DNA of 41,657 nucleotides, taken from Chiloscyllium plagiosum. Lineage: Eukaryota. Every line of letters starts with the position of its first letter. Position 1 is the stretch's first letter. The stretch is from contig NC_057718.1 of NCBI RefSeq assembly GCF_004010195.1, forward strand, positions 56,447,214 through 56,488,870, read 5' to 3'. Below, in pieces: positions 1 to 41,657 of the stretch. The position numbers and the translations under genes are program-made. The notes under the pieces are model-generated. The model was not told the origin of the DNA, made no database searches, and was given only the letters and a program-made list of their open reading frames with translations.

Positions 1-165
1 TGGTAGTAGATTCGCCAACTTTAAGTACATTTAAGTCATCATTGGACAAGCATATGGACGTACATGGAATCGTGTAGGTTAGATGGGCTTCAGGTTGGTG
101 TGACAGGTCGGCGCAACATCGAGGGCCGAAGGGCCTGTACTGCACTGTAATGTTCTATGTTCTAT
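1..165 (+). mobile_element. 3' end of a CR1-type LINE (abuts or interrupts the next element)
   Basis: GGGCCGAAGGGCCTGTAC-TGCACTGTAA followed by a (TGTTCTA)2 short tandem tail. Confidence 0.75.
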
Positions 166-2734
166 ACTGGCAGGGAAATTTGCTAGAGCTGCTCGGGAGG
201 ATTTAAACTAGTAAGGTAGGGGGCTGGGACCCAGGGAGATAGTGAGGAAAGAAATGAATCTGAGACTGGTATAGTTGAGAACTGAAGCGAATCAAACAGT
301 CAGGGCAGGTAGGACTAATAAATTAAACTGCATTTATTTCAATGTAAGGGGCCTAACAGGGAAGGCAGATGAACTCAGGGCATGGTTAGGAACATGGGAC
401 TGGGATATCATAGCAATTACGGAAACATGGCTCAGGGATGGGCAGTACTGGCAGCTGAATGTTCCAGGAAGGATAGAAAGGGAGGCAAGAGAAGAGGGGG
501 AGTGGTGTTTTTGATAAGGGATAGCATTATGGCTGTGCTGATGGAGGAGATTCCCGGAAATACATCCAGGGAAGTTATTTGGGTGGAACTGAGAAATAAG
601 AGGAATGATAGTCAGAGGGAAATCGAGAAACAAACTTGTAAGGAGAAATGAGATAACGAGAATCCAGAGAAAGTAGATTCTTGTTAGGGTGAAAGGAAAG
701 GCTGGTAGGTATAGGGAATGCTGGATGACTAAAGAAATTGAGGTTTGGTTTAGAAAAAGAAGGAAGCATATGTCAGTATAGACAGGATAGATAGAGTGAA
801 TCCTTAGAAGAGTATAAAGGAAGTAGGAGTATACTTAAGAGAGAAATCAGGAGGGCAAAAAGGGGACATGAGATAGTTTTGGCAAATAGAATTAAGGAGA
901 ATCCAAAGAGTTTTTACAAATACACTAAGGAAAAAACTAGGGAGAGAAGAGGGCCCCTCAAAGATCAGCAAGGCGGCCTTTGTGTGGAGCCGCAGAAAGT
1001 GGGGGAGATACTAAATGAGTATTTTGCATCAGTATTTATTGTGGAAAAGGATATGGAAGATATAGACTGTAAGGAAATAGATGGTGACATCTTACTAAAG
1101 TCCATATTACAGAGGAGGAAGTGTTGGATATCTTGAAATGGGTAAAAGTGGATAAATCCCCAGGACCTGATCAGGTGTATCCTAGAAATCTGTGGGAAGC
1201 TAGAGAAGTGATTGCTGGGCCTCTTGCTGAGGTATTTGTATCATCAATAGTCACAGGTGAGGTGCCGGAAGACTGGAGGTTGGCTAACGTGGTGCCACTG
1301 TTTAAGAAAGCTGACAAGCCAGGGAACTATAGACCAGTGAGCCTGACGTTGGTGGTGGGCAAGTTGTTGGAGGGAATCCTGAGGGATAGGATGTACATGT
1401 ATTTGGAAAGGCAAGGACTAATTAGGGAGAGTCAACATGGCTTTATGCATGGGAAATCATGTCTCACAAAGTTGATTGAGTTTTTTTAAAGAAGTAACAA
1501 AGAGCATTGATGAGGGCAGAACGGTGGACGTGATCTATATGGACACCAGTAAGGCCTTCAACAAGGTTCCCCATGATTAGTAAGGTTAGATCTCACAGAA
1601 TACAGGGAGAACTAGCCATTTGGATACAGAACTCACTCAAAGGTAGAAGTCAGAGGGTGGTGGTGGAGGGTTGTTTTTCAGACTGGAGGTCTGTGACCAA
1701 TGGAGTGCCACAAGGATCGGTGCTGGGTCCGGTATTTTTCATCATTTATATAAATGATTTGGATGTGAGCATAAGAGGTATATTTAGTAAGTTTGCAGAT
1801 GACACCAAAATTGGAGGTGTAGTGGATAGCGAAGAAGGTTATCTCAGATTATAACGGGATCTTGATCAGATGGGCCAATGGGCTGAGAAGTGGCAGATGG
1901 AGTTTAGTTTACATAAATGTGAGGTGCTGCATTTTGGGAAAGCAAATCTTAGCACTTAATGGTAAGGTCCTAGGGAGTATTGCTGAACAAAGAGACCTTG
2001 GAGTGCAGGTTCATAGCTCCTTGAAAGTGGAGTCACAGGTAAATAGGATAGTGAAGGAGGCATTTGGTATGTTTTCCTTTATTGGTCAGAGTATTGAGTA
2101 NNNNNNNNNNNNNNNNNNNNNNNNNNNNNNNNNNNNNNNNNNNNNNNNNNNNNNNNNNNNNNNNNNNNNNNNNNNNNNNNNNNNNNNNNNNNNNNNNNNN
2201 NNNNNNNNNNNNNNNNNNNNNNNNNNNNNNNNNNNNNNNNNNNNNNNNNNNNNNNNNNNNNNNNNNNNNNNNNNNNNNNNNNNNNNNNNNNNNNNNNNNN
2301 NNNNNNNNNNNNNNNNNNNNNNNNNNNNNNNNNNNNNNNNNNNNNNNNNNNNNNNNNNNNNNNNNNNNNNNNNNNNNNNNNNNNNNNNNNNNNNNNNNNN
2401 NNNNNNNNNNNNNNNNNNNNNNNNNNNNNNNNNNNNNCCTGGGGTCGGGGAGTCCAGAACTAGAGGTCATAGGTTTAGGGTGAGAGGGGAAAGATATAAA
2501 AGAGAACTACGGGGCAACGTTTTCACACAGAGGATGGTACGTGTATGGAATGAGCTGCCAGAGGAAGTGGTGGACGCTGGTACAATTGCAACAGTTAAGA
2601 GGCATTAGGAAGGGTTTGGAGAGATATGGGCCGGTTGCTGGCAAGTGGGACTAGATTGGGTTGGGATATCTGGTCGGCATGGACGGGTTGGACCGAAGGG
2701 TCTGTTTCCGTGCTGTACATCTCTATGACTCTGT
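166..2734 (+). mobile_element. Degraded CR1/HER1-type LINE ORF2 (APE endonuclease + RT) with 3'UTR
   Basis: Fragments LNCIYFNVRGL/IIAITETWL (EN), KSPGPD, NYRPVSLT, QHGF, GVPQGSVLGP, KFADD, TRGH, and a CTCTATGACTCT tail; several frameshifts and stops. Confidence 0.92.
2101..2437. other. Assembly gap (337 N)
   Basis: Run of N inside the LINE. Confidence 1.
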
Positions 2735-3044
2735 AACAATTAGGGAGACAAAGGGATAGATGATGGTATGCCAGGGAGAAAGAAAACTGATAATGAGAAT
2801 CATTAAATAGGTGAAAATATGTTGGTTGTGCTGAAAGCAGCCCCTCTTATGACAGGGCATGGGCGTGGGAAAAGTAAAAGACATGGAAGAAGACATTCAA
2901 GTTCTCAAATGATTGAAATTGATATTGAATCCTGAGGGAAGGAGGGTTCCCAAATGGAAATGAGACGCTGATGCCCTGTCATGATGTGGGCTGCTTTCAT
3001 ATCTACTGAGTTTCACTAGCAATTTCTATTTTTGTTTTATGCTC

Positions 3045-3945
3045 TCAATCTACAAGGCACTGATGAGACCACATCTGTAGTAGTGTGTACAATATTGGTT
3101 GCCTTATTTAGTAAGATGTAAATATTTTGGAAATAGTACAGAGTTGGCTTATCAGATGACTATCTGGAATGGGCAAGTTGCCTTATTAGGAAAAGTTGGA
3201 CAGGCTAGGTTTGATTCTGCTGGAGTTTAAAACAGTAACAGGGAATTTGAAACATGGAAGATCCTAAAGTGTGTTGACAGGGTAGATGTTGAGAAATGTT
3301 TCCTCTCATAGGGCCACTGTTTAATAATAAGGGGTCATTGATTCAAAGCATATGAGATGATTTTGTTCCTCACAAAGATTAGATTAGATTAGATTAGATT
3401 TTTTTTTAGATTAGATTACAGTGTGGAAACAGGCCCTTCGGCCCAACAAGTCCACACCGACCCGCCGAAGCGAAACCCACCCATACCCCTACATTTACCC
3501 CTTACCTAACACTACGGGCAATTTAGTATGGCCAATTCTCCTGACCCTGCACATCTTTGGACTGTGGGAGGAAACCGGAGCACCCGGAGGAAACCCACGC
3601 AGACACGGGGAGAACGTGCAAACTCCACACAGTCAGTCGCCTGAGGCGGGAATTGAACCCGGGTCTCTGGCGCTGTGAGGCAGCAGTGCTAACCACTGTG
3701 CCACCGTGCCGCCCACTTGCCACTGTGCCGCCCACAAGGGTTGTAAGAAATTTGAACTCTTGCTTAAGAGAAGCAGAGTATTTGAATATTTTTAAATCTG
3801 AATTGGATTGATTCTTGGTATGGGGGTTGATGTATTATCAGGGGTAGGCGGGAATGTGGATTTGAGGTTACAATCAGAGCAGCCATGAATTATTAAATCG
3901 CAGAACTGGCTCAAGGGGTTGAATGGTTCCTTGTTCGTCTGTTGT
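3045..3945 (+). mobile_element. Old CR1 3' fragment split by a SINE insertion
   Basis: TACAAGGCACTGATGAGACCACATCTG...TGTGTACAATATTGG-type C-terminal coding remnant, and a 3'UTR GGCTCAAGGGGTTGAATGG...CCT. Confidence 0.6.
3376..3714 (-). mobile_element. HE1-type (V-SINE) tRNA-derived SINE
   Basis: On -: GGGCGGCACGGTGGCACAGTGG (A box), GGTTCAATTCC (B box), a CR1-like 3' end and a (TAATC)n tail. Related copies lie at 31294 and 40705. Confidence 0.9.
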
Positions 3946-4594
3946 ACTTGCCCATCACTTACTGCACCATTAAACAGCTTGCACGTCTAGCAACCTTGCA
4001 AGCAAATATTTTGAGCTTAAGAGTAAAGGGCCAATAAATTAATAGCTGATGCTGTTAGATGCCCTGTTGCACTGAATTCTGTGATTTTTGGGTTCCAATT
4101 TAAGGCAGTTTCTGGGTTACAGGAGTTTTGGGGCAAAATACTAGTTTTAGTATTGGGAAGAAATGGTAATTAGTCATTGGGAGAACATTTTGCATAAAAT
4201 AAATACTTGCCCCAATGATGGTGCTAGCTTGCGTCTGATTTGAAGTAGCTCTAATTACACTTGGCAGCATCTGTGGAAAGACAAAAAGAGAGAAAATGTT
4301 TTCAGTCCTACATGACTCTCTGGTACAGACGATGCTGCCAGACCCGATTTTCTTCAGGTTTTTCTGTTTCTATTTGAGATCTCCAGCATCCACAATATTT
4401 TGCTTTGCTTGAAGAAATAAAACCTACCACACTCGAGGACTGGGTTCAGTCCTGAAATGTTAACTTTTCTGTTCTCCACAGATGTTGATTGGCAACTGTG
4501 TTTCTTTTCTGTCTTATTAATACTAGTCATTGTGATGACCGCATTGAAATGAATTGTGAAACTGTTACATTCAAGGCCTAAGTGATGTTTTCAA

Positions 4595-5602
4595 GTAACG
4601 AAGAGGGCTACTTTTCAGTCTGGAGGCCTGTCACCACTGATGTACAACAGGGATCAATGCTAGGTCCACTTTTGTTTGTCATGTATATTCTCATCTGAAT
4701 CACTTATAGAAACAGCATGGTTAGGAAGTTTGCAGATGACACCAATATTGGTGGTACAGTGGACAGTGAAGGTGGTAATCTAAGATTAAAAAGAAAGTTT
4801 GATCCATTGAGGCAATGGTCTAAAGAGTGGCAGATGAAATTTAATTTGGATCAATGCCAGTTATTGCATTTTGGTAAATTAAACAAGGGCAGGACTTATA
4901 CAGTGAAAAGTAGGGCCTTGGGTGATGTTGTCAAACAGAGAGACCTGGGGATTCAGATAATTCTTTGAAGTTTTCATCACATACAGGGTGGTTGAGAAGA
5001 TGTTTAGCAGGTTTGCCTTCATTGATCAGAGCACTGAGTTGGAGTGTTATATTAAGGTTATACATGACAGAGATCAGGCCTTTTCTGGGGTACTGTGTCC
5101 AGCTCTGGTTGCCCTGTTATAAGAAGGATATTATTAAGGTGAAGAGGGTTCAGAAGAGATTTCCCAGGATGTTACCAGGAGTGAAGGGTTTGAGTCACTG
5201 GGACTTCTTTTACTGGAGCATAGGAGGTTGAGGGGGTGACTTTACAGAGGTTTATACAGTCATGAGGAGCATCGACAATGTGAGTGGCAGTTGTCTTTTC
5301 GCTCAGGTGGGGGATCTCAAGACTTGGAGCCATACTTTTCAGGTGAGAGGAAAAAAGATTTTTTTTAAAAATTGAGGAATTATTTTATACAGACAGTGGT
5401 TTGTATGTGTAATAAACTTCCAGAGGAATGGTGGGTGCGGGTACAGTTATAACGTTTAAGACATTTTGATAAGTTCATGAATGAGAAAAAAATATAGTAG
5501 GGCATGGGACAAGCGAAGGAAGACGGGGCTACTTTAGTTTGGGATTATGGTCGGCATGGACTATTTGGACCGAAGGGTGTGTTTCCGTGCTGTATGACTC
5601 TA
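4595..5602 (+). mobile_element. 5'-truncated CR1 LINE ending ~100 nt upstream of the PRORSD1 ATG
   Basis: QGSMLGP, KFADD and RDLG remnants; 3' end GGACCGAAGGG...CCGTGCTGTATGACTCTA. Confidence 0.88.
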
Positions 5603-5700
5603 GAAGAGCGATCCTGCAGGATGTGATTGAGCAGTACAGCTGAGACGTGGCTCTTGGGTTCACATTCTTTGATTCTACTTGCAGCACTAAGCAGCGGGAA

Positions 5701-5784
5701 ATGGCTGCAGCCGAGTTGCGCAAAGAAGTAGAAGATTATTTGAAAGGGCTGAACATCGAGACTGTGTGTGAGGAACATCCCGAG
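5701..5784 (+). CDS. PRORSD1: PRORSD1 coding exon 1 (MAAAELRKEVEDYLKGLNIETVCEEHPE)
   Basis: ATG in good context (GAAATGG), 28 codons, then the donor GAG|GTAAGT at 5785. It joins exon 2 in phase 0 to give EHPE-VFTVE, matching the recalled vertebrate PRORSD1 N-terminus. Confidence 0.92.
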
Positions 5785-5794
5785 GTAAGTGTTC

Positions 5795-6577
5795 AATTGG
5801 ATGAGTTTCTTTTCATATACTTCCCTAAATGCCTGCAGCCAAAGCATGCATAAGGGCAAACGATGTTTCATGAAAGGCAGATATAATCGATCAGTAAAGT
5901 AAAATTTCCAAATAGGTCATGGTTATATCTTGCACGGGCTGAGCCACCGTCTGGGCGCTGGTGGTGCAGGCTGAGCCCTTCTTCCGGGTCAGCAGCCCAG
6001 GGGACTGCTGAACCGAAACCGAAATTAAAAGGGAAACAGAGTGCACGTTCGGATATATTTTAATGTTTCTCCGCGAATAAATGCCATGACATTTACAAAT
6101 ATGATGCTGGTAACAGAGTGAGTTATTTAATTCAAGTGGAATCTTTTTTGCGTAGAGAACGTGGAGCTTGCTGAGGAGTAGTTAAGCTGAATAGCATAGA
6201 TAACGTTTAAGGAGAAACTGGGGAAAAGAACGTCCTGTTGATGGGGTAAGGTGAAGGAGAATAGCAAGTTTCTGGTGAGCATAAACATGGATGCGGACAT
6301 GTTGAGCGACATGGCCTTTTTCAGTGCTGTTCACGTACTTCAGTGGATTACAAAATGTTATGTTATCCATGGAAGTAAGTTTGTTTGGGCTTAACAGGTT
6401 GTGATTGTACTGTACTCATTAACTTGTTAAATGGTCAATTAGGTGAGTTTCCTTTAATACACTTCCCTGAATGCCTGCAGACCAAGAATGCATAAGGGTA
6501 AGCGATGTTCCCTGAAAAGCATATATAGTCAATCAGCAAAGTAAAATTTCCAAATAGGTCATGGTTGTATCTTACAG
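5795..6577 (+). repeat. Local direct duplication of ~140 bp (5795-5936 and 6436-6577) in PRORSD1 intron 1
   Basis: Shared collinear blocks TCAATT.G.TGAGTTTC, ACTTCCCT.AATGCCTGCAG, ATGCATAAGGG and AAAGTAAAATTTCCAAATAGGTCATGGTT.TATCTT. Confidence 0.9.
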
Positions 6578-7762
6578 GTGAATGATATTACGATCTCTTG
6601 TTGCTTTTTAAGATATGAAAATATGATGTAAAACCACACACAAGACACTTCTTATTAAGAGGCTTTTCCAATGGCTGATGCACAATATAACCGTAGCTAA
6701 GGAAGTCTCCCTTATCCCCCACCTGTTGTATCTGGGATCCATTGATCAAGTTGGAGTTATTCACTGTGAGCAAAAATAAATCTGAACAAAAAATATTTGC
6801 TTCAGAAAGTTAGATGATATCCTGACTGTCTTCAGGTAATATTTTGGATCCAGTGCCCCTTCCTCAGAACAGATCCTGCTATGCTCCTTGATCAATGTCT
6901 GTTTTGATTCTGAATTAAAGCATTCGCTGTTCTTTCAGATTTTATTTAATATATGTAATAATGGGCTTGATGTGTTTTTGCCCTAATTGGGAAAAGTGAA
7001 TGCTGTTCTGATTAATTTCTTCCCAAGTCAGTTGTCACATCTTTCCTTAAGGATTCATGTGAGGAGTAAGTTTGGTTGATAGGAAGCAAAGATTGGAGCA
7101 GTATAGTTGTTGATAAAAGTGATTAAATGAAACTGGTTCACCTCCTGTGCTATTTCACAATTAATCTCCTTACTGTTTCTGTTGCCTTTGTGTTAGTTCT
7201 CCATGTCTCCTTTTTCTATTTCTGTTTTTCTTTTTCAATTTCTCCTTTCTTAAACTCTTATTGCCCTCTTCACCATGTCTCTTGTCTTTATCTTTCTGTT
7301 TGGGTACTTAGTGTGACAGGAGAACTTACCACTGAGGCTGTATTGCAGGCTGTATTAACCTTTCAAAATCCTGAGGGAAACATGGCTTGCATCCCCAAAT
7401 AATTCTTCTCTCCCCATCACTCATACTACTATTTACATGCAGTCTACCCCTTTGCCTTCACATAGTTTTAAGTGCCATTTCCACTGCTGCCTCTACCACT
7501 TCAACTCATATCTTGAATATTCCTTTCCCACTTGCTCTCCAGTCACTTACCTAGACTTCTATCACTCACTCTGCCTGTTGGTCAGTGGCAAAAAAAGGTG
7601 ACCTCTTAACTTCATTGCCATATCTGCTTTTCCGCCCTTAAAATTTCCCTGAAAATAATCTTTGAATTCTTTGAAATTCAAAGATATTGAGTGGAAAAGA
7701 CAAGTCTGAAGCGTGTCTATTGAAATCTCATGGAAAAGCAGGACCACCTTTGAATCTCATTG

Positions 7763-8645
7763 AGTCATAGAATTGTACAATACGGAAATAGACCCTTTGG
7801 TCCAACTTGTCCATGCCGACCAGATATCCTAAATTAATCTAGTCCCATTTAAGAACATTTGGCCCATATCCCTCTAACACTTCATATTCATGTACCCATC
7901 CAGATGCCTTTTAAATGTTGTAATTATACCTGCCACCACCACTTTCTTTGGCAGCTTACTCCAAATGCACATCGACCTCTGCATTAGAAGTTTGTCCCTT
8001 AGGACCTTATATCATTTCCCCTCTCACCTTAAACATACGCCCTCTAGTTTTGGACTCTCCTACCTCGGCTATTCACCTTATCCATGCCCCTCATAAATTT
8101 ATAAACCCTCAGCCTCTGACGGCCCAGGGACAGTACCCCAGCCTATTCAGCCTCTTCCTATTGCTCAAACCCTCCGACCCTGGCAACATCTTTATATCTC
8201 TTTTGAACCCTTTTAAGTTTAACAATATCTTTCCTATAGCAGGGAGACTAGAATTGAACACAATATTCCGAAAGTGGCCTAACCAATGTCCTATACAGCC
8301 GCAACATGACATTCTAACTCCAGTACTCTATGCACTGACCAATAAAGGCAAGCATACCAAATGCCGCCTTCACTACTCTTTCTCTGTCTGTGATTCCACC
8401 ATCAAGGAACTATGAATTTGCACCCCAAGGTCTCTGATTTGCCTTTTCAAAATGCAGAATCTCACATTTTCTAAATGAAACTCCATCTGCCACTCCTCGG
8501 CCTATTGGCCCATCTCATCAAGGTTCTGTGTACTCTGAGATAACCTCCTTTACTGTCAACTGCACCACTAACTTTGGTGTCATCTGCAAACTTAGTAACC
8601 ATTCCTCCTATATTCACATCCAAATCATTTGTATAAATGACAAAA
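7763..8645 (-). mobile_element. 5'-truncated CR1/HER1-type LINE, antisense in the PRORSD1 intron
   Basis: Reverse complement of the same 3' end as 2600-2734; extends to the KFADD region (CATCTGCAAACTT, ~8581-8593). Confidence 0.88.
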
Positions 8646-9419
8646 ACTAATTAGGATGACTTGTTGCTGTTTCATTGAACTATGTAATCAATAACCTGCT
8701 GTGTAATCTTCCTGCAGTGGTCACAGACCAGTTGCACATTGAGTGAAAACCTGTCCAATTAGGACACTTGACTGGACTGATGGCACCTTTCCTTTGCTAA
8801 TGTGTGCAACTTATGACCCCTGGACCTGCAAGGAAATCCTGTGAAGGAAACAAAGTCAACACCCTCCAGATTTAACTGGCCCTATCTGTATCAAAGTGAA
8901 TAAAGATGGAAGTCTTAGCAAACAAGGTTTTGTGGAACTGGCTGTTGTAGTATGTTAGATCTTAAAGATGTCACAAGACCTGAACCTGAAATTGGGTGTG
9001 ATAGTTACCATACAACCACAGATGTAGATGAATGCATTCAAAGAGATTGCAGAAGTATCAGCAACCACATGCATGAGCCTTGAAGGTATTGCTTTCAGTA
9101 ATACTGTGGAAGATGACCCTTAGCCAACAGAACATGCACTGAGGATATTGCCTTCTCTAACATACAACCTTGTGTCCAATCTGTTGCATGTGATTGTCAC
9201 AATTTCTACACTGCTGAAAGTGCTTTGTTGAAGCATGGTGTACCTCCTCTGAGCTCCAAATAATGTGTAATATGCGGCTCCTATGTTACAGGAAAGCCTT
9301 TTGGCACTTGAATGAAATTATTCTCCTTAGAACCCTAGACACATTAGAACTTACACAAAGTTGCTGCTCTCAGGGAGAAACAACTACTTATCTGTGGATG
9401 AGTGCCATACCTCTAGAAT

Positions 9420-9670
9420 TCTATCAACAAACACATCGACCTTGACCCAATATACCAGCCACTGCAGCGGACAGCTGGAACTGACAACCGGAAGCGGCAA
9501 AGACAAACCACTATAAATACCGGAGGAAACATCGCAGAAGCGCTTCACAGGAGGCTCCCAAGCACTGAGGATGTCACCTAGACAGGGGATGAAACGTCTG
9601 CAACACAAATTACCAGCTAGGCGAACAGAACCACAACAACGAGCACCTGAGCTACAAATCTTCTCACAAA
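9420..9670 (+). mobile_element. Penelope-like terminal repeat (pLTR) with a TATA-like box and hammerhead motif
   Basis: TATAAATA at 9512-9519 and a hammerhead core at 9565-9598; its last ~48 nt recur at 10514-10561. Confidence 0.65.
9562..9601 (+). ncRNA. Minimal type-I hammerhead ribozyme motif
   Basis: GCA-CTGAGGA-T-GTCACCT(AGAC)AGGGGAT-GAAA-CG-TC-TGC: stem I GCA/TGC, stem II with one mismatch, GUC triplet. Confidence 0.7.
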
Positions 9671-10335
9671 GATAGAACTCCCCGGTCCTCACCTTCCACC
9701 CAATTAATCTCTGGATACAGCGCATTATCCTCTGCCATATCTGCCATCCACAATCAGACCACATCACCAAAGATATATTTCCCTCCCCACCCCTTATCTG
9801 CTTTCTACAGAGACCGTTCTGTGACGCCCTTGTTAGGTCCACAACCCACCCTCCATACCCAGCACCTTCACACCTTGCTGCAGAAGGTATAAAACCCATA
9901 CTCGCACCTCCACCCTCCCCTCCATCCAATGCCCCGAAGGATCTTTTCACATCATGCAGAGATTTTCCTGCACATCCACCCACCTCATCTGCTGTGTCCG
10001 TTGCTCTCGATGTGATGACCTCTACATTGGGGAGACAGGATGCCAACTCATGGAATGTTTCAGAGAACATCTCTGGGACACATACACCAAACAATCCCAT
10101 CACCCTGTGGCTGACCATTCAACTCTCCCTCCCACACCCCCAAGGACATGCAAGTCCTGGGCCGCCTCCACCACCGAAACAAAGTCACCAGACAACTGGA
10201 GGAAGAAAACCTCACCTTCCACCTTAGGACCCTTCAACCACACAGCATCAACATCAACTTCACTGGTTTCCAAATCTGTTCCCCCTCCCAACTCATGCCA
10301 GATTCAGCCCTCTAACCTGGCACCGCCCTGTTCCT
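9671..10335 (+). mobile_element. Penelope-like element fragment including the GIY-YIG endonuclease
   Basis: FSCTSTHLICCVRCSRCDDLYIGETG...FREH...VADH; the upstream part is homologous to 28255-28540. Confidence 0.85.
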
Positions 10336-10944
10336 CTTTCCTACCTGTCCATGTTCCGTGGTCTTTCTCTTAGGCATCTGTTGATGAATTTGCGCGGGTA
10401 TCCGTTTTTGGCGAATACCTTGTATAGGTGTTCCTATACCTTGTATAGGTGACCAGCTATCCTTAGTAGCCACACACGCAGACAACAAGCAACATGAATT
10501 CAACTGGGACAACGAACAGAACCACAGCAACGAGCACCCGAGCTACAAATCTTCGCACAAACTTTGATTCACTTCCCTGCTCGTCGGATGCTGCCTGATG
10601 TGCTGTGCTTTTCCAGTGCCACACTACTATTTTGCTGCCAAAGTGGTAAGCCAAGCGGGGACTGGATGATGTCAGAATCTCTATTTGATGTCAGTGTCCA
10701 AGGGTTTAATTTCCTGCATGCACTGTAACCTGCCTACACTTGGCTTTTAAAAACATTTCTCCTGTATGAATCCTCTATCTAGAAATGTTTGTTTGTGTCT
10801 TTCAAACACGTCATTCAATGGAAAGTTGACATTTTATTTCAGTATCACAGGGATTCGGGACTTTCTGCCTCTTCAAAGTTCAGCCCTTTTTGAAAATGTA
10901 TGGAACATTTTTGTAAATTTAATGTTTTCTGAAGCATAAAGTCA

Positions 10945-11130
10945 TCATTGCCCCTAGAGACAATAGGGCTGCTCTCTCAGAGACATCTGGTTTAACTATA
11001 CCTCAGCTGAATGATAGGTCAAGAAGGCAGGAGCTTCACGGTGACCTCAGCCAGTGTTGGAATTGAAACCTCACTGTTGGTGTCGCTCTGCATTGTAAAC
11101 CAGTCAACCAGCCAATTGAGCTGACCAACC
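10945..11130 (-). mobile_element. Degenerate tRNA-derived SINE
   Basis: On -: GGTCAGCTCAATTGGCTGG (A-box-like) and GGTTTCAATTCC (B-box-like), followed by a short body. Confidence 0.55.
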
Positions 11131-11405
11131 CCCATTTTGTTAAGCATTGAAAATGCAGAAAAACTAGCATGGGTGTGCAATCAGCCTGCCATTTTTCTCT
11201 CATAGCTTCTTTGTATTTAAAAAAGCAAGACTAACTATAAATTTCATCTAAGGTTTTTGAAATTTGGCACTGGAATTTCTTTAATTTTAAGAAACATTGG
11301 ACGAGAAAGTGCTAAATTCTAACGAAATTATTGCTCATTTAACTTGTTATTTTGCACTGAAGCATCTTTGCAAATTGGTTAAATACTATATGCTCAGATT
11401 GCATT

Positions 11406-11754
11406 TAGGGTTGCCAACAGATTAAATGTATTCCTCGAGGTTCCATCATATGCTCTGCCCCACATTCCAGCCATTAGTTGTTAAAAACATTAATCCTTAC
11501 ATCATGCTGCTTTCTTCCATCAATTCAAAAGCAAAAGACTCACTACTGACTGTTAGCCAAGCTGAATTTTATTCCTTTTTCAATATTTTTATATCTGGTA
11601 AAGAAAAAATATGGATAGAACATGATGAATTGTAGGAAACATCAATAACAAAATAATTAATGCCCATGTGACTTTTATGCCTATGATTGCAAACAGCTAT
11701 GTCCTGGAGATTGACCTTCAATTTATGGCCAAAACTGGAGGTTTGGCAATCCTA
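11406..11754. mobile_element. Probable non-autonomous hAT-type DNA transposon (MITE)
   Basis: Terminal inverted repeats TAGGGTTGCCAA / TTGGCAATCCTA (11/12 match); 8-nt flanks ATTGCATT and TCTGCACT match at 5/8, a possible decayed TSD. Confidence 0.55.
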
Positions 11755-11864
11755 TCTGCACTATCAGCATTCAAATCTAGGTTGAGGCTCTCAGAAGGTT
11801 GAAACCTTCTGTAAAATAATGAATGATGGCAATAAAATGAAGAAAATAATGGCATTAAAAAATG

Positions 11865-12315
11865 CATTCTCAGGATGTGGATGTGAGTGGCATTTATTGC
11901 CCTGCCCTAGCTGTCCTGAGACGGGGATAGTAGACCATTTTGAACCACAGACACACAGAATATATATCACCTAAAAACACAAAAACAGACTCTTGAGTGT
12001 CTAACTGAATCATGATAAGTGATAATGTATATCTTTGTCATGATTTGATACAACTACTTGTCTTTCCAGGCTACTTCAGAAGGCTGTTAACAATCAACCA
12101 TGTTGATATGTGTGATAGGAGTCGGTCATTCAGAGTATGGACAGATTAACTGAACCAGTGGGTTTCTACATAAATTTGAGAGTATTGTAGTCGTTTAATT
12201 GATAGTAACTTCTTGTTTATGGTTGGTTTCAAACTGAATTCAAATTCTTAAACTGTCATGGTGGGACTTGATTTCACATTTCTACAGTTATTAGTCCAGC
12301 AACATAATTACTACA
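11865..12315 (-). mobile_element. Old tRNA-headed SINE-like element related to 22360-22681
   Basis: Same collinear motifs: GGCATTTATTGCCC, TCAACCA, TGAATTCAAATTC, TTAGTCCAG. Confidence 0.55.
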
Positions 12316-12953
12316 TTCTAATATCCCTAAAAAGCATTCAAAGTTTCAATCACTGAAAACAAATAGTCATAATTTTCTTTCAGAATTTCTGATTTATGGT
12401 TAAAAGATGTTGTAACGCCACATTGTGGTGGTACAGAGAATCATGACAGGCAAGAGATGAGATAAATGTTAGGGAATGAATACGTAGACTTTTTTTGCAG
12501 TGGAATTTTCCACAGGAAATTATTACACATCATTTTTCAGGGACTGCACGCATGTCCTGATATATTAATGGTTGTGTTTCCTGTCATTTCACATGGTGAT
12601 TTAAGAACAAATGCAACCTTCAGGTGAAATAGTTTTGGGACAGGTAATAATTGTATCAGAATTCATAGACCCAATTTTAACAGATCCATTTCTGGTCTTA
12701 TTGGAATATTTACTTGATAAATGTTTATGTCCATGTGTACTCCCTTGATCTCTCATGCACTGGAATAACATTAGTACAGGTTTATCTAGATTATTTCCCA
12801 TTATAAGTATGAATTTAAAATACACCAGAAATTAGATGACAGGAAGTAAATGCAGACAAAAGATTCATATGCAATATATAAGCAGATTTGACTATTATAT
12901 CCTACAAAGACAAAATGTATGATGAAATTTTAGAAAATTTGTTTTTTCTGTAG

Positions 12954-13382
12954 GTGTTCACCGTTGAAGCCATGATGCCTTATGTACAACACCTTAAAGG
13001 GGCCCACAGTAAGAATCTGTTTCTGAAAGACAAGAAGAAAAAAAGCTTATGGTTAGTGACAGTCTTACACAACAGACAAATCAACTTGAATGACCTAGCA
13101 AAGAAGCTGGGCTGTGGAAGTGGAAATCTGCGCTTTGCAGATGAAGGAACAATGCTGGAAAAATTAAAAGTTGGTCAAGGTTGCGCAACACCTCTTGCTT
13201 TGTTTTATGATAAACAAGGTGATGTAAAATTTGTGCTAGATTCAAACTTCGTGGATGGAGGACATGAAAAAATCTATTTTCATCCAATGATTAATTCAGC
13301 CACTATGGGTATTAAGCCTATAGACTTCTTGCATTTTGTGAAGGAAACAGGACATGAACCTACAATTGTAAAGTTTGATTAA
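12954..13382 (+). CDS. PRORSD1: PRORSD1 coding exon 2; prolyl-tRNA synthetase-associated domain protein 1 (ProXp-ala/YbaK-like aminoacyl-tRNA deacylase), 170 aa in total
   Basis: Acceptor tttgttttttctgtag|GTG. Translation contains HLKGAHSKNLFLKDKKKK, GSGNLRFADE, KVGQGCATPL (GXXXP loop) and FHPMINSATMG. TAA stop at 13380-13382. The ORF track's initial M is really the spliced GTG (Val). Confidence 0.95.
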   Translation: MFTVEAMMPYVQHLKGAHSKNLFLKDKKKKSLWLVTVLHNRQINLNDLAKKLGCGSGNLRFADEGTMLEKLKVGQGCATPLALFYDKQGDVKFVLDSNFVDGGHEKIYFHPMINSATMGIKPIDFLHFVKETGHEPTIVKFD

Positions 13383-13535
13383 AATAGAAACAAACACTTA
13401 AATGAAATGACTTGCAACTGGCTGGATGTAATCAATTTCAACAGTAACTATTTTTGAAATTGAGATTACTTACATTGCAGTAAATACTCCCTCTACATGG
13501 TTTTAAATTTTTAGCAGGGGTTCATCCATTGTATT

Positions 13536-13541
13536 AATAAA
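13536..13541 (+). terminator. Candidate PRORSD1 polyadenylation signal AATAAA (alternative at 13801-13806)
   Basis: AATAAA ~155 nt after the stop, followed by T/GT-rich sequence. Confidence 0.5.
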
Positions 13542-14769
13542 GTATGCTACTGTCTCAAATGTTATTGATTACCTGCTGTATTCTGTCTTTTGCCATCAAT
13601 TATATAAAAGGAGAGAATCACTCAGTGTATGTGAGAGTTTATTTGCTTTTTATTAAAATGTTCATAGTGCAATGTTTTGTCATTTATTTCCTTGGAGATG
13701 GAGGTGAAATTAGTGCTGGAGGCATACATAAATTTCCATTTGAATATGTGTCATCTTTTATCAAGCAATCTGAAATCAGATTAAACATAATTTGATGCAG
13801 AATAAATCTTTACTCCTTCCTAAAAGTATGCTCCTGCTCCAAAATCGGACAAGTCATTCCTTATATCTCACTGTGACAGTTTCCCATTTTCCACACTATC
13901 CAACTTGGGGGATTTCTGATTTGAAAGAATGCTGTTAAACTCTGGCCAGGTCCATGAAAATTAGCAAGTCGTTGGGTATTACAATAGCTGCAGGCTTTGG
14001 AAGCAAGAAGAGTTTATAAGGTAAGTGAAATGGTTTTGCCCCCTTTACAGACCATTATTGAATGCTGTAATGTTAGGTGTACCAATGCTGAATAAGCTGA
14101 ATTGTAACAGTGCTGTAATTGGACAATGCAAGTAAACTTTAAGCAACACGCTTGCTAGTTTGTTACTTCTGTCAGATGCCAAGCAATCAAGTAAGAGGTC
14201 AACATTGTATAATTGAGGAAGTTTTTAAATGAATTATAAAAATGTGCATTTAATGGATATAACAGTAGAGTGGATTTTAAGAATACAAGTGTAACCTATT
14301 ATGATAACCAAGTGGAAATGTTTCATCTTTTACTATTTGCTTTTATGTATTCAGTCCAGATATTTGCAGTTCTGAAGTCTTTTTGTTTACTCGGAGTATA
14401 ATGGACTCTCAGTTGCAATTCAACTACCTTGTCTGTCTATTCAGTTATGCATGAAATTTTATGGGCTATTCAATAACTTTCAACTGTTATAATAGAATTC
14501 ATGAGCTCTGTTCATAAAGTTGGCAATTGGTAGGGGGCTTAAAGTGGTCAAGGTTCAGCTGTAGATGGCTGAAATTGACTGAGAAATACTGGGCTTGTTT
14601 TATTTTGGGAATGAAGGCAGGCCTTTTAACCTTGTTGTTTTGGATTTTGACCTCGCTTCCATTTCATTAGACAGTGTCAAGAAAAAGAAAACTTAAAACT
14701 CTCATCCAATTAATTACTTGAGGCATAACTTCAACTCTATGCTAATATCCTGCTTTTTCCCATAACTTT

Positions 14770-15240
14770 GCGCATTGTTTCTATTTAAATAATCATCCAG
14801 TGCCCTCGTGAATGCTTGGCTTGAACTTGGCTGAGCATTCTACATCCCGACCACTTGCTGTGTGAAAAAGTTTATTTCTGAACTCATAGTTTTTCTCTAT
14901 CTGACAAGACCTTTCATGATTTTGATAACTTTTATCAAATCTCCTCTCGGCCTTCCATTCTCTAAGGATAACAATCCCAACTTTTCCAATCTTTCCATAT
15001 GACTGGTGCCTCATCCCTAGAAGCATTGTCGTAGATCTCTTCTGCACTCCCACAGTCCTCCTGTCCTCTTCATAGTTTACAATTCTTACAAGATTTATGT
15101 TGGCTGCAAACTTTGACCGTTGCATGGCAAGATTTAGATAATTTATCATTTTATATATATAAAATGAAATATATGTGTCCCAATACTGAACCCTGGGGAA
15201 CTCCACTACAAACCACCTTTTAGCCTGAAAATACCCATTA
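14770..15240 (-). mobile_element. Highly degraded CR1 RT/3' fragment
   Basis: GGAGTTCCCCAGGGTTCAGTATTGGGA (GVPQGSVLG) and SKFAAN (decayed KFADD) on -. Confidence 0.7.
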
Positions 15241-15594
15241 ACTGTTAATGTTTTCTATCCCACATCCAGTTTAGTACCAATGTTGCTATTGGCCCTTTTT
15301 CAGAAACATTTGTTATGACAGTTGTGGCGATTATAAATGCTTCACTGGATTTCTTCAGGTGATAATGGTTTCAGTTCTGCAGGTAAAAACTTCTATGAAC
15401 TATAATAACAGAATATGTCTTTGATAAAATTTCTTGTTTATTTGCAAACATAATAGGCACATAAAGGATTAAACTTTTATTTTTGCACTAGGATAGTTTT
15501 TTTGTTTCAGTACCTTTATTTGAATTCAGGGTTTTATTGGATTTTCAGAGGTTTAAATTTTCCGATACATTTTATCAGAATTTCAAAATCATAA

Positions 15595-18500
15595 TTTTGG
15601 ATGCGGCGTCGGAGACCAAGGTCGAGACCTTGGCGGGGCAGATCCAAGCCTTTGAGAAACACGTTTGGGCCCTGACTGAGCACATTGATGACCTGGAAAA
15701 TAGGGGTAGAAGGAAAAATATCCAGATTGTTGGCCTGCTGGAGGGAGTAGAAGGTGGGCAGTCAGCAAGTTTTTTTTTTGAAGACTTGTGCCACAATGTC
15801 TTGGCTGGGATACCGGGGTGGCCCAGGTGAAGGTTGACAGACCTCAGTGGGTTGCAGTGCGCAGATCCGGTCAGGGTCAGTGCCGCAGCCCGGTTCTGAT
15901 ACGATTTTGATGCTACAGGGACAAGCAGAAAGTCATGGAAACTTCTAGAAGGTTGGGGAGAGATCCACAGGCCCTGACATATCAGGGAACTAAGGTAATG
16001 TTTTTCCAGGACTTTTTTGTGACAGTGATCCATAAAAGGAAATCGTTTGATGAGGTTAAGAGAAAGTTAAAGGACCTCCTTATACAACATTCGATGAGAT
16101 ACCCAGCGATGTTTCGTATTACTTATGAGGAGACTGTGCAGTCGTTTCATTCCTTGGAGCAAGCCAAAAACAACTTGGATACTTTCAAATAATGTAGATG
16201 CATTTATGGACATGGACAATAGTGTCTGGCTTTTTTTTTGTCTTGCTCTTATTTCTTGTACTTGCAATCTTTTCCCAAAGAAGCTGTTGTTGGTGGGGTT
16301 TTTTTTCTGTCCAAGCTGGAGTGGTTTTGATATATTGTGTGTGTGAGGGGGAGAGTGCTCACTGGTTTTTATATCTTTGTATTTTATAATGTCCTTTGTT
16401 TGGTTTCTTCCATTGGTTGGGTTTGGCGTGCGGCTCGAGCAGGAAGGGGGAATGTAGGTGTGTGTGGGAAATGTAAGCGCCCTCTGTGGGCAGGGGGTAG
16501 AGTCCCCCATTAAGTGCCTTTTTTGTTTTGTAGTTTTTTTTGTTTTTTTTTGTAAACTGAATCTATGGGTCTCTTTTTGAGTATGCTTGGCGTGTTGTAA
16601 GATGAATTCTTCCTTTCGGGAGGTCAATGGTGATTGTAAAAGATCATGGTTAGCAGCATTCTTAAATGGTGCACCTGGAATAACAGAGGGATTCATTCAC
16701 CAGTTAAAAGGAAAAAGGTGTTGTCTTAGCCTTAGAAAGGAGAGGGTGAATGTGATCCAGGAGTTTCATCTTAATGACAGGGAACACCTTGAAGTTTCAG
16801 TAGGGTGGGTTTTATGGGGTGGTTTTTCTCATCCTTTCATACTGAGAGCAGAGGAGTGGCGATATTCATCTGGAAGGATCTCCCATTTAATTTAATAGAT
16901 TGCGTTAAAGATGAGTATGGTCGGTTTGTTATTTTTAAGGCCCCTATATGTGGTGAGGAATATGGTATTTTGAATGTCTATTGTCCTCTGGCCCACCCTC
17001 TTAAATTTCTGACTGATGCACTATCTAAGCTGATGGCCTAGGCCTTGCGACATATTATTATTGTGGGGGGGGGTAACCTTAATTGCCTTATGGATCCTGT
17101 GCTGGATAGAATGCCCAAATGCCCCCCCACCCAAAGCTTTCTTCACAATCTAAGCAGCTAGGTGATCTATGTGTGGAACTGGGGTTGCTGGACATTTGGA
17201 GATGTTTACACCCAATGGGCAGAGATTTTACATTCTTTTCAATCCTCATAAATGCCACACAAGGATTGATTATTTCCTAACTCCTGCAGCTTTTTTAGAT
17301 TGGTGGTATCCTGTTCGATTAGGATCATCTCTGATCATGCAGCAGTGTATTTAATGGGTTAGATTAAGGGTGATGCAATGGGCTCACAGTACTGGTGAAT
17401 GGATTCCTTCATCCTCAAGAACAGCAAGTTTGTAGAATACTTTAGGGAATTTGAAGCCTTTTTTTTGGCCACCAACTCAGGTACAGCTAATAAACCGTCC
17501 ATTCTTTGGGAGACTGCTAAGGCATTTGGTAGAGGGATAATTATCTCATACTCTGCCAGCCAGAAACGACAGAAGGGAGAGCAGCGTCTGCTTAAGGCAC
17601 GACTGAAGGCAGCTGAGATGGCATATTACAGTGGACTGTCAGTGACTAAGCTGCAGCGAATCATAGCTCTGTGATCCGCCTTAAACTCCGTGCTAATGCA
17701 TACAGCAAGGGAGGAACTTTCCTTTGCGAAGCAGAGACTTTTTGAGCATGGTGATAGGCCTTGTAAATACTTGGCATATTTGGTCAGGAAGAACAATAAC
17801 TCCCATCTATTGCTTCTATTAGGGAAGGGAATGGGACTCTTACTCATGCTGCTAAAAAGATCAATGAGGCGCTTCGGAGGCTTTACTCTGAACTTCATCA
17901 ATCTGAATGCTGTGAGGACAGATGGGATAAGATGGAGTCTTTTTTTTTAGGAATTTGGATCTTCCTGGTGGGTCTGCTGAACAAGCGTGTCTCCTTAGTG
18001 CTTCGTTAACAGCCCAAGAGATATAGGGGGTGGTGAGGCAACTTCAAATTGAGAAGGTGCCTGGTCCTAATGGCTTGCCCAGTGAGTTTTATAAAGAATT
18101 TGTAAATATACTGTCAGGACTGATGTTAGACACGTATAACAGTTCATATAGTCGGGATTGCCTCCCACCATCCTTGAGAGAGGCTAAAGAAAGGGAAGAC
18201 CCCAGAAGACTGTGCTTCTTACAGACCCATCTCACTTTTAAACTCTGACTTTAAAATTTTAATCAAAGACTCTGGCATTGAGGTTGGAAAGGGTGTTGCC
18301 CTCTATTGTTAAGGAGGATCAGACGGGCTTTATAAAGGGTCAGGGATCTTCTAATAATGTTAGGAGATTACTTAACATGTTTCAAGTGTGCCAGCAACGA
18401 TCAGTTCTACGGTTGGTGGTTGCCTTGGACGCGGAGAAGGCATTTGACCGGGTGGAATGGCCATATTGTTTGTATACCCTGGAGCGGTTTGGCCTGGGTG

Positions 18501-20470
18501 AAGTGTTTCCTAGACAGGTAAAGGTCTTTTACACTTATCCTCTGGCGGCAGTTCTCACTAACAGTATAAAGTCTGATAATTTTAACATTAGTAAGGGTAG
18601 TTGGCCAGGCTGTCCCCACTCATCTTTGCTTCTCACTTTGGTGATTGAGCTGCTGGCAGAGGCCATTCATGGGAACCCTAATATAGCTGCCCCAAAGGTA
18701 GGATCGAAGGTGGATAGGATCACATTATATGCAGATGATGCTGTCATTTTCCTTTGGAATCTGGCAGTTTTGGTGCCCTATTTGACACAACGTATTAATT
18801 CATTTGGCTTTTTCTCAGGGTACAAGATCAATTTTTCAAAATTGGAGGCTATGTCTTTGGGGGGTCTTGGGGAATACTGGACATTTGAAGATGTGTTCCG
18901 CTTTAAGTCAGTACAGGGAGGCTTTCTTTATTTGGGCATCTCTGTTACCCCTAGTTTTGATCGGTTATTCAAGGCTAATCTTGTACATTTTGTTTGACAA
19001 GATTAAACAAGATCTTCTAAGATGGGGGGGGGGCCCTTCCAATATCATGACTAGGTCAAGTTGCTCTTGTTAAAATGAATGTTCTTTCTCGCTTATTATA
19101 CTCTCTGCGGATGCTTCCCTTGCATTTTCCTTGACAAACAATTCAGAAATTAAATGGTTGATTTAGTTCTTTTATTTGGCGCCATAAGTGGCCCCTTATC
19201 AGGCTTATGAAATTGCAAATGCCCCAGGGGTTGGGAGGAGTGGATCAGTTCAGCTCCCTTTTATCTTTTGGGAGTGATTGGGCCTGTGAGGACTCGGCGT
19301 CGATATGGTTGGACATTGAGGCCTCCCAGGCAAAGTGTCCTCTTATTAACCTGTTGTTTCTGGACAAAATGAGGATAGTTGCAGAACATTGCCACAATCC
19401 AATAGTTATTAACACTGTGAAAGCATGTAGGGCAATGTGACAGATGGAGGGTAATATGTCTAAAACATCTCTCTGTACTCCCATATTTGGTATGCCAGGT
19501 CTCCGGCCAGGGACAGTGGATTCCAGGTTTAAGTCCTGGGCGGATAGAGAAGTCTCTTGTTTGGATGACCTTTTTGAAGATGAAACGTTAATGTCATTTG
19601 ATCAAATAACTCAAAAGTATGGATTATCAAGCAGGGACCTCTCCCATTTCTTTCAGATCAGAGATTTTATCCGAAAAGAAACTACACTTCTGACTGAGGG
19701 TTATAGATCTGATATGGAAAAGAGGGTGCTTCAGGCTAAGAGCACTCTTTCAGTGAGTACTCTCTATCATTTACTGGGGAGTGGTTCCTCAGGTGACATC
19801 GAGTGATTACAGGAGGTCTGAGAGAGAGAGAGTTAGGAATGGAGATCACTCCGAAAACTTGGGAGGACATTTGTGAGAATGCGAGGAAGATTTCAATATG
19901 TAATAGGACCCATACTATGCAGTTGAAGATTCTTCATAGGGCTCACCCGGTCCCCAGATTGTCTTGCAAAATTTAAGCAGGGTATGTCTTTAATGTGCCC
20001 CCAAATGTAAAATCAAATACCATTGTCTGTGGTCCTGCCACAGGCTCCATACACACTGGAACGCTGTGGCAGAAGTAATAGAGGGGGTCTTGGGGACCGA
20101 AGTCAAAGTAAACCTGGTTTCTCTTCTCCTGGGTTCGCCAAATTCATCTCCCTTAGATGTACATGAGAGAAAGCTTTTTAGCATCCTCACTTTTTGTGCG
20201 AAGAAGAACATTCTGATGTCCTGGGTGTCTGAGAATACCCGCCCGGGTCTGCCGGTCTGGCATAAGTTAATTATGGAACACATTCCTTAGGACTTACAAA
20301 TGTGGTGCACCAGAAAACTGACAATTTTTATAATACATGGCAGCCCTTTTGAATTATTTGGAAGCAGATCTATCCACCATTTTAATTAGGGCTTTTGTCT
20401 AGCCATGGTTGTTTGGTTTAATAAGCCTAACGTAATGAGAGGAAGAATTTCGAGCAAACATGGGTTTAAT
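15595..20470 (+). mobile_element. Near-full-length decayed L1/Tx1-clade LINE (ORF1 remnant ~15600-16192; ORF2 remnant ~16630-20400)
   Basis: ORF1: DLENRGRRKNIQIVGLLEG and FFQDF..KRKSFDEVK..MRYPA. ORF2: SRGVAI, LNVYCP, TRIDYFL, LWETAKA, PGPNGLP.EFYK, DQTGFIKG, ALDAEKAFDRVEW, LYADD and a C-terminal CPKCK..HCLWSC remnant. Many frameshifts. Confidence 0.92.
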
Positions 20471-20472
20471 AA

Positions 20473-21690
20473 TTGATGATTTGGAGATGCCAGTGTTGGA
20501 CGAGGGTGTACAAAGTTAAAAATCACACAACACCAGGTTATAATCCAACAGGTTTAATTGGAAGCACTAGCTTTCGGAGTGCTGCTCCTTCATCAGGTGG
20601 TTGTGGAGTACACCATTGTGTGACATTGTAAGACACAGAATTTAGAGCAAAAGTTTACAGTGTGATGGAACTGAAATTATACATCGAAAAATACCTTGAT
20701 TGTTTGCCAAGTCTCTCATCTGTTAGAATGACCATGTTAGTTTCTTTCATATGTAAATTGCAAAACATTTTTAAAAAGTTACATTATCAAGTGAACTTTA
20801 ACAATTTTGTGTCAGCCCAGATAATGCATTGAAGGTGTTAGCACCCCTGTGTGCTGCTGTCTGTGCCATAATGTTGAGACTGATTCTAATCTAAAAAAAT
20901 GAATTAACAGAATTTTACATGGATTCATGCAGTTTTTGAGAAAAGTACAATGTAACTCTGCAAGTATAAATTCACCCCATAAACCTATGTGTATGTGTGC
21001 GTGTGTGGGTGGGGGGTTGGTTGTGAGTGCCTGTGAGAGAGTATATGTGTGTGTGTCAGTGTAAAGGGGTATAAGTCTGTGAGAGGGTACGTGTGTGTGT
21101 GTGGGATAGTGCAATGGGGGTCGCCTGTAGTGTGACATGAACCCAAGGTCCCAGTTGAGGCCATCCCTATGGTATCGAACTTGGCTCTCAGCCTCGACTT
21201 GGCCACTTTTCGCTGCTGCCGGTCCCAAAGTCTGCCTTGGAGGATGGTCACCTGAAGGTCCGAGGTCGAATGTTCTGGACCGCTGAAGTGTTCTCCAACT
21301 GGGAGGGAACACTCCTGTCTGTTGATTGTTGTGTGGTGCCCATTCATCCATTGCCGTATCCTCTGCTCAGTTTCACCAATGTACCATGCCACAGGGCATC
21401 CTTGCCTGCAGCATATGAGATAGACAATCTTGTCTGAGTCACATGAGTACTTGCCATGTACATGATGGGAGGAGTCCCCATGCGTAATGGTGGTATCCAT
21501 GTCCATGCTCTGGCTTGTCTTGCAGCGTCTACCATGACAGGGTTGTATGGAGTTGCCCTGAAAGTCTGACAGTTTGCTACGAACAATGATCTTTTTGAGA
21601 TTTGGTGGTTGTTTAAAAGTGAGCAGTGGAGGTGTGGGGAAGGTCTTGGCGAGGTGTGCATCCTCATTGATAATGTGTTAATTATCAATG
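20473..21690 (-). mobile_element. Penelope-like element 3' portion (GIY-YIG endonuclease, (CA)n-rich spacer, pLTR with hammerhead)
   Basis: GKYSCDSDKIVYLICCRQGCPVAWYIGETEQ...MNGH (ORF 20985-21506 on -); VGEHF remnant; hammerhead at 20565-20599. Confidence 0.9.
20565..20599 (-). ncRNA. Minimal hammerhead ribozyme motif, intact core
   Basis: On -: CAC-CTGATGA-A-GGAG(CAGCA)CTCC-GAAA-GC-TA-GTG. Perfect stems I (3 bp) and II (4 bp), palindromic AGCT stem III, CUA triplet. Confidence 0.8.
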
Positions 21691-22099
21691 AGGATAAGCA
21701 CCTCGCCAAGACCTTCGGAGGTCAACTGAAATGAAGTGTCATGATTTCTTGTTGCTCTAGTGTATGGCAAGCAGGCTTCCCACAAGCTAAGAATGGTTCT
21801 GAAACCCTCCTGGGCAAAGCTCAGAATACCTTCCAGATATGAATTACAAAAGATTCCATTGGATAAAGATTGCATGCCAAGAAAAGGGGGGAAAAAAGCA
21901 AAGTGAGGCAGAAAATCCTAAGGAAATAAAAAAACAATGAGTATATTGTTCGGGGACTTTGGAGGCAGTGTGGGAATATAACTGATAAACTTTTAAAAAG
22001 GAGAAAGAAAAGATTGATAAATCAGTTTTCCAATTAAAAGATTAATAAGGTAGCAACCTGAAGCTGGAATACTACTGAGTCTTAATTAATGTGAATCAT

Positions 22100-22285
22100 C
22101 TCAGCTCAATGGAAGAGCTACCCCCTTTATTTGCAGCTCCCTCTACACCCACCCCAAGCCCTGAAGAAGGGTTACAACTGAAATGTCGACTTCACCACCT
22201 CCTGATGCTGCCTGGCTTGCTGTGTTCTTCCAGCCTCCTGTCTGGCTATTTTGGATTCCATCATCTGCAGGTTTTTTTGTCTCTA
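22100..22285 (+). mobile_element. Solo Penelope-type terminal repeat fragment with degenerate hammerhead (22161-22187)
   Basis: CTGAAGA-A-GGGT TAC AACT-GAAA-TG-TC followed by GATGCTGCCTGGCTTGCTG...TCCA.CATCTGCAG. Confidence 0.65.
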
Positions 22286-22359
22286 TGGATGAGAAGACCT
22301 GTTGAAAGTGGAAAATCAGTAAGTTTCACATGGTCAAGAAGGAGAGGTCAGAGCCAGAG

Positions 22360-22681
22360 TTTTTATTTATTCATGAGATGAAAGCTGGCATGTATAGCCC
22401 ATCCCTAATTGCCTCAAGGGGCAGTTAGGCGTCAACCACATTCCTGTTGATTTGGAGTCACATGTAGGCCAGACAGGTGGCAGCTTCCTTCCCTAAAGGC
22501 ATTAGATGTTTTTCCTGACAATTGATGTTGGATTTGTGGCCATTATTAGACTCTCTTAATTTCAGATCTTCATTGAATTCAAATTCCACCGAGGTGAGGT
22601 TCGAACCCAGGGCCCTAGAACATTACCTACATTTCCTGGATTAACAGTCCAGTGATGATGCCACTAGACCATTGCCTCCCC
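22360..22681 (-). mobile_element. tRNA-headed SINE (family not named with certainty)
   Basis: On -: GGGAGGCAATGGTCTAGTGG (A box) and GGGTTCGAACC (B box); body and tail are shared with the LINE at 26175-30150. Confidence 0.75.
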
Positions 22682-22984
22682 TAAGACATAGGGATGGGAA
22701 AATAGTTTGGAGACTTTGGAAGCAGCAGGGGGAAAAGGTGCTTTTTTGGCTCATAGTGCGTAAGGTTTTTTTTAAACTAGATAAATTGAAGCCCAGCTCA
22801 AAACAGAGTAACATCACATGAAAACCATAACTTCATTAGTTAGTAATAGCTACTAATTAGAGTGTCCATTATAGGTTATTTCAGATTGAAGGTAAATAGG
22901 AGAAATATTTACAGATAATCATATATTATAAACTAAAAGACCATTAGGAAATTAAGAAGGAAATGAAAAACTAATTAAATAAAT

Positions 22985-24200
22985 AGCACCTGGTGATGTG
23001 TTGGACCAGCATTATGTGGCAGTTGGTGGACCCCATCGTGGTTCATAGTGACCACATCTGTGATAAGTGTTGAGGGATGCACCAAAGCTTGGGGCAGTTG
23101 CCGCCAAGGCATAGTGGGGAAAGATGACCGTGTAAGGTCTTTCTGCCAAAGTTAAATGGGGGTCCATACAGCTATTGGAACCTTCTGATGCCTCAAATGT
23201 ATGTAAATATAATTTTGTAAAGTAAAAAAAGCCTTTGGAGTTTGACTCTATCCAGCAAATAAACCAATGTTTGTTTCCTCATATGCTACTGTATTGAACT
23301 GAACTGCTTTAATTACTATGTATATAAAGATATTTTATAAATAAAGAATATTTTTGAAATTGAAAAGTTTTTTCTTGAGGAACTTCAGCCCTGAGTTCAC
23401 AAACTAGAATCTGGGCTTTGAACACTGCGACAAATCAGGGAGGGGGAAGAGCTACCTGGATGCTGTGTTTCAAGAGGCAGACACCCCTTAGATTAACTAT
23501 CTCTGTACAGTCAGGGACAGGAGGGTGTGACTATGAGCAAGTCAGGTAAAGCGATTCAGGAGGTAGTGAAGGAGCCTCAGCTCTTAAGCTTGTCTAACAG
23601 GTTTGAGATTCTTAGTCCCTGTGTAAACAAGAGTGGGAGCTTTGGGGAAGATTAGTAGATAGATGCATTAAATATGGATAGTATAGGCGTAGTATAGTTT
23701 ACAGTCTTGACTATAGTATCAGGGATAGTATAGTCAGGGCAATCAACACTGTTCTCTATGACCAGGATTGAGAGTTCTGAAGCTGCATTGCCTGCCTGGT
23801 AATAAGTTTAGGATTTATCACCTCGGCTTCAGAGAAACTTGGAGTGGAAAGGGAAAGATTCAATTGCGTAGTCTGTGTAGCTACCTGTGATATAGGTAGA
23901 AAGAGGTTCTGCTGAAGGATTATGAGCAACTAGAAGCTAAATTAAGCAGATACAAAAAGATAATAATCCCCAACTTACTACCTGTGCCCCCCTTGTTGCC
24001 AAGGTCAAATGGGCAGAAGGTCAAAAAAATTAAAGAGGTGACTGAAAGATTGATGTGGGAGAAGTGGGTTAGAATTTATGGGAAATTGGCATCAGCACTG
24101 GACATGGAGGGAGCTGTTGGGATAGAACAGGCTCCACTTGAGTGCTGGGACCAGAGTCCTGGCGAATTGTATAACTAGGGCTTTAAACAAAATAGTTGGT
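22985..24200 (+). mobile_element. Degraded CR1 ORF1 region (zinc-finger and esterase-like remnants), interrupted at ~23070-23370
   Basis: DHICDKC, LSNRFEIL, GDSIVR and CLPG remnants typical of CR1 ORF1p. Confidence 0.6.
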
Positions 24201-25087
24201 GAGCCATAAAGTTTGAGTAGTAATGTGAAACTCAGAAGGGTTAAATTAAATGGGGCAACTTTTTTCTATTTATGTTGCAGGATATAAGATTCCAGGATAT
24301 AAGCTGATTTGAAAGATCACTGGACCAGAAACAAATGCTGCTTTCTCTCCATAGATGCTGAAAGACCTGCTGAGTTTTCCCAGCAATTTCTGGTTTTGGT
24401 CCATTGTCTCAAGATTAATATACAGATGCATTTGGCAGTTAGGAAGACACTGATGCCAGGGATGATGAGCGAAGGTCTATCATACCAGGGAGGCAAGTGC
24501 AACATATATCCAGTTGGTGATGGTGGTTTGGGGGAGGAGAAATGTGACAGGTAATCAGAAGAGGGCTTGTGGTAGGTCAGTGAGTGCAGGTCTGATGGGA
24601 TGGGGTTGTGTTTGTATTAGGGAGCTGAAGGGAGAATGCAGGTGGTGGTGGGGTTTGGTGTCAGGTCCATGTATATTGAGAGGATGTTTTGATCTGGGGT
24701 TTTGGGGGTCTGGAGGGATGAAGAAGTAGAGGTGTCAGGTGAGAGTGGCTGGCAGTTGATGAGATGGGGAAGGGAGGGGTTTAGCTATGTCTGGTTAGGT
24801 TTCAGTGTCAGATGGCTCCTGTGGAGTACAGGTTAGGGTAGGGTGATGAAGTGGTCAGTGTTGAATTGGGGTTTTGGGGGTCTTCATAGTTTCATATTAA
24901 TCAGGATGAGAGAAGATTTAAATTCTAATTTTTTCCTGCTAATCATTAATGTAATAAATGGGAATCCTGAGACCTGGGACTTTTTCTGAGAACTCTAGAT
25001 GACAAATAATTAGCAATCAGAATTTGCAACATTTTGAGCAATTCCCAGAGAATCAGCTGTACCACGACTTACGTATGGTAAGATCTA

Positions 25088-25295
25088 GGTGAAAGTGAGG
25101 ACTGCAAATGCCGAGAGTGTGAAGCTGGAAAAGCACAGCTGGTCTGGCAGCATCTGAGGAGCAGAAGAATCAACGTTTCAGACAAAAGCCCTTCATCAAG
25201 AATGAGGCTGTGAGCCGAGGGGGCAGTGAAATAAATGGGAGGTGGGTGAATCTGGGGGCAGGTAGCTGAGAGTGAGATAGGTAGATGGAGGAGGT
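25088..25295 (-). mobile_element. Penelope-type terminal repeat fragment with mutated hammerhead
   Basis: Homologous to 30361-30530. The core on - reads TTGATGA-A-GGGC TTTT GTCT-GAAA-CG-TT, so C3 is mutated. Confidence 0.7.
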
Positions 25296-25329
25296 AAATC
25301 TACTATATTGTCTTTCTGTGATTTTGTTG

Positions 25330-26165
25330 CTCAGCAACTACAGGTCAGTCAGCTCAACCTCTGAAGTGGAGGACTTTGAGAAAAAATGATTTTGGAAGAA
25401 ATTAATAGTCATTTGTGCAAACGTACATTAACTAAGGAGAAGGAGCCTGGATTTGTTAAGGTCAAATACCATTTAACAAATTTACTGGAGTAAGTAATCA
25501 CAGAGGGTTAATGAGGTTAACACTATGATATAGTATACATTTACTTCTGCAAAACAGACTTGCGAGCAGAATTAAAGCTCATAGAATAAGAGGGACAGAA
25601 ACTACATGAATGCAACTTTATTAAGTGACAGGAAATAAAAGTAGTGGCTAATGAATGTGTTTTGGATTGGAGGAAGGTTTATAATGCAACTCTCCAGGGG
25701 CATGCTTTGTTCTCTGCTCTGACCTAAACTTTGGTATAAGGACCAAATTTCAAAATTTGCAGACAATACAAAACTTGGAAATTTTGTGAACATGGAGGAG
25801 GGGGTGGAAGTGTAGACTTCAAAAGAACACAGACAAGTTGATGAAATGGAAAGACAAATGAAATATAATGCATAAATGATTCACCTTGGTAGGAAGAATG
25901 TGGTCAGACAGTAGAAAATAAAAAGTACAAGTTTGAGAGAGGTAGAAGTGCAGAGGGATCTGAGGGCATATGTACATCAATCACTGAAGGTGGCAGGACA
26001 GATTGAAAGAGCAAAACAGCATATAGTATCCTCTGCTTCATTATTGTGGCATAGAGTACAAAAGCAAAGAAGTTCTGTTAAGCTTTTACGGAAGCATGGC
26101 TTAGCCTCAGTTGGAGTATCACGTCCAGGTCTGGGCATCACACTTCAGAATGAATGTGAAGATAT
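25330..26165 (+). mobile_element. Old CR1 RT remnant; appears to continue at ~30150-30790
   Basis: GFVKVKYHLTNLLE, VYIYFCK, SKFADNTKLG and VQRDL remnants. Confidence 0.75.
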
Positions 26166-27516
26166 CAGTGAATTATTTCTTCTATTCATTTGTGGGATGT
26201 GGGTGTTGCTGGCCTGTCTCCAGGTATTTATTTATTGCCATCCCGAGTTGCCCTTGAGAAGGCGGTGGTGAGCACCTTGTTGAACTGCTGCAGTCCACCT
26301 GTTGACTTACAATGCCATTAGGGAGGGAGTTCCAGAATTTTGACCCAGTGACAGTGAAGGAATGGCAATATATTTCCAAGTCAGGAGGGTGAGTGGCTTG
26401 AAGAGGAACTTGAAGGTGGTACTGTTCCCACATATCTGCTGCCCTTGTTCTTCTAGATAGAAGTGGCCATAAGTTTGGAAGGTGCTGTCTGAGGATCTTT
26501 GGTGAATTTCTGCAGTGCATCTTGTAGATAGTACACACCGCTGCTACTAAGCATTGGTGGTGAAGGGAGTGGATGCAGTGCCAATCAAATGGACTGCCTT
26601 GTTCTGGATGGTATCAAGTGTCTTGAGTGTTGTTGGGGCTGCACTCATCCAGGCAAGTGGGGAATATTGCATCACACTCCTGACTTGTGCATTGACGATG
26701 GTGGACAGGCTTTGAGGAATCAGGTGAGTTACTTGCTGCAATATTCCTGGCTTCTGACCTGTTCTTGTAGCCAATGTTTATGTGGTGAGTTCAGTTGAGT
26801 TTCTGGTCAATGACAATCCCAAGGATATTGACGGTGGCAGATGCAGTGATGGTAACACCGTTGAATACCAAGGGATAGTGTTTAGATTGTCTCTTATTAG
26901 CCTGGCATTTGTGTGTCGTGAACGTTACTTGCCACTTGTTAGCCCAAGTCTGGATATTGTTCATCGTATTGCATTTGGATACTGACTGCTTCAGTGTCTG
27001 AGTCATCCTGAATGGTGCTGAACATTTCACAATCATTGGCAAACATCCCAACTTCTGACCTTATGATGGAGGGAAGATTATTGATGGAGCAGCTGAAAAT
27101 GGTTGGGCCTGGGACACTACACTGAGGATCTCCTGAAAAGATGTCCTGGAGCTGAGATGACTGACCTCCAACGATCATTACCATCTTCCTATGTGTCAAT
27201 TCCAGTTTTGATAGGGCTCCTTGATGCCACACTCGGTCAAATGCAGCCTTGATGTCAAGGGCTGTCACTCTTATGTCACCTCTGGAATTCAGCTCTTTTG
27301 GCTGTGTTTGGACCAAGGCTGTAATGAGGTGAGGGGTTGAGAAGCCAGGGCGGAACCCAAACCGGGCATCACCGAGCAGGTTATTGCTAAGCAGCTGCAC
27401 TGTTGCAGACACCTTCCATCACCTTGCTAATGATAGAGAGTAGACTGATGGGACTGATGGGACAGTAATTGGCCAGATTGGATTTATCCTGCTTTTTATG
27501 TACAGGACATACTTTC

Positions 27517-28771
27517 AACTTTCCACTGACACCCTCCTTCGACTGACTGAACTGGTCCTCACCCTGAACAACTTCTCTTTCCAATCCTCCCACTTCCTCC
27601 AAACCAAAGGAGTAGCCATGGGCACCCACATGGGCCCCAGCTATGCCTGCCTCTTCGTAGGATATGTGGAACAGTCCATCTTCCGCAGCTACACTCGCAC
27701 CACCCCCCCAACTTTTCTCCGCTACATCGATGACTGTATCGGCGCTGCCTCGTGCTCCCACGAAGAGGTTGAACAGTTCATCCACTTTACCAACACCTCC
27801 CACCCCGACCTCAAATTCACCTGGACAGTCTCAGATTCCACCCTCCCCTTCCTCGACCTTTCTATTTCTATCATTCACCAACACCTTCCACCCCGACCTC
27901 AAATTAACCTGGACCGTCTCAGACTCCTCCCTCCCCTTCCTAGACCTCTCCATTTCTATCTTGGGCAAATGACTCAACACAAACATTTACTACAAACTGA
28001 CCGACTCCCACAGCTACCTGGACTACACCTCCTCCCATCCTGCCCCCTGTAAAAACGCCATCCCATTCTCCCAACTCCTTCGTCTCCGCCGCATCTGCTC
28101 CCAGGAGGACCAGATCAAAATACGTACAACACAGATGGCCTCCTTCCTCAAGGACCGCAATTTCCCCCCCGACATGGTCGACGGTGCCCTCCACCGCATC
28201 TCCTCCACTTCCCGCTCCTCCGCCCTTGAGCCCCGCCCCTCCAACCGCCACCAGGACAGAACCCCACTGGCCCTCACCTACCACCCCACCAATCTCCATG
28301 TACAGCGCATCATCCGCCATCACTTCCGCCACCTCCAAACAGACCCAGCACCAAGGATATATTTCCCTCCCCTCCCCTATCAGCTGTCCGTAGAGACCAC
28401 TCCCTCCGCGACTCCCTTGTCAGATCCACACCCCCCACCGACCCAACCACCACTCCCGGCACCTTCCCTTGCAACCGCAGGAGGTGCAACACCTGCGCCC
28501 ACACCTCCCCCCTCACTTCTCTCCAAGGCCCCAAAGGAAAATTCCATAGGAGGTCAAGGGAGGCTCTGGCCTATCACCCTCACCTTGACCTCCTTCCACA
28601 TAACGCATTTCCAATGCCCCTCCCCCAAGTCCCTCCTCCCTACCTTTTATTTTAGCCTGCTGGACACACTTTCCTTATTCCTGAAGAAGGGCTTATGCCT
28701 GAAACGTCGATTCTCCTGTTCCTTGGATGCTGCCTGACCTGCTGCGCTTTTCCAGCAACACATTTTCAGCT
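27517..28771 (+). mobile_element. 5'-truncated Penelope-like element (RT core + pLTR) flanked by a 9-bp direct repeat
   Basis: LVLTLNNFSF..HFLQTKGVAMGTHMGPSYACLF..FLRYIDD..LPFLD. CATACTTTC occurs at 27508-27516 and 28772-28780. Confidence 0.93.
28677..28712 (+). ncRNA. Minimal hammerhead ribozyme motif in the Penelope pLTR
   Basis: ATTC-CTGAAGA-A-GGGC(TTAT)GCCT-GAAA-CG-TC-GATT; GUC triplet, weak stem I. Confidence 0.7.
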
Positions 28772-30216
28772 CATACTTTCCACTTTGTTGGGTAGATACC
28801 AGCGTTGTAACTGTTCTGGAGCACAAGTCTTCAGCACTATTGCTGGAATGTTATCAGGGCTCTTAGCCTTCACTGTATGCAATGACTCCAATTGTTTCTT
28901 GATATTCATGTGGAGTGAATCAAATTGGCTGAGGACTGGTATCTGTAATGCTGGGGTCAATGGGAGGAGGCAGAGATGGATAATTCACTTGGCACCTCTG
29001 GCTGGATTGCTGCAAAAATTTCAGTCTTATCTTTTGCATTGATGTGCTGGACTCTAACATTGAGGATGGGGATATTTGTGGAGCCGCCTCCTCCAGTGAG
29101 TTGTTTAATTGTCCACCACTATTCACAACTGAATGTGGCAGGACTACAGAGTTTAGATCAGATCCGTTGGTTGTGGGAATACTTAATTCTGCCTAACACT
29201 TGCTGCTTGGCGTGCAAGTAGTGCTGTTTGGTTGCTTCACCAGATTGACACCTCATTTCAAGAATACCTCGTGCTGTTCCTGGCTTGATGGTAATGGTTG
29301 AGTGGGGAATATGGCGGGCCATGAGATTTCAGATTATGCTGGATTACAGTTCTGCTGTTGTTGATGGCCCTCAGTGTCTCATGGATGTCCAGTCTTGAGT
29401 TGCTAGATCTATTCAAAGTCTGTCCCGTTGAGCACAATGATAGTGCCACACAGCATGATGAAGGTTATTCTCAATTTGAAGGTGGGTCTTTGACTCCCAA
29501 GAACAGTGCGGTGGTCACTCTTACCAATACTATCATGGACAGATACATCTACAGCTGGCAGATTAGTAAGGATGAGGTAAAGTATGTTTTTCCCTCTTGT
29601 TGGTTCCCTCATCACCTACTGCAGACCCAGTCTAGCAGCTATGTTTTTTAGGACATGACCAGCTCGACATGTAGCTGCTGTTTAGCCACTCTTGGTGGTG
29701 GATATTGAAAATCCCCCACCCAGAGTACATTTTGTGCCCTTGCCATTTTGTGCTCCGTCTCAACTATATACCATTGTGCTGCCACCTCTTGCCAGGTTTG
29801 TCCTGCCAGTGGGATGGTGATGTATGGGACATTGTCTGTAAGTATGATTCTAAGAGTTTGACTTTTGTCAGGCTGTTGCTCAAGACAGCTGAGACAGCTA
29901 TTCCAATTTTGGCACTACTCCCCAGATGTTAGTAAGGACGACTTTGGAGGGTCAATGGGGCTGTTTCTGTCGTCATCTTTTCTGGTGCCTAGTTTGATCA
30001 CAGGTGATCCATCCAGTTTCATTTTTTTTTGAGACTTTGTAGTGATTGATACAACTGAATGGTTTGCTAGGCCATTTCAGAGGGCAATTGAGAGTCAACA
30101 ATGTTGCTGTGGGTCTGGAGTCACACGTAGGCCAGATGAGGATGGCAGAATGTGGAAGAGATTCAAAAACATTATTTCAGGGTCAGAAAACTTAGTTATG
30201 TAGGTAGAATATGTAG

Positions 30217-30531
30217 CTGAAAATGTGTTGCTGGAACAGCGCAGCAGGTCAGGCAGCATCCAGGGAACAGGAGAATCGACATTTCGGGCATAAGCCCTTC
30301 TTCAGGAATGAGGAAAGTGTGTCCAGCAGGCTAAGATAAAAGGTAGGGAGGAGGGCTCCACCCTACCTTTTATCTTAGCCTGCTGGACACACTTTCCTCA
30401 TTCCTGAAGAAGGGCTTATGCCCGAAACGTCGATTCTTCTGTTCCCTGGATGCTGCCTGACCTGCTGCGCTGTTCCAGCAACACATTTTCAGCTCTGATC
30501 TCCAGCATCTGCAGACCTCACTTTCTCCTCC
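30217..30531. mobile_element. Non-autonomous palindromic Penelope-derived element with 15-bp TSD and two oppositely oriented hammerheads
   Basis: Arms 30215-30353 and 30356-30494 are reverse complements with 3 mismatches. AGGTAGAATATGTAG occurs at 30202-30216 and 30532-30546. Hammerhead cores at 30404-30431 (+) and 30278-30305 (-). Confidence 0.9.
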
Positions 30532-31293
30532 AGGTAGAATATGTAGTCAATCTGAAACTGTTTTTCTTGGAGAGTGTTGAGAAGAGATTTGATAGAGGTA
30601 TCCAAAATTATTTGGGGTCTGGACAGAGTAGATGGGGAAAATTTCCTATTAGAACTGGAGAGCACAGATGACTGGTAAAAGCAGCAATGGCCTTTGGAAG
30701 GAAAATCTTCATGCTGCGAGTATTTAGAATTTGGAAGGCACTGCCTAAGTGTAATTGTTACAAAGTCAATAGAGTATATGTTCATTTTAAGACAGAAAAT
30801 GTTTTCTGAATTTATAAAGTAAATTTAAAGTACAGCCACAGCTGCAGAACAGAACAGCTAAAAGATGGGCTGTCCCAAAGTAGATATATGTAGCAAATGG
30901 CTGTTAAATGAGTACCTGAGTTTTGGTTGCTGTTTTGACAACAATTCAAATTTAACCAATTAATATAAATTATGCCCAGCATACTAAAACTCAGTTGAGT
31001 TTGAATTTATTGTATTGGCAACATGACAGGTTACAGTATTGGGTGGTACAAAACCAGGACATTTGAAAATGGGTCAGAGCAACTGCCACCGAACAGCAAA
31101 GCAACTGCCATGGAGCTGGAGAGCTAACTGCCCACTGAACATCTTGCTCTCAAAGAAATAAGGCGGCACCCTATATCAAAAGGTACCTTTTCCTGCAGAA
31201 GTAGTAAAAATGATGACCCAGGGAGATCAGGTGAAAGATAGAAGACAGTGGAGAAGACAGAGACTACGTGGACTTAAATCTCAAGTTTATGTA

Positions 31294-31642
31294 ATTAGAT
31301 TAGATTCCCTTCAACATGAAACAGGCCCTTCGGCCCAACAAATCCACACCGATCCTCTGAAGAGTATTTCACCAGACCCATTCCCCTACCCTATATGTAC
31401 CCCTGACTAATGCATCTAATACTATGGGCAATTTAGCATGGCCAATTCACCTGACCTGTACATCTTTGAATTGTGGGAGGAAACCGGAGCACCCGGAGGA
31501 AACCGGAGCACCCGGAGGAAACCCACACAGACACAGGGAGAATGTGCAAACTCCACACTGACAGTCACCCGAGGTAGGAATCAAATCTGGGTCCCTGGCG
31601 CTATGAGGCAGCAGTGCTAACTACTGAGCCACCGTGCCACCC
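31294..31642 (-). mobile_element. HE1-type SINE (more diverged; 19-bp internal duplication)
   Basis: Collinear with 3376-3714; one extra GGAGGAAACCGGAGCACCC unit. Confidence 0.88.
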
Positions 31643-32102
31643 CTGTTTGGATTTGTTAATAGTTTTTGTTTTGCGTTTTATTAGGGAAATAAATTGTTAA
31701 TTTCCTTTAAATAGTGGAAATTAGGAGTTCTCTATCACTCTCACATTTTTAACTGAGTACGAGGCAAGTTTTTCAGGGTGTTTGGTTTTAATTAGTAGAG
31801 GGTTTAGACTTCTGCATTGTTAAATGGAGTCAGGTTCAATCAAAGCTCTCAAGAGGGAACTGGTTTATTATTCAAATAGGAAGAACAAGCAAGACTGAGG
31901 GGAAAATGCAGCAGAGTTACACAAGATGAATTGTTTCTTCGGAGAGTCAGCACAGATACATTGGGCTAATAGTCCTCCTGAACTATAACTGTTCTAAGAT
32001 TCTGAAATAACTGCAGAAAATTGTATAATTATTAGTACGCAAGAAGATTCTAAAAATGCTGCTAATAAAACACAAACACATACATGAATGATTTTGAACT
32101 AG

Positions 32103-32108
32103 TTTATT
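32103..32108 (-). terminator. Probable polyadenylation signal of the MSK-like gene (3'UTR ~32085-35161)
   Basis: AATAAA on - followed ~25 nt later by the GT-rich element TGTGTTTGTGTTTT (32067-32080). It ends an AT-rich, repeat-poor 3 kb stretch. Confidence 0.65.
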
Positions 32109-35100
32109 GGAAAATACAAGCACTTTTCCACTCTGTAAAGAACGTTGCTGCTTGAAGTGTTTTTGTTTCCTGTACCCAATTACTCTAATAGAGACAAATA
32201 AATATATTTAAAATTAAACTGCACAAAAAGCAAACTATATAAAAATCAAAATATTGTGTTTAAAGAAAGAACACATCAGGAAGATGGTATTTCATTTCTT
32301 TACTCAAAGCAGACATGTGATTAGTAATAATTTACAACTGCAGACATACAGAATAGAAAATAGCTTGCAACAGTTATGACTATTTTTCCTAGACCAGCTA
32401 GAATATCTTATTCATTAAAAGAATTTATAATTGAACTTATAACAATACTTTTTAACAGATTACAGACAAAACTTCAGAACTATTATTAAAAGCTTGCCTG
32501 ATCTCACATAGCTGATACATTATCAGAGTAGTGGAAGCAGATTTCTCTTTCTTGATAGGAAGTGAAATTTATTTCAAAATAGGTATTTATTACACAGTGA
32601 AGTTTTAAAATATATTTGAAGTATGATAATTATTAATGCTTATTTACAAACACAAATATTCTTTATTGCTTTATTTAATAGCTTATATCAGCAATAATTA
32701 CCCAGTTTACCTAAATATGCTTCTCCATCTATATAACTAATTTCTTGCATCTAGCACATGTTCATAACATTAACCCTTTCAAAGGTTTCTCATGTGAAAG
32801 TAATGTTTCAGAGGTATTAGACGTCATAGCATCATGCATCTGTTAAGTTATTATTTCAGGCAATTATAAGAAGTTTGTTTTGAGTTACCAAGTAAATGTG
32901 ATTGAATTCAAAGTAGTACAAGGTAACAATATGATAGAGTAAACAGGGACAATAAGAGCATTTAGTTCCTTCAGATTTTTAACAAACTATATGCATAAAT
33001 GAAGTACTGCAAAAAAAATTTCTGAAACAATTACTTATGCATTTTACAGCTACAATATTGCCTGAGTCACCAACTGAATAAACCTGAATAATAAAATTTA
33101 TGACTGGAGATTTAATTACATCTCTTTGTTTTTTCTCCCAGTCTAGTTCAATGTGTTGGATCAAGGACTTCAATTTGATGAAATCACTGCTATGGGCAAA
33201 GTATTGCTGTAGTTTCCCATTGCCTTCTGTATGATGGTTGACCAAAAGTCTCTCCCACTCTTGCCATCTGCCATCAGACATACAGAAGGACTTACAGGCT
33301 GATAGTCAATCTGTTTGGCCACTTTACAAACATACTTTCCATTGCCAAAAAGTTCCTGCCACGGGACTCTAAATTGACCTTTTGACCTAGACGTACAGAC
33401 GTAACAGACGTTGTACCATAAGACAACCTATTAATAACAGAACAAAATAATCAAAATGTTTTCACTTTTCCCAGGAAAACACCCAACATCTGTTGGAAAC
33501 ATGTTCAATAATTTTTTTTCTATGAGGTCTACCTATTTTCATCTGCCTTCATTTTTGCACCCTCTTCACAACAAACTACTTTCCATGGGCTGTGTTTCTT
33601 CAGCTTAGTGCTGAAGCCCATGATGGCTGTGATTCCCAAATTCCCAAAGAACACCAGAAGGAATTCACTCATACTTGCTTTTAAAAAGTCTACCTACAGA
33701 TCATTCTGAAGCCAATTATATTTCATATAATACCACTACAAAAATACACAACTCCCTCTCAGTTCGTACTTCATGCACTGTTTCTGGAATTCAAGAACAT
33801 TAACACACAAAGTTCTTCCAGTCAGAACTGTATGACACATCTTTGGCCCTCAATGATTCCAGGCCCCTGAGATAATTCACCTGTTCCCAGCCCAATAACG
33901 CCCATCTATCTTTACAGCAACATTATTGCAAAGAATAACAAACCTAAAACATAAGAAAATAAACTGCCATTAAATGCATGCTTGTTCCAAGAAATCTGTT
34001 TGCAAAATGTAATATCTCTGTGCCACCATTGCTGTGTTTCTTATGATTGCTGCTTTTTCCTCTATTCCAGAAGATCCATTTAAAGCATTATCATAGTCCT
34101 ACAAAATTGCAATTTGTCAGGAGTCAGGTTGCTTAGTTTTCCACGATCGGGCTGCGATATTTTCAATGATTCGAGATTCTAAAGTAACAGCTTTTGAAGC
34201 ACCCTATTGATGATATTTTTTACAAAATTACAAAATACACATCAAGCACATTTAACACACTCACAGTTCACAATAACTCTCCCTATCCCCCAACAATTCT
34301 TACTGCTAATGCCCATCTACTCCGCCTAATCCTCCTCTAATTATCTGTCAGTGGTTAGCGCTCTAATTGCTTATTCTTTCTCAAGAACCCCAAAAAGTTA
34401 AGATGACCATGCCACCCAAGTTGTTTGTAAAACATTTCTTTCTATATCTTTAGCCCATTCTTACTAGAAATCAAACATGAAAATTCTCTACCAAGGTTGA
34501 ACAGTAAATAGATGCTGCACCGAAACAAAACCAGAATCATAGCTACGTCTAAGTATGAGACAATTCACCTTCACAACAGAAACACACCCTTAAAATCATC
34601 ATTATTTCACCATTAAGCTGTTAAATTTTCAACTCTAAGCCACATGGTTATTCAAATTTGCACTCTAAAGCTGCTTCTCTTTGCATCAGAGAACAAGCTT
34701 CATTGTTTGGTAATATACAAGAATGCTTTTCTGTAAAATACTCACACTTTTATAACAAAGTTGCCTTTTGAGCTCTTTTTACAAGATGCAATTATTGACT
34801 TGCATTTTTTGTGCTTCAGGAGGTCCAAGGGAAGTTTTGCTAAAACTGACTAAAGGAGAAAAGACTAGGAAAGGTGACAAAAAGCTTGGTGGAAGAGGTG
34901 AGTTTAAAGAACACAAAAATTAGGAGCAGGAGTAAACCATTCAGTTCCTTGAACCTGCTCCACCATTCAATAGAATTGGAAGGCCATCAATGAAGAGTAA
35001 GTGGGATTGAGTGGATGGGAAAGGGGGCAGACAGGAGGAAAAGTTGGAGTACCAAAGGGTTTTAGAGAAAGATTCCACAGTTTGGCACCTGGGTGACCAA

Positions 35101-35161
35101 AAGTACAGCTGCCAATCAATCTTAAAAGGCAATTAAATATTGAAAATTACTATTATAATAG

Positions 35162-35428
35162 CTAGATTGAAGCATCATTGAAACTACTGCTTAAAGTTTC
35201 AGAAAATTGAAAGACACTTGCAGATGTTTTTGCTGGTAGAGGAACTTGGACGATACATATGGGAGATGTTCTGCCATGAGACTGAGATGAAGAAGAAATT
35301 GAGCTTTCACTAGAACTGCTCCGAGTCTCTGTACTTGTGCTACTTTTCTTCATCTTTCGTCTCTTTGCCAAAGGAGCGTTTTCAACACTTTGGAGGAAAA
35401 ATCCTTCTCTCTTGCACTTATTAACAGC
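35162..35428 (-). CDS. RPS6KA5-like: MSK-family kinase last coding exon (AVNKCKREGFFLQSVENAPLAKRRKMKKSSTSTETRSSSSESS...DASI*)
   Basis: Acceptor ttctactttag|GCT; 89 codons including TAG. Has the MAPK-docking/NLS motif LAKRRK and an MSK1-type Ser-rich tail. Confidence 0.93.
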   Translation of the reverse strand, partial: AVNKCKREGFFLQSVENAPLAKRRKMKKSSTSTETRSSSSESSISSSSQSHGRTSPICIVQVPLPAKTSASVFQFSETLSSSFNDASI

Positions 35429-36144
35429 CTAAAGTAGAAAGCAATACTCAAAATATAATATAGTCATAACAAATGTAACATTACATAAAATATTCTTGAA
35501 AGATTTCCTGACATCCTAGTTAAATGCATTGGAGAACTGTAGGATGATGGGATTAATTTAACTGTTCACAATGTGAGGTTGTCTAATTTTGATAAAGTTT
35601 TCAATGCTGACAAGGTGATACCACATATTCTTTCCAATTGCCAATTTTTCCCAAGCTACTTCCAGCTCTAAAACAGGTGTGGTGTGCACCAAGAAACATG
35701 AGAAACCAGGTATGTAAAATGCCATAAAGAATTATTTTTAGCTTGTCAATTTTCCAGCCTTCTCTTCTGAAGGTTTTCAACTTTGTGATGGGGTACAGTT
35801 CAAAAAGGTAGAAGGCAACCTCTACTATTTCATCCATGTGGCTATTATTCATGAACAAATTTCTAGCAGTTCAATTTTCTAGACTTAAATCCAGATGCCA
35901 ACAACTATCTAGTTACCAACTACTGGATGGCCTCAGCAACTTGTTGGAACATGGTCACATTTGAAATATATAAATAAGCTAGAACTTACATTGTGGGAAG
36001 GGGACATAATGTTTCAAGCTAATCCTAACATTTGAGTAGCTTTGTAAATGTGATATTTGTGTTTACTTCATGAATAATAGTGCACTATATTTGAAAAATC
36101 TTCAAAATAGTTTTGATTTTTTTGAAAAGAACACTGCTTTGGAG

Positions 36145-36342
36145 CAAAATCTGAAAGAACTGTGGATGCTAAAAATCAGAAACAAAAACCGAAATTGCTG
36201 GAAAAGTTCAGCAAATCTGGCAGCATCTGTGGAGAGTAATCAGAGTTAATATTTCAGCTGCAGTGATCCTTCCTCAGAAGAGTTCTCTTCACAGATGCTG
36301 TCAAACATGCTGAGCTTTTCCAGCAATTTCAGTTTTTCTTAC
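36145..36342. mobile_element. Short inverted-repeat element of the Penelope-terminus type with a degenerate hammerhead on -
   Basis: GAAATTGCTGGAAAAGTTCAGCA..TGGCAGCATCTGTG pairs with CACAGATGCTGTCA..TGCTGAGCTTTTCCAGCAATTTC; the spacer on - reads CTGAGGA-A...GAAA. Confidence 0.7.
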
Positions 36343-36417
36343 TGCCTTGGAATAAACTGACAAAACAATGCAGAGACATTGCTGTAATATTATCATTCCA
36401 GTTTAATTTCTGATTTA

Positions 36418-36597
<180 letters not shown>

Positions 36598-36610
36598 TCA
36601 TATGTACTGT

Positions 36611-37287
36611 CATTCTAAAATATCCCAAATAGATACAGGTATATTAAAAAAAAAATCCCTGGTATATTTTTATGAATGTATGTGTATTATCTATATGTAC
36701 ATTTACTTGTAAATAATAAATAAGCAACATATTAGTTTACATAAATGTCTTTTGTTGCAACACTACCTGAGCAATTTATTTGCAATTTTAAAATTGAAAG
36801 GTACATTACCTTGCACCAGCTCTTTAGCTTCTTGAGAAACATTGTTCCAGACTTCTCCAGCAAGCGAGTAGTTTCCCTCTTTTGTTGTTCTTGTTTTTTC
36901 ATCAATACTCGATATCACAGTTCGCTGCATATTTTGGAAAGGAATCAGTCCAGACAACATTGTATACTAGAATGCAACAAAATACATAACCATTATAATT
37001 GGCTATTTTCAAAGCAATGGAACATAGTAAATATTTGGGTAATTAGGAATTATATGTAGTCCCATTCTAATCTTTAAAAGATTCCAAATAGATAAAGGTA
37101 CATTTAAAAAAAACTATTCCCTGGTCTACTTTTATCTACGTATGTGTATTATCTATACATATGTACACATTTGTAAATAATAAATAAGCTACATCATTTA
37201 GTTTACATAAATGTGTTTTATTGCAACACTACCTGAACTAGGTTTCTAAGTAATGGAAAATGTAGTAAATATTTGGGTAATTAGGAG
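36611..37287. repeat. Local direct duplications around a kinase exon: ~160-175 bp at 36611-36770 and 37063-37236; ~35 bp at 37016-37049 and 37252-37287
   Basis: Shared CCAAATAGATA, GTATGTGTATTATCTATA, TTGTAAATAATAAATAAGC, TTAGTTTACATAAATGT and TTGCAACACTACCTGA; the second pair shares TAGTAAATATTTGGGTAATTAGGA. Confidence 0.9.
36810..36966 (-). CDS. RPS6KA5-like: MSK-family kinase exon (YTMLSGLIPFQ...WNNVSQEAKELVQ-G)
   Basis: Acceptor cattctag|TAT, donor CAAG|gtaatg; 157 nt, phase 0-1; in frame with both neighbouring exons. Confidence 0.9.
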
Positions 37288-37499
37288 GAAGCATCAATCT
37301 CACAGATTACCTTTCTAATTAGATGATTGTTGCTCCATATATAAAAAATGTTAGACAGCATCAGAAAAAAGATTTTGGCGAAGTTTGGGGAGGTGACTAT
37401 ATCCTGTAGCAGAACATTAAATCTGCCACTTCTTTTCCTTTCTCCACTTGAAATTCTTGGCAGTGACAACTTAGTCTGGACGGCCAAGGAATGGCATAA

Positions 37500-37800
37500 A
37501 ATCAACAAGTGTGGAACTGGAAAAGCACAGCCGGTCAGGCAGCATCTGAGGAGCAGGAGAGTTGACATTTCAAGCATAAGCTCTTCTTCAGGAGCGTGGG
37601 GGTGCCCAAGGGGGTTGAGAGATAAATGGGAAGGGGATGGGCTGGGGTGGTGTAGGAAGCTAGGAATGCAATAAGTGGATGAAGGTAGGGGGTGATGGTG
37701 ATATGTTGGAGTGGAGGGTGGAGTGAATAGGTGGAAAGGAAGAAGGACAGATAGGACAGTTCAAGAGGGCAGTGCCAAATTAGAGGGTTGGATCTGAGGT
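37500..37800 (-). mobile_element. Penelope-type terminal repeat fragment with hammerhead-like core (~37564-37591), sense to the kinase pre-mRNA
   Basis: On -: CTGAAGA-A-GAGC(TTAT)GCTT-GAAA-TG-TC followed by GATGCTGCCTGACC.GCTG.GCTTTTCCAG. Confidence 0.72.
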
Positions 37801-37914
37801 AGTTTCCTCATTTATTTTTCATGTAAAATTTTTTTTTAAAAAATCACTTACACCTGGTTTTTCAGCAAATGTGTAATTCAGACTACTTTGGCAGTGTATA
37901 AATTTAGATACTTT

Positions 37915-38375
37915 TAGTAGCAGCAATGTTAATGGACTGGTAATTCAGAGCGATGGACTATTAATCAAGACAAAATAGGATTTCAGATTCTATCACGGTA
38001 CTTTGAGAATTGTATTTCATTTTTTAAAAACCTGGAAATAAAAATTTGGTATCAGTTAAAGTGACATGAAATGACTTGATTGTAATAGCAACCTATTTGA
38101 TTCACTAATGCTATTTCTGGAGAAGAAAACATTAATCTTTGTCTGTATGCCATTCGAGTCTTACACCAATAAGGTTGACTCTTGACTGCATTCTCTAGAA
38201 GCCTGACAATCCATTCAATTACAATGCAACAATCACAAGAAAGAATTGGTTGCAACAATCACAAGAAAGAATTGGTTGCAATAGTCCAAGACAAAGGTTC
38301 ACTACCTTCTTCTGACAACTAGGGGCTGGGTAATGAATCCTGACCTTGTCATTTATATTCACATTTCAGGGTTAA
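37915..38375 (+). mobile_element. Old SINE-like element related to 22360-22681, with a perfect 26-bp tandem duplication at 38225-38276
   Basis: TGGACTGGTAATTCAGAG, TTCACTAATG, GGTTGACTCT and ACAACTAGGG.TGGGTAAT motifs; (TGCAACAATCACAAGAAAGAATTGGT)2. Confidence 0.6.
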
Positions 38376-38559
38376 TTTTTTTAAAAAGTATGGAATAGTC
38401 TTCCAATAAACTTCTGCAAAATTAAAAATAATGGATCAAGGTAATTTTTGTACATTGAGATATCATAATCTGGATTAGCCCCTGCACCACCCGACTCCAG
38501 TAAATGTGTGATTATCTAATTTGGTAGCAAATACAGGAAGAAAATTATCTTAATGGCAA

Positions 38560-39105
38560 TATGTTAAGAAAGTGGTGATGAGCCAGTGAATTCTCTGTCA
38601 CAGAAAATAGTTGTGGTCAAACATTAAAAGTTTTTAAGGAGGAGTTAGATACAGTTTTTAGGGTTAAAGGCATTAAAGGGTACGGGGTGAAAGAAGGAAC
38701 AGATACTGAGCAGGATGATCAGCCACGATCGTATTGAATGGCACAGCAGACTCAAAGAGCCAAATGGCCTACAATTATTTAGAACAATAGAACAATACAG
38801 CACAGAAGTGGTCCTTCGGCCCATGATGTTGTGCTGAACATTTGTCCTAGCTTAAGCACCCATCCATGTACCTATCCAATTGCCGCTTAAAGGTCACCAA
38901 TGATTCTGACTCTGCCACTCCCACAGGCAGCGCATTCCATGCCCCCATCACTCTCTGGGGAAAGAACCTACCCCTGACATCCCCCCTATACCTTCCACCC
39001 TTCACCTTAAATTTATGTCCCCTTATAACACTCTGTTGTACCCGGGGAAAAAGTTTCTGACTGTCTACTCTATCTATTCCTCTGATCATCTTATAAACCT
39101 CTATC
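38560..39105. mobile_element. Two CR1 3' fragments tail-to-tail (+ ~38560-38772; - ~38781-39105)
   Basis: On -: MIEVYKMIRGIDRV...RGHKFKVKGGRY...WNALP with a (TATTGTTC) tail. The + fragment ends CAAATGGCCTAC. Confidence 0.82.
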
Positions 39106-39871
39106 ATTTTATTATTTTATATGTATGTGTGTTAATACTTCCACCGCAATGCTCCACACTGGTTGAAGCTGCAAGCTTGTACTGTAGCAATTACATTAGG
39201 ATAAATTAATTAATCTGCTGCTCCTGGGAGGAAATTACACTCAAAAAAGAAAGTTTAAATCAGAGATACAGTGCAAACCTGCATGAATCGGTTTTGAAGA
39301 AAAAAATCTGTTCACACTGGGAACATAGATTTGATGAATTTACTCATGTACCTGCTGCAACACATTTTATTTTGAATAGTACAAGATACCACAAGTGAAA
39401 TCACAGATATAACTTGCATCTCTTTTTATTATTATTTCATTGTACCTTTCGATTTATAAATTTGGTAAAGTATGTTGCACAAGTCTTTTATAGGGCCATG
39501 CCATTAAATAAATTAGCAAATTTTCTTCCATGTAAACTTTCTGGTCACTGAAGGCACGAAGATCTTAGAGTTGGGAAATGAAAAACTTTTCCCATACTCA
39601 CTTACAGAAATAAGATTAGGATAAAGTTTGTAAACTGGCTATTTTTTATAGCCTTTCCAAGTATGACTACAATTGTGTGTTAATTTCTGATACACTATTT
39701 CATTTAAGGTGATGTGTATGGAATTCCTAAAAGCATTGCAAGATTTGGACTTTCATTTTGCTTGGACTTTTGGAACTTAAATCCTACACATGAAAGGACA
39801 ACTATTGAATATGCAGCAATATCAATTCTTCCTTCACAAATGTTTGAATGATACATAACTCAAATATTTTA

Positions 39872-40114
<243 letters not shown>

Positions 40115-40704
40115 TTAATCTTTTAAATATTTGCTCACAAGCTATAAAGATAAAATTGTTAAGTGTTAAGATTTATTAACTAAATTTTGAAGCATTTCTT
40201 GCATAGGCTTATGTATACTTATTTAGCAGTGTCAGCATTGAATTTTTGTTTCCTTATGGCACATACAAAATAAGTCAAAATAAGTCACACACACAGTATG
40301 CATTTCTTCTATCAAAACCCAACATTTAGCCCAAAAACTCAAAATTTGAATCAATTTTCAAAACATTGGCTGGAATGTATTATAAAATTTTAAAAAACTG
40401 ATAAATCCTTCTGAATCATATAGATGGAAAGTGGTTAATTTTAGTAAAAGTACTTTAACCTCTCAACTTTAGTTCAACAAATATTCAACTAGATTTTTCC
40501 AAATAGGCAATCTGTATCAGTGATTAGCATTATTAGAGTGCACAAACGAAGTCTTGTGATACAACTGCACATTAACGATGTTAAATGATCATCTAGTAAC
40601 CTAACAACCAAAAAAAAAGTACACTTTCAAATACATTAGCATGCCACCAAATGGTAGTATTGAGATGTACTACAAGCATAGTGGCACTGCACATTATGAC
40701 AATC

Positions 40705-41018
40705 TTAGATTTAGATTACTTACAGTGTGGAAACAGGCCCTTCGGCCCAACAAGTCCACACCGCCACGCCGAAGCGCAACCCACCCATACCCCTACCATT
40801 TACCAGTTACCTAACACTACGGGCAATTTAGCATGGCCAATTCACCTGACCTGCACATCTTTGGACTGTGGGAGGAAACCGGAGCACCCGGAGAAAACCC
40901 ACGCAGACACAGGGAGAACGTGCAAACTCCACACAGTCAGTCGCCTGAGTCGGGAATTGAACCCGGGTCTCTGGCGCTGTGAGGCAGCAGTGCTAACTGC
41001 TGTGCCACCGTGCCGCTC
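40705..41018 (-). mobile_element. HE1-type SINE in the kinase intron
   Basis: Highly similar to 3376-3714; B box GGTTCAATTCC intact. Confidence 0.9.
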
Positions 41019-41349
41019 ACTCTAGCAAGTGCAGTGTCACTGCAGGTGTATTTCATTGCTACCTTTAAAAAGGTACATAAAAACAAATGTCGTAGTAATA
41101 TATTTTGTTTACTGGACAACACCCAGCCTCCAATTGCCATAAATTATGACAATAGGGCAAAAGTAGAACCTCTAGGATTCTGAGGTATTTTAGGTGTTGG
41201 AGATGATTTCCTCGAATTCCAGGAGCAGCAATCACTGTTTTATATGCTGTTGCATTGTTTTGAAAATTTGGGGAAAAAAAAGTCAAAACAACAGCAGTTT
41301 AAAAGGGAGAAGAGCAGACAAAGGAAGCACATGGTGAGGACAGTGCCGG

Positions 41350-41440
41350 AGAGTGAGAGAGAGAGTGAGAGTGAGAGTGTGAGAGAGAGACAGAGAGAGA
41401 GAGAGTGAGAGTGAGAGAGTGATAGAGTGAGAGAGAGAGA
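41350..41440. repeat. (GA)n/(GAGT)n microsatellite
   Basis: Directly visible simple repeat. Confidence 0.95.
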
Positions 41441-41657
41441 AAAAGAAAACCTGCACAATTACCGCCTTTGCTGTTTGAATTAGTGTATCGCTGGACATCG
41501 GACTGCATCTGGGAAAATTAACAAACAGTGAAATTCACAACTAATCTTGGAGGAACTGTTGGACGAAGTTCACAGCACAGAATCAGATAAGTTAATTGTT
41601 GTTTTAAGTCTGTCCAAGAGAAAGGCTGCAGTAGTGGGTACAGTGGATTCTTTCTTG

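Follow-up and report, generated by a model that had tools for sequence, protein, structure and literature searches.

A 315-bp palindrome in the 41,657-nt stretch of DNA analyzed here (the window) is confirmed as a real feature, and is best read as a one-off, dead insertion of an endonuclease-bearing Penelope-like element (PLE), made in trans by the RT-GIY-YIG protein of the family (probability roughly 0.85). The product would consist of an inverted 5′-truncated pseudo-LTR (pLTR), a forward pLTR and a 37-nt tail between 15-bp target site duplications (TSDs), and is most likely an ordinary, textbook minimal PLE insertion in an already published layout. The two hammerhead motifs that it carries appear to be passengers, and a read-through RNA would bury each of them. 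Coordinates are collected in Table 1.

Table 1. Features of the palindromic insertion and of related PLE copies in the window
Feature	Position	Strand	Remark
Left TSD	30202..30216	.	15 bp, 67% AT; last 2 nt common to left arm
Left arm, inverted tail-less copy of PLE 3′ pLTR	30215..30353	-	From arm comparison
Two unpaired G, centre	30354..30355	-	Reverse complement of left arm matches the upstream copy through both
Right arm, forward 5′-truncated copy of PLE 3′ pLTR	30356..30494	+	From arm comparison
37-nt unpaired PLE tail	30495..30531	+	Right end only; hundreds of family copies end at 30528-30530
Right TSD	30532..30546	.	Sister-species contig alignment begins at its first base
Minimal type-I hammerhead core	30404..30431	+	CUGAAGA, extra A, 4-bp helix II, GAAA, palindromic CG, UC
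Minimal type-I hammerhead core	30278..30305	-	Helix-III palindrome decayed, ACGU to AUGU
Same-family 5′-truncated PLE copy, 1,255 bp	27517..28771	+	RT/thumb remnant, tail-less 3′ end, 9-bp TSD
Older-subfamily head-to-head PLE stub	36141..36344	.	Tailed arm 36141-36282 and tail-less shorter arm 36285-36344

Sequence comparison within the window delimits the insert at 30217-30531, with identical 15-bp repeats on either side. The repeat is not extendable, and it is the sole 15-mer repeated at a spacing of 330 among the 41,256 window positions tested. The two 139-nt arms are mismatched at three pairs (30271/30438, 30281/30428 and 30349/30360). In the preliminary description of this DNA, the element had been given 139-bp arms with three mismatches, a 2-nt centre, a 37-nt extension and a perfect 15-bp TSD, and every one of these figures is exact. 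In the family sequence, the left arm runs on through the two central G residues; the junction between the arms is therefore blunt, with neither inserted bases nor microhomology. The only N run in the window (2101-2437) lies far from the palindrome. Across the end of the tail and the beginning of the TSD, positions 30521-30534 resemble a plus-strand 3′ splice acceptor, with a pyrimidine run, CAG and G.

With 95-96% identity, the arms match the 3′ end of a same-family copy lying 1.4 kb upstream of the palindrome; the left arm differs from it (28631-28771) at 6 of 141 positions and the right arm at 7 of 139, which bears out the earlier description of the arms as near-identical to a Penelope terminus at about 28640-28771. 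The upstream copy is flanked by its own 9-bp TSD (27508-27516 and 28772-28780), and the outer end of the left arm falls on the same nucleotide as the end of this independent insertion, a coincidence to the base that supports the reading as a one-off insertion. Its open reading frame remnant matches the RT profile PF00078 with an E value of 5e-4, below the cut-off, and has its best relatives among shark proteins (58-77% identity), the top matches being labelled Chiloscyllium punctatum, and the host is accordingly taken to be a shark. GIY-YIG (PF01541) is listed for 5 of the 82 relatives; the upstream copy itself lacks the GIY-YIG part, and its RT and thumb region is broken. The RT remnant together with the GIY-YIG-bearing relatives indicates that the arms represent the pseudo-LTR of a PLE with an endonuclease. 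The open frame crossing the tail may conceivably be an ORF start; translation of arm plus tail gave no match under an E value of 0.09 against the 82 PLE proteins. An arm 20-mer matched 17 loci, and these matches were discarded as chance because all alignments were just 20-26 nt long. The upstream copy also holds an 88-bp tandem duplication (27786-27960), is embedded in an older LINE remnant, and shows an 11-bp inverted duplication (28549-28593) where it skips from the linker to the 3′ end, bypassing GIY-YIG.

Four of 24 listed sequencing runs, those with small shares being left out, were aligned to 30316-31000: X1 and X5 are DNA of organism A from two studies, X9 is DNA of organism B, the sister species, and X21 is RNA of organism A. 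The contig evidence from these runs comprises 24 of 1,124 loose ends and 15 of 95 joints, and the counts below refer to the rows listed. The PLE family of the palindrome is very abundant, with a summed depth in X1 of about 1e6 to 1.7e7 on the element and about 50 on the flank, which is not to be read as a copy number. Loose ends behind 30528-30530 were found in 709 contigs of X1 and 713 of X9, with 240 in X5 at 30529, and the sequences beyond them are unrelated flanks; the right end of the palindrome is thus the modal 3′ end of the family, at the tail. Family copies also begin at 30400-30401 next to unrelated flanks (80 contigs in X1 and 59 in X5). Contigs listed with loose ends at 30355 (27, 31 and 29) go on as ordinary pLTR. 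The tail-less end is absent from the 24 of 1,124 loose ends listed, and the central junction is spanned by none of the 24 contig pieces. One record of X1 (record 5) crosses the junction between tail and TSD with 24 letters on the element side, the bridging rule of the tool being 31 letters; X1 may be the assembly's own sample, and the listed piece of X5 stops short of this junction. Both arms carry G at 30472, where T makes up 90% (X1 and X5) and 98% (X9) of the aligned depth, and C at 30446, where T makes up 95% in organism B. These shared minority alleles suggest that the arms derive from one subfamily, mostly specific to organism A, and thus probably have a common source subfamily or template. 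The commonest form of the family appears to be a stub of about 130 nt running from 30400 to the tail end; depth rises about tenfold at 30400. The sequence TCATTCC at 30400, which we take to be initiator-like, would place the start of this stub at its A. Head-to-tail 132-nt joints linking 30530 to 30399 were seen in 5 contigs of X1 and 1 of X9 among the joints listed.

The sister species helps to place the insertion in time. In X9, a 468-nt contig (record 20) can be aligned from 30910 down to 30532; its match stops where the right TSD begins, and 90 letters stay unaligned; the direction of its coordinates is our interpretation, based on records 4 and 18. Because a break at this very base is what an empty site predicts, the orthologous site is very probably empty in the sister species. 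Organisms A and B diverge at 10 of 378 flank positions (2.6%) and the arms at 3 of 139 (2.2%; Fisher p 1.0). Such similar values fit an insertion soon after the species split that has not been homogenized since, and there is strong reason to date it after or near that split. The insert had been called, as one option, a young fold-back insertion product: a single inverted product is indeed what we find, whereas "young" has to be tempered, the arm divergence being about that of the sister-species flanks.

Each arm had been said to carry a hammerhead core of the form CUGAAGA-A-stem II-GAAA-NG-UC, and a descriptor search finds one such minimal core per strand, beginning at 30404 (plus) and 30305 (minus), with the refinement that the minus-strand palindrome has been lost. 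In the standard hammerhead numbering, from which positions 9, 10.1, 11.1, 15.2 and 16.2 are taken here, helix II of the plus-strand core is closed by G10.1-C11.1, and cleavage is predicted after 30431. The sequence features of a PLE minimal hammerhead (conserved core, extra base between 9 and 10.1, G10.1-C11.1 and palindromic 15.2/16.2) were all found on the plus strand, whereas 15.2/16.2 on the minus strand is a non-palindromic U-G wobble, the change from ACGU to AUGU being CpG decay that loses the dimer palindrome. The window holds six strong hits, against a mean of 0.017 in 60 shuffles (maximum 1), and three of the six belong to the subfamily of the palindrome. An Rfam search of the whole window returned no hammerhead match at the gathering score, and none of the 22 hits at E<=10 over 30150-30600 came from a hammerhead family; the latter search yielded miRNA-type matches, all sub-threshold. 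The palindrome RNA folds with a z score of -32.9, and 0 of 100 shuffles folded as well. A read-through RNA is predicted to form a 139-bp duplex of -290.7 kcal/mol, and the DNA hairpin was computed at -180 kcal/mol. The proposal that the hairpin masks its own ribozyme was borne out in silico: helix II pairing, at 0.89-1.00 when an arm is folded by itself, is down to 0.00 in the full RNA, where enforcing it costs 20.5 kcal/mol. With one ribozyme per strand, each downstream of its own complement, a dimer in cis would be impossible.

Other PLE remnants lie in the window, which contains at least nine PLE-type hammerhead motifs in 41.6 kb. The stub at 36.1 kb has a layout like that of the palindrome with a different centre; its tailed arm carries a hammerhead remnant, and the arms start at different points, one 5 nt ahead of the core and the other a short way past the cut. 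The 38-nt asymmetric centre of this stub contains the hammerhead remnant. TSDs sought for four other PLE stubs gave 6-7-bp candidates only, at chance level, and were rejected. A minus-strand PLE endonuclease remnant (about 20.5-21.7 kb) has a 36-bp inverted duplication at its 5′ truncation point (21639-21716), and its hammerhead (core at 20596) carries the palindrome AGCU instead of ACGU. More minimal motifs, at 9565, 22161, 25199, 36277 and 37591, belong to other PLE subfamilies and have an altered helix II that still pairs.

For the way in which the insertion arose, we favor, at about even odds once a one-off insertion is accepted, a twin-primed mechanism in which both nicks are extended. 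The enzyme would nick both strands 15 nt apart and extend both 3′ ends, the bottom-strand primer starting at the end of the tail and the top-strand primer at its start with 2-nt pairing. These two primer starts would correspond to the RT start sites seen in vitro for the anole PLE, which bracket its tail. Both antisense cDNAs would stop within 2 nt of each other and be joined head to head, either by an end-to-end template jump or by snap-back of the top-strand cDNA, with repair afterwards. Priming at both ends would cover both the extra centre bases of the palindrome and the longer tailed arm of the 36.1-kb stub. Against it, the centre (30354-30356) differs from the common 5′ end of the family (30400), and with the centre off the usual 5′ end, two cDNAs stopping together need either one shared broken template or snap-back.

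A serious rival within the one-off reading, which we hold to be quite possible, is the family of fold-back models: a single cDNA would prime itself after folding back, or an antisense template would be used, as proposed for rotifer PLEs, and the endonuclease would resolve the product at the start of the tail. The near-perfect symmetry with a 2-nt offset is what a fold-back gives, the minority alleles are common to both arms, and the published text provides both the rotifer model (Arkhipova et al., 2013, PMC3846280) and "EN-mediated resolution" (Craig et al., 2021, PMC8557442). However, the extra centre bases lie on the tail-less arm, and a cDNA started at the tail end would lose the bases just used as template; moreover, the longer arm of the 36.1-kb stub is the tailed one, so that a single simple polarity does not fit both. 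Points at 30431-30441 are joined to 30400-30401 in 5 of the 12 joints listed, in all three DNA runs. These joints, together with the stubs, allow the bolder view that the latter are in vivo records of twin priming from the two RT start sites, with arms reaching the template's 5′ end, be it the transcription start at 30400 or the ribozyme cut at 30432; we regard this as rather unlikely. Should the joints prove to be inversions, the genome would bear witness to in vivo cutting of PLE RNA by the minimal hammerhead, but a cDNA that folds back through helix I is expected to give almost the same point as the ribozyme cut. The palindrome itself, whose centre lies 45 nt further upstream, is no such case.

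A propagating non-autonomous palindromic family, one whose entire 315-bp hairpin would be copied into RNA and put back by the PLE protein with its centre intact, seems improbable. In its favor, PLE pLTRs in cis can mobilize other sequence in trans (Arkhipova et al., 2013, PMC3846280), family copies are very numerous, and head-to-tail 132-nt joints occur elsewhere. Yet the common ends of the family are 30400 and 30528-30530 and not this centre, the listed contigs ending at 30355 continue into pLTR, and the second head-to-head stub of the window has another centre. In addition, the anole protein requires RNA about 55-60 nt past the RT start (ORF +172 vs. +111-118; Frangieh et al., 2024, PMC11167929); by analogy, RNA from a copy that stops at the tail would not extend so far. 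The junction 22-mer was absent from metagenome contigs, a weak test in a collection without shark PLE. Since recurrent arm stops allow independent PLE insertions to share a junction, finding the same junction with other TSDs would not be fully decisive. Least probable of all is an assembly or library artefact, that is, a fold-back chimera. PLE inverted structures are reported to trouble assemblies (Craig et al., 2021, PMC8557442), and the centre is unspanned in the 24 contig pieces listed; nevertheless, the arms differ at three sites, one of them a CpG transition, a chimera would not be expected to bring a 15-bp TSD, a one-sided tail and two canonical family ends, no N lies nearby, and the sister contig breaks exactly at the TSD.

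Only slightly more credible than an artefact is co-option of the palindrome, be it to supply long dsRNA for ADAR or Dicer or to serve as structural DNA. The predicted RNA duplex and DNA hairpin would suit such a role, as would the position of the palindrome: the last coding exon of an RPS6KA5-like minus-strand gene ends about 4.6 kb before it. On the other hand, no X21 read fell in 14 of 30 bins, including the bin beside the right TSD and 30615-30890 (a weak point, with about 2% of a poly(A) single-cell run sampled), 95% of the aligned X21 reads continue into other loci, the site is apparently empty in the sister species, and the arms have diverged without homogenization. In the same 2% sample, no RNA read lay on the single-copy flank. 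A-to-I editing was considered and rejected: X21 shows A>G at 18 places vs. 7-11 in the DNA runs, but C>T, T>C and other changes are equal or higher, and the reads stem from many loci. Transcription through the locus, ADAR or Dicer action, cruciform formation, small RNAs and co-option found no support. The RPS6KA5 (MSK1)-like kinase exons (35165-40114, minus strand) and a stretch free of introns that encodes a PrdX/YbaK tRNA-editing domain (12954-13382, plus strand) are convergent, with the palindrome between them, 17 kb past the PrdX-like ORF. An AT-rich intron duplication (36616-36770 and 37075-37236, spacing about 460 bp) flanks one kinase exon.

As a locus, the palindrome matters little, being one among very many PLE stubs in the genome. 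TSD-bounded stubs with an empty site in a sister species are nonetheless a good natural data set on PLE biology, serving the questions of how the inverted pLTR and one-sided tail are built and whether the hammerhead cuts in vivo. Short PLE products can also be misfiled as MITEs or miRNA hairpins.

MITEs are short non-coding elements with terminal inverted repeats at both ends, beside a TSD of fixed length. The palindrome is likewise short, non-coding, hairpin-forming and TSD-flanked, but its inverted repeat stops 37 nt before the right TSD, its TSD is long and variable in the family (15 vs. 9 bp), and its arms are the 3′ end of a retroelement. Animal retrozymes are defined by two or more hammerhead units in tandem (Li et al., 2026, bioRxiv 10.64898/2026.07.22.740005); non-LTR retrozymes share the origin from a PLE pLTR, the type-I hammerhead and a size of about 300 bp, but are head-to-tail with at least two consecutive units, whereas the palindrome is head-to-head with one per strand. 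Both identities are rejected, as both definitions fail, and with them goes the earlier suggestion of a minimal retrozyme or MITE-like unit: each strand has a single ribozyme and tandem units are absent, the inverted repeat falls short of the right end, the TSDs of the family are 15 and 9 bp, and family copies commonly end at other points. Retrozyme-like dimers may exist at other loci, as the 132-nt head-to-tail joints hint, and the 15 joints listed for X21 gave no read support for circular RNA, a poly(A) library being unsuited to it. No shark palindromic PLE stub was found in the literature searched, which mostly excluded subscription papers and Repbase/Dfam entries; supplementary figures of the PLE papers cited here may show ORF-less stubs like this one.

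The known systems nearest to the palindrome are PLEs themselves, and the statement that these carry minimal hammerheads and inverted copies matches the published layouts (Arkhipova et al., 2013, PMC3846280; Cervera and de la Pena, 2014, PMC4209133; Craig et al., 2021, PMC8557442). In Schistosoma, dual minimal hammerheads on opposite strands lie 100-700 bp apart, and a single minimal motif was reported to give no cleavage (Cervera and de la Pena, 2014, PMC4209133). The palindrome shares with that class the core, the extra base at 9/10.1, G10.1-C11.1, the palindromic 15.2/16.2, the absence of loop 3 and an opposite-strand pair about 100 bp apart; its helix II has 4 bp vs. 7-8 bp in the Schistosoma families, its helix I is weak with 3 of 5 pairs, and one of its two copies has lost the helix-III palindrome. 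In the anole PLE, the protein nicks and extends each of the two strands, has two RT start sites bracketing the tail, and needs RNA beyond the start site, ribozyme cleavage being dispensable; anole RNA-seq showed no reads ending at the ribozyme cut (Frangieh et al., 2024, PMC11167929). The palindrome resembles this Poseidon element (PAc) in its pLTR hammerhead, its AT-rich target and a tail with a recurrent 3′ end on either side, at 63 and about 98-100 nt past the predicted cut; the inverted join is not known to have been reconstituted with the anole protein.

The closest likeness is to insertions of endonuclease-bearing PLEs. These have an inverted 5′-truncated copy immediately adjoining the 5′ end, with a 30-40-bp tail that is often confined to one end (Craig et al., 2021, PMC8557442), and Pen2a_Av has an inverted pLTR, a 31-bp tail on one pLTR and a 9-bp TSD; for rotifer PLEs, TSDs of 8-10 bp are described, and an antisense template with self-priming is proposed (Arkhipova et al., 2013, PMC3846280). 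The palindrome shows the same head-to-head inverted 5′-truncated pLTR with a palindromic junction, the same one-end tail of 30-40 nt (37 nt here) and a TSD of variable length (15 bp, and 9 bp in the upstream copy), its 15 bp exceeding the rotifer range. With neither an ORF nor a second direct pLTR between its arms, it is the smallest form of this layout.
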